Notes: a model not told the origin generated them from the letters alone. Positions 1-64,000 are shown, counted from the stretch's first letter. The stretch is DNA of 64,000 nucleotides from Longimicrobiales bacterium (GCA_965219445.1 CBDCNQ010000004.1:608001-672000), one strand, 5' to 3'. Program-made: numbers and translations.

Positions 1-1283
1 ACCGAATAGGCGAAATCGATAGGCGTGGCACCCGTGGGGAGCTGTTTGACCTCACCCTTGGGCGTGAACATGAAGATCTCGCCCTGGAAGAGGTCCATCC
101 GAAGGAATTCCATGAACTCCTCCGGCTCACTCGTATCCTTTTGCCAATCGAGCACCTGCCGGAACCAGGTCAGTGCCTCATCGACTTCATCCGCGTCACC
201 GCCCGGCTCCGCTTGAGTGAGCCCCTCCTTGTAGCGCCAATGAGCCGCGATCCCGTACTCCGCGGTCCGGTGCATCTCATGGCTCCGGATCTGAATCTCG
301 TATCGGCGTCCCCCGGGTCCGATGACCGTCGTGTGGAGGGACTGATACATGTTGGATTTAGGCGTCGCGATGAAGTCGTGAAATCGCTCCTGAACGGGCG
401 TCCACTTGTTGTGCATGACGCCTAGCGCGGCGTAACAGTTTTGCACGTCATCGGTTAGCACGCGCATGGCCATCAGGTCGTAGATTTCCTCGTACGGCAG
501 GTCTCGGCTCACCATCTTGCTGTAGATGGACCAGAGGTGCTTGGGACGCCCAGTCAACTCGGCGGGGACGCCTGCCTCCGCGAGCGCCTCGGCGAGTGGC
601 GTCTGCATCTCCAGAACCTGCCGCTCTCGCTCTTTTCTTCTTTGACGAACCTTCTTTCTCAGTGCCTCGTACGCTTCCGGCTCGAGGTATTTGAAAGCCG
701 AGTCCTCGAGTTCCCACCGGATCGCGGCCATTCCGAGGCGATGGGCCAAGGGTGCGTAAATCTCCCTCGTCTCCAGGGCGATCCGGCGCTGCTTTTCCTC
801 CGTGAGCGCGTCCAGAGTCCGCATGTTGTGGAGACGGTCGGCCAGCTTGACCAAAATGACTCGCGCATCCCGTGCCATCGACAAGAGGAGCTTGCGGTAG
901 TTCTCGACCTGCTGCTCTGAATTCGAGCGGAATTCCACACGGCCGATCTTGGTGAGCCCGTCGACAATCGTCGCGACGTTCTCGCCAAAGCGCTTTTCGA
1001 TGTCCGACACCGAAACGCCCGTGTCCTCCACGACGTCGTGGACGAGGCCCGAGACCAGGGACTCGGTGTCGAGACCGAACGTCGCGAGGATGGTCGCCAC
1101 TTCGACCGCGTGACTGACGAAATCGTCGCCCGACGCCCTTCGCTGACCCGAGTGGGCCTCCCGTGCCAGATCGTACGCGTCCCGCACGGCGTCGACATCG
1201 AGGCGGTCGGAGTACGCCTCCATAGCCCGTGCCAGGGGCCTCGGAAGTCCACGGATGGTAGCTGTAGCAGTTGCGGTAGCCAT
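1..1283 (-). CDS. relA: Bifunctional (p)ppGpp synthetase/hydrolase RelA/SpoT; C-terminal part runs off the window
   Basis: Manual translation from ATG at 1283 (MATATATATIRGLPRPLARAMEAYSDRLD...) gives the HD domain (LVHDVVEDT, VKLADRLHNMRTL, YAPLAHRLG) and the synthetase motifs (GRPKHLWSIYSKM, YQSLHTTV, EIQIRSHEMHRTAEYGIAAHWRYK). No stop occurs before position 1, so it is absent from the ORF track. Confidence 0.95.
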   Translation of the reverse strand, partial: MATATATATIRGLPRPLARAMEAYSDRLDVDAVRDAYDLAREAHSGQRRASGDDFVSHAVEVATILATFGLDTESLVSGLVHDVVEDTGVSVSDIEKRFGENVATIVDGLTKIGRVEFRSNSEQQVENYRKLLLSMARDARVILVKLADRLHNMRTLDALTEEKQRRIALETREIYAPLAHRLGMAAIRWELEDSAFKYLEPEAYEALRKKVRQRRKERERQVLEMQTPLAEALAEAGVPAELTGRPKHLWSIYSKMVSRDLPYEEIYDLMAMRVLTDDVQNCYAALGVMHNKWTPVQERFHDFIATPKSNMYQSLHTTVIGPGGRRYEIQIRSHEMHRTAEYGIAAHWRYKEGLTQAEPGGDADEVDEALTWFRQVLDWQKDTSEPEEFMEFLRMDLFQGEIFMFTPKGEVKQLPTGATPIDFAYS

Positions 1284-1363
1284 CCCTGAGCTACCCGAAT
1301 CACGCTCGTCTGTTTCCGGGAACGGCCCGTATCCATACTTAGCTCACGCTCTCGGACTACCCC

Positions 1364-2047
1364 CTATCCCAACCAACCGTCATCGGCCAGGGAAGCGAAT
1401 CGGCCGTCTCCGATCACCACGTGATCGATGACCGAAATCCCCACGTTGCGACCCGCCGCGCTGAGCTGCTTCGTCACAGCATGATCCTCGGCCGAGGGCG
1501 TCGGATCTCCCGAGGGATGATTGTGCACCAGGATGATGGCCGCCGCACTCTCGGTGATCGCGGGGCGAAACACTTCACGAGGGTGGATCAAGGACGCATC
1601 CAGGATACCCCTTGTAATGAAGACCTCCCGGATCACGCTGTGGCGTGCTGAAAGGAGGAGGGCGTGGAACTCTTCCTGCGGGAGGTCGCGGAGGCGCGGT
1701 TCCATACGATCGAACACGTCCCTAGGGCCGCGCACGCGTTCGCCTGGATTACGAATTTCCGCGCTCGCCCGTCGGCCCAGCTCGAGAGCTGCCGTAATCC
1801 GGGCCCCGGTGGCGATGCCCACTCCGGGGATCGCTGCGATCGATGACGGTGAAACCGACCCCAGGGCCCGTAGCGAGCCCGACACACTCGCCAGCACGTC
1901 GTCCGCGATTCCGAGAGCAGAAGCCCGGCGGCCCCCGCTTCCCACCAAGAGGGCTACCAGCTCACGACCCGTGAGCGCCTCCGGCCCCAGTGCGTTCAGG
2001 CGCTCACGGGGCCGCTCGCCGGGGGGGAGGTCACCTAGAGAGGGCAT
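1364..2047 (-). CDS. radC: RadC-family JAB domain protein
   Basis: ERPRERL...GPEALTGREL N-terminus, HhH-like segment, and JAB motif HPREVF...HNHPSGDPTPSAED...DHVVIG. Confidence 0.95.
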   Translation of the reverse strand: MPSLGDLPPGERPRERLNALGPEALTGRELVALLVGSGGRRASALGIADDVLASVSGSLRALGSVSPSSIAAIPGVGIATGARITAALELGRRASAEIRNPGERVRGPRDVFDRMEPRLRDLPQEEFHALLLSARHSVIREVFITRGILDASLIHPREVFRPAITESAAAIILVHNHPSGDPTPSAEDHAVTKQLSAAGRNVGISVIDHVVIGDGRFASLADDGWLG

Positions 2048-2241
2048 TCATTGAAAATCGCCCCCCGGTGCTCATTCCTTTGGGATTCATCCGATAGGAA
2101 CTCCTCCCACGAGAACTCGTCCGCCGTCAGGTAATCCCATTCGCGCAACGCCTCCAATACCGCCAGCAGTGCCTCCTCTTCGACCCTCACCTCATCGAGT
2201 AGGGTCTCGATGTCATTCCAGGGGTCGCTTCGTCTCGACAT
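2035..2241 (-). CDS. Small acidic hypothetical protein (68 aa)
   Basis: ATG preceded by GGAGG Shine-Dalgarno; overlaps the radC start by 13 nt; very Glu/Asp-rich; no family recognised. Confidence 0.55.
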   Translation of the reverse strand: MSRRSDPWNDIETLLDEVRVEEEALLAVLEALREWDYLTADEFSWEEFLSDESQRNEHRGAIFNECPL

Positions 2242-2333
2242 GGACTTTCCTCCATTATCCGGGCCGTTGAGGACGTAAGAGAGGGGGTGTGGGTGGGCGA
2301 GTGAATGTCCTCACGAGACTACGTGGTGGGCGG

Positions 2334-2422
2334 AGAGAGGGCTTACCGTCCCGCTCCGGTCAGCGCTTGGCTCTACCGCCTGCGGCGGCAGACTGCCCTG
2401 CGCGGAACGGTAAGTCCCTCTT
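2334..2422 (-). repeat. REP-like palindromic element, copy A
   Basis: Imperfect outer inverted repeat AGAGAGGGCTTACCGTCCCGC / GCGGAACGGTAAGTCCCTCTT. Minus-strand core CAGGGCAG-TCTGCCGCC-GCA-GGCGGTAGA-GCCAAGCGCTGACCGGAG matches copy B. Confidence 0.7.
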
Positions 2423-2615
2423 CATGTCAGCGATTGGGGCGGGCACGAACAGACCGCTCTCCGGGAAACGTTGGCGGGGCGGTGCGCTTTCCCAGCCACC
2501 CCTCCCTCGCCCGCGCGCGGGGAGAGCCTGGGCGTCAAGGTCATTCCCGCCATCTGCCCATGTCGCGCTCAGTGTGGGCTTGGGCGGGTGGGTTCGGCTC
2601 CAGAGAACACGCGCG

Positions 2616-2706
2616 GGGAGAGGGATCCAGGGTCCTAAGCAGGGCAGTCCGCGGCGAAGCCGTGGAGCGAAGCGCTGACCGGAGGAGGACCGTCGATCCC
2701 TCTCCC
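2616..2706 (+). repeat. REP-like palindromic element, copy B
   Basis: Perfect 12-bp outer stem GGGAGAGGGATC / GATCCCTCTCCC enclosing CAGGGCAG-TCCGCGGC-GAA-GCCGTGGA-GCGAAGCGCTGACCGGAG. The same core recurs at 61221 and 61331. Confidence 0.8.
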
Positions 2707-2729
2707 ACCAGCACGCGAAAAGGGCGCCG

Positions 2730-5700
2730 CTAGGCCCCCCCGCCATGGCACCTCTTGTACTTTTTGCCCGACCCACACGGACATGGATCATTCCGCCCCG
2801 GTTCCTTGGTGGCGGTCACTGGTGCCCGGACGCGTTCCCCCTCCCCGCGGTTCGTGACCAACTCTCTTGGATCCTGCGGTGAGGGCACACCACCCACCGA
2901 GCCAAGAGGGACGGTTCGACCGAGACCCGGTCCCTCCCCTCGCGCTCTCTGAACCATGCCCAGATCGTCCACTCGGCTTCCGCTACCGGTTGTCTGAGTG
3001 CGATTGCCGGCCGCCGCTGCCGCTTGGGCAATCGCCCCCGTGCTTGCACCTCCGTCCTCCGACGGGCCGGAGTACTGGATTCTCTGGGGCTGGCGCATGG
3101 GCTGGCGCGGCTGCCCGAGCTGGGCCTTGAAGACCAGGTTTCCGACCGTCCCGCGAAGGTCGTTCATGAGGTCCACGAACATTTCGTAGGCCTCCTTCTT
3201 GTATTCGACGAGCGGGTCCTTCTGTCCCCATCCCCGGAACCCGATCGAGGCCTTGAGGTGATCCAGGTCGTAGAGGTGATCCTTCCACTTGCCGTCGATA
3301 ACGCTGAGCATGATGTAGCTGGTGACACCCTCGGCATGCTCCCCGAAACCCTCGATCTTTCGCTGAAACTGTTCGTGGACCGAGTCCACGGCCATCTGCT
3401 GAATTTCGTGCACCTCTAGCCCGTGCTCCGAGTCATTTTCGTCCGGAAGCTCTGCTAGAACGGCGAGGTAATCGAGCGAGATCCGCCGCTTGAGTCCCGC
3501 GAGGTCCCACTCCTCCTCGTGCTCGAAATCCAGGTACTCGTCCGCCGTGGATTGAACCGAGTGCTCGATCATTTCCCACATCTCGCCTTTCAGATCCTCT
3601 CCCCCCTCCAGCGCGAAGAGGCGGCGATCGTAGATGACCTCGCGCTGCTGATTCATCACATCGTCGTAGTCCAGCAGGCGCTTGCGAGACTCGAAGTTGT
3701 TCCCCTCCACCCTCTTCTGAGCGGTCTCGATGGAGCGGGTCACCAGAGGGTGCGTGATGACCTCTCCCTCGGAGGCGCCCAACTTGTCCATGGCGTTTGC
3801 CAGGCGGTCGCCGACGAACAGCCGCATCAGGTCGTCTTCCACCGAGATGAAGAACTGGGAAGCCCCGGGATCGCCCTGGCGGCCGGAACGGCCGCGAAGC
3901 TGACGGTCGATCCTTCGGGACTCGTGCCGCTCAGACCCGAGGATGTGGAGCCCGCCCACCTGAATGACGTAGTCGTCGGGTTTACCCTCGAAATCTATCT
4001 CGCGCGTAGGATCAACCGGCGCCAACTCCGCGAGATCCAGACCGCGTCTCTTCGCCCACCCCACCGTGCGGGCCTCGACCACACCCTCACCCAGTTTGAT
4101 GTCGGTTCCCCGTCCAGCCATGTTCGTGGCGATCGTCACGGCCCCCGCACGGCCCGCTTCCGCAACGATCTCGGACTCCTGTTTATGCTGTTTGGCGTTC
4201 AAGACGTTGTGCGGGAGCCCACGGCGCTTGAGCATCCGCGAGAGCGTCTCTGAGATTTCGACGTTCGTGGTTCCCACGAGCACGGGGAGCTCCATCGTGT
4301 GGAGCCGCTCGATTTCGTCCATGAGCGCCTGATATTTTTCACTCTTGGTCCGAAAGATCAGGTCGTCACGGTCGTCACGGATGATCGGTCGATTGGTCGG
4401 GATCACGAATACATCGAGCTTATAGATCTGGTGGAACTCGTTCTCCTCGGTCTCCGCCGTTCCGGTCATTCCGGCCAGCTTTTCGTACATCCGGAAGTAG
4501 TTCTGGATGGTGATCGTGGCGAGCGTCTGGGTCTCGCCCTTGATCTCCACGCCTTCCTTGGCCTCCACCGCCTGATGGAGCCCGTCGCTCCAACGCCGGC
4601 CGGACATTTGGCGACCGGTAAACTCGTCGACGATCACGATCTCCCCGCCTTCACCGATGATGTACTTCTCGTCCTTCTGGAAGAGGGTGTATGCCTTCAG
4701 AAGCTGATGGATGATGTGGATTTTCTCGCTCTTGGTGGCGTACTCGGCCTCGAGCCGTGACCTCATCTCCCGCTTGGCGTCGACCGACCGAAATTCGTCT
4801 TCCTCGATGGTGCCCATCGCCTCGGACAGGTCGGGGACAACGAAGGCATCCGGGTCTCCCGGGGAGAGTTCGTCGAGACCCGCATCGGAGAGGTGGACAC
4901 TGTGCCCCTTTTCGTCCATCGCGAAGTAGAGCAGTTCGTCGACTTCGAACAGGCGCTTCTCACGCATGTAGTCGCCCTCAACCTTGAGGACGAGCTTCTG
5001 CAGCCCCGGATCGTCGGCAAAGAGCTTGAGAAGACGCTTGTTGCGTGGGCCGCCGCGTTTTGCCGCCAACAGCTTTTCGCCCGCCTCGAACTCGTTGCCG
5101 GCCTCAAGCTCCTTTTCGGCCTCGGCGATGAGTTCGCTCACCACGCGCGTCTGCTTCTTGTACAGGTTACCGACCCGCGCGTTGTACTCCTTGAAGGGAG
5201 TCGAGGTGTCGCGGCCCACCGGACCCGAGATGATGAGCGGGGTGCGTGCCTCGTCGATGAGAATCGAGTCCACTTCGTCGATGATCGCATACCAGTACCG
5301 CCGCTGCACGCGCTGTTCCAGCGCGTGCACCATATTGTCACGGAGATAGTCGAACCCGAATTCATTGTTGGTACCGTAGGTGATGTCCGACGCGTAACCC
5401 GCGGTCCGCTCCGGCGAGTGGGGCTCGTACTTGTCGATGCAATCAACGGTGAGGCCGAGGTAGCTGTAGATGTATCCCATCCACTCGGCGTCCCGCTGCG
5501 CCAGGTAGGTGTTCACCGTCACCAGGTGCGCGCCCTCGCCCACGAGAGCATTGAGGTAGAGCGGCATGGTGGCCACGAGGGTCTTTCCCTCCCCGGTCGC
5601 CATCTCGGCCACCTTGCCCCTGTGCAGTGCGATGGCTCCGACGAGCTGGACGTCGTACGGGACCATGTCCCAGACCATCGTCTGGCCCGTGACCGACACC

Positions 5701-6074
5701 TCAGTGCCCAGGAGGCGGCGGCAGGTTTCCTTGACGGTCGCAAAGGCCTCGGGGAGGATTTCGTCGAGCACATCGGCGGTCTGCGCGACCAGCCGTTCAT
5801 CGAGATCGGCCAGGGCCTCCTGCAGCTCCTGCCGTCTGATTGGATCCTCCGAATGGCGCTTTTCTTCCCGAAGCTCTTCGATCTCGTCCTTGATCTCAGC
5901 GGTGGCCTCGGCGATGTACGCCCTCAATTCCTCCGTCTTGCCCTTGAGCTGCTCGTCAGAGAGCGACTGGTATTCCTCGAACAGCTCGTTGATCTGGTCG
6001 ACCAGCGGCTGGAGCTTCTTCGCCTCGCGGATGTGCCGCGACCCGAGGATCTTCTTTACTACGGCCTTCATCAT
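2730..6074 (-). CDS. secA: Preprotein translocase ATPase SecA
   Basis: MATGEGKTL, IIDEVDSILIDEARTPLIISG, ATNMAGRGTDI, QLRGRSGRQGDPG, C-terminal SEC-C (RNDPCPCGSGKKYKRCHG). Start placed at ATG 6074; TTG 6080 is possible. Confidence 0.98.
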   Translation of the reverse strand: MMKAVVKKILGSRHIREAKKLQPLVDQINELFEEYQSLSDEQLKGKTEELRAYIAEATAEIKDEIEELREEKRHSEDPIRRQELQEALADLDERLVAQTADVLDEILPEAFATVKETCRRLLGTEVSVTGQTMVWDMVPYDVQLVGAIALHRGKVAEMATGEGKTLVATMPLYLNALVGEGAHLVTVNTYLAQRDAEWMGYIYSYLGLTVDCIDKYEPHSPERTAGYASDITYGTNNEFGFDYLRDNMVHALEQRVQRRYWYAIIDEVDSILIDEARTPLIISGPVGRDTSTPFKEYNARVGNLYKKQTRVVSELIAEAEKELEAGNEFEAGEKLLAAKRGGPRNKRLLKLFADDPGLQKLVLKVEGDYMREKRLFEVDELLYFAMDEKGHSVHLSDAGLDELSPGDPDAFVVPDLSEAMGTIEEDEFRSVDAKREMRSRLEAEYATKSEKIHIIHQLLKAYTLFQKDEKYIIGEGGEIVIVDEFTGRQMSGRRWSDGLHQAVEAKEGVEIKGETQTLATITIQNYFRMYEKLAGMTGTAETEENEFHQIYKLDVFVIPTNRPIIRDDRDDLIFRTKSEKYQALMDEIERLHTMELPVLVGTTNVEISETLSRMLKRRGLPHNVLNAKQHKQESEIVAEAGRAGAVTIATNMAGRGTDIKLGEGVVEARTVGWAKRRGLDLAELAPVDPTREIDFEGKPDDYVIQVGGLHILGSERHESRRIDRQLRGRSGRQGDPGASQFFISVEDDLMRLFVGDRLANAMDKLGASEGEVITHPLVTRSIETAQKRVEGNNFESRKRLLDYDDVMNQQREVIYDRRLFALEGGEDLKGEMWEMIEHSVQSTADEYLDFEHEEEWDLAGLKRRISLDYLAVLAELPDENDSEHGLEVHEIQQMAVDSVHEQFQRKIEGFGEHAEGVTSYIMLSVIDGKWKDHLYDLDHLKASIGFRGWGQKDPLVEYKKEAYEMFVDLMNDLRGTVGNLVFKAQLGQPRQPMRQPQRIQYSGPSEDGGASTGAIAQAAAAAGNRTQTTGSGSRVDDLGMVQRARGEGPGLGRTVPLGSVGGVPSPQDPRELVTNRGEGERVRAPVTATKEPGRNDPCPCGSGKKYKRCHGGGA

Positions 6075-6122
6075 GCTCAATAGATTTTCGCCCGTCCGAG
6101 AGTGCTCCTGGGTGACACGGTT

Positions 6123-6341
6123 TCACCCCTTCTGGCCCGCGCTTACCCCCAAGCCAATAAACTTGTACCAAAAGCGTTCGTGCAGGTAGTAGAGCAACAT
6201 CTTTACGAAGAGTTCGACCGTGCCCACCTCGAGCCCTACCGTCCAGTCGCCGGTCACCCACCACGCGATGAACACCGTTGCCGTCGTAGCCACGCCCCTC
6301 CACGTCACTGCTTTGATCGCGTGCCTCTTACGTGAAATCAT
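6123..6341 (-). CDS. DUF2061-like small membrane protein
   Basis: KAVTWR..AT..T..IAW.VTG.......G..E...K..LYY.HER.W pattern typical of DUF2061. Confidence 0.8.
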   Translation of the reverse strand: MISRKRHAIKAVTWRGVATTATVFIAWWVTGDWTVGLEVGTVELFVKMLLYYLHERFWYKFIGLGVSAGQKG

Positions 6342-6401
6342 TGATCTCCCATCTCGCTTTGGTCGTGATCGTGGGCCCGGCACCGGGGCACACGTACCTG
6401 T

Positions 6402-7022
6402 TTACTCGACGTACAGATTCTCCCGCTCGATAATGTCCGCCACACCCACGGGCACAAGATGCCGGTAGGGCAGTCCTTCCCGGACCCGTCTTCGAACGTC
6501 CGAAGAAGAGACATCGACACGCGGCACGTCCGCCTCACTCCATACCACGTCGAATCGAGGCAGAAACGTAGCGAGCTCGACACCGTCACGGGGCACCACG
6601 CACACATCCGCGAGCCGAACGACTTCCTCCGGCTCGTGCCACTCTGCCAATTCCGCGAACTGATCCGAGCCTATGATAAGCACCGGGATGGCCTCCGGGC
6701 ACTCCGAGCGGAGTGCCCTCAGCGTATCGACTGTGTAGGACGGTCCCTCTCTCCGAAGCTCAATATCGCTCACACTCTGATGAGCACACCCGTCCACCGC
6801 GGCACGCACCATCTCCATCCGGAGCTTGGATGATGTGGGCCTGCTCACCGGCTTGTGAGGGGGAACTCGAGCGGGGATCCACAGAATCTCGTCTAGCGCC
6901 CCGGACTCCTGGAGCTCCCCTGCTACCGAGACGTGGCCGATATGAGGAGGATCGAATGTGCCCCCGAAGACGCCGAGCCGTACGGGGCGGTCCTCTTGGG
7001 GCTCCGCACTAGACTCCGCCAT
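6402..7022 (-). CDS. nadD: Nicotinate-nucleotide adenylyltransferase
   Basis: GVFGGTFDPPHIGH, PPHK, SYTVDTL, IIGSDQ, VSSSDVRRR. Start placed at the ATG overlapping the bamD end. Confidence 0.95.
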   Translation of the reverse strand: MAESSAEPQEDRPVRLGVFGGTFDPPHIGHVSVAGELQESGALDEILWIPARVPPHKPVSRPTSSKLRMEMVRAAVDGCAHQSVSDIELRREGPSYTVDTLRALRSECPEAIPVLIIGSDQFAELAEWHEPEEVVRLADVCVVPRDGVELATFLPRFDVVWSEADVPRVDVSSSDVRRRVREGLPYRHLVPVGVADIIERENLYVE

Positions 7023-7752
7023 CTTCGAGCAGCAGCTGGGCCGGCTCAGAATCCGGGTAAGCCTCTTGGAGCAGGTCCCGAGTCGCTTCGACGTCCCTCT
7101 GGTACCCGATCCGGCCGAAAACATCGACCATCTGATACAGTGCCCAGGGCGCCCATTCGGTGTCTGAGAACTCGTCTGCCACCTCTTCGAAGTAGAGCAG
7201 CGCCGAATCCAAGAGACCTCGCTTCAGGTAGTGGAGCCCCGTGTCGTAATCCTGCTCGGCAAGCTTGAGCATCATTTCGTCTGCCAGTCGCGCCGCCTCG
7301 AGCCCCATTAGGGTCCCGGCAAAGTCCCCCGCCACCTGCCGGCACTGGAGCCTGGCCTGTCGGGTGAACGCTTGGTCCCTCTGGATAACGGGTGACAGGC
7401 GCACCAGTGAGCGGCAGACCCCGAGCGCGGCCGTAACCGCAACGGTGTCAGCCGGCCAACGGTCGATCACGCGCTGATACTCGCTCCGGGCCTCGATGTA
7501 TCGCTCGTTTGAAAACTGCACTTCGGCAAGTAGGAGCCGGGCTTCAGCTGCGCGGTTGAAGCCCGGTGAAAGGAGGACGTACTCGAAGGCCTCCGCTGCC
7601 TCCCCCCACTCCTCCTGCTCTCTGGCCTGGAGCCCTAAGGCAAATACCTCCTCAGTCGTGAGCCCCGGGTATGGGAGACTTCCCCCGCAGGCGGCAAAGA
7701 ATAGAGAGGAGGCCAGACAAAGTAAGAGTATTCGTGGAACAGGGTTTGTCAT
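7009..7752 (-). CDS. bamD: Outer membrane protein assembly factor BamD (TPR lipoprotein)
   Basis: Lipobox FFAAC; TPR helices; RDQAFTRQA and LAEQDYDTGLHYLKRG...A..YF motifs typical of BamD/YfiO. Confidence 0.8.
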   Translation of the reverse strand: MTNPVPRILLLCLASSLFFAACGGSLPYPGLTTEEVFALGLQAREQEEWGEAAEAFEYVLLSPGFNRAAEARLLLAEVQFSNERYIEARSEYQRVIDRWPADTVAVTAALGVCRSLVRLSPVIQRDQAFTRQARLQCRQVAGDFAGTLMGLEAARLADEMMLKLAEQDYDTGLHYLKRGLLDSALLYFEEVADEFSDTEWAPWALYQMVDVFGRIGYQRDVEATRDLLQEAYPDSEPAQLLLEDGGV

Positions 7753-7883
7753 GGGTCTGAACTACACCGCCGACCTAATGTGGTGTTCCAGAAATGTCTC
7801 GGCCATTCAGGTTCGTGAAAAGCGGCCCTAATCTTCGTCGGATCACCGGGGGGAAGGCAATGGGCCGAAGAGTGCCGCCGTTC

Positions 7884-8651
7884 TTACGAATCCAGGGACG
7901 CGAGGTAGGCTAGAATTCGGCGGTCGTCGGGATTCTGTTCGGCACAGAGCTCCCATTGCTGCCGCGCTCGATCCGTGTCGCCCAACCGACTTAGGAGGGC
8001 TCCCAACCGCACGCGGGCACCGATAAAGTTCGGATTCGCCACGAGGATCTCTTCCAGGTGAGTGAGGGCTTCGCCCAGCATGTTGAGATCCATATATGCC
8101 TCGGCGAGCTTGAACCGGAGGTCCAGAAAGTTGGGCCGGACCTCCACGGCCGCCGCATATTCCGTTGCTGCCTCTTCGGGGCGATCCGCGGCCATGTAGA
8201 GATCGCCGGTCTTCGCGTGCGCATTCGCGAGCTGGTTCCCCATGTGGGAGGGGAACGCACGGGAATCGCGGAGATCCAACGCGCTGGCACGATGGAAGCA
8301 CTCAGAGGCCTCGTCGTGTCGGTTCAAGTCGTTGAGAACGATGGCGCGGTTCATGAGGGCTTCGGCGTAGCAATCGTTGACTTCGAGCGCCTCATCGAAC
8401 TGTTCGAGGGCCCCCTCTGGATCCCCCATCATGGCTAGGCAAAGTCCCGCCCGATTACGTATGTCAGCGAAGTTGGGATGGTCCTGAAGGATCGCTCGAA
8501 AGTGCTGGTAGGCAGCCGTGAAGTCGTCCTGCTCCCAGGCGGCATTTCCGAAGGCTATCGTCTGTCGAACTGACGGGTCCAGGGCCTGGGATCCGGGGCC
8601 ACTCGTCGGGCGCTCGTACCCGACGTCGGCTTTCTTCTTTCTAGGGCTCAC
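7884..8651 (-). CDS. Tetratricopeptide repeat protein
   Basis: Repeated TPR units (HPNFADIRNRAG, NDCYAEALMNRA, RPNFLDLRFKLA, NPNFIGARVRLG). Start placed at the GTG just after the upstream stop (uncertain). Confidence 0.85.
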   Translation of the reverse strand: MSPRKKKADVGYERPTSGPGSQALDPSVRQTIAFGNAAWEQDDFTAAYQHFRAILQDHPNFADIRNRAGLCLAMMGDPEGALEQFDEALEVNDCYAEALMNRAIVLNDLNRHDEASECFHRASALDLRDSRAFPSHMGNQLANAHAKTGDLYMAADRPEEAATEYAAAVEVRPNFLDLRFKLAEAYMDLNMLGEALTHLEEILVANPNFIGARVRLGALLSRLGDTDRARQQWELCAEQNPDDRRILAYLASLDS

Positions 8652-8653
8652 GT

Positions 8654-9622
8654 TCAGCAGCCTGAACCCAATCCGCCACCCGTGGGTCCCACGAAACGAA
8701 GCTCGTCGTACCGCCATTGGGCGCGCTCGACCAAGGGGCTCGTACCCGTTTGGTCCACACGACGGACCTCGAGGAAGGCCTCCATGGCCTCTTCGCATCG
8801 GCCCAGATCGGAGAGGATCTCGCCCATCTCGAAATGCGCCACCGCCTGCTGGCTTCGGGGCTCGCCCAGGGCGATCGTACGCTCGATATGGACAAAGGCC
8901 TCCTCGTCCACACCCTCCGATCGTAATTCCTGAGCCAGGCGAAGCGAGCAACTGCCGATTTTCCAATCGACCTCACCGCGCTGGTAGCGGGAAATCAGCG
9001 CTCGGTACTCCTCATAGTAGAGCAGCGCCCGCCTACAATCCCCGACCTCGTCATAGGCGGAAGCAGCCTCGAAGACCACGTCTGGGATGGTGTCCCCCTC
9101 CATGCCCGCGATCGATGTCTGGTAGTAGGGGAGTGCCGTGGCGTACTCGCCGCTCCGGAAGTAGTGGCGCGCGAGGGGCAACGCCATGTCCTGCATGGTG
9201 ACGCCCGGTCGGAAGGACATGGCCGTCTCCATCGCGGAGGCGAGGCCGAAGAGGTCGTCCCGGTCACGAGCCGCACGGGCCAAACGTACCATATCGGAAA
9301 CCGCCTGGTCCGTGAACCCCGGATCCTGTTCAACGGCCCGATGATAGAAATCCCCCGCCTCGTCGATACGGCCCATTTCGGCATACGTATGCGCGACGCG
9401 AGCCAGGGCCGGGGCGTCGTCCGAGCCCCGGCGAACCGCCAACCGGTACTCCGCCAGTGCGGCATCCAGATCACCCCGCGCATAGGCTTCGTCGCCGCGG
9501 AGGATGGAAGACTCGTCTCCACTGCTCGCATAACAGGCGCTGAGCAGCGTCGAGGCGATGACCATGCCGGCGAGGACGAGCCTCGCGGGTGCTAAACACT
9601 TGTCTACGGTTGGGTGGTTCAT
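8654..9622 (-). CDS. TPR-containing lipoprotein
   Basis: Signal peptide with lipobox LLSAC, followed by multiple TPR-like helices. Confidence 0.8.
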   Translation of the reverse strand: MNHPTVDKCLAPARLVLAGMVIASTLLSACYASSGDESSILRGDEAYARGDLDAALAEYRLAVRRGSDDAPALARVAHTYAEMGRIDEAGDFYHRAVEQDPGFTDQAVSDMVRLARAARDRDDLFGLASAMETAMSFRPGVTMQDMALPLARHYFRSGEYATALPYYQTSIAGMEGDTIPDVVFEAASAYDEVGDCRRALLYYEEYRALISRYQRGEVDWKIGSCSLRLAQELRSEGVDEEAFVHIERTIALGEPRSQQAVAHFEMGEILSDLGRCEEAMEAFLEVRRVDQTGTSPLVERAQWRYDELRFVGPTGGGLGSGC

Positions 9623-9773
9623 GAGAGCAATGTACCGCAAACTTTGGGCCGGGATCCCTGGGGACCGGCGGGGCGTACGTGGCGGGGGACCTCTTTCATG
9701 ATTGTTGACACGCTCCGAAAAGGCAATTAGCAAGTGAGTAGCACGCCACTTTCTCCAACCCTGAGGATACCTC

Positions 9774-10253
9774 ATGAAGACGCTCCGTACAGCCTTTTGC
9801 GCACTTTTCCTCGTCGCGCTAGTTGCGGCTCCGCCGGCGCAGGCTCAAACGCCCTGGCAAGTCGGCCCCCATCTGGGCGTGAACCTCGACAACGATGAGC
9901 TCCTTCTCGGCGCCGCGGGGCGACTTCACCTATCGTCGCTTCCCATCACGCTGAACCCGGGGTTCGAGTTCTATCCTGGTGTTGACCCCGGGTCCCTGTT
10001 TGTCCTGAACTTCGACGTCCAGTACCAGTTGGAGGCGGAGGACCTCGAACCGTACGTCGGCGGCGGAATTTCCGTGGACAGGATCTCGATAGCCGGTGTC
10101 TCGGACTGGGACGCCGGCCTCAACATCAAGGGTGGAGTGTCGTTCAACCCGAACAGTAGGACACGGCCCTACGTGGAAGCGGTTCTGAACTTCGCCCGTG
10201 ACAACGAAGCCCTGATCTTCAAGGGAGGCTTCCTCTTCACGATTGGCGGGTAG
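9774..10253 (+). CDS. Small outer-membrane beta-barrel protein (OmpA/OmpW-like fold)
   Basis: Signal peptide ending AQA, alternating amphipathic strands, PYVGGG motif, terminal strand KGGFLFTIGG; GAGG RBS. Confidence 0.8.
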   Translation: MKTLRTAFCALFLVALVAAPPAQAQTPWQVGPHLGVNLDNDELLLGAAGRLHLSSLPITLNPGFEFYPGVDPGSLFVLNFDVQYQLEAEDLEPYVGGGISVDRISIAGVSDWDAGLNIKGGVSFNPNSRTRPYVEAVLNFARDNEALIFKGGFLFTIGG

Positions 10254-10314
10254 CGCTCGGCTTCGATTGTCGGAGGACTCCTAGCCGGTCCAGCTTCTGT
10301 GTAGCGCGGTCGGA

Positions 10315-11313
10315 CTAAGGCCCAGCCAGCCATTCAACGGCCCGGCGGAGGCCCTCGGTCAAAGACACGGTCACCGAATAGCCCATTTGCCTCTGGATCT
10401 TGTCCAGGGAGGCGAGCGAGTCGCGCACGTCCCCCTCTCTCGCCGGCCCCGTCACGGATTTCACGCCCACCCGCGTGGCCTCCTGGATCGCCTCCCACAA
10501 CCGGTTGACCGAAATCCGCTCCCCGCAACCCACGTTGAAGACCTCCCCGGACACCGCCACGGCAGCTGCCGTACACGCCAACAGGTTCGCCCGAACGGCA
10601 TTCTCCACGTACGTGAAGTCCCGCGTCTGCTCGCCGTCTCCATCGATGGTGGGGCCCTCCCCCGTAAGCGCCTTAGTGATGAATATCGGAATCACCGCTG
10701 AGTACTGGGAGGAAGGGTCCTGCCGAGGGCCGAAGATGTTGAAGTAGCGCAGTACCACGGTCTCGAAACCGTAAATCAGGCTGAACGCCTTGCAGTAGTG
10801 CTCACCCGCCAGCTTGGCTACCGCGTAGGGTGAGCGCGGCAGCGCCGGCATGGTCTCGACCTTGGGGAGCGTGGGCGTGTCTCCGTAGGCAGAACTCGAA
10901 CCCGCATACACGAATCGCCTCACCCCCGCATCCCGCGCGGCGATCAGCATGTTCAGTGTTCCTGTCGCGCATGCTTCGTGGGAAGCAGCGGGATCTGCCA
11001 CGCTTCGCGGTACCGACGCCAGCGCCGCCTGGTGGAGCACGAACTCGATCCCCTCGCACGCTGATGCGCACGTCGCTGGATTTGTGATCGATCCCTCGAC
11101 GAGTTCGATCTCGCCAAGCAATCCGTCCAGGTTCTCCCACCTCCCCGTCGAAAAATCATCGAGAACGCGGACACTCGCCCCGTCCTCAACGAGTGCTTCC
11201 ACCAGATTCGAGCCGATGAACCCAGCACCACCGGTGACGAGGTATCGGGCCGGGGGAACGACCGGAAGCGCCGATCGCTCCTCCTCGATTACTGGAGCGC
11301 TTGTGGGCATCAT
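10315..11313 (-). CDS. NAD-dependent epimerase (WbpP/TviC-like UDP-GlcNAc(A) 4-epimerase)
   Basis: [46 protein letters not shown]...Y.AVIP. ATGA overlap with the upstream gene. Confidence 0.9.
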
Positions 11314-12284
11314 TCGTCCGAGGTCAGCGGCCGGGCCCGAGCGTTCTCCGTCTCCACCAGCTTCCGGAAGTAGGGAATCGTCTTCTTCAGGCCCTCGTGG
11401 AGCGTCGTCACGGGCTCCCAACCAAGGATGTCGCGAGCCACCGAAATGTCGGGCTGACGCACCTGAGGATCGTCCTCCGGGAGCGGCAACGACTCGATCC
11501 CCGACCCTGAACCCGTCTCTGCGATCACCAACTCGGCCAACTTCGAGATCGTAAACTCGTCCGGATTGCCGATGTTCGTCGGGTCGACGTGGTCCGAGCG
11601 GAACAACCGAAAGATGCCATCGACCTCATCCTCGACGTAGCAGAAAGAGCGCGTCTGCGAGCCGTCTCCATAGATGGTGAGCGGCTCGTTCCGGAGCGCC
11701 TGCACGATGAAATTCGAGACCACCCGGCCGTCGGCGGGTCTCATAGAAATCCCGTACGTATTGAAGATCCGAACGATTCTCGTGTCGACACCGTGGTAAC
11801 GGTGGTACGCCATCGTCATCGCTTCGGCGAAGCGCTTTGCCTCGTCGTACACCCCACGGAGCCCCACCGGATTGACGTTTCCCCAGTAGTCCTCGGTCTG
11901 GGGATGGACCTCCGGATCCCCGTACACCTCCGACGTCGAAGCGAGGAGGAACCGCGCCGACTTCGCCAGAGCGAGGCCGAGCATGTTGTGTGTGCCCAGG
12001 CTGCCGACCTTCAGCGTCTGGATGGGAAGCTCGAGGTAGTCCACCGGGCTCGCGGGAGAGGCGAAGTGGAGGACCCCGTCCAACTCGTCGCCGACGTAGA
12101 GCGGCGTGGAAATATCGTGGCGCAGGAACGAAAAGCTTTCGTGTTCCTGGAGAGCGGCGATGTTTTCCTCGGAACCCGTGACGAAGTTGTCCACGCCGAC
12201 GACCTCGTACCCCTCGGTCAGGAAGCGCTCGGCCAGATGAGACCCGAGGAAGCCCGCAGCGCCGGTGATGAGGACGCGCTGCAC
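11310..12284 (-). CDS. UDP-glucuronic acid decarboxylase (UDP-xylose synthase family)
   Basis: [59 protein letters not shown]. Confidence 0.92.
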
Positions 12285-12322
12285 CTCAGTCGATCCCTCT
12301 GCGAGTCACTCGTCCCTCCACG

Positions 12323-13651
12323 CTACGCCTGCCCGCTCTCGACCGAAACCGAGCACCGTCCCACTGAGTGGTACTCGAAGCCCAGTTCGGCCATGCGCTC
12401 GGGATCGTAGAGGTTTCGCCCGTCGAAGACGAGTGGCCGTGCCATCGCCACTTTCATGCGTTCGAAATCCGGCCGCCGGTAGGGACTCCATTCCGTGTGA
12501 ATGGCCAACGCGGCCGCACCCTCCAGGGTGGCGTAGTCGTCTTCGCACAGCTCGATTCGATCCCCGAACCGGCGCCGAGCCTCCTTCATCGCCTCAGGGT
12601 CGTGGGCCACCACGCGCGCGCCCCGCTCCAGCACCCCCTCGATCGTGATCAGGCTCGGCGCCTCGCGCATATCATCCGTGTTCGGCTTGAACGCCAGCCC
12701 CCAGACCGCAATCGTCATCCCGCTCAGGTCCGTGCCCAGGCATGTCACGAGTGCGCGGAGGAGCGAGCCTTTCTGGCGGTCGTTCAAGTCATCGACCGCC
12801 TGCAGGATCGACGGATCCGCCCCCAACTCGTCCATGGTTCGGATGAGCGCCTTCACGTCTTTTGGGAAACAGGATCCACCGTACCCCACACCCGGATAGA
12901 GGAAAGAGCGCCCTATGCGCTCGTCGCTCCCGATGCCGCGCCGCACCATGTCGATGTCGGCCCCCGTTCTCTCGCAGAGCCCCGCCACACCGTTCATGAA
13001 GCTGATCCGCGTCGCGAGCATCGCATTGGCAGCGTACTTGGTGATCTCGGCCGAAGCGATATCCATCATCAGGATTTGGTTCCCGCTCACGACGAAGGGC
13101 GCGTAGAGGTCGCGCAGCACATCCGCGGCGTACTCGCTGTCCACGCCCAGCACCACCCGGTCCGGCTTCATGAAGTCGTCGACCGCGGCCCCCTCCTTGA
13201 GGAACTCCGGATTGGAGCACACGTGGACCCGATGATCGGTCTCGGCTTCGATGGCGTCCCGAACTCTCGCCGCCGTCCCCACCGGAACGGTGCTCTTGGT
13301 GATCACGATCCGCTCGCCATCCATCGAAGCGCCGATGGTCCTCGCGGCCTCGAGCACATGCTGCAGGTCGGCAGAGCCGTCTTCGTCAGGGGGTGTGCCG
13401 ACCGCGACGAAGATGATCGCAGAGGCCCGCACAGCTTCCGGGATATCCGTAGTGAAACGCAGGCGGCCCGAGCGGAGGTTCCGTGAGACCAACACCTCGA
13501 GCCCCGGCTCGTAGATGGGGATCTCGCCTGCTTTCAGCCCGGCGATCTTTCCATCAATGATGTCGGCACAGACGACGTCGTTGCCGGTTTCAGCCAGGCA
13601 AGCCCCGGCCACTAGGCCGACGTATCCGGTACCGATGACTGCGATATGCAT
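12323..13651 (-). CDS. ugd: UDP-glucose 6-dehydrogenase
   Basis: [47 protein letters not shown]. Confidence 0.95.
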
Positions 13652-14040
13652 GGGAGATCCGCGTTTCCCGTCTTTTCGAAGCCAAGGATGGCCTTTCCGG
13701 TGCGGCGGCCCCAGTGAATGGGGACTTTCAAAGCATCTTACGCCTCTTCACCCGCGTCAAGCTTGCAAGATCGCGTCACCCAGGTCGCTCGGCGGTCTGG
13801 GCTGGCGCCTCTCTCTCTCGACTTCGGCCCTTCGGCTCCGGAAGAGATCGACGACCCTGCAATCAGACCACAGGCGTGAGGCCTCGTGTTGACCGGTTTG
13901 GTCGTTCCCTTCATGTTAGCCCGACCCTTGAAAGGGCTTTTGTCTTGGCTATCCTTGCTGCTTTGGGGTAATCCCCCGTGCGAATCCGCAGGAAAATTCT
14001 CAGAGAATCGAGTCATCTTAGTTGCCGTCGTTGCCTCCGG

Positions 14041-16243
14041 ATGGGACAGCAACTCGTGAGGGCGGCGGTGCTGTGCGTTGCAGCGGGACTTGCGACCGCA
14101 ATTGGCGCCTCAGCGCAGATCCCGAGCGCCGCGGAAGCTCGCCGACTGGTCCAAGAGAATCCGGAACTGGTGCGCGAGCAAATTCTCCAGTCGGGGCTCA
14201 GCCAAAGCGAGATCCGGGCCCGACTCGCGGCGTTCGGCCTCCCCCCCGACGCCCTCGATCAGTTTCTCTCCGGAGACTCCATCGACATGATCACCGCGTT
14301 CGACGACAACGCGCTGAGCGCTTTGGAAAGGCTGGGAATCGCAGTTGAGACTGTGGACGGGCTCGAACTCGTGGAAGTGACCTCTGGCTTGCAGCCGCAA
14401 CCGGCTCGGGAGCAGATTCTCATCAACGGCCTGCCTATCTTCGGTCTCGACATCTTCACCCGGGCGAGCACCCAGTTCCAACCCCTTCTCTCAGGCCCGG
14501 TGCCTGACGAATATCTGCTCGGACCCAATGACCGGATCGTTGTGATACTCACGGGCGACGTCGAGTTGACGCACGAGCTGGTTGTAACGCGAGAAGGCTT
14601 CATAGTCGTGCCGACCGTCGGTCGGATCTCCGTGGCGAATCTTACGATGGCCGAACTCAGGCTTCTGCTTCGGAACCGGCTGGCCGACTCGTATTCGGGC
14701 ATCACCCTCGGCACGACGTTTGTCGATGTGACGATCACCGAGGTTCGCAGCATTCAAATCTACGTCACGGGTGAGGTGGCTCAGGCCGGCGCGTATCAAT
14801 TGGCATCTGTGGCCACGGTGACGAACGCACTCTACGCCGCGGGTGGTCCCACAGAGCTGGCTAGCCTTCGCCAGATCAATGTCCAGAGGCGCGACGGGGA
14901 CAAAGTCACCCTCGACCTCTACCCGTATCTGCTCGACGGTGACGTGTCCGGAGACGTCATCCTGCAGCAGGGGGGACAACGTCTTCGTCCCGCTGAAGGA
15001 TCGACGGGTACAGCTTCACGGGGCCGTCGTGCGACCGGCCCATTACGAATTGGACGCCGATAACGATCTGATCGATGTTCTGAACGCATCCGGGGGCTTC
15101 GCACCCGAGGCGAACCGTCAGCGCGTGACGATCCATCGGGTGGTGCGCCCGAGCGAGCGGGGACCGGGATCGAGCGATCGGATCGCCATCGATCTAGCTT
15201 TGACGCCGTCGACGGATCCAGCTGAGCCGAGACACCTCGGGGGCGTCGTCATCCCACCCATCGGACTACAGGATGGCGACTCCATCGTCGTCGATGACGT
15301 GTTGGGCCTCAGAGATAGCTACCATGTGTCGATCACCGGGATGGTCGCAGCTCCCGACACGTTCGCGTGGCGGGAAGGGATGACAGTCCGCGACCTGATG
15401 CTTCTGGCTCGGGGGCCGACCGTCGGGGCCGATTTGCGCGCGGCACAGGTTTCGCGCCTCCCCGACCAGCGGGGGCTCGGTGAGCTTGCCGACGCATTAC
15501 TGGTCCCGTTGGACTCCACCTATCTGAGCCGTGCGCCCGATGGACGGTACGTGGGCCCGCCAGGAGTGGCCTTCCCCCCGCCCGGATCCAGCCCCGAGTT
15601 CACGCTCCAGCCGTTCGACCAAGTTCTCATTCTAAAGCAGCCCGAATTCGAGATGCCTCAATCGGTCAAGATCACTGGTGAGGTGGCGGTTCCCGGCGAG
15701 TACACGCTCCTGACCAAGAACGACCACGTAATCGACCTTATAGGCCGAGCCAACGGCTTGTTGGATACGGGGTACCCCGAAGGCGGACGGTTCTTTCGGC
15801 CACAGGACGGCCTCGGCCGTATGAACGTTGATCTTCCCACCGCTCTCGTTGATCCTTCGAGCCAGGCCAACATACTTCTACAGCCTGGGGATTCTCTACA
15901 CATCCCCGAATACTCGCCCACCGTGGTCGTCACGGGCGCTGTGAACTCACCTGTGGCTGTCCTCTTCCGCGAGGGGGAAGACTTCGACTACTACCTGGCC
16001 AACGCAGGCGGATACAGAAGCGACGCGGACAAGGGAAGGGTGTCGGTGCGGTACGCGAATGGTCTGGCGCAAACTCGGTCCAAATTCTTGTTCTGGTCGA
16101 GTTATCCGACGCCTGGACCGGGAAGCGTGGTGACGGTACCAGCCACAGACCCCTCCGACCGATTCGACACGCGGGGACTGATCACGGATCTCGTGTCGAT
16201 CCTGACGTCGGTCACGACGCTGATCGTGGTTCTGGCGCGATGA
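14041..16243 (+). pseudogene. Polysaccharide export protein (Poly_export plus multiple SLBB domains; Wza/KpsD-like), frameshifted at a G6 run (14970-14975)
   Basis: Signal peptide and YLLGPNDRI...G.VTREG.I..P.VG; SLBB repeats continue in another frame. Removing one G gives LQQGDNVFVP and a ~733-aa ORF. Confidence 0.8.
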
Positions 16244-16491
16244 CGTCGGGCGAAGGGCGGCACGACCGAACGATCGAAGTGCGGGTCAGCGATGGACGGG
16301 TTGAGGCCGATGCCAGTCAGACGCCGACCTCACTTCAGCGCGGGAGCTGATTCAGGCAAACCGGGGTAGGAGTTCCTGTTCGGAGAGGTGTTGGCCAGTG
16401 AGGCGGAGGGTCTCTTGTTGGGCACGGATTTGGGCGTGGGCAAGGTGGGGTGACAGGCCCACCAGAGTAGCTAGGCGTTTCATCGGACTCT

Positions 16492-17628
16492 TCATCCGGC
16501 CGAACGCTTGAATGGACGGCGAAGGAAACGGGGCAGGTCACTCACCGCTTCACTCCATAAGGAAGACAATTCGTCCAATTGCGAACTGTCCCGCATGCGG
16601 TCTTCCTCGCGGTAGTTCATGACGAAGGCGAGAAACACGCCAAACATCGCCCCAATACTCATACCCACCAAGACAATTACGACCCGTCTCTTCGGATCTC
16701 GAAGTGCAGGTACTCGCGGGGACTCAATCAAAGTGATCACCGGCGTATTGCGGACCTCCTCAATGCGAGCGCTCTCGAACGCTTCCGCCAACGAGGTCAC
16801 GAGTTGCTGGCGCATCGCTACCGCACGCTGCAGTCGATCATGCTCAAACTCGAGCGACGGCGAATTAGTGAATAGTCGGTTCTCTAGGAGGAAATTCTTG
16901 AAACTGTCCTCAGCCTCTCGAAGTTCGCTGTTTAATTGGGCTAGCCGCCCCCCAGCGAACAGTCGCTCTGCACCCGCCTGGGACTGTCGAGTCGTCACGT
17001 CGAAGTCGTTTACGAGTTCGAGGATGAGTGCCGCCAATGCCTGAGAGACCATTGGATCGGACGTAGTAACGGAGAAGCTTACGATTCCCGTCTCGCGGTC
17101 AGTGCTCACGGAAAGTGCACCAATCAGCCTCGTTATGGCTCGCCCGATTCGCTCTTCGACAGTCTCCCCTCCGACCTCGTAAAAGGTGATGAGATCCATT
17201 TCTTCGGAGGCCCCTTCAGTCGGACGCAGAAAATGTCGCGTCGTGGCCTGCCGTAGAATTTCTCTTGAGGTCACGAGATCGGCATAGAACTGAGGAGAGC
17301 GCTCCCCGCCCCGCCCGCTCCCCAATGCGAACCCGAACTGCTGGGCAAGCGCCAAGGCGCCGGACGGCGCGACTCCTCCGGTACTCTCCGGGAGAAACGA
17401 AGCTGAAGAAGTGTAGAGTGCGGGCCTTTTGAGTGCTATACCCAGGCTAACACCCGTACACAGAAGAATCGCCCAAAGAACCACCCTTCGCTGGCGTAGG
17501 AGGACGCTTGCAATCTCCACTAGTGAGACTTCGTCATCCAGCCTGCGAGGGTCGACAGTCTTTGCTGCGTTTTCCACCCTGGGGTGAGATGTGAAGCCTT
17601 CCTGCCCTGGATACTCTCGGTCCACCAT
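16492..17628 (-). CDS. Wzz/GumC-like polysaccharide chain-length determinant
   Basis: DDEVSLVEIASVLLRQR, N-terminal TM, coiled-coil, and P..P...PKR plus C-terminal TM with G.MFG. Confidence 0.85.
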   Translation of the reverse strand: MVDREYPGQEGFTSHPRVENAAKTVDPRRLDDEVSLVEIASVLLRQRRVVLWAILLCTGVSLGIALKRPALYTSSASFLPESTGGVAPSGALALAQQFGFALGSGRGGERSPQFYADLVTSREILRQATTRHFLRPTEGASEEMDLITFYEVGGETVEERIGRAITRLIGALSVSTDRETGIVSFSVTTSDPMVSQALAALILELVNDFDVTTRQSQAGAERLFAGGRLAQLNSELREAEDSFKNFLLENRLFTNSPSLEFEHDRLQRAVAMRQQLVTSLAEAFESARIEEVRNTPVITLIESPRVPALRDPKRRVVIVLVGMSIGAMFGVFLAFVMNYREEDRMRDSSQLDELSSLWSEAVSDLPRFLRRPFKRSAG

Positions 17629-17673
17629 ACCAATGAATGCTCATGATTAGTTTGGTCCGGAAAAGAGCGGCTA

Positions 17674-17866
17674 AACTAGGCCCAGGCTTCTCTTGTGTAA
17701 AGCAACTTGGTATTGACGAACACCACCCCAGAACGGCCTTGGGAACATCCGTTTGACTGGTCAGGAGCACTTGAACTAGGCCCAGGCTTCCCTTGTGTGA
17801 AGCGAACACGGTCTTGACGAGTACCACCCCCTCAACAAGTTTGGGAACATCCGCCTGACCATGAGC
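17674..17866. repeat. Two imperfect tandem direct repeats, period 100 bp, non-coding
   Basis: AACTAGGCCCAGGCTTC(T/C)CTTGTGT(A/G)AAGC starts at 17674 and 17774. Both copies continue with TTGACGA..ACCACCCC...TTGGGAACATCCG..TGAC. Confidence 0.9.
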
Positions 17867-18200
17867 GTTCTACGCTCTATAGGTTAGGCACAGCGCTCGA
17901 AGGGCCAGGGTTGGTGAGTCGGCTATCCTCAGCCTCGAAATCCGGGAGGCGTAGGCATTCTGAACGAAGCAAATCCTGGCAAGAGATCCATGGCCCGCCC
18001 CGCTCAGATCGAGACTAGACGTGCGATGCGTTACGACGGTGCATCAGATGAGAGGCTAACCAAGACCCGTCGGGACCAGGCCACGATACTTGCCAGCGCG
18101 TTTGGTCTGGAATGACCTCGGTTGCATCCGGACGAGCTCCATATCGTCAGGCTCAAGTGCGAGTTCGAGACGGCCTGAATCCAAATGGCAGTGAAGCGTC

Positions 18201-18752
18201 ATGACGGTTCTCTGCGTCATTGGTGCCCGGGAGGGAAGTAAGGGGGTACCTGGCAAGAACGTCCGGCCGCTACTCGGCAAACCACTGATTACGTGGTCGA
18301 TCGAGCAAGCATTGGCCGCACCTGAAATCGACCGGTTGGTCGTAAGTACCGATTCCGAACAAATCGCCGATGTGGCCCGCGGCGCCGGTGCAGAGGTCCC
18401 GTTCCTGCGTCCACGGAAGTTGGCGAAGGCCGCAGTTGGCAAGTTCCAGGTGTGGCAGCACGCTCTCGCCGCGTGCGAGGAGTATTTTGGCGAGCAGTAC
18501 GAATGCCTGGTGGACTTGGACTGCACTAACCCCCTGAGGGATGTGCAGGACATCTCGAACACGATCAGTCAGTTCCGCGCTGGCCGGAAACGGGGTGTTG
18601 AGGCGGTCTTCGCTATTTGTGAGGCGCGCAAGAACCCCTATTTCAATCTGGTCGAAGCCGACGAGTATGGGGCACTCAAGATGAGCAAACAGCTCGACAC
18701 AACGGTGGTGAGGCGGCAAGCGGCCCCCCCGGTCTACGAGCACGTGGCCTGA
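18201..18752 (+). pseudogene. Acylneuraminate cytidylyltransferase family (NeuA/PseF-like), C-terminally truncated
   Basis: IGAREGSKGVPGKN, VVSTDS, VPFLRP, NPYFN...RRQ.AP.VY. Stops at 183 aa without the C-terminal segment that normally carries the DID motif. Confidence 0.7.
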
Positions 18753-18914
18753 GGGGCCACCTCGATCGTACCCAGGAGACATCTTCAAAACGTTGCCCGG
18801 TCTGACGGTCGAAGAGCCAGCGACGAGGGCGGCCTCCATCCGTTCAGTTCCCCAAAAAGATTAACTTGTTGTGGGCCGCACACCAGATGTTTCTTCTACG
18901 GATGGACGAAGCGG

Positions 18915-19025
18915 CCGTCATGTCGCACCTGGCCTCCGTCCGGCAACATAGCCTGGCATCCGGCCTCGAACAAACGCTGCTCCAGGCCCGAGCGATGAAG
19001 CGCCGGCACCCCCGGGGTGACTGAA
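18915..19025 (-). pseudogene. Degenerate fragment of an adenylyl-sulfate kinase (CysC) domain
   Basis: Minus strand reads IARA/LEQRLFEAGCQAMLPDGGQVRH with a 1-nt slip, resembling the CysC segment STIARALE.RLF..G....LDGD.VRH. Confidence 0.5.
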
Positions 19026-19057
19026 CCTCAATCCGCTATCGGACCTCGCGTCAGGCA

Positions 19058-20785
19058 TCACGGCTCCGCGGCACCGATATACCCTTCTTTCTCCAGATGC
19101 AGAAAGATCTGCTGAGCCGCTTCCTCCGGCGAGATATCGGTCGTATCGATGCGGATGGCGGGATGCTTTGGCGCCTCGTATGGATCGGAGATCCCGGTGA
19201 ATTCCTTGATGATGCCGGCGCGTGCCTTGGCGTAGAGCCCCTTACGGTCCCGCTGCTCGCAGACTTCTATGGGAGTGGCGATGTGGACGAGAACGTATCC
19301 CCCCAGGGCGGAAATGAGCTTACGATTCTCTCTTCTGATCGCGGTATACGGCGCGATCGGGGCACAGATCGCGATCCCGCCCGCCTTGGTGATTTCCGAC
19401 GCCACGTACCCGATGCGCCGGATGTTCAGATCCCGGTGCTCCTTACTGAAGCCGAGCTCCGAAGAGAGGTTCTTGCGCACGTGGTCGCCATCCAGGAGGG
19501 TGACGGGCCGGCCGCCCATCTCCAAAAGCTTGACCCGGAGGACGTTGGCGACTGTCGACTTTCCCGAACCCGAAAGCCCAGTGAAGAAAACCGTGAATCC
19601 CTGCCGGTGCCGGGGCGGATGGCTTCTACGTAACTCCCGCTCCACGTCCGGAAAGGTGAACCAGTCCGGAATGCTTCGACCGTCCGCCAAGCGGTCACGC
19701 AGCTCGGTGCCGGAGATAGACTTCGGCTCGACGCCCTCCGGCACTTCATCGACGGGCATGTATTCGGCCCGGTCTTGGACGTAGACCATGAGTCGAAACG
19801 GGACCATCTGAACGCCCAGCTCCTCCTCGTGCTCGCTCATCAACTCCTGAGCGTCGTAGGGCCCGTAGAACGGCGTCTCCGAGGAGTCATTCCCGGGGCC
19901 GGCATGATCCCTACCTACAATCAGGTGGGTGCACCCATGGTTCTTCCGGATGATGGCATGCCAGAGTGCCTCCTTCGGACCCGCCATCCGCATCGCCAGA
20001 TTGAGCAACGCAAGCTTGGCCGTGAACTGAGGGTACGTGCCCAAAAGCGCCTCATAGCACCGCACTCGGGTGAAGTGGTCTACGTCGCCCGGCTTGGTCA
20101 TGCCTACGACGGGATGGATCAGGAGATTCACGCCGACCTCTTTCGAGGCCCTGAGCGTCAACTCCTGGTGGGCACGGTGCATGGGGTTTCGGGTCTGGAA
20201 CGCCACGATCTTCCGCCATCCCAGTCGCGCAAAGTCGTGACGGAGCTCAAGCGGCGTGCTCCGGAGCTCACGGAAATCGTAGTGGCTGGGGCCTTGGACA
20301 CCCTCGACGCGGCCCCCCACGTACACGGGGTTCGACCCCTCCAACAGGTATGCGGCGCCCGGATGCTCCGGATTCGCGGTACCGAACACCTGTTCGGCCT
20401 CCTGCGCCCGGTCGGGCCGCCAGATCTCTTCGACGTGGAGCACGGCAAGCATGACGCCTTCGGGGTCACGCAGAGCCACGGGAGAGCCGACTTCGAGTCC
20501 TTCCGCACACGCTTCGTCGACGTCCAGGGTGATGGGTATCGGCCAGAGCGTCCCGTCCGCCAACCGCATGCTCTCACACACGCTCCCGTAATCGGACGGG
20601 GTCAGGAATCCGTCGAGCGGTGAAAATCCACCGCTCATGAGCAACTCGAGATCGCACATTTGTCGGGCGGTAAGGTCCCAGGAGGGCCAATCCCGTGAGG
20701 CCTCCTGCAGCTCGGAGGCGCGCTCCGGCGGCACGATCACTTGTATGAGCTCGCCGCCGTGAGGAGCAATCAGATGCTCGGTCAT
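19058..20785 (-). CDS. sat: Bifunctional sulfate adenylyltransferase / adenylyl-sulfate kinase (Sat-CysC fusion)
   Basis: FQTRNPMHRAH and IVGRDHAG (Sat), followed by FFTGLSGSGKST, LLDGD.VR..LSSELGFS, FTGISDPYE (CysC). Confidence 0.96.
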   Translation of the reverse strand: MTEHLIAPHGGELIQVIVPPERASELQEASRDWPSWDLTARQMCDLELLMSGGFSPLDGFLTPSDYGSVCESMRLADGTLWPIPITLDVDEACAEGLEVGSPVALRDPEGVMLAVLHVEEIWRPDRAQEAEQVFGTANPEHPGAAYLLEGSNPVYVGGRVEGVQGPSHYDFRELRSTPLELRHDFARLGWRKIVAFQTRNPMHRAHQELTLRASKEVGVNLLIHPVVGMTKPGDVDHFTRVRCYEALLGTYPQFTAKLALLNLAMRMAGPKEALWHAIIRKNHGCTHLIVGRDHAGPGNDSSETPFYGPYDAQELMSEHEEELGVQMVPFRLMVYVQDRAEYMPVDEVPEGVEPKSISGTELRDRLADGRSIPDWFTFPDVERELRRSHPPRHRQGFTVFFTGLSGSGKSTVANVLRVKLLEMGGRPVTLLDGDHVRKNLSSELGFSKEHRDLNIRRIGYVASEITKAGGIAICAPIAPYTAIRRENRKLISALGGYVLVHIATPIEVCEQRDRKGLYAKARAGIIKEFTGISDPYEAPKHPAIRIDTTDISPEEAAQQIFLHLEKEGYIGAAEP

Positions 20786-21154
20786 GGCATTACGGGGGGC
20801 ACAGAGCCCCGCGAGAAGATCATCATAAGGAAGTGCTTCAGGTTGGATGGGTGGCGAACGTCATCCTTCGGTGAGGAAGCTACCGAAAACGTGACGGCCT
20901 GGCCACATGTCCCGACGGGGGACCAGCCCTGTTGTGGAAGGGGGCACCCTAACGATTATGAAACAAATGTTTCCAGATCGGAATCCGAACATACAAAGGA
21001 AAAGAAACCTCGGTCACTTCAGTATGACCCGCTAACAGCAAGTAATATAGCCATTTATGAGCTGAGGGGCTTGCTCTGCTTGTCGAAGTGAGAGCCACCA
21101 CTTACATTGTCCGCGAAAAACAAATATTTCCAACGACCCGCACCAGAGTTTGGC

Positions 21155-21588
21155 ATGCTGAGGGTATTCATCACCGTCGCGATGGGCTTGGCGCTTAACC
21201 TCCCTAGCACGGTACTCGGGCAGCTCCCAGAGTTACCGGTCCATCCGGGAGATCTCATCGAGCTTCGCATCGGCGGGGCGGTTCACAACGGAGGGCTCTT
21301 CGATGTGGATCCGACCGTGACCGTTTCGGGAGCCCTGGCGATGGCGGGAGGGCCACCACGCAGGGCCGGGGCGACGAGGTGTGGGTGTTCCGGGATGGAA
21401 AGATCATCACGACCCTCGTGGAGGGGACAGCGCTGATCGCAGACTCCCCGGTCCGATCGGGCGATCGACTCTTCGTCGCCTGGGCAAGCGCCGTTCCCGA
21501 GCGGAGTTGGATCAGCCGGAACGCGGGTCCCGTCGGAATGTTCGTGGCTGCAACAGCTGGCATCGTTTTCGCCTTCGCCGGCAACTAG
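21155..21588 (+). pseudogene. Small SLBB-domain membrane protein, frameshifted near 21353
   Basis: Signal peptide and G.V...G.F.VDPTVTV..ALAMAGG in one frame; TTQGRGDEVWVFRDG...SPVRSGDRLFV plus C-terminal TM in the next. One added base restores ~144 aa. Confidence 0.65.
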
Positions 21589-21612
21589 GTCGAATCAACC
21601 CCAGCTGCCTCG

Positions 21613-22591
21613 TCACCCAGTGGCTGCCGCCCCGCAGTACGCCACCACATCATCGATAATCTGATCGATCGACTTCTCGGGCTCCCATCCGAATAGCCCA
21701 CGAATCTTGCCGATGTCCGGCTGCCTACGTTCCATGTCCTCGAAGCCCTCACCGTACGCCTCGTCATAAGGCACCAAAACGATCTCAGACGCGGATCCGA
21801 CTCGATCTTTCACCCGCTCCGCCAGCTCCATGATCGTGATCTCGTTCTCGTTGCCGATGTTGAACGCCTCACCGACGGCCCCGGGAGCGTCGAGAAGGCC
21901 GAGGACCGCCCTTACGGAATCGTCCACATGGCAGAACGAGCGCCGTTGATCCCCGCTGCCGTAGACTGTGATCGGATCGCCGGCTAGAGCCTGCCTCACG
22001 AACGTCGGCATCACCATGCCCCACTCGCCGGTCTGCCTCGGCCCCACGGTGTTGAAGAACCGCCCCAGAATCACCGGCAACCCCTTTTCCTGGTGGTAAG
22101 CCAACGCCAGGAACTCGTCCAGGGCCTTGGTGCACGCATAGGACCAACGCCGGTGCGTCGTGCTTCCCATGACCCGATCGTGCTCTTCATGGAGCTGGTC
22201 GCCACCCTTTCCGTAGATCTCGGAGGTCGAGGCTACGTAAAGCGGCTTCTCGTGCTTACTTATCACAACAATCCAGGACGATCTCCGTGCCGCGGACGTT
22301 GGTGGTGATGGTCTCGACCGGTGCCTCGATGATCTTTCGGACGCCCACCGCGGCGGCCAAATGGACGACACGATCGACATGGCCGATCGTGTCCTTCATC
22401 ATCGGCCAATTCATAATGGAATCGACGATCAGGTGGAGCGAGGGATCGTCCCGGACCCCTGCTAGGTTGTCCAGGCTGCCCGTGGACAGGTCGTCGACCA
22501 CGAAGACGTTCTTGCCACCCTCGAGCAGGCGCTCCACCAGGTGTGAACCGATGAACCCCGCACCGCCGGTGACTAAGATGGAATCTGACAT
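21613..22591 (-). pseudogene. NAD-dependent epimerase/dehydratase (GalE-like), disrupted by a 4-bp duplication at 22255-22262
   Basis: [10 protein letters not shown]...HLAAAVGV in frame 1; ASTSEIYGK, WSYACTK, RFFNTVGPRQTG in frame 2. The junction GAT AAG TAAG CAC becomes CDKHEKP when one TAAG is removed. Confidence 0.85.
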
Positions 22592-22658
22592 CAGGCTAAG
22601 AACCTATCCGATCCAGCCATAACATCAAAACCTGATGAATCGATCCGTGCGATGCCCC

Positions 22659-23678
22659 TCAACCCCGATACGCCCCGCTCTCGATCCGCTCGAGCCACGC
22701 CCCATTAGCCCCGTACCATCCGATCGTCTCGGTGAGCCCTTCCTCGAAATCCACGAGCGGCGCCCAGGACAGCTCCTCCTTTGCCTTCGTGGCATCGACG
22801 GCGTAGCGCCGGTCGTGACCCAACCGGTCCTCCACGAAGCTGACCAAACCCGGATCGGCCCCGGTCTGGTCGAGAATCGCCTTCACGATCTGAAGGTTGG
22901 TGCGCTCTGCGTCTCCCCCGAAGTTGTAGGCCTCTCCGGAACGGCCCTTCCGAAGCGCGGCGTCGAGGCCGCGGCAATGATCCCGCACCTGAATCCAGTC
23001 ACGTACGTTGAGGCCGTCGCCATAGACCGGGAGCGGGTCGCCCTTCATGGCGTTCGAGACCATCAGCGGGATCAGCTTCTCGGGAAACTGGTACGGCCCA
23101 TAGTTGTTGGAGCAGCGCGTCACGACCACATCGAGCTCGAACGTCCGGTGATACGCCAGCACCAGCATGTCACCCGCGGCCTTGGTGGCCGAGTACGGAG
23201 ATCGGGGAGCCAGCGGGGTCGCTTCGGTGAAGCGCTCCGTGGCGGCATCCGCCTCGGTATCGGGCTCGGTCGGGTCCCGCCACGGCAATTCCCCGTACAC
23301 CTCGTCGGTCGAGACGTGGACGAATCGTGGTGGCTTCGGGGCGGCGAGCGCCGCGCTCAAAAGCGTGTGTGTCCCATTGACGTTCGTCCTAACAAACGGT
23401 GCGTCGTGCTCGATAGAGCGATCCACGTGGGACTCGGCCGCCAAATTGAGGACGGCATCGACCTCCTGCACCAACTCACCCATGAGGGAGGCGTCGCAGA
23501 TATCGCCCTGCACGAAGCGGTAGCGTGAATCCGTTTCCAGTCCTGTGAGGTTGTCCAGGTTCCCGGCGTACGTGAGTAGGTCGAGGTTGATCACCTCGGC
23601 GTCCTCGTATTCCTCGAGGAAGTACCGCACCAGGTTGGACCCGATGAATCCGGCGCCACCGGTCACCAGCAGCTTCAA
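22659..23678 (-). CDS. rfbB: dTDP-glucose 4,6-dehydratase
   Basis: DLLTYAGN, AAESHVDRSI, HVSTDEVYG, SPYSATKA, CSNNYGPYQFPEKLIP, DRLGHDRRYA. Confidence 0.96.
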   Translation of the reverse strand: MKLLVTGGAGFIGSNLVRYFLEEYEDAEVINLDLLTYAGNLDNLTGLETDSRYRFVQGDICDASLMGELVQEVDAVLNLAAESHVDRSIEHDAPFVRTNVNGTHTLLSAALAAPKPPRFVHVSTDEVYGELPWRDPTEPDTEADAATERFTEATPLAPRSPYSATKAAGDMLVLAYHRTFELDVVVTRCSNNYGPYQFPEKLIPLMVSNAMKGDPLPVYGDGLNVRDWIQVRDHCRGLDAALRKGRSGEAYNFGGDAERTNLQIVKAILDQTGADPGLVSFVEDRLGHDRRYAVDATKAKEELSWAPLVDFEEGLTETIGWYGANGAWLERIESGAYRG

Positions 23679-23722
23679 GGGTCTACTGCCTCCTGATGGA
23701 AAGACGGTTCACTACGACCCCC

Positions 23723-24493
23723 TCAGACATCGTCCCGGGGCGGCGCCCCGACCGCAGGCATCCGAAGCACCGGCGCGTCCCCGGCGGCTGCAACCAACTG
23801 CGTCGCGTGATACAGCGACGGAATCGTACCGGCATCGGTCCACCAGCCTTCGACGATGTGGTGACGAAGGGAGCCCCATTCGAGGTAGCGGTTGTTGACG
23901 TCGGTGATCTCCAGCTCCCCCCGACCGGAGGGCGAGAGACCTCGCACGATTTCGAACGCACGACCGTCATAGAAGTAGCAGCCTGTCACGGCCAGGTTGC
24001 TCTCAGGCTCAGACGGCTTCTCTACGATGCTCAAGACACGGCCATCGTGCAGCTTGGCCACGCCGAAGCGCTCCGGTCGATCCACCTCCGTGAGCATGAC
24101 CATCGCACCCTGAGGGTCGGCCCGGTAAGCGTCCACGGCCTCCCGGATGGGGGTCTCGAAGATGTTGTCTCCCAGGATCACGCAGATGGGATTGCCATCC
24201 GCGAAGTCCTCGGCGAGCCCGAGGGCCTCGGCGATCCCTCCTTCTCCTTCCTGATAGGCGTAGTTCAGCCGTCGCAAGCCGAACTCCTTGCCGTTGCCCA
24301 ACAGCCGAAGGAAGTCACCGGCATGATTTCCACCCGTCACGATGAGAATGTCATCGATCCCGGCGTGAACGAGCTGCTGAATGGGGAAGTAGATCATCGG
24401 GCGATCGAACACGGGCAGCAGATGCTTGTTCGTGACGCGGGTCATGGGCAGCAGGCGCGTACCTAGCCCTCCGGCCAATACTACGCCCTTCAC
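23723..24493 (-). CDS. rfbA: Glucose-1-phosphate thymidylyltransferase (short form)
   Basis: GVVLAGGLGTRLLP.T...NKHLLPV, LGDNIF, EKP, SGRGELEITD, WTDAGT. GTG start overlaps the rfbD stop. Confidence 0.88.
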   Translation of the reverse strand: MKGVVLAGGLGTRLLPMTRVTNKHLLPVFDRPMIYFPIQQLVHAGIDDILIVTGGNHAGDFLRLLGNGKEFGLRRLNYAYQEGEGGIAEALGLAEDFADGNPICVILGDNIFETPIREAVDAYRADPQGAMVMLTEVDRPERFGVAKLHDGRVLSIVEKPSEPESNLAVTGCYFYDGRAFEIVRGLSPSGRGELEITDVNNRYLEWGSLRHHIVEGWWTDAGTIPSLYHATQLVAAAGDAPVLRMPAVGAPPRDDV

Positions 24494-25332
24494 AGGACCT
24501 CCGAGAGGTATGCACCCAGGGACTCGCACCAAGGAGTCATCTCACGCCCCAGGATGGCTTCGGCCTTCGAGCAATCGAGCACGGAATACGGTGGACGCTG
24601 CGCGGGCGCACCCCACGCGAATGTGCTCGTGGCCGTCAATTCGACGTCGAGTCCGGCCTCCTGCGCCACCCGGTGCGCCAATTCGAGCCATGATGCCTGG
24701 CCCGCGTCACATACGTGGTACGTTCCCCTCGCACCCGCTTCGGCCAGCTCGAGGATTCCGGGAGCGAGATTACCCGTCCACGTCGGGCAGCCCACCTGAT
24801 CGTCCACCACGGTCATCCCACCACGGCGTTCGCCCTGTTCAAGGACGACATCCACGAAGTCCCAGCCTCCGGGCCCATACAGCCAACTCGTCCGTACCAC
24901 CATCCAGCTGCACCCGGAGACCGCGAGCACCTGCTCGCCGGCCAACTTACTTATGCCATAAGCGTTGAGCGGACTGGTTTCGTCGTCGGGACTGTAAGGA
25001 GTGTCCGCCCTGCCGTTGAAGACATAGTCGGTGCTCGGATAGACGACCGTGGCGCCGATTTGGGCAGCGGCCATCGCCACATTACGTGTACCGTCACGGT
25101 TGACGCTCATGGCTAGATCCGCCTCCCCCTCAGCGCGATCCACCGCTGTGTACCCGGCACAGTGGACGACAATCTCCGGCATTTCCGCTCTCAAGCGCCG
25201 CTCTACGTCTCCGGAGAGGGTGACGTCGAGTGCGGATCGGGCATAGGCCCGGACATCGTAGCCTCTCTCCCCGGCGGTGCGCACGACGGCGTTACCCAAC
25301 AGACCACCGGCGCCTGTGACTAGAATCCTCAA
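24490..25332 (-). CDS. rfbD: dTDP-4-dehydrorhamnose reductase
   Basis: TGAGGLLG, CAGYTAVDRAE, STDYVFNG, YGISKLAGE, RTSWLYG, DDQVGCPT, RP.YSVLD. Confidence 0.95.
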   Translation of the reverse strand: MRILVTGAGGLLGNAVVRTAGERGYDVRAYARSALDVTLSGDVERRLRAEMPEIVVHCAGYTAVDRAEGEADLAMSVNRDGTRNVAMAAAQIGATVVYPSTDYVFNGRADTPYSPDDETSPLNAYGISKLAGEQVLAVSGCSWMVVRTSWLYGPGGWDFVDVVLEQGERRGGMTVVDDQVGCPTWTGNLAPGILELAEAGARGTYHVCDAGQASWLELAHRVAQEAGLDVELTATSTFAWGAPAQRPPYSVLDCSKAEAILGREMTPWCESLGAYLSEVL

Positions 25333-25414
25333 GACAGCGTCCTCAAGACAGTGTCCTCATGCCAGCATGCCCAAAGACGGGGTGCCCAAAGACACGGTCC
25401 CCAAGGCAGGCTTC

Positions 25415-26200
25415 TCAAGAGTAGACCTTCATCCAGTTTCCCCGAAAATCCGTGAGGACGCCCGCACCGGCGGCCAAGAGATTCGGATGGCGCGGCACCG
25501 GCTGATTGAAGGCGGGCTCCGTTCCGTCGGCGTGGATCACTGACCCGCCCGCGGCCCGGACCAACGCGGTACCGGCTGCGACGTCCCACTCACTCTTCGG
25601 GACCAGTGTCCAGGTGCCATCTGCCTGGCCCGCCGCGACGAGCGCCATCTTGAAGGCAACGGATCCGCAGGGCCGTACCTCGCACGGCGCCTCGTCGAGC
25701 CCACTCCACTCACCCCTTCTGACCTCGCTCCGGCTGGCCAGAATCACGGCACCGTCGAGATCGGAAAGACCGGTGACGGACGAGGGACGGCCCTGGTACT
25801 CGACTCCGGTCTCCAGCGATCCGATCACCAGTTCCTCGGTGGCCGGATTGTAGATGCCCCCAGCAACGGGCAGGCCGTCCTCGACCAGGCCCACCGAGAT
25901 ACACCACTCGGGGATCCCATCGACGAACTCCCGGGTCCCGTCGATCGGATCCACCACCCAGACCCGCCGGCACCCCAGCCGGACAGAGTCGTCGATCGAC
26001 TCCTCCGAGAGCCATCCCTCTCCGTGCGCGGGCAGAATCTCCCTGAGTACACGATCGGCCGCTTCATCGGCCGCGGTCAACGGATCGCCCAATTCACTCT
26101 TGATCTCGAACTCGACATCGCCGGACGTGAACGGCTGAATCGCGTCGGCGGCGGCTACGATCGCTTCGTGGACCCTGGCTAGATCGCCCAACCTGGTCAT
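25415..26200 (-). CDS. cysQ: 3'(2'),5'-bisphosphate nucleotidase CysQ (inositol monophosphatase family)
   Basis: PLTAAD, WLSEE, WVVDPIDGTREF, ASRSE, GSVAFK, SEWDVAAG. Confidence 0.88.
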   Translation of the reverse strand: MTRLGDLARVHEAIVAAADAIQPFTSGDVEFEIKSELGDPLTAADEAADRVLREILPAHGEGWLSEESIDDSVRLGCRRVWVVDPIDGTREFVDGIPEWCISVGLVEDGLPVAGGIYNPATEELVIGSLETGVEYQGRPSSVTGLSDLDGAVILASRSEVRRGEWSGLDEAPCEVRPCGSVAFKMALVAAGQADGTWTLVPKSEWDVAAGTALVRAAGGSVIHADGTEPAFNQPVPRHPNLLAAGAGVLTDFRGNWMKVYS

Positions 26201-26227
26201 GCACCCTCTCCCCGTAACCCATCGACA

Positions 26228-27487
26228 TCATTCCCGTAACCCGTCGATATCATCAGTGAATCCTGCAATTTTCTTGGAATCCTTGAATTTTGCCACTTCA
26301 ATCCCGACGCCGGCCCGCTCGAGTGCATCCTCGTACACGCGCTCGATGTCCCCGGCCAGCCGTCGAATCGAATAACGTTCGAGAACCAGCTTACGAGCCC
26401 GCTCCACATCGTCGGGTGACGGGGGAGATGCCAAAACGCTCTCGAGCGCGTCGGCAACCTCATCGTCCGAAGCCGAATGCACAAGGCGTCCCAATTCGCC
26501 CCCCTCGAGTATCTCCGCCACACCCCCGACCGCGAGCGAAGCCACCGGTATTCCACTCGCCAAGGATTCGATCAAAGAGACGGGCGTACCCTCGTCGAAC
26601 GAGGTGAGCGCCGTTACGTCGAAGGCGGGAAATACCTGCGGCAGGTCCTTCCTCCAGCCGAGCCAATGCACGACGTCCTCGAGACCCTTATCCCTCACGT
26701 AGGCCCGTAGCGCGGGCTCCCGCTCGCCCGAGCCCACCACGATCAGATGCGGCGTGGGATCCATTCGGTCCCTGAGCAGCGCCAACGCATCGAACAATAG
26801 TTCGTGATTCTTCACGGGCACCATGCGCCCCACGATGCCGACGACAGGATGGTCCTCCTCGATTCCCAGCTCCGCCCGAAGCCGTGAGCGGGCTGAGGCC
26901 CGATCCGTGTCTGCGAACGGCCGGAGGTTCAGGCCCAGCGGAATCACGGCGAACCGCTCTGGAGGCGCAACGCGCAGATCCTCCGCCATCTCACGGGCCT
27001 GATCGTGCGTGAGGACGACCAGCGTGTCGGTCGACCTCGCCAGTCGCCGCTCGATCTCCAAGAAGAGCCGCGTCTTGATCCTCGAGAAGTAGAGACCCCC
27101 GAGCACGTGCCCATGGAACGTGTGCACGATCACGGGGACGCCGGCAGCCATCGCCGCCAACCGTCCCACCGTCCCCGCCTTGGCGGTGTGCGTGTGTACT
27201 ATGGTGGGCCGCTCGCGACGAAAAATCCGAAGGAGCGTCAGAAACGAACGAAGGTCCCTCAGGGGCGAGAGCAGCCGGGACATGCCCGTGATCTCGGTGA
27301 CCTCCACCCCCCGTTTACGGGCGTAGTAGGTCATGTCTCCCTCGTCCTCGGTGATGTGTCCGGCGATCAGGCGCGTGCGAAACCGAGTGGGATCGAGGGC
27401 CTCCGCCAGGTGAACCACATGCATGGCCGGTCCACCTGTGTTGAGCCGTGCTATGAAACGGTGAACAAGGACCGGGGGATCACTCAC
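26228..27487 (-). CDS. Glycosyltransferase family 4 protein
   Basis: IARLNTGGP, HTHTAKAG..GR.AA, HTFHGHV, VGRMVPVKN, TSFDEGTPVSLIE. Confidence 0.93.
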   Translation of the reverse strand: MSDPPVLVHRFIARLNTGGPAMHVVHLAEALDPTRFRTRLIAGHITEDEGDMTYYARKRGVEVTEITGMSRLLSPLRDLRSFLTLLRIFRRERPTIVHTHTAKAGTVGRLAAMAAGVPVIVHTFHGHVLGGLYFSRIKTRLFLEIERRLARSTDTLVVLTHDQAREMAEDLRVAPPERFAVIPLGLNLRPFADTDRASARSRLRAELGIEEDHPVVGIVGRMVPVKNHELLFDALALLRDRMDPTPHLIVVGSGEREPALRAYVRDKGLEDVVHWLGWRKDLPQVFPAFDVTALTSFDEGTPVSLIESLASGIPVASLAVGGVAEILEGGELGRLVHSASDDEVADALESVLASPPSPDDVERARKLVLERYSIRRLAGDIERVYEDALERAGVGIEVAKFKDSKKIAGFTDDIDGLRE

Positions 27488-27488
27488 C

Positions 27489-28823
27489 TCACTCCGGCCC
27501 ACCCTTTACGATCCACGCACCCGCCCCTGAGCCGCTCTCATCCAGGAGAGCCGCAGTGACGTGACGGGCATCCACCACCACGGCCGACCGCTCGAGAACC
27601 CGGGCGTAATCGATATCCGTGTGGTCCGTCACGATCACTACCGCTTCGGCCTCGGTGAGGGCTTGATCCGTCAGGGGGACCGAAGACAGAGGAGTTCCGT
27701 CCTCGGCCAAATCGGGCACGAAAGGATCGTGGTACGCCACGTCCGCACCATCGGCGGCGAGAAGACCGATGATATCAAGGGCCGGCGATTCTCTGACATC
27801 GTTGACGTCCCGCTTGTACGCCACGCCCAGTACCAGGACGCGCGCTCCGTTCACCGGCTTTTTGCGTGCGTTCAGCGCGGCTCGGACCTTCCCCACCACG
27901 AACTCGGGCATCTCGGCGTTGATCTCAGAGGCCAGCTCAATGAAGCGGGTCCGATAGTTGAGCGTACGCATCTTCCACGCCAGATAGTGGGGATCGACAG
28001 GGATGCAGTGCCCTCCGAGTCCCGGTCCGGGCGTGAACTTCATGAAGCCGAACGGCTTCGTGGCCGCCGCCTCGATGACCTCCCACACATCCACGTCGAG
28101 TCGGTCGGCGATGAGTGCCACCTCGTTTACCAGAGCGATATTCACGGCCCGGAAGGTATTTTCCAGAATCTTGACCATCTCCGCCGCCTCGGTGGACGAA
28201 ACCGGCACCATCGTGTCGATGAAGCGCTCGTAGACGGCCAACCCGGCCTCGGTGCAGCCCGGCGTCACGCCTCCGATGACCTTCGGAGTGTTCCTCGTTT
28301 TCCAGACCTGATTCCCCGGGTCCACACGCTCGGGCGAGAAGCAAAGGAAGAAGTCCTTGCCCACGGCGAGCCCGGTACGCTCCAACGCAGGAAGCAGTAC
28401 CTCTCGTGTCGTCCCCGGATACGTCGTCGACTCCAGAACGACGAGCTGCCCGGGGCGCAGCGCCGCGGCCACCGCCTCCGATGCGGCAATCACGAAGGAG
28501 ACGTCTGGATCCTGCGTTTTCGACAGCGGTGTCGGCACCGAAATCGAGATCGCATCGCATTCGGCGAGTCGGGCCATATCGGTTGTGGCCTCCAGCCGTC
28601 CGGTGGCCAGAACGCCCTCCAACTCTTCCTCCGTGACATCCCCGACGTGGCTGGCTCCAGCGTTGATGCCATCCACGGTCTCGCAGTCGACGTCGAGACC
28701 CACGACCCGAAGACCCGAGCGGGCGATCTGCACCGACAGCGGCAGTCCGACGTAGCCGAGGCCGACCACACCCACGGTGAGGTCGCCCGAGCGGAAGTGG
28801 TCCAGGGAAGTGTTGGGCATCAT
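27489..28823 (-). CDS. Nucleotide sugar dehydrogenase (WbpA-like UDP-GlcNAc 6-dehydrogenase)
   Basis: GLGYVGLP, VPTPL, LESTTYPGTT, FSPERVDPGN, PGPGLGGHCIPVDP, GVAYKRDVNDVRESP. Confidence 0.93.
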   Translation of the reverse strand: MMPNTSLDHFRSGDLTVGVVGLGYVGLPLSVQIARSGLRVVGLDVDCETVDGINAGASHVGDVTEEELEGVLATGRLEATTDMARLAECDAISISVPTPLSKTQDPDVSFVIAASEAVAAALRPGQLVVLESTTYPGTTREVLLPALERTGLAVGKDFFLCFSPERVDPGNQVWKTRNTPKVIGGVTPGCTEAGLAVYERFIDTMVPVSSTEAAEMVKILENTFRAVNIALVNEVALIADRLDVDVWEVIEAAATKPFGFMKFTPGPGLGGHCIPVDPHYLAWKMRTLNYRTRFIELASEINAEMPEFVVGKVRAALNARKKPVNGARVLVLGVAYKRDVNDVRESPALDIIGLLAADGADVAYHDPFVPDLAEDGTPLSSVPLTDQALTEAEAVVIVTDHTDIDYARVLERSAVVVDARHVTAALLDESGSGAGAWIVKGGPE

Positions 28824-30745
28824 GCCTCCGTGTCGATGTCGTGCCCGGCGCCCGCCTCTACCGGCGTCGGTCCCACAGAGATCCGCACGGCGAACACATC
28901 CACGGCCCCCTCACACCTCAGGTACTCGCCCACCCGTCGGGTGTCGTCCCCATCCACCCCTCCCCTATCGATCATCACCACCGCGCTTACGCCGCACTTA
29001 CGGACGGCTCTCTCGATTCCGGCGTCGCCCCCGAACACCGGGTACCCCTTGAATCGCCCCCGCCGGCCTCCATAGGCATAATCCACCACCGCGACCGGCC
29101 GAAGCCTCGGCTCCTCCACGCCGCGCAGAGCCCGAAACGCCAGCTCGGCGTCTCCGATCCGGCCGACGAAGGCCGCCGGAGCCCCCTCAGAAGACCATTT
29201 TTCCTTCACGTCGTCCAAGAAGCGAAAGGAAACGCGTCCGACAACGGTCAACGTCGAGCACAGTAGAAAGTCCACGATCAGCACGCCCCGTGACAATCCC
29301 ACCCTGGAAACCAGGAGCAGGACCGACGCCACAAGGAGCGTCCCGAGGACGTTGGCCCGGATCGTTCCCCAGACATCTGCCAGACTGTAGTGACGGAAAC
29401 GAGGGGCATACGCCCCGGCAGCCGCCAGGCCCGTCAGCTTCAGGACGATCACCATGGCGAGAGTCTGTCTGAAATAGGCGAGCTCGGCCGGGAGCTGCTC
29501 CGTATCCCACCGGACCAGATACGCCCCGAAATAGGCGATCGCCACCAAAACGACGTCCATAAGGACGGTGAGCAACGGAAATCGATGATGGAGCCTGAGT
29601 AAAAGATTGAATACGTGTGTGCCCTGCGACTCTCCGCGCCCCCCCTCGTCGCTCCCCGCCGCCTCCGCCTTCTCCGAGCTCTCTAGGTCGCTCATCCTGG
29701 AGGACAACAAATACAGTCCGAGGAGAGTCAGGAGGATCAGCAGCGCACCCCCCACCGCGTATGCGACGGGCCGGCTCGCGGAGCGAATGCCCAGGCCAAT
29801 CAGTCCCCCCCCGGCGGCGAGTCCCCACACGAGCCAAGCGACCCGCTCCTCGGAAATCCCGAGCGCCACGAGCCCGTGTGACGTGTGATCCTTCCCCCCC
29901 TTCGAAATCGGCCGGCCTTCCAGCAGGCGCGTGACGGTCACGAAGGTCGTGTCGAGGATCGGGACCGCGAGGACGATCGCGGGCACGACCACAACGGCAA
30001 AAAGGCTCCGGGACAAACCGGGCGCGGGCGAGAGTGCGAGGCCGGCGAGCACGAGGCCGGTGAAAAGCGACCCGCTGTCCCCCATGAAAATGCGGGCGGG
30101 TGGATAGTTGTGGACCAGGAAACCCACCAGCGCCCCTGCGAAGGCGAAGGCCACACCCGCCAATGCGGCGTCGCCGGCCAGAAGAAAATCAATGCCCATG
30201 AACGAGGCCGCGATGGCGCCCACGCCACCCGCCAGACCGTCCATGTTGTCCAGCAGGTTGAGCGCGTTCGTGATACCGATGAACCAGAAGAGCGACACCG
30301 TGACGTCAACCAAATAGGACCCGGTAAACCAGACGCCGATGCCACTCATGAGCAGCACCGAGGCCGCCGCCAGTTGGCCGACCAGTTTGGTGATGGGTCT
30401 CAACTGGACGAGATCGTCGATGAGGCCGAGCGCGAAGATCAGAACGGCGGCGACGAGCAGCCCGTCTCGATGCGTAAGAGAAACAACCGCGCGGCCCGAA
30501 ACGTCCCCAATGGACAGGTCCCCCGTGGACAGGAGCATCTGCGCCACGAGGGCCACCGCAAAGCCTACGAAAATCGCTATACCGCCGAAGCTGGGCGTCG
30601 GCCTCCAGTGCCAACGCTCCGGCGACGCCACGGATAGGCGGGTCCACCGTAGGGCGACGCTCCTAACGACGGGCGTCAGCGTCACCGAGGTGACCAGGGC
30701 CAGACTCCCAACCAGGAGGAGGAGAATGGGGTCAGGGAGGTTCAA
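28820..30745 (-). CDS. WecA/MraY-family undecaprenyl-phosphate sugar-1-phosphate transferase with a fused C-terminal TM plus Rossmann-like module
   Basis: TPSFGG, GLIDD, NALNLLDNMDGL, N.PPARIFMGDSGS, P.LDT..V...R, DH.SH. Followed by ~280 extra aa with 4 TM and GRIGD...VAVVD. Confidence 0.88.
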   Translation of the reverse strand: MNLPDPILLLLVGSLALVTSVTLTPVVRSVALRWTRLSVASPERWHWRPTPSFGGIAIFVGFAVALVAQMLLSTGDLSIGDVSGRAVVSLTHRDGLLVAAVLIFALGLIDDLVQLRPITKLVGQLAAASVLLMSGIGVWFTGSYLVDVTVSLFWFIGITNALNLLDNMDGLAGGVGAIAASFMGIDFLLAGDAALAGVAFAFAGALVGFLVHNYPPARIFMGDSGSLFTGLVLAGLALSPAPGLSRSLFAVVVVPAIVLAVPILDTTFVTVTRLLEGRPISKGGKDHTSHGLVALGISEERVAWLVWGLAAGGGLIGLGIRSASRPVAYAVGGALLILLTLLGLYLLSSRMSDLESSEKAEAAGSDEGGRGESQGTHVFNLLLRLHHRFPLLTVLMDVVLVAIAYFGAYLVRWDTEQLPAELAYFRQTLAMVIVLKLTGLAAAGAYAPRFRHYSLADVWGTIRANVLGTLLVASVLLLVSRVGLSRGVLIVDFLLCSTLTVVGRVSFRFLDDVKEKWSSEGAPAAFVGRIGDAELAFRALRGVEEPRLRPVAVVDYAYGGRRGRFKGYPVFGGDAGIERAVRKCGVSAVVMIDRGGVDGDDTRRVGEYLRCEGAVDVFAVRISVGPTPVEAGAGHDIDTEA

Positions 30746-30867
30746 GTCAGGCGCAATCCTTGGACATCCGTGATTTCGACACCCGGGTCACCGACCGACT
30801 CGGGGCGGGGACTCGTGCGGCCATGAAAAAAGCTCACCGCGTGGCGCGGACGTGGCAAGATCCCGGA

Positions 30868-32736
30868 TCAGCGTGCGACACCTTGCAGCCATGTTTCAAG
30901 AGTGAGTAAGGCCCAAAGCTGTTGCGAGAAATCGATCTTGCCCTCCATGTGCTCCTCAGACCGGTCGGTCACGTAGTCCCGGTCCAGCCATTCCCAGAGT
31001 TTGGCGTCTGCAGTGAGCACGCGTTCGTGTAGCACGCCACGCCAGGGGCCACGAAACCATTCCGGAAGTGGCACCGCAAAACCCTGTTTCCCCCGGTCGA
31101 GCACCACGCGAGGAACGACGTCGGAGAACGCCTTCCGTAAGACGTACTTGAGCGTCCCTCTCCGGCGGAGGACCTTGGGTGGCAGACCGGCCGCATACTC
31201 GACCAGGTCCGTGTCGAGAAAGGGCACGCGCAGCTCCAGTCCGTTCGCCATGCTCATTCGGTCCGCCTTGACGAGGAGATCATCGACGAGGTAGGTCCCG
31301 AAGTTCGTGGAGAGAGCGCGTGAGAGAACGTTGCTTCGCTCATTCATCGCCTTACGGATGCTTACTGTGAGGTCGGGCAACGGCCCAGCGTCGGGTTTCA
31401 TGACCCGCCCCAGATCCGCTACGAAGAAGCCCACCCAATGGAGCCACCGTTCCTCTTCGGAAAGGCTCGCGGCCTCGAAGAAACGCCGCATTCGCCGTCT
31501 CAAGCCACGGTGGTGAGGATCGTGGGGTAGGGATGACAGAATCTTCCGTCCCACCACGGCGGCCCATCCGGGCACCCTCGAAGCCATTTCCATGGCGCGA
31601 AACCGCAGGTAGCCGCAAAAGAGCTCGTCCGAGCCCTCACCCGACAGCGCCACGGTCACATTCTCCTTGGCGAGTTGGGTCACGGCGTAGGTGGGCAGCG
31701 CGGATGAATCCCCGAAGGGTCCATCGTGTGCATCCACCAGCGTGTCGAGCTGCTCGATGCAGTCCGGACCGACGTGGACCTCACTATGGACCGTCCCGAG
31801 TCGCTGGGAGACCAGCCTCGCGAACGCAGCTTCGTCGTATGTAGGGGATCCTTCGAAGCTGGCTGTGAACGTCTGCAATGGCCCTTCGGTGAGGGAGGCA
31901 GTAACGGCGGTAATGATCGTCGAGTCCAGACCGCCCGAGAGCAGGACGCCCAAAGGCACGTCGGCGACCAGACGTCGCTCCACCGATTGGCGAACCAGTC
32001 GACGAATCTCCCCCTTCGCACGGCCCCAACGCACCGGGCGAGGATTGAAATCCGCCTCCCAGTAGGATCGGATACGGGGCTCGAAGCCCTCCTCCAAGAT
32101 CAGACAGGAGGCTCTTGGAAGTGCTCGTGTGTTCCGGTAAAACGTCCCGGGAGTCGGCACGTATCCGAAGGCGAGGTAGGACGGAAGCGAAGAGGAATTC
32201 AGTCCGGCATCGAGGCCGGGGCACTGCATCAGCCCCTTCAGCTCGGAGGCCCAGGCCACCCGGTCCCCATCGTGGTATACGAAGAGGGGCTTGATCCCCA
32301 TTCGATCGCGCCCCAGCAGAAGCCGGCGTGTCTCGTCGTCCCAGATGGCGAAGGAGAACTGACCGCGGAGGTGCTCGACCAAATCCAGGCCCCACTCCTC
32401 GTAGGCGTGAACGACGACCTCGCAGTCCCCCGACGAGCGGAACACGTGGCCACGATCCTGAAGCCGACGTCGAAGTGACTGGAAGTTGTAGATCATCCCG
32501 TTCACCACGGTCGCGATCGAGCCCGTTTCGTTCAGGATGGGCTGCCCGCCCGTTTCCAGATCGATGACGGCGAGTCGGGTGTGACCAAGGACGCAACGAC
32601 CCGAAGGGGCGGCCCAGGACCCCGACGAGTCCGGACCGCGATGACGCATCCGGGCGGCCATGCGCTCAACCTGGGATCGGGCTTCGGGGGCCAGCGGGTT
32701 CTGGCCTCGAGAGACGATTCCGGCGATGCCGCACAT
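30868..32736 (-). CDS. asnB: Asparagine synthase-like glutamine amidotransferase (polysaccharide-associated)
   Basis: MCGIAG, HRGPD, RLAVID, RDRMGIKPL, LLSGGLDS, SGEGSDELFCGY, DRMSMANGLELRVPFLD. Confidence 0.95.
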   Translation of the reverse strand: MCGIAGIVSRGQNPLAPEARSQVERMAARMRHRGPDSSGSWAAPSGRCVLGHTRLAVIDLETGGQPILNETGSIATVVNGMIYNFQSLRRRLQDRGHVFRSSGDCEVVVHAYEEWGLDLVEHLRGQFSFAIWDDETRRLLLGRDRMGIKPLFVYHDGDRVAWASELKGLMQCPGLDAGLNSSSLPSYLAFGYVPTPGTFYRNTRALPRASCLILEEGFEPRIRSYWEADFNPRPVRWGRAKGEIRRLVRQSVERRLVADVPLGVLLSGGLDSTIITAVTASLTEGPLQTFTASFEGSPTYDEAAFARLVSQRLGTVHSEVHVGPDCIEQLDTLVDAHDGPFGDSSALPTYAVTQLAKENVTVALSGEGSDELFCGYLRFRAMEMASRVPGWAAVVGRKILSSLPHDPHHRGLRRRMRRFFEAASLSEEERWLHWVGFFVADLGRVMKPDAGPLPDLTVSIRKAMNERSNVLSRALSTNFGTYLVDDLLVKADRMSMANGLELRVPFLDTDLVEYAAGLPPKVLRRRGTLKYVLRKAFSDVVPRVVLDRGKQGFAVPLPEWFRGPWRGVLHERVLTADAKLWEWLDRDYVTDRSEEHMEGKIDFSQQLWALLTLETWLQGVAR

Positions 32737-32861
32737 CTTCAGGCCACCGCCCGTAGGGTTCCCACGCACTCCTCCACTATACCTCCTGGGTGAACTCTGC
32801 CATTAGAAAGGTCATGTCATTCATGGTCGTGGGCGACCCGCTGTACTTCTTCAAAGCCTTC

Positions 32862-34199
32862 CTAGGTTCGGTAACGCAACCGAGTCCTCGTCCGCCACAC
32901 CCGCGTCTGGCTGATGACCCGGTCCTTGAACCAGGAGAGGCCGACGCCCGAAAAGGTGAAGAAGAGAGGCATGATCTGGGCCCGATGTCGATACGCCGTC
33001 CCGAAGTTGCCCTCCACCAAGGCATAGCTCGACACGACCACGAGAAGAACGGACACCGGAAAGAGCGCCGTGGTCACGCGACTTCGGAGTGAGATTCGGA
33101 ACCCGAGAATCGACAGCAGGAAAAGAGGATACCAGAGGAGCGATTCCCCCGCGGCGGTCGCCTGTAGCGTGGTTTCGATCTCCCAGGGGAAGGGCGCGAA
33201 GAGTAGGTAGGTGCTCCCGACCGGTATGTAGCGGAGGGCGGCCCCGATGGTTCGGGTCTCCACTCCGACGCCGAACGCGGAGGTAGCGTCCTGCTGTAGC
33301 CCAGTCCGCAGAGCCTGCGCCGTCTCGAGGAGCCCCTCGGGGCGTACGGTCGAAAACAGGCCGATCTGGTCTGCGAAATAGGTCAGGGCCACCGCCGCCG
33401 CCGTACCGAACAACATCGTAGGGAACATGCGCTCCGGACGGAGGGCGGTCACACTTCCGATCACGAGCCCCATGACGACGAGGAAGGCCATATAGTCCCG
33501 GAGTAGAGCCAGGCCGAGTAACGCCACGGAAAAAAACCAGAGGTACGAGGGCCGGAAGCTTTTCGCCAGGCGCATACCGTACAGGACGAGCACCACCGTG
33601 CAGAGGGTGGCTAACGAATCTCGAATGTTCAGAACCGACCAGAGCATCAGGGACGGAAAGGTCCCGCTGAGTACCGCCGCCACCTTGGCGGACGCGAGAG
33701 GCAAGAATTCCCTGGTCACATAGAACGTGATGAGCGCCGTCCACACTCCCGCAAACATGTTGAGCACGACCAGTGCGAGCCGGGAATCGCCAAACAAGGA
33801 GAAGAACAGGGCGTTGAGGTGGTAGTATCCAGGGCGCCACCCGTCGCGGATCGGGGTCGGGACAACGACACCACCGGCCCAGTAGTTGCTGATCTCCTGC
33901 CCGATTCTCTCATAGGCCGCGGCATCCGGCGCGAAGAAGTATGGCGAATACCTGAACTGAACGACCAAGACCAACAGCAACCGAAGTGCCAGGGTGGCCA
34001 GCGCCAGCCGAATCAGCCACTTCCGGATATCGAGGTCGCGCTCTCGCGCGAGTCCCGCCAGAGTGAGCGCCAGCAGAAGGATCAACTCGATGGAGAACGG
34101 GAGAGCAACACCAGGGCGCTCAATGACAGAGAGGCCGAGCAGTGCCGAAGCGACCACTGCAAAGAGCACAAGGGTTACGCCGCTGATCGAGCGATTCAC
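32862..34199 (-). CDS. Polytopic membrane protein (GT-C / polymerase-like)
   Basis: About 11 hydrophobic segments, PDAAAYE loop, FPS..LWS....RD, APFPW, GN.GTAYRHR. GTG start overlaps the upstream stop. Confidence 0.7.
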   Translation of the reverse strand: MNRSISGVTLVLFAVVASALLGLSVIERPGVALPFSIELILLLALTLAGLARERDLDIRKWLIRLALATLALRLLLVLVVQFRYSPYFFAPDAAAYERIGQEISNYWAGGVVVPTPIRDGWRPGYYHLNALFFSLFGDSRLALVVLNMFAGVWTALITFYVTREFLPLASAKVAAVLSGTFPSLMLWSVLNIRDSLATLCTVVLVLYGMRLAKSFRPSYLWFFSVALLGLALLRDYMAFLVVMGLVIGSVTALRPERMFPTMLFGTAAAVALTYFADQIGLFSTVRPEGLLETAQALRTGLQQDATSAFGVGVETRTIGAALRYIPVGSTYLLFAPFPWEIETTLQATAAGESLLWYPLFLLSILGFRISLRSRVTTALFPVSVLLVVVSSYALVEGNFGTAYRHRAQIMPLFFTFSGVGLSWFKDRVISQTRVWRTRTRLRYRT

Positions 34200-35560
34200 T
34201 CGTGGGATCCCTCTTCTTTCCACCACTGCCCTTGGGCCCACTGCGGGACGCCGGCTAAGCCGACGAGGCCCAGCAACGCCCATAGGTGCCGGAATTCCTC
34301 GTTGGCGATCGCGATCCCGTGGACTCCAGCCGCCAACAGGGCCACCACCAGCACCGCATGCCTACGCGTGGTCCCCTCCCGAACCAGCGTCCGCATAAGC
34401 ACGGCGAGGGCCCCGGCGAACAGGGCCGCCCCGACCAATCCGAACTGGCCGAGGATGCTCAAGTAGACATTGTGCGCATCCCAGACGGCCGCGGCACTCG
34501 TCGAACCGAGCGGGTCGGCCGCTACCGCCAGGATTGGGTTGGCGCCTACACCGCCGATCGGCGCCTCCTTGAACGCCTCCAGAGCTGAGAGCTAAATAGT
34601 GGGCCTGATGCCGCTCCCCGTGATCGACAGCCCCGCGACCTCAACACTCATCGGGATGAGGAGGCCCGCCAGTGTCATCGTGAAGAGGATGACGCCCGCG
34701 ACCACGAAAATGACCGGCACCGGCCGTTGCGACTGGACCAATAGGCGCCCATCCCGCTGGCGCATGTTGAGGAGACCCATGGCAGTCAGTAGTACGCCGG
34801 CGCCGAGCCAGGCAGAGGAGACCGTCATGACCAGGGTCCCAGCCACAAGCCATACGGTGGCAATGGCACCCCACCCCCAACGCTCCCGTAGCGTCTCCCA
34901 TCTCGCCCAAAGGATGGCACCGGACACCACCAAGAAATCTCCGAACATGTTCGGGTGAGGGAACGGTCCCGAAACGCGCGGCACCGGAAGGCCACGTACG
35001 GACCCTCCGTCATAAAGCAAGCGCGTCTGGAGCCCATCGGAACCCAAAAGGACACCGACCCAAGTCACGACCAGGCAAATCAGGGTCCCCAGGAGCCACG
35101 CATCGGCGGCTTTACCCCACGCGGCGCCACACCACACGATGGCCAGGGCGCCCATGCCCAACGCCGCGAAAGCCAAGCCCTTGGTGACCGCATAGGTCGG
35201 GTTGAAGCCCCAAAGCGCGCCGAGCGCCACCCACGCGCTGAAGGCCATCATGAAGAGCGCCGCGATATGAAAGGCGCGGCGCCCTGGAAGCATCGGAAAT
35301 CTCTCTCCCCCGGTGAAGTAAGGGCCACTCGCTCGGCCGAGATCGAGAATCCCCGCGAGCAGGACCAAAGCGAGGAATACGTCACTCCCCCTGGCCAACG
35401 TGCCGTTGACGGGCATAGCGAAGAGGTGGCCTACTGGCAAAACGACCAAATAGGTGAGGACGGCGAATCGGAGAATCACCGGGTCCAGAATCGCTGTTGG
35501 CGTCAGACCCTCGGTCCTGCCCTCCGCCCCCGCAACCCGAGACGAGCCCAGGTCACCCAT
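34196..35560 (-). pseudogene. O-antigen ligase/Wzy_C family protein with an in-frame TAG at 34592-34594
   Basis: RVSGPFPHPN upstream. After GIRPTI* the same frame continues LSALEAFKEAPIGGVG...DAHNVYLSILGQFGLVG. TAG sits where the conserved Trp (TGG) of R..IW is expected. Confidence 0.85.
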
Positions 35561-36362
35561 GTGCCTCCTCTTCGAAGTGACTCGAGATCGCCTTTACCAA
35601 CCCCGGAATCGTGAATGGATTCGCCTCCACCGCAACCCGATACCCCAATTCGCGGGCTGCGCCGGCCGTCACCGGCCCGAGCACGGCCGCGTTCGCGACC
35701 ACTCCACCACCCACCAAACGATGGAAGCTCCGCACAGTGGACGGAGAGGTGAACGTCACAAGATCCACGCCCTTTTCGAGCCTTTCCAATAGGCCCGGGC
35801 CGGCCGCTTCGACGGCGACTGTCCGATACGCTATCACGTCATCGACTTCGGCACCCAGTTCCCGCAAGCCGGCTCGTAGGACGAGCCTGGCCCCGGCCAC
35901 CGTAGGGATCAAGATTCGTTGGCCACGTAGCGGCGTCCGTGCCGAAAGCACCTCGACGACCGCTTCGGCCCTGTGGGTTTCAGGGACGACCTCAACGGTC
36001 AGGTCCAGAGCCTCGATTGCACTCGCCGTGGCCGGCCCTACGCAGCACACACGTGTCGCCGCGAGCGCGTCTTTCACTTCAACCCCGATGTCCTCCGCCG
36101 CCTTTCTGAAGAAGTCGACACCGTTCGCCGACGTAAAGATCACCCATTCGTAGCCTTGGGCGTTCTGCACTGCGCGCCGCAGTTCGTCCTGATCCAGAGC
36201 GGGCTCGACTCTGATGGTCGGAAGACGAACCACCGTCGCGCCCAGGGCCTCCAGGGCCGCGACCAACCCATCAGCCTGCGACGCCGCCCTGGTAACGACC
36301 AGGGTTCGACCGATCAGGGGATGAGACCTGACGGTCGGGTCTGCGGATCCGGTGGCGTTCAT
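35553..36362 (-). CDS. hemD: Uroporphyrinogen-III synthase
   Basis: VVTRA..QA, WVIFTSANGV, VGPATA, AYRT, FTSPSTV, GPVTA. Confidence 0.92.
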   Translation of the reverse strand: MNATGSADPTVRSHPLIGRTLVVTRAASQADGLVAALEALGATVVRLPTIRVEPALDQDELRRAVQNAQGYEWVIFTSANGVDFFRKAAEDIGVEVKDALAATRVCCVGPATASAIEALDLTVEVVPETHRAEAVVEVLSARTPLRGQRILIPTVAGARLVLRAGLRELGAEVDDVIAYRTVAVEAAGPGLLERLEKGVDLVTFTSPSTVRSFHRLVGGGVVANAAVLGPVTAGAARELGYRVAVEANPFTIPGLVKAISSHFEEEAHG

Positions 36363-36487
36363 CCGCCCAATATACACGCCCGGTCGGTCACAGGTCGAAC
36401 CGAATAAGAGGCTGGTCCCGAAGAAAATAATGCTCCTCAGAGCCTGAGGCCCCAGGAGCACCACGTACCAGAGATCGCCGGTGGGCT

Positions 36488-36703
36488 TTACACCTCGGCC
36501 ACGCTCACCGGTGGGGCCTTTTCGATTTTCCCACCCTTGATGCATGTCGTGCATACACGCACACGACGCCGATCCCCCTCGGAGGTAATGATCTTGACCG
36601 TTTGAAGATTCGGCAGCCAGCGGCGCCTGGTCTTGTTGTGGGCGTGACTGACGTTATTTCCGGTCTGCGGTCGCTTACCGCACACATAACATACTCGGGC
36701 CAT
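36488..36703 (-). CDS. rpmB: 50S ribosomal protein L28
   Basis: [32 protein letters not shown]...VCTTCIK. Confidence 0.97.
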
Positions 36704-36739
36704 GTCTCTTCTCCACGGATTCCGCCAGTTCTGTTCGGG

Positions 36740-37261
36740 CTAGGGCTGGCCCGTGACGGTCACTTCGTCGATCTCGAAGAACGACTCGGCGAAAACGGCG
36801 AGAGCCCTATCGGCCTCTGCAAGGCCACCGGTATAGATCCACGCATCGGCCACACTATCCGACATGGCATGCACCCTTCCGGTCACCGACACTGTCGCAC
36901 CGTTCTCAACCTCCACCCCTTCGGCAATCGCCTCGGGAAGCATCTTTGCAAGGTATGGGGCGCTCTGATTGGGAATCTCGACAAAAAATGCCTGCGTTCC
37001 TACGAGGCTCTGCACGGGTAGCCCGTGCAGTGTGATGAGCATGTCCGCCTGTGCCATGGGATCAGCACCGAAGACGTCGGTGGCCACCACCGTCGGTGCA
37101 TCCTCCTCGATGCCCGAGCCCCCTTCGACAACCTCGACCTCCACCGGCACGGCGCGTACGAACAACCAAGCCATTAAACCCGCCACCGACAAGAACGCCC
37201 CAGCCATCAAATACACGGATAAGGCGCCAGCCTCACCTCTTCGGGACCCGAACGAAAACAT
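36740..37261 (-). CDS. Hypothetical membrane-anchored protein (possible OB-fold-like domain)
   Basis: One N-terminal TM and an acidic soluble part; co-oriented between rplQ and rpmB; start uncertain. Confidence 0.6.
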   Translation of the reverse strand: MFSFGSRRGEAGALSVYLMAGAFLSVAGLMAWLFVRAVPVEVEVVEGGSGIEEDAPTVVATDVFGADPMAQADMLITLHGLPVQSLVGTQAFFVEIPNQSAPYLAKMLPEAIAEGVEVENGATVSVTGRVHAMSDSVADAWIYTGGLAEADRALAVFAESFFEIDEVTVTGQP

Positions 37262-37315
37262 GACTAATCGTGCTCCTCGTTTTGATCTGCCCTCGATGTT
37301 CAAGACGCCGCCAGT

Positions 37316-37669
37316 CTAATCGACCAACTCGATCAGCGCCATCTCAGCGGCGTCGCCTCGCCGATTTCCCAGCTTCAGAATGCGTGTATAGCCTCCGGGC
37401 CGTTCCGTAAAACGGGGCCCGATATCATCGAATAGTTTGCCGAGGACCTGGCGATCCGCGATCCAGCGACCCGCGAGCCGGCGGGCGTGGAGATCCCCGC
37501 GTTTGCCAAGCGTGATCAAGCGCTCGGCGAACGGACGCAGTTCTTTCGCTTTCGCCGTCGTCGTCTCGATCCGCTCGTGGCGAAAGAGGGACGTCGCCAT
37601 ATTCCGCATCGTCGCCTTCTTGTGGCTTGCCGTCCGGGAAAGGGTCCGGCCCTTGTTGCGGTGCCTCAT
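37316..37669 (-). CDS. rplQ: 50S ribosomal protein L17
   Basis: [34 protein letters not shown]...[13 protein letters not shown]. Confidence 0.98.
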
Positions 37670-37678
37670 GCTCGAATG

Positions 37679-38737
37679 CTACTCCTCGGTCGTCTCTGCG
37701 GCTTCCACCGCGTCTTCTTCGACCATGAACAGTTGGCCGTCGTCACCAGACTTGAGGCTCATTCCGAACTTCAGCTCATGCTCGTCGAGGAAAGCTGTGA
37801 TCTCCGTGAGTGATTTCTTGCCGAAGTTCTCGATCCCGAGCATCTCGTCTTCCGTGCGCTGAACGAGATCGCCCAATGTCTGGATGTTCTCCTTTTGAAG
37901 CGAGTTCCGGGATCGGACGCTCAACTCTGCTAGATCCTCGATAGGACGATCGAACAGATCGCGCAGCCGCTCCGGCACTTCAACCGCGCCCGGAACGGTC
38001 ACCTGCGGCACCCCACCCTCTCCGAAATACAGCATGAACTCGAAATGCTTACGAACCAACGCGGCCGCATACTTGACCGCCGATTCCGCGTCCAGCGACC
38101 CGTCCGTCTCGACCACAAGCGTGAGCCGATCGAAGTCGGTACGCTGCCCGACCCGGGTTTCCTCAACCGAAAAGTTGGCACGACGGACGGGATTGAAGAT
38201 GGCGTCAATCCGCACCAAGTCCACCGTGGCTCCTCGCGGCAACTCGTGCTGATCGGCCAGTACGAAACCCCGTCCCTTCTGGACATATAACTCGATGTTG
38301 ACCTTGCGCTTGTCGTGGACCGTCATCACGTGATGATCCGGTTCGTGAATCGTCACGCCACTCACAGGCCCAATATCGGCAGCAGTGATTGGCCCCGAGC
38401 GATTCACCTGGATCGCGAGCGTCGCCTCGGACACATCGTCGTCCAAGCTGACGACAAGAGACTTGAGGTTTTGAATGATCTGATGAACGTCCTCGACCAC
38501 CCCTTGGATGGTCTGGTGCTCATGCACGACACCATCGATTCGGAACGCCCAAACCGCGGCCCCGCGAAGCGATGAGAGCAGGACTCGCCTCACCGAGTTT
38601 CCGAGCGTATGGCCAAAGCCACGCTCGAGAGGTTCAATCACAAATTCCGCCCGGCTCCCATCCTGCGAGGCCTGGGAGACCTCGATACGCTCGGGCAATA
38701 CCAAACCTGTCAAATCGATCTGCACGGGGGTCTCCAT
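37679..38737 (-). CDS. rpoA: DNA-directed RNA polymerase subunit alpha
   Basis: EPLERGFGHTLGNSVRRVLLSSL.GAA, RVGQRTDFDRL, LSVRSRNSL, NFGKKSL. Confidence 0.98.
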   Translation of the reverse strand: METPVQIDLTGLVLPERIEVSQASQDGSRAEFVIEPLERGFGHTLGNSVRRVLLSSLRGAAVWAFRIDGVVHEHQTIQGVVEDVHQIIQNLKSLVVSLDDDVSEATLAIQVNRSGPITAADIGPVSGVTIHEPDHHVMTVHDKRKVNIELYVQKGRGFVLADQHELPRGATVDLVRIDAIFNPVRRANFSVEETRVGQRTDFDRLTLVVETDGSLDAESAVKYAAALVRKHFEFMLYFGEGGVPQVTVPGAVEVPERLRDLFDRPIEDLAELSVRSRNSLQKENIQTLGDLVQRTEDEMLGIENFGKKSLTEITAFLDEHELKFGMSLKSGDDGQLFMVEEDAVEAAETTEE

Positions 38738-39372
38738 TACTTCGAGTAGAGCTCCACGATGAGCTGTTCTTGAACGGCCAGCGGGATATCCTGACGTGTA
38801 GGCTGGCGAGTCATCCGCCCGACACGATTCTTCTCATCCAGGGCGAGCCACTCCACCAAGGACAGGCGAGTTCTGGCCTCCAGGCTCCCCTGCACAGCGG
38901 CCAGGTCCTTGGACTTGGCCTTTATGGCCACCTCGTCCCCGGGACCCACCTGGTAGGACGGTACATCCACGACACGCCCGTTGACCTCCACGTGACGGTG
39001 CCGCACAAGCTGCCGGGCGGCGTTGCGGCTCGGTGCGAAGCCCATTCGGAAAATCACGTTGTCCAACCGTATTTCCAGAGAAATCAGCATGTTCTCGCCA
39101 GTGATTCCATCCCGCGCGGAGGCCCGCTCGAACAGGTTCCGGAACTGCCTTTCATGGAGTCCGTAAATCCTTTTCACCTTCTGCTTCTCGCGAAGCTGGA
39201 CGGCGTAGTCGGATTGTTTGCGCCGGCGCGCGTGCGCGGGACCGTGCTGGCCCGGGGGATAGGCGCGACGTTCGATGCCGCACTTCTCCGTGTAGCACTT
39301 CTGTCCCTTCAAGAAGAGCTTCTGCCCCTCTCGGCGGCAGAGTCGGCAAACTGGTCCCGTGTATCGTGCCAT
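38737..39372 (-). CDS. rpsD: 30S ribosomal protein S4
   Basis: MARYTGPVCRLCRREG, QLREKQK, LE.RLDNV..R.G, EQLIVELYSK. Confidence 0.98.
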   Translation of the reverse strand: MARYTGPVCRLCRREGQKLFLKGQKCYTEKCGIERRAYPPGQHGPAHARRRKQSDYAVQLREKQKVKRIYGLHERQFRNLFERASARDGITGENMLISLEIRLDNVIFRMGFAPSRNAARQLVRHRHVEVNGRVVDVPSYQVGPGDEVAIKAKSKDLAAVQGSLEARTRLSLVEWLALDEKNRVGRMTRQPTRQDIPLAVQEQLIVELYSK

Positions 39373-39383
39373 ACTCTTCTCTG

Positions 39384-39773
39384 CTAAACCCGGCGCTTCT
39401 TGGGTGGGCGGCATCCATTGTGAGGAAGCGGCGTTACGTCTTGGATCGATTTGATCTGGATTCCGGCGGCCGCCAGAGCCGAAATGGCCGACTCTCGCCC
39501 CGAGCCCGGTCCCTGAACACGTACATCCACGCGCCTGACACCCAGGGCGAGGGCCTCACGGCCACATTGCTCCGCAGCGACTGTGGCGGCAAAGGGAGTC
39601 GATTTCTTGGAGCCCTTGAAACCGGCCTTTCCGGCGCTACCCCAAACCACCGTATTTCCGGCCTTATCGGTGATGGTGATCAGCGTATTGTTGAAGGTCG
39701 CCTTGATGTGGGCGAGCCCTTCCGCCTCGACGATTTTCTTACTCCGCCTGCGCGGTACTTTCTCATCGGCCAC
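39384..39773 (-). CDS. rpsK: 30S ribosomal protein S11
   Basis: [49 protein letters not shown]. Confidence 0.98.
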
Positions 39774-39835
39774 TCGGTACCGTCCTCACTTCCTTGTGTT
39801 GAAACTTCCCTTCAGAACCCTGGATTCTCGTCGGC

Positions 39836-40216
39836 CTATTTCTTCGGCGGGGCCTTCTTCCCCGCGATTGCCCGTCGCTGACCTTTGTGGGTCCTGGCAT
39901 TGGTGTGGGTGCGTTGCCCCCGGACCGGAAGGCCGCGTCGATGCCGAAGACCCCGGTAGCAGCCAATGTCCATGAGACGCTTGATGTTCATCGACACTTC
40001 GGTGCGCAGTGCACCCTCGACCTTATAGTTACCTTCGATCTCCTGGCGAAGTTTGTTCACGTCGTCATCGGTGAGATCGAGCGCTCGGCGATCCGGATCC
40101 ACTCCGGTGTTGTCGAGGATCACTCGTGAACGCGACGGACCGATCCCGTATAGGTAGGTCAAAGCCACCTCGATCCGCTTTTCCTTCGGAAGATCCACAC
40201 CCGCGATTCGTGCCAT
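39836..40216 (-). CDS. rpsM: 30S ribosomal protein S13
   Basis: [44 protein letters not shown]. Confidence 0.98.
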
Positions 40217-40329
40217 ACGGACTTCTTCTCAGTTCTCTGGATAAAACCCGCGTCTGCGGGGTCAAAGCTATATACACCAACGAGTTACGCAGACGTCTTT
40301 CGAGGCGCCTCCGGGTCAGTATCGCCAGT

Positions 40330-40446
40330 CTACCCCTGGCGTTGCTTGTGCTTGGGATTGCGACTACAGATAACCCGTACGACTCCCCGCCGACGGACGA
40401 TTTTACAGTGCTCACAAATCGGCTTGACGCTACTACGCACCTTCAT
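40330..40446 (-). CDS. rpmJ: 50S ribosomal protein L36
   Basis: Manual translation [38 protein letters not shown] (38 aa, below the ORF-track cut-off). Confidence 0.97.
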
Positions 40447-40539
40447 TTTCAGCACCCTGACGTACGTTTATTGCATAGCAGGTAATGATAGTGGAACGAT
40501 TCAGCACGCTCAAGTCGGGATGCGGCCAACTCAGGGTTC

Positions 40540-41310
40540 TCATGCCGGAGCCTCCGCTGGCGCGGCAGTGAGAATTCGGGGTCCGGCCGAGGTAACGGCC
40601 ACCGTGTGCTCGAAGTGGGCCGACCGCGTCCCATCCCGTGTGACCACCGTCCAGCGATCGTCGAGGGTCTGAATGTCGGACGTCCCGCAGGACAGCATCG
40701 GCTCGATCGCCAAGACCATGCCCTCCCGAAGCGCAGGTCCCGTACCAGGAACGCCAAAATTCGGCACCTGCGGTGCTTCATGTACTTCGCGCCCCACACC
40801 GTGCCCAACCAGATCCCTGATGATGCTCAGGCCTGTCCCCTTCACCCTCTTCACAACGGCCGCACCGACGTCACCGACGGTGCCCTCGAGAACGGTAGCG
40901 GACACCGCCCGGTCGAGTGCATCCTTCGTCACCTCCATAAGGTGCCGCTCTCTCTCGTCGATCTCACCTACCGGAAAGGTCCAGGCGGAGTCGGAGCACC
41001 AACCGTCCAACTTGACCCCAACGTCGATCGAGATGATGTCCCCTTCCTCCAGGATCCGGTCGCCCTTCGGAATGCCGTGCACGACCTCCTCATTCAATGA
41101 CGTGCAGACACTCCCGGAAAAACCGTACAGGCCCTTGAACGCGGGCACCGCGCCGTCATGGGCACGGATGAACCCATCCGCGAAGCCGTCGAGTTCCAGA
41201 GTGGAGATCCCGGGTTGAATCCGTGGACGAACTTCAACTAGAAAATCGGCGATGATCGCACCGCCCCGTGCAATCGCGTCGACCTCATCCGGAGTCTTCA
41301 GGTGGATCAT
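40540..41310 (-). CDS. map: Methionine aminopeptidase type I
   Basis: CTSLNEEVVHGIP, DVGV..DG..SDSA, GHGVG..VHE.P, AIEPM, SAHFEHTV. Confidence 0.97.
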   Translation of the reverse strand: MIHLKTPDEVDAIARGGAIIADFLVEVRPRIQPGISTLELDGFADGFIRAHDGAVPAFKGLYGFSGSVCTSLNEEVVHGIPKGDRILEEGDIISIDVGVKLDGWCSDSAWTFPVGEIDERERHLMEVTKDALDRAVSATVLEGTVGDVGAAVVKRVKGTGLSIIRDLVGHGVGREVHEAPQVPNFGVPGTGPALREGMVLAIEPMLSCGTSDIQTLDDRWTVVTRDGTRSAHFEHTVAVTSAGPRILTAAPAEAPA

Positions 41311-41963
41311 GGGAGCACCAATCCCAAAGCGCTGCTGACCTCAGCCTGGACCTCCTCCACCCCCTTGTCGCTCTGGACGTAGTGCACTGTGGCTTTGCTG
41401 CCCTCATAATAGGCAATCAGCGGCTCCGTCTCTCTATGGTAGACATCCAGTCGATTCTGAACCGTGGCGGCCGTGTCGTCAGCACGGTGAACGAGTGGAA
41501 CCCCGTCGTTGTCGCACACGCCCTCCGTCTGCGGCGGAGCGAGGACCGTATTGTAGACAGATCCACACGATGGGCAGGAGCGTCGACCGGAGATCCTCAT
41601 GATCAGCACTTCGTCGCTCGCCTCGAGAACGACGACCTGATCGATGGCCAGTCCAAGAGCCTGCAGCATCATACTGAATGCCGAGGCCTGCGCTTCGGTC
41701 CGGGGAAAGCCGTCGAATAGAACGCCTGTTGCGGCGGGAAGGGCGGTCAACTTCTCCTTCACCATCTCGATGATGAGGTGATCGGGCACAAGCTCACCAG
41801 CGGACATGTAGCGTTGCGCCTCAAGTCCCAGTCCGGTGCGTGCGTCCGTCGCCGATCGCAGAAGATCACCCGTAACCACCCTCTGCCATCCCATCGCATC
41901 CGCGAGCAGTACACCTTGGGTGCCCTTGCCAACTCCCGGAGGGCCCAACAGGATGACGTACAT
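41307..41963 (-). CDS. adk: Adenylate kinase
   Basis: LLGPPGVGKGTQ, TGDLLR, GELVPD, DGFPRT, LID CPSC...C, RADD. Confidence 0.97.
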   Translation of the reverse strand: MYVILLGPPGVGKGTQGVLLADAMGWQRVVTGDLLRSATDARTGLGLEAQRYMSAGELVPDHLIIEMVKEKLTALPAATGVLFDGFPRTEAQASAFSMMLQALGLAIDQVVVLEASDEVLIMRISGRRSCPSCGSVYNTVLAPPQTEGVCDNDGVPLVHRADDTAATVQNRLDVYHRETEPLIAYYEGSKATVHYVQSDKGVEEVQAEVSSALGLVLP

Positions 41964-42066
41964 TCCGGATTCCCCTCTTAAAAGGCTGTCGTCGTTCGTT
42001 GTCTGAACGCGCACAAGCGCCGTGTGCGCGACCCGTTGTACTTCTTCAACAGCCTTCTGGGCCCGA

Positions 42067-43380
42067 CTATACGTATCGAGACCGACCACGCATCTTAACG
42101 CGGCCCTTCTTCATGAACCCGTCGTAGTGGCGCAACAAGAGGTGTTGCTGCGCCTGTTGGACCGTATCGAGTCCAACGCCCACCACGATCAGCAGGCCCG
42201 TTCCTCCGAAAAAGAACGTTTGGATGTTGAAGAGGCTGAAAATCCAGAAAGGCACCAAAGCAATGAGCGCCAGATAGACCGACCCCGGTAGTGTGACACG
42301 GGTCAGAACGCGATCGATGTACTCGGCCGTCCGCGCCCCGGGCTTCACACCCGGGATGAAGGCTCCTTGCTTCTTGAGGTTCTCGGCCAGATCGACGGGG
42401 TTGAAGATGATGGCCGTATAGAAGTACGTGAAAAATACGATCAATAAGCCGTACGTGACGTAGTAGACCGGGCCGGGTTGAAAGATGTCGGCGACCATAT
42501 CGAGGAATCCCCCAGTCTGCCCGGCGAGTTGCGCGAATGTCCCCGGTACCACGATGAAGGATTGAGCGAAGATGATCGGCATGACGCCCGCCGAGTTGAC
42601 GCGAAGGGGAACGAAGCTCTTTTGTCCTTCGCGGATCCGCCCACGTCCTACCACCTTTCTGGGAATCTGAACGGGAATCTTCCGGGCGCCCATCGTCATC
42701 GCCACGACAGCGGCGGTAATTCCCACCAGCACGACCACCAGCCCGACGAGGGCGAAGATCTGAATCTGCCCAGCGATGAATGACTCCCAGGTCCTCGCCA
42801 CGGCAGCGGGGAAGCCCTCGATGATGGAGAAGAAGATCAGAAGCGACATTCCGTTGCCTATCCCCCGCTCGGTTATCTGCTCCCCGAGCCACATCACGAA
42901 TATCGCTCCCACCGTGAGGGTTACGGTCGTCGTAAGATTGAAGATGAACCCGGGAGCCCGCACGGCCCCAGTGGTGTTGAGGAATGCGGCGTAGCTGAAG
43001 CCCTGGATGACACTCAGGATTACCGTTGTGTAGCGGGTCCACTGAGTCAGCTTCTGCCGACCGTCCTCGCCCTCCTTCTGCATCTTCTCCACTGTGGGGA
43101 AGACCGCAGCCAGCAACTGGAACATGATGCTGGCCGAGATATACGGCATGATCCCGAGGGCCAAGATGGTGGCCCGGCTCAGGCCCCCGCCCACGAACAT
43201 GTCGTAGATGCCCAGAATTCCACCCTGAAGCGCTCCGAACTGCTGGCGCAGGATCCCCACGTCTACGCCGGGCACGGTGATGTGCGCACCGACCCGATAG
43301 ATCAACAGAATGAACAGCGTAAAGAGAATCTTCTCTTTGAGCTCCGGAACCCGGAAAAGATTCGGGATCGGGTTAGCCAT
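42067..43380 (-). CDS. secY: Preprotein translocase subunit SecY
   Basis: ALGIMPYISASI, WLGEQITERGIGNGMSL, NSAGVMPIIFA, GAFIPGVKPG, FGGTGLLIVVGV. Confidence 0.98.
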   Translation of the reverse strand: MANPIPNLFRVPELKEKILFTLFILLIYRVGAHITVPGVDVGILRQQFGALQGGILGIYDMFVGGGLSRATILALGIMPYISASIMFQLLAAVFPTVEKMQKEGEDGRQKLTQWTRYTTVILSVIQGFSYAAFLNTTGAVRAPGFIFNLTTTVTLTVGAIFVMWLGEQITERGIGNGMSLLIFFSIIEGFPAAVARTWESFIAGQIQIFALVGLVVVLVGITAAVVAMTMGARKIPVQIPRKVVGRGRIREGQKSFVPLRVNSAGVMPIIFAQSFIVVPGTFAQLAGQTGGFLDMVADIFQPGPVYYVTYGLLIVFFTYFYTAIIFNPVDLAENLKKQGAFIPGVKPGARTAEYIDRVLTRVTLPGSVYLALIALVPFWIFSLFNIQTFFFGGTGLLIVVGVGLDTVQQAQQHLLLRHYDGFMKKGRVKMRGRSRYV

Positions 43381-44032
43381 CGTTCTCCACTTCTGCTGGT
43401 TCGTCGGGGGAATCCGCTTCTGCCGGTTCCTCGGAAGGATCTTCATCTGCCGGTTCGGCGGGCAGATCTGCATCCGTCGCTACCTTAGGCGGCTCCGCAT
43501 CTGCCACTGCCACAGGCGGCTCCGCATCTGCTGCTGCCACAGGCGGCTCCGCATCAGCCGCTGCAGCAGGCGAAGCTACAGCCACCGCCGGACCTATCGT
43601 GGTGACGATCCCGCCGGCCGCCTCAATCTTGGCCGCTGCACCTCCACTGAACTTATGCGCCTCCACCGAGTACGCCTGGCTCACCTCGCCCATGGCAAGC
43701 AGCTTGATCAAGCCCTTGACGGAGCGGATCAAGCCCGCGTCCCTCAGCGTTTGAGCATTGACGGCGGTGCCCTCCACACGGGCAAGGTCCCCCACGTTTA
43801 CGATCTGGTAGACGTGGCGCTTCCGGGGTGTGAACCCGCGCTTCGGAATGCGGCGTTGAAGGGGCATCTGGCCGCCTTCGAAGCCCGGGCGGACGGAACC
43901 GCCGCTTCGGGATTTTTGTCCGTTCTCCCCTCGTCCGGCGGTCTTGCCCTTCCCGGACCCCGGGCCTCGACCCTTGCGCTTAGTGCTCCTGTGGGACCCG
44001 GCAGCGGGCCGTAGTTCGTGTAACTCAGCCAT
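43373..44032 (-). CDS. rplO: 50S ribosomal protein L15 with acidic repetitive C-terminal extension
   Basis: GRGPGSGKGKTAGRG, GFEGGQMPLQRRIPKRGF, KIEAAGG, then a ~70-aa Ala/Glu/Pro tail. Confidence 0.97.
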   Translation of the reverse strand: MAELHELRPAAGSHRSTKRKGRGPGSGKGKTAGRGENGQKSRSGGSVRPGFEGGQMPLQRRIPKRGFTPRKRHVYQIVNVGDLARVEGTAVNAQTLRDAGLIRSVKGLIKLLAMGEVSQAYSVEAHKFSGGAAAKIEAAGGIVTTIGPAVAVASPAAAADAEPPVAAADAEPPVAVADAEPPKVATDADLPAEPADEDPSEEPAEADSPDEPAEVENDG

Positions 44033-44217
44033 TACTCAATCTCATTGACTTGAACGAGGTGGTGGACCTGTCGCAACATACCCCGAATCGCCGGGCCATC
44101 GTCATGGACCACCGTCTGCTGGTGTTTCTTGAAACCGAGCGCCGCTAGCGTACGGCGATGCTTGAACTTCCGCCCCACACCACTGCGGACCTGCGTGATA
44201 GCCAGTTTCTTAGGCAT
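44032..44217 (-). CDS. rpmD: 50S ribosomal protein L30
   Basis: [15 protein letters not shown]...TLAALG...[15 protein letters not shown]. Confidence 0.95.
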
Positions 44218-44743
44218 CGTCGGCAATCCCCAGAATAACCTCCACGGGCACACCTCGTTCCCGTGAAGCTTGCTCGGCCGTGACCAGGTTGGTGAGACCA
44301 TCCATCGTGGCACGGACCACATTGATCGGGTTGTTGCTACCCAGGCTCTTGGTAAGGATATCCTTGATCCCCACTGCCTCGAGTACCGACCGGACCGGTC
44401 CGCCGGCGATCACGCCAGTTCCGGGCGCTGCCGGACGAAGCATGACACGGCCAGCACCCCACCGGCCGACGATCTCGTGAGGGATGGTCCCGTTCTGGAC
44501 GGGAATCTCCACTAGCTCCCTCTTGCCCCGTTCGAACGCCTTTCGGATGGCCTCCGCGACCTCATTCGCCTTGGCGAGCCCGATACCGACACGGCCCTTC
44601 TGATCTCCGACGGATACCAGCGCTGTAAAGGAGAACCTGCGGCCACCCTTTACCACCTTGGCCACCCGGTTGATATGAATCACGTTCTCGGCGAACTCGG
44701 ACTCGCGCGCTCGACTCTGTTTGCGTTTCTGTTCCCTGGCCAT
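44210..44743 (-). CDS. rpsE: 30S ribosomal protein S5
   Basis: [45 protein letters not shown]. Confidence 0.98.
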
Positions 44744-45126
44744 CAGAACTTCAATCCTCCCTCTCGGGCGCCCTCCGCGAAGGCTTTCACCCGGCCATGA
44801 TACTGGTATCCCCCTCGATCGAACACGACCGCTTCCACCCCAATCGCTTTGGCCCGATCAGCGAGGAGCTTGCCAGCGGCTCTGGCCCGCTCGACCCTCA
44901 CGTTCTGACCCTCGGCCTTGAAGTCGGAGAGATCCGCACAAAGGGTGGAAAGACCCACCAGCGTCCGCCCCGCATCGTCATTAACGACCTGACCCTCGAG
45001 ATTCTTCAGCGAACGGAACACCACAAGTCTCGGTCGCCCCGCTGTTCCCCAGATCTTCTTGCGAACGCGGGCATGCCGTCGTCGCCGCTGGCCTTCACGT
45101 GTCTTACCGGCTTTCTTGCTGCTCAT
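44743..45126 (-). CDS. rplR: 50S ribosomal protein L18
   Basis: [41 protein letters not shown]. Confidence 0.97.
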
Positions 45127-45136
45127 CGTCCTACCT

Positions 45137-45679
45137 CTATACTGTTGTCGCCGTCTTGCCGGCTTTACGCCGTACATGTTCACCCTGGTACCGAATCCCC
45201 TTGCCCTTGTACGGCTCGGGCGGACGGAAGGAGCGGATCTCGGCCGCCGCTTGGCCCACCTTCTGTTTGTCCACCCCTGTGACGACAATCGTAGTCTGGT
45301 CCGGGAGCTCCAAGCTCACCCCATCCGGAGCTGGATACTGGATCGTGTGCGAAAACCCCAGGTGCAATTCGACGCCCGAGCCCCTTTGGATGGCACGATA
45401 CCCCACACCTTGAATCTCGAGTGTCTTTCTGAAACCGGTCAGGACGCCCTCGACCATGTTGGCCACCAACATTCGGGTCAGACCGTGTAGAGCGCGGTGC
45501 TGGGGCTCATCCGACGGCCTCGTCACCGTAACCACTCCGTCGTCCATGGTCACGGTGATGTCCGGGTGCACATCCAAAGAGAGCTCGCCCTTTGGACCCT
45601 TCACTCGCACTACCTGCCCGTTGAGGGTCACGTCAGCCCCTTGGGGGACTTCAATCGGTTGTTTACCAATCCGCGACAT
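45137..45679 (-). CDS. rplF: 50S ribosomal protein L6
   Basis: [35 protein letters not shown]. Confidence 0.98.
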
Positions 45680-45717
45680 CTGCTATCTCCTTCAATAGCC
45701 TTCTCCTCGGTTCCGGT

Positions 45718-46110
45718 TCACCAGACGAGGGCCATGAGTTCTCCGCCAACGCCCTGCTTACGAGCCACCCTGTCCGACATCAGGCCTCGCGACGTGGAGA
45801 GGATGGCCATCCCCAACCCATTCCGAACCCTTGGAATCTCGTCGACGGCCACATAGCGTCTCCGCCCGGGACGGGAAACCCGCTTAAGGTGCCTGATCAC
45901 AGGCCCCTCGTCGTGATACTTGAGATACACACGAAGCACCCCGAACCGGCCGTCGTCCAAGATCTTGAAGTCATAGATGAAGTGGTTGTCCTTCAGTAGG
46001 TCGGCAACCTTGGTCTTGAGCTTCGAGACCGGCATGTCCACCCACTTGTGCCCTGCGCTTCCGGCATTCCGGATGCGAGTGAGCATATCCGCGATCGGGT
46101 CAGTCATCAT
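45718..46110 (-). CDS. rpsH: 30S ribosomal protein S8
   Basis: MTDPIADMLTRIRNA, RVSRPGRRRY, GLGMAILSTSRG. Confidence 0.98.
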   Translation of the reverse strand: MMTDPIADMLTRIRNAGSAGHKWVDMPVSKLKTKVADLLKDNHFIYDFKILDDGRFGVLRVYLKYHDEGPVIRHLKRVSRPGRRRYVAVDEIPRVRNGLGMAILSTSRGLMSDRVARKQGVGGELMALVW

Positions 46111-46127
46111 CGTTCGATTCGATCCTT

Positions 46128-46313
46128 TTACCAGCTTGATTTCCGGACGCCCGGAATTTCACCCTGAAGCGCCTTTTGGCGGAAACAAATACGGCAGATT
46201 CCAAACTTCCGGATGAACGCACGGGGGCGTCCGCACCGGTTACAGCGATTACGGTGCCGGCCCGGAAACTTGGGCTTGCGATTATTTCTTTCGATCAGGG
46301 CCTTCCTGGCCAT
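46128..46313 (-). CDS. rpsN: 30S ribosomal protein S14 (type Z, zinc-binding)
   Basis: 61 aa; RCNRCGRPR...FGICRICFR...[11 protein letters not shown]. Confidence 0.97.
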
Positions 46314-46331
46314 CGACTTCCCCTATCCGTG

Positions 46332-46907
46332 TTAGTTGGCAGTCTGCTCGATCACAACCGGAATCTCCCCCTGGAAAGGGAAGCCCATCGCCCTGAGCAG
46401 GGCCAGCGCCACATCGTCTTTGTCCGTGTTCGTGACAACGCTGATGTCCATGCCGTGAATCTGACCGACCTTGTCGAAGTCGATCTCTGGAAAAATGATC
46501 TGCTCCCGAATCCCCATCGTGAAGTTACCCCGGCCGTCGAAGGAGCGCGTAGGCAATCCGCGAAAATCTCGGACACGAGGGATGGCGACGCTTACAAGAC
46601 GATCCAGGAACTCGTACATCCGACTCTTTCGAAGCGTCACCGATGCTCCGATAGGCATTCCCTCCCGCAACTGGAAATTCGAAACGGACCTCCGCGCCCT
46701 CGTCACCACGGCCTTCTGTCCCGTGATCACACCCAATTCATCGACCACGGCGGTCAGGAGCTTGGCGTTCTTCGATGCCTCACCCACACCCACGTTCAGG
46801 ACAGCCTTCTCAATTCTCGGGATCTGGTTCGGGTTGGACCATTGGAACTGCTCGGCCAACTTGGGCCGCGCATATGCCTTGTAATGTTTCAGTAGTCTGG
46901 GTTCCAT
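46332..46907 (-). CDS. rplE: 50S ribosomal protein L5
   Basis: [45 protein letters not shown]. Confidence 0.98.
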
Positions 46908-46923
46908 CTCCCTACGCTCCCAC

Positions 46924-47265
46924 CTACGGTTTAGGGATCGGATTGCCGGTTTTCACAGCGATCCTCTCCCTTGCACCATCATCCTCTATGCGAACCCGGA
47001 TCCGACTCGCCTCGCCTCCAGCGGTATCCACTAGCATGACGTTAGATACGTGAATTGGCGCCTCGAAAGTCATGATTCCACCCTCGGGATTCGCTTCACT
47101 TGGTCTCTCATGACGTTTCCGCATGTTGACGCCCTCCACAACCACTCGCTCCTTGGAAGGAATTACCCTGAGCACCGGCCCTTCCATGTCACGGAAGTTA
47201 CCTCGAATGACCCGGACACGATCCCCCTTCACGATGCTCCACGACGACTTTTTCTTGGCCATCAA
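46924..47265 (-). CDS. rplX: 50S ribosomal protein L24
   Basis: [29 protein letters not shown]. Confidence 0.97.
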
Positions 47266-47630
47266 AGCACCTCCGGAGCCAAGGAAACAATTTTCATGTA
47301 CCGCTTCTCGCGAAGTTCACGGCCTACCGGGCCGAAGATACGAGTTCCCCTAGGATCTCCCTGGGGCGTGAGTAGTACCGCTGCGTTGTCGTCGAAACGG
47401 ATATAGGTCCCGTCCTGGCGCCTCACCTCCTTGGCAGTCCGCACGATTACCGCCTGTGTGACCTCACCCTTTTTCACGGGTGAGTTCGGAATGGCATCCT
47501 TGACGGTCACGACGACCACGTCGCCGACACTCGCATAGCGCCGCTTCGAGCCTCCCAGAACGCGGATACACAGTGCGCTCTTGGCTCCCGAGTTATCGGC
47601 AATCTTGAGCATCGATTCCTGCTGAATCAT
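47262..47630 (-). CDS. rplN: 50S ribosomal protein L14
   Basis: [43 protein letters not shown]. Confidence 0.98.
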
Positions 47631-47645
47631 CGTGTTCTAGTCCTG

Positions 47646-47999
47646 TTACTCAGGGCGCTCGAGCAGCTCCATGACACGCCATCGCTTCGTTTTCGACAGC
47701 GGCCGCGTTTCAGAAATCCGAACCACATCCCCCGTCTGATATTCGTTGCTCTCATCGTGCGCCCGGTATTTCTTGGTCTTCTTCACTTGTTTCGTATAGA
47801 GCGGATGGGCGAATTGCCGTTCTACGAGGACCGTTACCGTCTTGTCGTTCTGGTCGGAGACCACCACTCCAGTCCGAACCTTGCGCCGCACACGCGCTCC
47901 GCCCGTTTCCCGCACCTCAGCCTGCTCGACCTCAGTGTGCTCGACCTCAGTCTGCTCGACCTCAGTCTCTTCGACCTTCTCGGATGTCTCTTCTGCCAT
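47646..47999 (-). CDS. rpsQ: 30S ribosomal protein S17 with acidic N-terminal extension
   Basis: [37 protein letters not shown]. Confidence 0.97.
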
Positions 48000-48011
48000 G
48001 GCTATTTCACT

Positions 48012-48332
48012 CTATTCTGCCGTCTCGGGCACCTCCGACGTCTCCGTCTCGGGCACCTCCGACGTCTCCGCCTCGGGCACCTCCGACGTCTCCGCCTCGG
48101 GCACCTCCGACGTCTCCGTCTCGGACGTCTCCGACGTCTCGGAAAGCTCTCGCTCCCGAAGAATTGTGTTCAGGCGCGCAACGTCACGCCGAATGTGCTG
48201 AACCAACTTGGGATTCTCGAGCTCCATCGTCCCCATTCGAAAACGAAGGCGAAATCTTTCCTCCCTCAGCTCTTCGAGTCGTGCCCGGATTTCGACATCG
48301 TCCCAATCGCGAATCTCTTCCGCCTTCATCAT
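48012..48332 (-). CDS. rpmC: 50S ribosomal protein L29 with acidic tandem-repeat C-terminal tail
   Basis: MKAEEIR...LREERFRLRF...LENP...IRRDVARLNTILRE, then (ETSEVPE[A/T])n. Confidence 0.96.
   Translation of the reverse strand: MMKAEEIRDWDDVEIRARLEELREERFRLRFRMGTMELENPKLVQHIRRDVARLNTILRERELSETSETSETETSEVPEAETSEVPEAETSEVPETETSEVPETAE
48021..48143. repeat. 24-bp coding tandem repeat (4 copies plus partial units) in the rpmC tail
   Basis: CTCGGGCACCTCCGACGTCTCCG(T/C) repeated in tandem. Confidence 0.9.
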
Positions 48333-48339
48333 TTCCTCA

Positions 48340-48759
48340 CTAACCGAGTTGCCGCTCGCGAGAGACGAACTGTGTGGCCACCGGCAGCTTGGCCGCCGCC
48401 AACTCCATGGCCCGCCGTGCCGTCTCCTCGGGCACGCCCTCGAGCTCGAACATCATCCGGCCGGGCTTGACAACGGCCACCCAACCCTCGGGATTGCCCT
48501 TTCCCTTCCCCATGCGGGTTTCGGCGGGTTTGGAGGTGATCGGCTTGTCCGGGAAAATCCGGATCCAAACCTTCCCATCGCGCTTGATGTGACGGGTCAT
48601 CGCCACACGGGCAGACTCGATTTGCCGGTTCGAGATCCAGCCGCACTCCGTTGCCTGGAGCCCGTATTCACCGAAGGAGACCTTATTGCCGCGATAGGCC
48701 TTGCCACGCATCCGGCCCTTATGGGTCTTGCGGTGCTTTACTCGCTTGGGCGCTAGCAT
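48340..48759 (-). CDS. rplP: 50S ribosomal protein L16
   Basis: [39 protein letters not shown]. Confidence 0.98.
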
Positions 48760-48775
48760 TCTCTATTCCTCTCCG

Positions 48776-49435
48776 TCACGAGCCTGTGGAGTACGTGCGC
48801 CCGCGGCGTTCCTCCACCACCTCACCGGTGAAAATCCAGCACTTCACCCCGACGACCCCGTACGTCGTTGCCGCGTGAATCTGCGCGTAGTCGATGTCCG
48901 CGCGGAGCGTGTGCAAGGGCACACGTCCCTCGTTGTATCCCTCGGTTCGCGCGATCTCCGCACCACCCAACCGTCCGGCACACTGAATCTTGATGCCTTC
49001 CGCCCCACCGCGAATCGCCGACTGGACTGCTCGTTTCATCGCTCGCCGGAAGGAGATACGCTGCCTCAATTGGTGGGCTACGTTTTCCGCCACCAGGCGG
49101 GCATCGATCTCGGGACGCCTAATTTCCTCCACGTTCACCGAGATGTCGGCGTTGGTGACCAGCGCCAACTCGTCCCTCAGTTTATCGACCTCGGCACCAC
49201 GCTTACCGATGACGACACCGGGTCGGGCGGTGAACAGGGTCACGACGATCTTCGACGGCTTCTGCTCGATCTCCACCTTGGACAACGCCGCGTGCGCTAG
49301 GCGCCGCTCGAGGTACGTGCGGATTTTTTCGTCCTCCTGAAGCAGACGAGGAAAATCCCGCTCGGCATACCAGCGGGATCTCCAATCCTTGACGATGCCA
49401 AGTCGGAATCCCAACGGGTGAGTCTTTTGTCCCAT
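48776..49435 (-). CDS. rpsC: 30S ribosomal protein S3
   Basis: [48 protein letters not shown]. Confidence 0.98.
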
Positions 49436-49436
49436 G

Positions 49437-49793
49437 CTATTCCTCGGTGTCCACGACGACTGTGATATGGCTCGTCCGCTTCCGAAGGGGAGCCGCCCGA
49501 CCCATGGCCGCCGCTCTCCATCGCATTTGCGTCGGTCCCTCATCGACGAACGCGGTCGTTATCCTCAATTCGTCTGTATCGAGAACATCCCCCGAATCCT
49601 CAGCTCTATTCCGCGCATTCGCCACGGCCGACCGAAGTGTTTTGCCGACCGGATCCGCAGCGGCCTTCTTCGAAAACTGAAGAATCGAGTATGCTTCGTT
49701 CACCGACTTTCCGCGGATCTGGTCCACCACCAGGCGGACCTTCCGTGGACTCATCCGCACCTGCCGGGCAATCGCCTTGGCCTGCATGTCCAT
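49437..49793 (-). CDS. rplV: 50S ribosomal protein L22
   Basis: [39 protein letters not shown]. Confidence 0.97.
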
Positions 49794-49801
49794 TCTCCCC
49801 G

Positions 49802-50089
49802 CTACTCTATCTTGGACCGCTTGTCGGAAAGCTTTCCACCGTGACCCCTGAAGAGGCGCGTCGGGGAGAACTCTCCGAGCTTGTGGCCCACCATGTTTTC
49901 CGTGATGTACACGGGAATAAACTTGTTGCCGTTGTGGACCGCGACCGTGTGCCCGACGAAGTCTGGCGAGATCGTCGACGCTCTCGCCCAGGTCTTAATG
50001 ACCTGTTTCTCATTGCGGGCGTTCATGGCGTCGACCTTCGCAAGTAGTTTGTCGTCGATGTACGGGCCCTTCCTAACGCTACGTGGCAT
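49802..50089 (-). CDS. rpsS: 30S ribosomal protein S19
   Basis: [34 protein letters not shown]. Confidence 0.98.
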
Positions 50090-50128
50090 AAAATCGACCT
50101 CTACTAAAAACCGTTGGGACCCGTGACA

Positions 50129-50974
50129 TCATGATTGCGTCGCCTTACCTCGCTTACGTCCGCGAATGATGTACTTGTTCGACTGTTTCTTTCTTTTCCT
50201 CGTCTTCTTGCCCTCACGCTTACCCCAGGGCGTTACCGGGGGCCGGCCACCCGAAGCCCGCCCCTCACCGCCACCAAGCGGATGGTCCACCGGGTTCATC
50301 GCCACTCCCCGAACCTTCGGCCTCCGGCCGCGCCAGCGGTTGGCTCCTGCCTTGCCGAGATTCTGGAGGTTGTGCTCTATGTTGCCGACCTGTCCGATTG
50401 TGGCCGAGCAGGTCTTGAGCACCTGCCGTACCTCGGTCGAAGGTAGGCGGAGGGAGACATATTTACCTTCCTTGGCAACCACCTGCACACCCGCTCCGGC
50501 GGAGCGCGCCATCTGCCCCCCCTTGCCCGGTTTGAGCTCGATGTTGTGCACCACCGTACCGAGAGGAACTTTGGCCAGAGGAAGCGCGTTGCCCACCCGA
50601 ATGTCGGCGTCCGGGCCCGACATTATGGCAGTACCGACCTGGAGCCCTCGCGGGTGAAGAATGTAACGCTTCTCTCCATCGGCATAATGAACCAGGGCGA
50701 TGTTTGAACTGCGATTCGGATCGTACTCGATCGCGGCGATCTTCCCCGGAACGCCAAACTTGTCTCGGCGAAAGTCGATGCGGCGGTAACGCCGTTTGTG
50801 TCCACCCCCCCGCCTGCGAGACGTCACCCGACCATGATGGTTACGGCCGCCGGATTTCGACGCGCCCTCGAGAAGCGACTTCTCCGGGGCCTTCTTCGTC
50901 AGTACATCCGAGTTGTCGACGATGGAGCGGAATCGCGTCCCGGGCGTCATCGGTTTGAATTTCTTGATAGCCAT
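50129..50974 (-). CDS. rplB: 50S ribosomal protein L2
   Basis: [43 protein letters not shown]. Confidence 0.98.
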
Positions 50975-50979
50975 CGGTG

Positions 50980-51291
50980 TTATCCGACCTCGTAGAACTC
51001 GATGTGGTCACCCTCGGCCAACTGAACAACGGCCTTCTTGAACGCCGGGCGTCGCCCGATCTTCGGGTTCCGGGACAGCCGCCCCATCAGAGCCCGCTTC
51101 GCCTTGCCACGATACTGCATCGTTCGTACGTCGCTCACTTTCACGTCCCAGATGCCCTCGATCGCCCTCGAAATCTCGATCTTGTTGGCTTTTCGGTCCA
51201 CGATGAACGTGTAGACGTTGTCATTTTCGATCGCATCCGCCGATTTTTCTGTCACGACCGGTGCATAGATCACATCATAAACGTCGCTCAT
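50980..51291 (-). CDS. rplW: 50S ribosomal protein L23
   Basis: PVVTEKS, YTF.V...ANK.EI, KKAVVQL. Confidence 0.96.
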
Positions 51292-51301
51292 CGTCGCCTC
51301 C

Positions 51302-52432
51302 TCACTTCTTGCCCTTGGCCGAGCCCGAAAGCTCACCCAAGCGAGCCTCGTAGAGGGCCCGGGCCGTCTTTCGTGAATCACGCGCCATCACCGTCTTGAT
51401 ATCGGATACGTTGTCGAACTGAGCGAGGAATTTCGCCATGTCACCCACCTTGGGTAGCTTAATGGTCGAAAGATCCAGATCACTGGCGGACGCCGCCGAA
51501 GATTTTGGTGCTGCCTTGGCCTTTGGTGCCACCTTCGCCTTGGGTGCTGCCTTTGCCTTAGCTTCGCTCTTTGCCTTGGGCGCCGCCTTTGCCTTGGGTG
51601 CCGCCTTTGCCTGAGATTTGTGTTTAGCCTTGGCTTCGGCCTTCCGTTCGGGCTGGACTTCAGCCTTGACCTTCACCCCCGTGACCCTCCTCGACTTCTG
51701 CTCGTGGCCCGGTCTCAGATTCCTTCTCTCCGCCTGTGCCTCCTCAGCGGCCCGTTCCCTTACCCTTACGGCCGGCTCGCCTCGTGACCGCGATTCAATC
51801 GCGGCCTTTTGCGCAGCAGACGGCTCGTAACTCTCGAGCGCAGCCTTCTCGATGACGAGAAGGTTGGCCCAGAGGATGTCGTAGGCGGATTCTTCGCCGA
51901 AGGGTCGCACTACAACCGCCGAGAGGTTGCGTGACGAAAGGTGGACGTTTTGCTTCGGGCCATCGGTGAGGAGAAGCACCTTTCCCGCGGCTCCGAGTTT
52001 CCCGAGCATTTCCACAAGATTCTTGGTCTTGGGAGTGTCGTACTCGAGGGAATCCACCAGAATCACGTGGTCACCCTGGGCCCTGGAATTGAACGCGGAT
52101 CGCCGAGCCAGGGCACGGACCTTTTGAGGCACGCGCTGCCTCCACGAATGTGGAATGGGTGGAAACGCAACCCCGCCACCCGCGAACTGTGCGGCGCGAA
52201 TCGTTCCTGCCCGGGCTCGGCCGGTCCCCTTCTGCCTCCACGGCTTGCGCCCCCCTCCCTTGACCTGGCCCCGGGACTTGGCCGAAGCGGTGCCCTGGCG
52301 CTGATTCGACAGGTAGGCCTTGATCACCTGGTGCAGGACGTCCTCGTGGACGACGCCGTCGAATAGCCATTCAGGGAGAACCTGAGCCTTCCCCTCCGAG
52401 CCGTCGTTTTGGTAGTAGCGCGCCTTAAGCAT
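51302..52432 (-). CDS. rplD: 50S ribosomal protein L4 with long Lys/Ala-rich C-terminal extension
   Basis: RQGTAS.K.RG.V.GGGRKPWRQKGTGRARAG, GGGVAF.P; ~170 extra C-terminal aa. Confidence 0.97.
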   Translation of the reverse strand: MLKARYYQNDGSEGKAQVLPEWLFDGVVHEDVLHQVIKAYLSNQRQGTASAKSRGQVKGGGRKPWRQKGTGRARAGTIRAAQFAGGGVAFPPIPHSWRQRVPQKVRALARRSAFNSRAQGDHVILVDSLEYDTPKTKNLVEMLGKLGAAGKVLLLTDGPKQNVHLSSRNLSAVVVRPFGEESAYDILWANLLVIEKAALESYEPSAAQKAAIESRSRGEPAVRVRERAAEEAQAERRNLRPGHEQKSRRVTGVKVKAEVQPERKAEAKAKHKSQAKAAPKAKAAPKAKSEAKAKAAPKAKVAPKAKAAPKSSAASASDLDLSTIKLPKVGDMAKFLAQFDNVSDIKTVMARDSRKTARALYEARLGELSGSAKGKK

Positions 52433-52435
52433 GTG

Positions 52436-53056
52436 TCATTTCTGGATCAACAGATAGCTGTTTCTGGACCCCGGTACTCCACCCTTGATGAAGAGGAGAT
52501 TCCGCTCCAGGTCCACTCTCACGACCTTCAAATTACCGATGGTGGCACGAACCCCACCCATACGGCCCGGAAGTTTCTTGCCCTTGATCACCCGGGACGG
52601 ATCGGTACCGGGCCCGATCGACCCGGGGTTTCGCGACATCGGATGCCCGTGCGAAGCAGGACGGCCCGCGAAGCCCCAGCGCTTCACTACACCCTGAAAG
52701 CCTTTACCCTTGGTGGTTCCCACAACTCTCACTGTGTCACCCGCCCCGAAGATCTCGACGGTGATCGCCTGCCCGATCTCATACTCATCATCGTCGGAGA
52801 TGTCGAACTCCCGAACGAGACGAGGCGCAACGTCAACGCCCGCCTTGGCGGCATGCCCCTTTTCAGCCTTGTTCGCCCGCTTGTCCTTCTGGGCACCAAA
52901 ACCCAGCTGAACGGCGGTATAACCGTCGGTCTCCGCGGTCTTGATCTGAAGCACGGGGCATGGCCCCGCCTCCACGATCGTCACGGGCACCGCGGCGCCT
53001 TCGTCATCGAAGATCCGGGTCATCCCGATTTTTTTCCCAATCAATGCAGCCATCAC
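52436..53056 (-). CDS. rplC: 50S ribosomal protein L3
   Basis: GKKIGMTRIF, DGYTAVQ, KGKGFQGVVKRW.F, PGSIG, KGGVPG. Confidence 0.98.
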   Translation of the reverse strand: MMAALIGKKIGMTRIFDDEGAAVPVTIVEAGPCPVLQIKTAETDGYTAVQLGFGAQKDKRANKAEKGHAAKAGVDVAPRLVREFDISDDDEYEIGQAITVEIFGAGDTVRVVGTTKGKGFQGVVKRWGFAGRPASHGHPMSRNPGSIGPGTDPSRVIKGKKLPGRMGGVRATIGNLKVVRVDLERNLLFIKGGVPGSRNSYLLIQK

Positions 53057-53070
53057 TCAGCCCTGTTTCC

Positions 53071-53379
53071 CTAATCGACCTTGATCTCGACGTCCACACC
53101 GGCCGGCAGATCAAGCTTGGTAAGCGCGTCAACGGTCTGCGATCGGCTATCTACGATGTCGATGAGGCGCTTGTGCGTTCTCAGTTCGAACTGCTCACGG
53201 CTTTTCTTATCGATGTGGGGCGAACGAAGCACCGTCCATCGTTCGCGCCGCGTCGGCAACGGAATCGGACCACGCACACTTGCGCCTGTCTTCTGTGCCG
53301 TCCGCACAATGTCAGCCGCAGTCTGGTCCACGATCCAATGGTCGAAGGCCTTCAGTCTGATCCGAATTCTGTCCGCCAT
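53071..53379 (-). CDS. rpsJ: 30S ribosomal protein S10
   Basis: [40 protein letters not shown]. Confidence 0.98.
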
Positions 53380-53576
53380 ATTTCCCCCCATTGCGAGCCG
53401 CGTGGGCACCGCGTGCATCTTGCTAAGGCCCGCGATGGGCCTCGCGGGGCCAAACTGCGCCCCGTTCTTCGTATCATCTGCGCTTGACGGGCTGCTTCTG
53501 CCCGTCGGTACTGCTTCGTGCCGCCGCCCGCGCGCCCAACAGGGCGTCGCGACGGAGCCCCAACTATATGCAAGGA

Positions 53577-53641
53577 TTCAGTTTTTTCTCTCTCTCCTTC
53601 GCTACTCTTCGCGACGCTGCGGGAGAGAGAGAAAAGCTGAA
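53577..53641 (-). terminator. Long hairpin immediately downstream of tuf (terminator-like or RNA-stabilising/REP-like)
   Basis: TTCAGTTTTTTCTCTCTCTCC ... GGAGAGAGAGAAAAGCTGAA inverted repeat 6 nt after the tuf stop; no clear U-tract. Confidence 0.5.
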
Positions 53642-53647
53642 TCCGCC

Positions 53648-54838
<1,191 letters not shown>

Positions 54839-54878
54839 CGCTCCTTCCTCGTGACTCCTTGTCTGAAAAAAGGGGCCG

Positions 54879-56978
54879 TCAGCGACCACCGCCATTCGCA
54901 TTGATGATCTCTTCGGCCTTACTCTTCGGTACTTCCTCGTAGTGAGCGAACTGCATCGTATAAACAGCGCGACCCTGGCTCAGTGAGCGCAGGGTCGTCG
55001 CGTATCCAAACATTTCGCCCAGCGGAACGCTCGCCCCGATGACCTGGGCGTCGCCGCGGTCAGTCATCCCACCCACCTTACCACGACGGGCGGAAAGGTC
55101 GCCGATAATGTCCCCCATGTAGTCCAAGGGGGTTACCACCTCTACATCCATGACCGGCTCCAAGAGAACGGGAGCCGAGCGTTTCACTCCGTTCTTGATC
55201 GCTATGGATCCGGCGATCTTGAAGGCCATTTCGCTCGAGTCCACATCGTGGTGGGAGCCGTCGATCAACTCCACTTTCAGGTCAATGACCGGGTATCCCG
55301 CCAAAACCCCCGAGTCGAGGGCCTCTTTGATGCCCTGTTCGACTGAACTGATATATTCACGTGGGATCACACCGCCCTTGACTTGATCCTCGAACACGAA
55401 GCCGCCCCCGGACTCCAGCGGCTCTATGTTGATGACGACGTGGCCATATTGCCCGCGTCCCCCGGACTGCCTCACGAACTTGCCCTCTATCTTCTCTGAG
55501 CGGCTTCGGATCGTCTCCCGGTAGGACACCTGCGGACGCCCGACATTAGCCTCCACGCTGAACTCACGCCGAAGCCGGTCGACGATGATCTCGAGATGCA
55601 ACTCACCCATACCACTGATGATGGTCTGGCTCGTTTCCTCGTCCGTGTAGACGCGAAATGTCGGATCCTCATCGGCCAGCTTGACTAGCCCGCTGCTGAG
55701 TTTGTCCTGGTCGACCCGGGTTTTAGGTTCGATCGCTACCGAGATCACAGGCTCAGGGAACTTCATGGCCTCAAGAATGATCGGGTGGTCCGGATGGCAG
55801 ATCGTGTCACCCGTCTTGACGTTCTTGAGACCGATGACCGCAGCGATGTCGCCCGCGAAGACCTCGTCCCGCTCCTCCCGCTTGTTGGCATGCATCTGGA
55901 GCAACCGTCCCACGCGCTCCTTACGGTCCTTCGTCGCGTTGAGAACGTAGCTGCCCGCCGGGAGAGACCCCGAATACACCCGTACATACGTCAGCTTCCC
56001 GACGAACGGGTCGGTCATGATCTTGAACGCCAGCGCGCTGAAGGGCTCGTCATCGGACGCCTCTCTGGCAACCTGTGTTTCGTCGTGCTGCGGCAAGTGG
56101 CCCTGGATCGCGGCAACGTCCAACGGTGAGGGGAGGTAGTCGATGACCCCGTCTAGGAGCGCCTGCACCCCCTTGTTCTTGAAGGCCGAGCCACAGAAGA
56201 CCGGGAACAGCTTGCCGGAAATCGTCGCGCTGCGGATCGCCTGCGTGAGCTCCTCTTCGGTGAGCTCTTCTCCACCCAGGTACTTCTCGAGCAACGTGTC
56301 GTCGTGCTCGACAGCGGCCTCCATGATGTCGTGCCGCAACTCGGCGATCTTCTCGACGAGCGAGTCCGGCACCTCACCCTCCTCCACTTTTGAATCGAGC
56401 TCTTCTTGATAGTGGAGTGCCTTTCGGCGTACGACGTCGATAATACCCGTAAAAAGTTCGCCCTCGCCGAGCGGGTACTGCACGGGGAAGGCGTTGGCTC
56501 CAAGTCTGTCTCGCATCATGCCAACAACGTGTTCGAAGTCGGCACCGACTCGGTCCATCTTGTTGACCAGCGCGATGCGCGGGACGCTGTAGCGATCGGC
56601 CTGGCGCCAAACCGTCTCCGACTGGGGCTCGACCCCGCCCACGGCACAGAACACGGCCACGGCGCCATCGAGTACGCGCAGAGACCGCTCGACCTCAGCA
56701 GTGAAATCGACGTGTCCCGGTGTATCGATGATGTTGATACGGTATTCGGTTTCGTGGCGCTCCCAATGACAGGTCGTGGCGGCAGACGTAATCGTGATCC
56801 CCCGCTCCTGTTCCTGCTCCATCCAGTCCATGGCGGCCGCGCCCTCGTGGACCTCGCCGACCCGGTGGAGCCGGCCCGTATAGTAGAGCACCCTTTCCGT
56901 CGTCGTCGTCTTACCGGCGTCGATGTGCGCCATGATCCCGATATTGCGCAGGTGCTTGAGTGGAGTTCGTCTGGGCAT
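54879..56978 (-). CDS. fusA: Elongation factor G
   Basis: [53 protein letters not shown]. Confidence 0.99.
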
Positions 56979-57199
56979 CTATGATCTCGATTGGGTTCGT
57001 TTCTTCTCGGTCTTAAAAAACTCGTCAGTCCAAAAAAAACGCACGAACGGTTCAAAGCAGGAAGCGCGATCTCCCCTAACTGCCGTATTCGATACCGCCG
57101 GCAGCCTCCGCGCTTCGTGCCTCGACGCTCATGCGCGAGACAGCGAGTTGGGTCCCCTCGACCGCAGCTACAGGCGGTCAGGACCCGAGCAGATTTTGA

Positions 57200-57670
57200 C
57201 TACCAGCGATAGTGGGCGAACGCCTTGTTCGCCTCCGCCATCCGATGCGTGTCGTCCTTTTTCTTGATTGTCGCTCCCTCTCCCCTGGCTGCGGCCAGGA
57301 ATTCAAACGCGAGACGCTCGGCCATCGTCTTCTCGCTTCGACTGCGAGCAAAACCAATCAACCAACGGCTCGCCAACGCGGCCCGACGTTCCGGTCGGAC
57401 CTCAATAGGAACCTGATATGTGGCACCGCCAACCCTGCGACTCTTGACCTCGAGCGCGGGCTTGGCATTCGTCAGCGCCTGCGTGAAAACGTTCAAGCCG
57501 GGCTGCCCCGAGCGCTCCTCACATAGGGTCAGGGCCCCGTAAAAGATCTTCTCTGCCAGAGATTTTTTCCCATCGACCATGAGATTGTTGATGAACTTCG
57601 TGACCTCGGTCGATCCGTATCTCGGATCCGGAATGAGCTCCCTGCGAACTGCTCTTGAACGACGGCTCAT
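57200..57670 (-). CDS. rpsG: 30S ribosomal protein S7
   Basis: [41 protein letters not shown]. Confidence 0.98.
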
Positions 57671-57680
57671 CCTGGATCCT

Positions 57681-58052
57681 CTATCTAGGCCGCTTTGCGC
57701 CGTATTTCGACCGTCCCTGCCGACGATCACTCACGCCCGAGGCGTCCAACGTTCCCCTCACGATGTGGTACCGCACACCAGGCAGGTCCTTCACTCGCCC
57801 GCCCCGCATGAGCACGATGGAGTGCTCCTGGAGATTGTGTCCCTCTCCGGGGATGTATGACGTCACCTCGTACCCGTTCGTCAGACGTACCCGAGCCACC
57901 TTCCTCAGCGCCGAGTTCGGCTTCTTCGGAGTGGTCGTATACACCCGTGTACAGACGCCCCTTTTTTGGGGGCTCTTCTGCAACGCAGGGGACTTGTTCT
58001 TCTTCTGAAGCTCGCGACGTCCCTTGCGAACGAGTTGGTTGATGGTAGGCAT
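57681..58052 (-). CDS. rpsL: 30S ribosomal protein S12
   Basis: [32 protein letters not shown]. Confidence 0.99.
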
Positions 58053-58148
58053 ACGAGCCTGGGTTCAATGATCAAAGAAAAGCGCCACTCAGCGCGAATT
58101 CGACCGGAGCCGCCGGCACTTCAGGCAACTCCACTGGATAGCCAGAAA

Positions 58149-58177
58149 AATTTAAAAGAGGGCTATCGGGGTGTCAA
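58149..58177 (-). promoter_or_regulatory. Sigma70-type promoter for the str (rpsL) operon
   Basis: Minus strand TTGACA-17 nt-TAAATT, about 100 nt upstream of the rpsL start. Confidence 0.7.
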
Positions 58178-58259
58178 CGGGCCTCGACACCCCGAAATCG
58201 GCGCAGGATGGAGGATTCCGAGGGGTCGGGTGATGATCGGGCAGAGCCGCGATTCCTCG

Positions 58260-59443
58260 TCATGCCTTCGGCCTTCCCACTCCTTGATTCCCTACTTCCT
58301 TTTTTCCCCCGCCTGTCGCTACCGGAGCTGTTCCCGACCCCCCCACTGGACTGAAGGATCTTTGTCGGATCAGCATCGGCACCTGTGTGATGAAGTGAGC
58401 CGTTCGCAAGACACATTCCCACAGCTGAAACGGCCACCTAGGCAGTTCGTTGAACGGCCCCCCGACCCGTGCGGTCGCCTGGATCGGATTAGGCCAACGG
58501 AGGCGAAGCGCTCTCAGCAGATGGGCGGGGTGCCGGAAGGAGTACGCCATCGACGGACTATCCAAGATATAATGCTACTTTGTCGACCACTGGCTGAGCA
58601 CCGAGGGAAGGAGCCATCGGGGCACGTGTCTGTCCCTCTCCTCCGCTGGAATGCCGTCCAAACGGGCACCGAGAAGCTGGTGCGCCAGACACACGGTGGA
58701 TGCCACCCAACCCGCCCGCCGCCGATCTCCCTGCAGTAGATACCTCCAGTCAAAGTCCACGCGCAGTGATTCCAGCACGACGGCGACGTCGCATAACCAC
58801 AGGGCACGGTGCAAGCCGTGGCACAACATGTGGATGCACATGTACCGGAGATGATCCTCGGGCCCCAGTATCCGCACGTCGATGTCACCCAGCGGTACGA
58901 GCTGGGAACGCCCGTAGACATCGTCCAGCGAAGGGCGGTGGAGCTGCGCCAGACCCTTGTGCAAATCGACTGCGACCGGCTCGGCCGTCGGAGCGGCAAG
59001 CGCAGCCACCGCGGCCGTATGCTGTTCCGGCCGAACACAGAGGTCGATGTCTCCATGGGGTCGCAGCCCACGTTCCGGATAAAGGCGAGCGACTGCCCAG
59101 CCCTTGACCAGCAGCGGCTCCACACCCGCCGACCGAAGCCGCGTGATCGCCTGGACGATCTGGTGCTCCGCTCGGGCATTCTGAAGAGTATAGTGGCGGT
59201 ACGCCTGCCGAAGTTCGTGGGCAGCGGCCGACGTGCGTAGCTCGGACGATCGCACCCGCCACCATCCCAGGCTTGCCGCTCCCGTGCCGAGCAGCAGCGG
59301 TGTGACCTCATTGAGGGCGGCGGGCGAGAGAGACTGGGGTGGGGGGGGGGAGCACGCCAGGCCTGGTTGAGGACTGAGGCTATCAGCTTACCGCGTCGTC
59401 GGGGGTCGGTGTCAGTGCGCGGATCGGGAGGCGACGATCTCAA
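58260..59443 (-). pseudogene. Nucleotidyltransferase family protein (NTP_transf_5-like), interrupted by a frameshift near the G10 run (59341-59350) and an in-frame TAG (58575-58577)
   Basis: LLVKGWAVA..YP..GLRPHGDIDL.V, VDLH, HxxxHG...WLCD. The N-terminus (TTG 59443) is in another frame, and the C-terminus continues in frame past the TAG to 58260. Restored length is ~394 aa. Confidence 0.8.
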
Positions 59444-59467
59444 TACACCTATTTCACCACCCCAAGC

Positions 59468-60001
59468 TCAACAACCACATTGTTGTCTCGCCTGACCGGC
59501 AGGCAAACACGCACCGTTGCAGCATTCTCTGTTGCAATTGGTGCCGGTCGTGCATGGGTTGCAATTCGGAACGCCGCTACAATTCGTAACGCACGAGCCT
59601 TGTGCCGCCGCAAGTGGCGCCACGACCGACTCGATCACCGGCAGGAGGAGCGAGATCCCCGCTGCGCGTCCCAGGGTTCGTAGCATTTTCCGCCGCGAGT
59701 ATTGGGCGCTATCTGCCGGCAGTGTCACCGGGTCACTCAGCAAGTGTGCCCGGCTCAAGCGGTCCAGCGCCATCCACACGACCGCCTCGTCTGGCGGGGT
59801 TGCTGAATTCTCCCCCAAGAGCGCAGCCACCTCGGCCACGCTCGTTTGTCCATCGCAGCGCCGCCAGACCAGAGCGGCCGTGCGATTCAGGCAACGGGCC
59901 TTGTGGCGCTCCAGGTCGTAGACCAGGGTTTCGTCCTGAAGCTCCTCGACAATAAGCTTGTCTTGCCTCGCCCGGGGCATTACCGCTGTTGTCGTTTCCA
60001 T
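59468..60001 (-). CDS. PqqD/RRE-domain protein fused to a twin-arginine-like signal and a Cys-rich peptide
   Basis: Residues ~1-90: ETLVYDL.RHKA.CLN.TAALVW..CDG..SV....VWMAL..L....LL (PqqD pattern). Then SRRKMLR, hydrophobic AAGISLLLPVIESVVAP, AAAQG, and a 42-aa tail with 10 Cys. Confidence 0.85.
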   Translation of the reverse strand: METTTAVMPRARQDKLIVEELQDETLVYDLERHKARCLNRTAALVWRRCDGQTSVAEVAALLGENSATPPDEAVVWMALDRLSRAHLLSDPVTLPADSAQYSRRKMLRTLGRAAGISLLLPVIESVVAPLAAAQGSCVTNCSGVPNCNPCTTGTNCNRECCNGACLPAGQARQQCGC

Positions 60002-60051
60002 AGGTATCTCATTCCAAGTCGATGCGCGTGTGAACACTACAAACGTTCACC

Positions 60052-60089
60052 ATTCATGCATGGCACACAAGATTCATGCGTGGCACACA
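60052..60089. promoter_or_regulatory. 18-bp direct repeat (period 20), candidate operator upstream of the PqqD-fusion gene
   Basis: ATTCATGCATGGCACACA and ATTCATGCGTGGCACACA; adjacent GTGAAC-N9-GTTCAC palindrome at 60030-60050. Confidence 0.45.
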
Positions 60090-60135
60090 TGCCAAAAGTA
60101 GTCCCGAGCCAGCCTTTTCAGGAACCTCGGCCCGC

Positions 60136-60960
60136 CTATTCCGCTAACCGGTCCAGAATTGCTTCGGCGACTTCTTCGGCTTCACCACGGGCCCCCTTTA
60201 GCAGCATCGGCTCGGCCGTGGCGGAACGCAGCGTCGCGAGGGCCCGCTCCGGATCACGTCTGGCAGAGACGGTGTGGGCAAAAAGTTCCAACACCGCCCG
60301 CCCAGGCGAAAGCGTGCGCGGTCGCCAGCGAACACCGGGCCGGTAACTGGTCACGACGACCAAGCCCAACGGAAGCGGTCGGACACCGGTTGTACCGCCC
60401 AAATCTTCCGGGAGGATCTTCTTCGCGGGTCTACCCCCGTCCTGCCGCATCGCCAAAGGCCTCGGATAGGGATGCACCCGACCCCGCTCATCCAAAACGG
60501 CATACTCATCGGAATAATACGTCGCACCGGCCCTTAACAGGGCCCTGACCAGGGTTGACTTGCCGCTCATACTACTCCCCGGGATGACGATTGCCCTGCC
60601 ACGCCAGCCCACGACGCAGGCATGGACAAACACCCTTCGGCGGGCATAGTCTGCGACGTATAGCTGCATGTCCCTTTCGAGGGCTTCAAGTACCGGGTCC
60701 GTGTCCTTCGATCGTGCCAGCCGCACCGTGTCCCCATACAAAATATTGAAGCGGCGAACGTTCGAGCCGACCTTGGTTCCGCTTACGATCAGCGAATACA
60801 GACGTCCCACGCGGGGCCCGCGAGCCGGCTTGGCACCCGGTGGAAGCACGGATGCAATCCGATCCATGATCTCCGGGCTACTCGCCCGGATCCCAATGCG
60901 TAGCCCATAGGAGACGAACGAGATCCCTGCCGCCCACCCGAGGCGGTCGATTTTCTCCAT
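60136..60960 (-). CDS. HPr kinase/phosphorylase-related P-loop kinase
   Basis: VFVHACVV.W.GRAIVIPGSSMSGKSTLV.AL...G..YYSDEYAVLD...HPYPRPL: the His, Walker A and SDE acidic motifs of HprK-like kinases. Confidence 0.85.
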   Translation of the reverse strand: MEKIDRLGWAAGISFVSYGLRIGIRASSPEIMDRIASVLPPGAKPARGPRVGRLYSLIVSGTKVGSNVRRFNILYGDTVRLARSKDTDPVLEALERDMQLYVADYARRRVFVHACVVGWRGRAIVIPGSSMSGKSTLVRALLRAGATYYSDEYAVLDERGRVHPYPRPLAMRQDGGRPAKKILPEDLGGTTGVRPLPLGLVVVTSYRPGVRWRPRTLSPGRAVLELFAHTVSARRDPERALATLRSATAEPMLLKGARGEAEEVAEAILDRLAE

Positions 60961-61152
60961 TCAGGTGGATCCCGGCACTAACACCATCTCGTCGACGTCG
61001 CACGCCTGCATTGGAGATCCTGCACGCTGTTTCAGTGCCAGAACGTCGCTCATGGGGCTGCCTGAGGAGGAGTCGGGCGGTCAGATCTCATGCACAAAGG
61101 TAAGATCCCGAGCCAAGAACAGGGAGATTTACGTGACCCGCAACGCACTCGA

Positions 61153-61389
61153 AGCCTCGCGCCCACGCCCTCCCCCCCAACATAGTTGAGGTGAGCGTCG
61201 TCGCGGCCCCGCAGAGACGGTCCGCGGCGAAGCCGTGGAGCGAGCGTCGATCCCCCCGCGCGCGTAGCCTCACGCAAACGCCCCCCCCAACATGATTGAG
61301 GAGAGCGTCGTCAGGGTCCCGTGGCGACGATCCGCGGCGAAGCCGTGGAGCGAAGCGCCGGCGCAACGGGACCCTGACGACGCTCTCCT
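61153..61389 (+). repeat. Tandem pair (period ~110 bp) of REP-like palindromic elements, copies C and D
   Basis: Both units have CCCCCCCAACAT..TTGAGG.GAGCGTCGTC...TCCGCGGCGAAGCCGTGGAGCGA. Copy D has a perfect 24-bp outer stem (61299-61322 / 61366-61389), 5 nt after the rpoC stop. Confidence 0.85.
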
Positions 61390-61394
61390 ACCAC

Positions 61395-64000
61395 TCAGTC
61401 CGCAGTAGCCTCTTCCAGCCCCGCAACGAACTCTTCGGGCTCGCCCAACGGAAGAATCTCCTCCTCGTAGAACGACTTCTCCACCATGAACTCCACACCC
61501 TGATATCTGTGCACTCCGGTTCCGGCCGGAATCAGGTGCCCAATGATGATGTTCTCCTTGAGCCCATTCAGGTCGTCCCTGGCCCCACGCACAGCCGCGT
61601 CCGTAAGCACCCTCGTGGTTTCCTGGAAGGACGCCGCCGAGATGAACGACTCGGTAGTCAAACTGGCCTTCGTGATTCCGAGAAGGAGTGGCTCGGAACG
61701 GGCCGGTTTCAGCGTGGCTTGGATCGCCCTATGGTTGTCATCCCGGAACTCTACGCGGTCGACGTTCTCCCCCTCGAGAAGGACCGTCTCTCCCGGGTCC
61801 GTGATCCGCACCTTCTGGAGCATCTGGCGCACGATCACGCCGATGTGCTTGTCGTTGATCTTCACCCCTTGGAGTCGGTAGACCTCCTGGATCTCGTTGA
61901 GGAGATATTCCTGGACAGCTCTCGGCCCTCGGATTTTCAGAATGTCGTGCGGATTGATCGGTCCTTCTGAGAGGCGATCTCCCGCTCGCACGCGGTCACC
62001 CTCGTGAACTCGCATGTGTTTGACCACCGGCACCATATAGGCCCGCTGGTCCTCCTCGCCAGTCTCGGGCGTCACGATAACCTCGCGCTTGCCCCGTTTG
62101 ATATCGCCGAAGCCGACTTCACCGTCGATCTCCGTGATGACCGCGGGATCCTTCGGCCGGCGGGCCTCGAACAACTCGGCCACGCGTGGCAACCCTCCCG
62201 TGATGTCCCGGGTCTTGTAAACCTCCCTGCTGATCTTGGCGATCGTGTCACCGGGGGCGACCTCGTCACCGTCGTGGATTGTGAGTTGGGCCCCCACCGG
62301 CATGATGAATTCGCGAACCTTCTCCGCCTTCTTGGTCTTTTTTCGAATCTGGATCGTCGGATGAAGCGTCTTGTCCCGATCCTCCATGATCGTCATCTGG
62401 CGACGGCCGGTGGATTCGTCCAGTTCCTCACGCATCGTCTGATCGTCGACGATATCGACGAATTTCAAGACGCCGCCTACGTCCGCTACGATCGGCTCCG
62501 AGTACGGGTCCCAATTGAACAGCTGATCACCGGCTTCGATGGTTTGTCCTTCCTCGACCACGAGGGTGGCGCCATACGGTGCATTGAGGCGACTCCTAAC
62601 CAGCCCTTCCGCCGTCTTGAGAACAATCTGGCCCTCACGAGATGTAACGATCTGATCATCGGTGGGCGTCTCGACCGTGGTCACCCGTTCCAGACTCACC
62701 ACGCCGTTGATCTTCGACCGGCGCTGTGTCTGAGCCGCGATTCGTGCTGCGGTACCTCCGATGTGGAAGGTCCGAAGCGTCAGCTGCGTACCGGGCTCAC
62801 CGATGGATTGGGCAGCCAAAATACCCACAGCCTCCCCGATATCGACCACCTGCATCGTAGCGAGATTACGCCCGTAACACATTCGGCAAAGTCCTCGCTT
62901 CGACTCACATGTGAGGACCGACCGAATCTTGACGACCTGGATGCCCGCGGCCTCGACCGCTTCGGCTGCGTCCTCTTCGATGAGCTGCCCCCCCGCGACC
63001 AGAAGCTCCCCATCGATCGGATCGTAGACGTCCTCGAGCGCAACGTTACCCACGATTCTGTCTGGAAGCGGCTCGATGATGTCTTCACCTTCTTTGAGGG
63101 CGACCATCTCGAGACCGAGAATCGTCCCGCAGTCGTCTTCCGTGATCGTGACGTCCTGCGCTACGTCGACCAACCGCCGCGTGAGGTAGCCCGCGTCGGC
63201 GGTCTTGAGGGCCGTGTCGGCCAGACCCTTTCTGGCGCCGTGCGTCGAGATGAAGTACTCGACCACCGTGAGGCCCTCACGGAAATTCGACTTGATCGGG
63301 CTCTCGATGATCTCACCGATGCCCCCGGTCAGCTTCTTTTGCGGCTTCGCCATCAATCCACGCATACCTGCGAGCTGCCTCATTTGGTCACGATTTCCTC
63401 GGGCACCCGACGTCATCATCATGTAGACTGGGTTGAACCCGTCTTGAGAACGGGCCAACCGGCCGACCATCGCATCCGCTACATCGTTATTCGCGTGGGT
63501 CCATGTGTCGATGACCTTGTTGTATCGCTCCCCATTGGAGATATACCCACTGGCGTAGGCCTTTTGGAACCGGGTGACCTGCTCGCTGGCATCGTGGAGG
63601 ATCTCCAGTTTCTCTTCCGGCACCTCAAGGTCTGCGATGCCCACACTGACTCCGCCCATCGTCGCGTACCGGAAGCCGAAGTCCTTCAGGTGATCGAGGA
63701 ATTCGGTCGTTCTGGACAGCCCGACCGTCGTGAAGCAGTCGAAAATAAGGTCGCCCAATTCCTTCTTTCCGAAGGTCTGATTCAAGAACCCCATCTCCTC
63801 GGGGATGATGGAGTTGAAGAGCACTCGGCCCCCCGTGCTGCGCAGCCACCTGCCAGCAACCTCCCCATCTTCGTCGGAGTGTTTGGAAACCCAGTACCAG
63901 CACGGGCTTCCGAACCGCAGACGCTTGGCCTCGAGGCCCATCTCCACCTCTCCGTAAGTCGAGAAGCGGGGCGCGCGCTCGTAGACCTTATCCAGGTTCT
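61395..64000 (-). CDS. rpoC: DNA-directed RNA polymerase subunit beta' (C-terminal part; start lies beyond the window)
   Basis: [93 protein letters not shown]. Confidence 0.99.

Follow-up and report, generated by a model that had tools for sequence, protein, structure and literature searches.

What do three accessory genes do between rpoC and rpsL in a bacterium of the Longimicrobiales (Gemmatimonadota)? The window, that is the whole stretch of 64,000 nucleotides that was analysed, contains in this interval three genes only according to the ORF list: a kinase, a fusion of a PqqD domain with a candidate peptide, and a nucleotidyltransferase (NTase). All three are co-oriented on the minus strand and lie where the original prediction had placed them.

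The interval between rpoC and rpsL

The features are as follows.

61395: end of rpoC; 58052: start of rpsL
61172..61389, no strand: tandem repeats and hairpin, directly 3' of the rpoC stop
60136..60960, minus strand: kinase gene, HprK/P-fold P-loop kinase of 274 aa
60002..60135, minus strand: kinase-fusion intergenic region, conserved in an alignment of 10 loci
59468..60001, minus strand: fusion gene, 177 aa, stop codon 59468-59470
59783..59932, minus strand: PqqD (RRE) domain core, residues 24-73, PF05402
59600..59701, minus strand: predicted twin-arginine-type signal, residues 101-134
59471..59599, minus strand: hypervariable tail, residues 135-177, 10 Cys
58260..59443, minus strand: NTase pseudogene, PF14907 (NTP_transf_5)
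59341..59350, minus strand: frameshift site, C10 homopolymer (G10 on the plus strand) inside poly-Pro codons
58575..58577, minus strand: in-frame TAG in the NTase, where relatives have Glu, Asp or Gly
58149..58177, minus strand: sigma-70-like promoter match 5' of rpsL, TTGACA-17-TAAATT

Two claims about the flanks were borne out in part. The separate promoter proposed for rpsL corresponds to the match at 58177-58149, which agrees at 10/12 positions and is a consensus match only. The REP-like tandem palindromes described 3' of rpoC are present as two tandem 72-nt copies that are 86% alike (61172-61243 and 61282-61353) and a hairpin whose arms measure 31 nt (61299-61329 / 61359-61389), but only a core of 24-42 nt recurs, at just five other places in the 4.56-Mb genome, and a dispersed REP family was therefore rejected.

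For the fusion gene the ORF list gives a GTG start at 60037. We favour the alternative ATG at 60001 because this codon is conserved in the 10 aligned loci, together with a Shine-Dalgarno box of the GGAGTGAGG type in the intergenic region 5' of it. The same region (60002-60135) possibly contains an internal promoter, as judged from its TTGTGC ... TAGTGT blocks. It also holds a hairpin-like site at 60091-60075 and a 20-nt tandem duplication that is seen in the window's locus alone.

The kinase and the fusion protein

An HprK-like kinase is present in the cassette. It carries the motif FVHAxVVGWRGRAIVIPGSSMSGKSTL, and residues H113, G128, G133 and K134 are invariant in an alignment of 23 relatives. 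A sequence search of the PDB gave no significant match for this protein (best E 0.55). Foldseek matched its AlphaFold (AF2) model (pLDDT 89.7, pTM 0.86) to HprK/P structures 1kkl and 1jb1 (TMt 0.54-0.60) and to PEP carboxykinases (E 2.8e-5).

The fusion protein of 177 aa consists of a PqqD/RRE domain, an internal twin-arginine-type signal and a 43-aa tail with ten Cys (residues 135-177: GSCVTNCSGVPNCNPCTTGTNCNRECCNGACLPAGQARQQCGC). It matches PqqD PF05402 with 32.9 bits (cutoff 23.4) and is the only PqqD match above cutoff in the host genome; the domain is detected in 115/115 aligned members of the fusion family, in all of them fused to the tail protein. A beta-beta-beta-alpha-alpha-alpha unit is predicted for residues 16-81 in a low-confidence AF2 model (pLDDT 52.4, pTM 0.28), and the fusion profile retrieved from the PDB only PqqD itself (3g2b, E 0.019; 5sxy, E 0.025). 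In the same search positions 99-139 of the profile were aligned with the signal region of NosZ, which is not significant (E 1.3). The AF2 model of the fusion was built from 23 close sequences and its quality was too low for a structure search.

The predicted signal (Y-S-R-R-K-M-L-R-T-L ... LLLPVIESVVAPLAAAQ) begins around residue 101, after the PqqD domain and not at the protein N-terminus, and ends in an AxA-type site (A-x-A at 132-134) that precedes G135-S136-C137. The layout is fixed family-wide, running from PqqD to an invariant S/T-R-R, then LPxVxSIVAPxAAxA-x-S/T and finally the hypervariable tail. Among the 115 aligned members RR is found in all, S/T102 in 110, R or K at 108 in 99, P121 in 106, S/T125 in 111, P129 in 112, A134 in 90 and S/T136 in 107; when parsed in 147 representatives, the AxA site is followed by S/T at +2 in 116. 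PF10518 (TAT_signal) matched 7/115 relatives (best E 7.6e-4) and gave no match in the window's own fusion protein. TatC (PF00902) is encoded in the host genome (207.6 bits, C4:591952-592584). On sequence grounds, the segment between PqqD and tail is best read as more than a linker, namely as a twin-arginine-type signal that is conserved and has an AxA site, and appears to combine the three elements of a Tat-type motif (S/T-R-R, a moderately hydrophobic stretch and AxA). We found no precedent for a Tat signal that follows a folded domain of ~100 residues.

It had been proposed that the PqqD/RRE protein brings along its own candidate substrate, and the hypervariable Cys-rich tail on the same chain agrees with this. 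Among close homologues 65 have ten and 47 have eight tail Cys; across the 147 representatives the number is even and non-zero in 130, odd in 7 and zero in 10, and disulfides are therefore not universal. Tails span 7 to 188 residues, some being nearly absent or low-complexity runs of Lys/Gly/Ser, are mostly cationic and mostly end in Cys or Gly-Cys. Their dN (0.14-0.91) is 3-6 times higher than that of the N-terminal part (0.04-0.14). Loci carry one to three fusion copies in tandem: three in L012, two in L011 (with identical N-terminal parts and a tail dN of 0.34) and two whole triads in L013. Conotoxin/knottin Pfam matches of some tails were discarded, as they are weak and reflect Cys spacing only.

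A complex model of kinase and fusion scored 0.78, against 0.29 for the best of three controls. This mark was reached by 116/157 solved complexes and 2/215 mismatched pairs; because the alignments were our own, the comparison is a rough one. Between runs at least 73% of the contacts are shared, and the partner pLDDT is at least 74. The modelled interface joins kinase residues 100, 103-104, 113 and 218-245 with fusion residues 17-39 and 124-135, and lists neither the kinase P-loop nor S136 of the fusion. The model supports, but does not show, that the kinase binds the PqqD sheet and the segment just before the tail.

A neighbourhood check of homologues showed the triad to be conserved without cyclase, B2 peptidase or radical SAM gene, as anticipated. 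At 16 close loci the kinase lies in the fusion's locus in 14 (directly adjoining in 13; in L015 a 4.4-kb insert separates the two) and the NTase in 13; for 16 distant loci the numbers are 13 (kinase) and 14 (NTase). The 136 neighbouring ORFs of 21 related loci gave no match to Asn_synthase, Transglut_core3, Radical_SAM, S24/S26 peptidase or an MsbA-type exporter at E<=1e-5; an ABC_tran/UPF0014 pair in L033, the sole such case among these ORFs, is unrelated. The family is patchy in Gemmatimonadota (31/401 genomes), and 17 of 18 other genomes of this phylum with a near full-length kinase also have a long fusion match. In total size it amounts to 6920 clusters at E<=1e-3, 4411 at E<=1e-10 and 555 at E<=1e-30, and an Atlas lead points to Acidobacteriota as well.

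MauE (PF07291) genes adjoin the fusion in L029 and L034. In L010-L013 a 383-aa CxxCxxCC protein, absent from the window, is found between fusion and NTase; it scores 22 bits against PF03692 (cutoff 23) and is FliB-like with 21.6 bits. A role in anti-phage defence was considered and rejected, as PADLOC returned nothing at E<=0.01 when queried with kinase, fusion, intact L010 NTase or CxxCxxCC protein. Neither this architecture nor HprK-related kinase A was the subject of any paper retrieved in literature searches, which covered journals other than subscription titles.

Relation to known peptide systems

LppA/K/B/S/D/N are the components of the linear polyphosphorylated peptide (LPP) clusters described in Bacillota (Popov et al., Nat Commun 2026;17:6633, PMC13381572). 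According to that paper, LppK adds 1-4 phosphates to Ser3 of the LppA core, a residue right behind the cleavage site, and the leader is removed by a signal-peptidase-I-type enzyme. The precursors, 1-3 per cluster, have a conserved N-terminal and a variable C-terminal part. Deletion of LppN had no visible effect and the LPP core product did not need it. The paper names a SipW-like archaeal-type signal peptidase I in the cluster as the feature behind the discovery of the family, and calls LPPs restricted to Bacillota.

Among characterised systems this one is the closest to our cassette. Neither has a cyclase, and in each an HprK-like kinase occurs together with an RRE and an uncharacterised NTP transferase, which here is of the PF14907 type (99.8 bits), though a pseudogene in this strain. 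Shared as well are the precursor's conserved N-terminal and highly variable C-terminal portions and the number of precursor genes per cluster (1-3). The LPP phospho-acceptor Ser lies 2-3 residues past a signal-peptidase-type cleavage site, and its equivalent here is S/T136 (107/115).

Differences from the published description are the following. Whereas LppB is a discrete protein, the RRE is here fused in cis to the precursor in 115/115 aligned members. Instead of the LPP leader YxxPxVLxHQxIxFETxxS we find a twin-arginine-type signal, and the 177-aa fusion contains no Y-x-x-P. A SipW-like LppS is found neither in the cassette, nor among the 136 neighbouring ORFs (no S24/S26), nor in the 91.8% complete host genome (no TIGR02228 match), and an MsbA-like LppD neither in the cassette nor among those ORFs. 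Finally, the tails are mostly even-Cys knots and the host belongs to the Gemmatimonadota, not to the Bacillota.

Paeninodin-type lasso clusters use HprK-like kinases, B1-type RREs and PF14907 enzymes as tailoring genes, and in pseudomycoidin the NTase adds hexoses to phospho-Ser (review, PMC8498205). The cassette resembles these phosphorylated and phosphoglycosylated lasso systems in its HPr-kinase homologue, B1 PqqD-type RRE and nucleotidyltransferase; we also count as shared the chemistry described there, in which the linear precursor is the substrate of the kinase and the phosphate is decorated by the NTase. Unlike them, it has no macrolactam cyclase and no B2 peptidase, and its tails end mostly in Cys or Gly-Cys, whereas the acceptor described there is the C-terminal Ser.

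A third system is the HPr-rel-A cassette, which we take to be a TIGR04352 kinase plus a TIGR04353 PqqD-family protein. Our cassette shows the same pairing of a kinase with a PqqD protein, and the kinase finds its best NCBIfam match in TIGR04352 (HprK-related kinase A), with E 5e-14 in the window and 2.7e-16 in L010. The scores of 52.1 bits (window) and 59.5 bits (L010), however, are far below the cutoff of 200 bits, and TIGR04353 did not match the fusion at E<=1; the cassette is therefore regarded as a sister group of HPr-rel-A, not a member.

Some Tat substrates have dedicated signal-binding chaperones of the TorD/DmsD/NapD type. The fusion resembles these substrates in its twin-arginine signal and in the idea of a domain that holds the signal until cytoplasmic maturation ends. 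Unlike in those cases, the binding domain would be the RRE of the same chain, N-terminal of the signal, and the cargo a small peptide instead of a cofactor enzyme. The analogy with paeninodin and HPr-rel-A drawn by the original prediction was reasonable, but the cassette falls short of the HPr-rel-A models and the LPP family is closer (PMC13381572).

Proposed maturation route and its alternatives

With somewhat more confidence than doubt, we read the cassette as a cyclase-less peptide-maturation module whose precursor has its own PqqD/RRE and which works in an LPP-like manner. The fusion likely serves as a self-recruiting precursor, its product being a phosphorylated mini-peptide that is exported, an undescribed relative of the LPPs. 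The minimal RiPP-like system suggested at the outset is partly supported, namely by the triad without cyclase, the Cys-rich tail and the modelled kinase binding.

A first, cytoplasmic step would bring the kinase onto the fusion, with contacts to the beta-sheet of its cis PqqD domain and to residues 124-135, as in the complex model; the kinase would phosphorylate a conserved hydroxyl, most likely S136, two residues past AxA, with S125 as alternative. S136 is favoured on the model of Ser3 in the LppA core; the likeliest acceptor would be the one conserved Ser/Thr right after AxA and not the tail Ser/Thr in general. Against S136, position 136 is Thr in 31/115 members, yet LppK did not phosphorylate the S3T variant (PMC13381572). 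The nucleotidyltransferase would then add a sugar or nucleotide to the phosphate. The twin-arginine signal would direct the tail through Tat while the PqqD domain stays inside, general signal peptidase I would cut after AxA, and the ~43-aa peptide so released would acquire five disulfides once out of the cytoplasm. Since the cluster holds no dedicated peptidase or exporter, export and cleavage would rest on housekeeping systems. A role of the peptide in competition or at the surface would fit the hypervariability, the tandem copies and the mostly cationic tails.

It might be argued instead that the fusion is not a precursor but stays in the membrane as a stable bitopic protein whose signal-anchor is not cleaved. 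Its PqqD-like winged-helix would lie inside, its disulfide-knot ectodomain would face outwards, and it would serve as sensor, receptor or regulator, the kinase phosphorylating the cytoplasmic domain as HprK/P does HPr. The positive cluster (RR, R/K) before the hydrophobic stretch would indeed give an N-in topology, no dedicated peptidase is present, and the modelled kinase sits on the folded PqqD sheet, just as HprK/P itself acts on a small folded protein (the fold matches include the 1kkl complex). Nonetheless we consider this unlikely. Hypervariable ectodomains of 7 to 188 residues are rare in sensors, some tails are nearly absent or low-complexity runs, tandem copies have swapped tails, a conserved AxA-x-S/T site follows the hydrophobic stretch, and the cassette is related to RiPP systems.

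The peptide-maturation reading has to account for the state of the NTase. Its gene probably starts with TTG at 59443, and intact relatives (L010-L013 and L016) measure 365-388 aa. Three-frame translation shows two lesions, the frameshift in the C10 run and the in-frame TAG, as the original prediction implied by speaking of a repaired NTase; the C-terminal part continues as an ORF at 58260-58565, and one or four additional bases in the run would restore the frame. Contigs X1 and X6, two samples of one study, have the window's run length and TAG. Contigs X2 and X3 of a second study have four and five bases more, respectively, and read GAG at full depth (5/5; 7.72/7.72), so that the NTase gene is probably intact in that population. 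They differ from the window in no other letter over 59440-60606, so that the fusion gene is identical, as is the greater part of the kinase gene. A conserved phase-variable run was rejected, as a run of at least 8 at this site occurs in the window only among the loci compared. In L020 and L035 the NTase is truncated. Given these truncations, the lesions here and the LppN deletion without visible effect, the NTase step may be dispensable or absent; in this strain at most phosphorylation would remain.

The same lesions could mean that the cassette is a decaying remnant in this genome, with a dead NTase and no finished product, whatever the family does elsewhere. We judge this improbable. In its favour are two independent lesions, both seen in X1 and X6, next to GAG and a longer run in X2/X3 with otherwise unchanged fusion and most of the kinase, as well as the patchy distribution of the family. 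Only X6 is semi-independent of the window, however, because X1 may be the sample from which the window was assembled. Moreover, the lesions are of very recent origin, neither the kinase nor the fusion gene shows damage or change, versions without NTase exist elsewhere (L020, L035), and the LPP core product is independent of LppN (PMC13381572).

The host genome also bears on the claim that a lasso cyclase is lacking. Both full-length Asn_synthase homologues are true asparagine synthases by TIGR01536 (472.7 and 483.4 bits, cutoff 267.1) and remain under the cutoff of the lasso cyclase model (237.3 and 225.5 bits, cutoff 525), in agreement with that claim, though with a genome that is 91.8% complete the absence is not proven. 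A third, weak Asn_synthase match (23 bits) lies at the start of contig C1. PF13471 matches are marginal (best 26.1 bits, 517-aa ORF) and located elsewhere, so the locus lacks a B2 peptidase, as the original prediction stated. The lasso peptide reading was rejected: although the same gene types tailor paeninodin-type lasso clusters (PMC8498205), it is highly improbable that the three genes serve a lasso or other RiPP with precursor and cyclase elsewhere, as both full Asn_synthase homologues are true AsnB, no convincing B2 peptidase exists, the fusion is the only PqqD match above cutoff, and neither cyclase nor B2 occurs among the 136 neighbouring ORFs.

If the peptide-maturation reading is true, kinase/RRE/NTase chemistry, shown so far only for lasso peptides and Bacillota LPPs (2026), would reach a far larger family, with a new precursor design in which recognition domain, export signal and hypervariable cargo share one chain. 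Exported peptides rich in disulfides would then also form a large natural library. The cassette would offer a directly testable substrate for the enzyme set. The strain-level on/off state of the NTase (TAG and C10 here, GAG and a longer run in the sister population) forms a natural comparison pair.

A wider idea, tentative and on balance doubtful, is that the fusions are a very large multi-phylum class. In this class the cis RRE would recruit the kinase and a nucleotidyl- or glycosyltransferase and hold the twin-arginine signal, the cystine-knot cargo leaving via Tat only after a phospho-linked group is placed on the first mature residues. Such a class, if real, would represent a cis-acting quality-control step in the export of peptides, and would supply natural disulfide-rich peptides by the thousands, each with its N-terminus modified.

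Layout of the locus and linkage of its genes

The source genome is a Gemmatimonadota assembly of 4.56 Mb in 5 contigs, and the window belongs to contig CBDCNQ010000004.1. On the minus strand, rpoC (end 61395) is followed by a stretch with repeats and a hairpin, next by the three accessory genes, and then by rpsL (start 58052), rpsG, fusA and tuf. ORFs and domain matches bear out the coordinates and gene list of the original prediction.

Accessory genes between rpoC and rpsL.
60136-60960, minus strand: kinase gene, 274 aa, NCBIfam TIGR04352 match
Start 60001, minus strand: fusion gene, 177 aa, PqqD PF05402 match
58260-58565 (ORF of the C-terminal part), minus strand: nucleotidyltransferase (NTase) gene, broken twice, PF14907 NTP_transf_5 match

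The region directly after rpoC (61172-61389) had been labelled REP-like. The label is weak: the region consists of two tandem 72-nt copies (86% alike) and one long hairpin with 31-nt arms, of which only a 24-42 nt core (TCCGCGGCGAAGCCGTGGAGCGA-like) is repeated elsewhere, at 5 other places in the genome. It may serve as a terminator or belong to a small family of repeats. Between kinase and fusion, the conserved intergenic region carries a 20-nt tandem duplication (TGTGTGCCA[CT]GCATGAAT; 60040-60095), unique to the window among 10 aligned loci. Elsewhere on the minus strand, the rplD (L4) ORF (51302-52432) encodes 376 aa, including a C-terminal extension of ~170 residues with Lys/Ala repeats (KAKAAPKAK...). 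A polysaccharide-type block (27489-32769, minus strand) contains an NDP-sugar dehydrogenase and a fusion of a WecA/MraY-like transferase with a sugar-transferase domain. It also has an AsnB-type amidotransferase whose best match, the XrtA/PEP-CTERM amidotransferase model, is below cutoff.

A scan of species-representative genomes yielded 16 close loci, labelled as 15 Gemmatimonadota lineages and 1 Acidobacteriota. According to tblastn, the kinase is present in the locus of the fusion in 14/16 (directly adjoining in 13/16) and the NTase in 13/16. The set lies beside rpoC and/or rpsL in seven (L011, L012, L013, L014, L015, L017 and L022), inverted with respect to rpsL in L022. Among 16 more distant loci from genomes of the phylum, 13 have the kinase and 14 a PF14907 gene; in one of them, L030, the set again adjoins rpsL. 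The fusion profile matches 31 of 401 sampled phylum genomes (E<=1e-5), in 24/147 genera, and the kinase profile 29 of 401 (E<=1e-10). Leaving G000 aside, 18 genomes encode a kinase of nearly full length; 17 of them also show a long match to the fusion, and only G044, an assembly of 480 contigs, does not. The set is thus patchy in the phylum yet tightly linked. The cassette is real, beyond chance juxtaposition.

Around 21 loci 195 ORFs were called, and a Pfam survey of the neighbouring genes took in 136 of them; tblastn-assigned ORFs, part of those most remote from the fusion, and every ORF of L018, L025 and L030 lay outside the survey. Among these 136 ORFs there was no match (E<=1e-5) to Asn_synthase, Transglut_core3, Radical_SAM, an S24/S26 peptidase or an exporter of MsbA type. 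Together with the kinase counts of 14/16 and 13/16, this upholds the proposal that the triad is conserved without a cyclase, B2 peptidase or radical SAM gene. Identity as a lasso cluster is rejected on the same survey and on searches of the window's own, 91.8% complete genome.

Several loci carry additional genes. In L015 a 4.4-kb insert (L015:1676-5803), whose translated ORFs show prepilin-type N-terminal 'FTLIELL' motifs, parts kinase and fusion. In L016 the insertion of an AbiEii/AbiEi toxin-antitoxin pair (L016:6947-8647; PF08843, 129 bits) separates the NTase from the fusion gene and leaves an N-terminal NTase fragment (6698-6964) and a full NTase copy (8916-10052). The window's nearest relatives (L010-L013) have a 383-aa CxxCxxCC-cluster protein between fusion and NTase (L010:6672-7823), which the window is without; it scores 22 bits against PF03692 (cutoff 23) and has in addition a weak FliB-like match. 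Occasional neighbours are glycosyltransferases (L021, L031, L036, L038) and MauE.

The fusion protein and its variable tail

The start of the fusion at 60001 is set by a Shine-Dalgarno box and ATG kept in 10 loci. The protein matches PqqD PF05402 over cutoff (32.9 bits). Its AF2 model is poor (pLDDT 52.4), yet residues 16-81 follow the RRE order beta-beta-beta-alpha-alpha-alpha. This is a very large family: against 1.84 billion cluster representatives the profile matches 6920 clusters at E<=1e-3, of which 4411 remain at <=1e-10 and 555 at <=1e-30, and an Atlas lead places the nearest clusters mostly in Acidobacteriota. Among the best 120 of 678 close homologues (68-91% identical, ~176 aa long), residues 1-134 are nearly constant and the last 38-48 variable. 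Their tails have two cysteine frameworks (10 Cys in 65, 8 in 47) and a mainly positive net charge.

In an alignment of 115 fusion sequences D29, G51, L87, R103 and R104 are invariant, and the segment consensus reads S/T-R-R-[EDQ]-[LVM]-[LVMI]-[RK]-[KR]-L-G ... L-P-x-V-x-S-I-V-A-P-x-A-A-x-A-x-S/T.

Column counts in the 115-sequence fusion alignment (numbering of the window's protein).
S/T102: 110/115
R103-R104: 115/115
P121: 106/115
S125: 101/115, plus 10 T
P129: 112/115
A134: 90/115
S/T136: 107/115 (76 S, 31 T)
C137: 75/115

Judged by these residues, the segment after the PqqD domain reads as a putative twin-arginine signal: consensus, moderately hydrophobic stretch and AxA site. TatC is encoded in the window's genome. 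PqqD is matched by 115/115 members and Pfam TAT_signal by 7/115 (best E 7.6e-4), the window's own fusion giving no TAT_signal match. An uncleaved, bitopic sensor-like protein is one alternative, which we consider unlikely; the AxA site and the tails beyond it count against it. In 147 representatives parsed out of 150, these tails are hypervariable (7 to 188 residues, median 46), and the Cys count is even and non-zero in 130, odd in 7 and zero in 10. Even counts of this kind are the mark of cysteines paired in disulfides outside the cytoplasm, although a number of tails are rich in Lys/Gly/Ser/Pro instead. MauE-family membrane proteins (PF07291) directly beside the fusion (L029:1837-2958 and L034:8560-9483; 56.6 and 60.1 bits) fit extracytoplasmic disulfide handling of the tail.

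The two parts of the protein also differ in rate (Nei-Gojobori): dN is 0.04-0.14 and dS 0.16-0.90 in the N-terminal part (dS 0.16-0.36 in the window's subgroup), against dN 0.14-0.91 and dS 0.22-3.0 in the tails. L012 has three tandem fusion copies, whose omega rises from 0.16-0.30 in the N-terminal part to 0.51-0.76 in the tail. L011 has two, identical in their N-terminal parts while tail dN is 0.34 and dS 0.27; L013 has two whole triads. This pattern fits 'leader' parts kept alike by homogenisation, each carrying a cargo that is swapped or evolves fast.

Kinase and nucleotidyltransferase

With E 5e-14 and 52.1 bits, the kinase's match to TIGR04352 (HprK-related kinase A) stays far under the cutoff of 200 bits, and membership of HPr-rel-A is rejected. 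All 23 aligned relatives have in common the motif FVHAGVVGWxGxAIVIPGxSxSGKSTLxxALxxxGAxYYSDEYAVLD. The AlphaFold model (pLDDT 89.7, pTM 0.86) resembles L. casei HprK/P (1kkl, 1jb1; TM on target 0.54-0.60) and also ATP-dependent PEP carboxykinases (E 2.8e-5) in a structure search; a PDB sequence search found no match. HprK/P and PEPCK have a common P-loop fold, to which both sets of matches belong.

A kinase-fusion complex predicted from both alignments scored 0.78, against 0.29 for the best of 3 controls; the score mark is reached by 116/157 solved complexes and 2/215 mismatched pairs, rates that are only rough for our own alignments. At least 73% of contacts agree between runs, and partner pLDDT is at least 74. 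In the confident part of the interface, kinase residues 100, 103-104, 113 and 218-245 meet two stretches of the fusion: 17-39, in the PqqD sheet, and 124-135, the conserved ESVVAPLAA.QG segment, whose end is one residue short of S136. Neither the P-loop nor S136 is among the confident contacts. The prediction supports putative kinase-fusion binding.

The NTase matches PF14907 at 99.8 bits, and its intact relatives measure 365-388 aa. It has a frameshift in a C10 run (59341-59350) and an in-frame TAG (58575-58577) where relatives carry Glu, Asp or Gly. Contigs from two samples of one study (runs X1 and X6; X1 is possibly the sample behind the window's own assembly) are identical to the window over both lesions. 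Contigs from a single sample of a second study (X2 and X3) have C for A at 58577 on the plus strand, turning TAG into GAG at full depth (5/5 and 7.72/7.72). The homopolymer is 10 long in X1 and X6, 14 in X2 (+4 G) and 15 in X3 (+5 G); by arithmetic from the three-frame reading, one or four added bases restore the frame. Across 59440-60606, a stretch that takes in the fusion and the greater part of the kinase, 0 differences occur in these runs. The lesions are real and recent. The GAG codon, the longer homopolymer and the lack of differences over that stretch point to a nearly identical sister population that probably has an intact NTase.

A homopolymer of at least 8 at the frameshift spot occurs only in the window among the loci compared, and the run-length differences may reflect variation between strains, noise in the assemblies or an NTase on/off switch prone to hypermutation. 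The NTase is also truncated in L020 and L035. That the window's cassette is a locally decaying, non-productive copy is rather improbable in our estimation, and would be compatible with a precursor reading of the family.

Comparison with known systems and proposed function

Linear polyphosphorylated peptide (LPP) clusters, described as restricted to Bacillota, encode a precursor LppA (35-200 aa, 1-3 genes per cluster) with a conserved N-terminal leader and highly variable C-terminus, an HprK-like kinase LppK, a discrete RRE LppB, a SipW-like peptidase LppS, an exporter LppD and an NTP transferase LppN (Popov et al. 2026, PMC13381572). According to that paper, LppK adds 1-4 phosphates to core Ser3, just past the cleavage site, and LppN deletion caused no change in the study's host; 'twin-arginine', 'Gemmatimonad' and 'Acidobacteri' do not occur in its text. 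The cassette is alike in its kinase, RRE, NTase and variable-tail precursor logic, and in a conserved Ser/Thr just past a signal-peptidase-type site. In contrast, four LPP features are lacking: discrete RRE, leader motif, LppS and LppD. A signal peptidase I of the archaeal type was not found in the window's genome (91.8% complete).

That the three genes serve to tailor a RiPP whose own genes lie elsewhere is very improbable. The best-supported reading, which we favour with modest confidence, is a self-guided, LPP-like precursor system. What is established is the presence and co-occurrence of genes and motifs; beyond that, the RRE in cis would dock the kinase, a conserved hydroxyl beside the AxA site would be phosphorylated, and the NTase, where intact, might extend the phosphate. 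The tail would then be exported by Tat and released by housekeeping signal peptidase I, with disulfides forming outside the cytoplasm.

A full-text literature search, covering neither subscription journals nor supplements, turned up no paper about either an RRE/Tat-signal/precursor fusion or HprK-related kinase A. The enzymes are familiar, but no description appears to exist of a precursor that unites an RRE in cis with an internal twin-arginine signal and a hypervariable, disulfide-rich cargo, apparently without dedicated peptidase or exporter.
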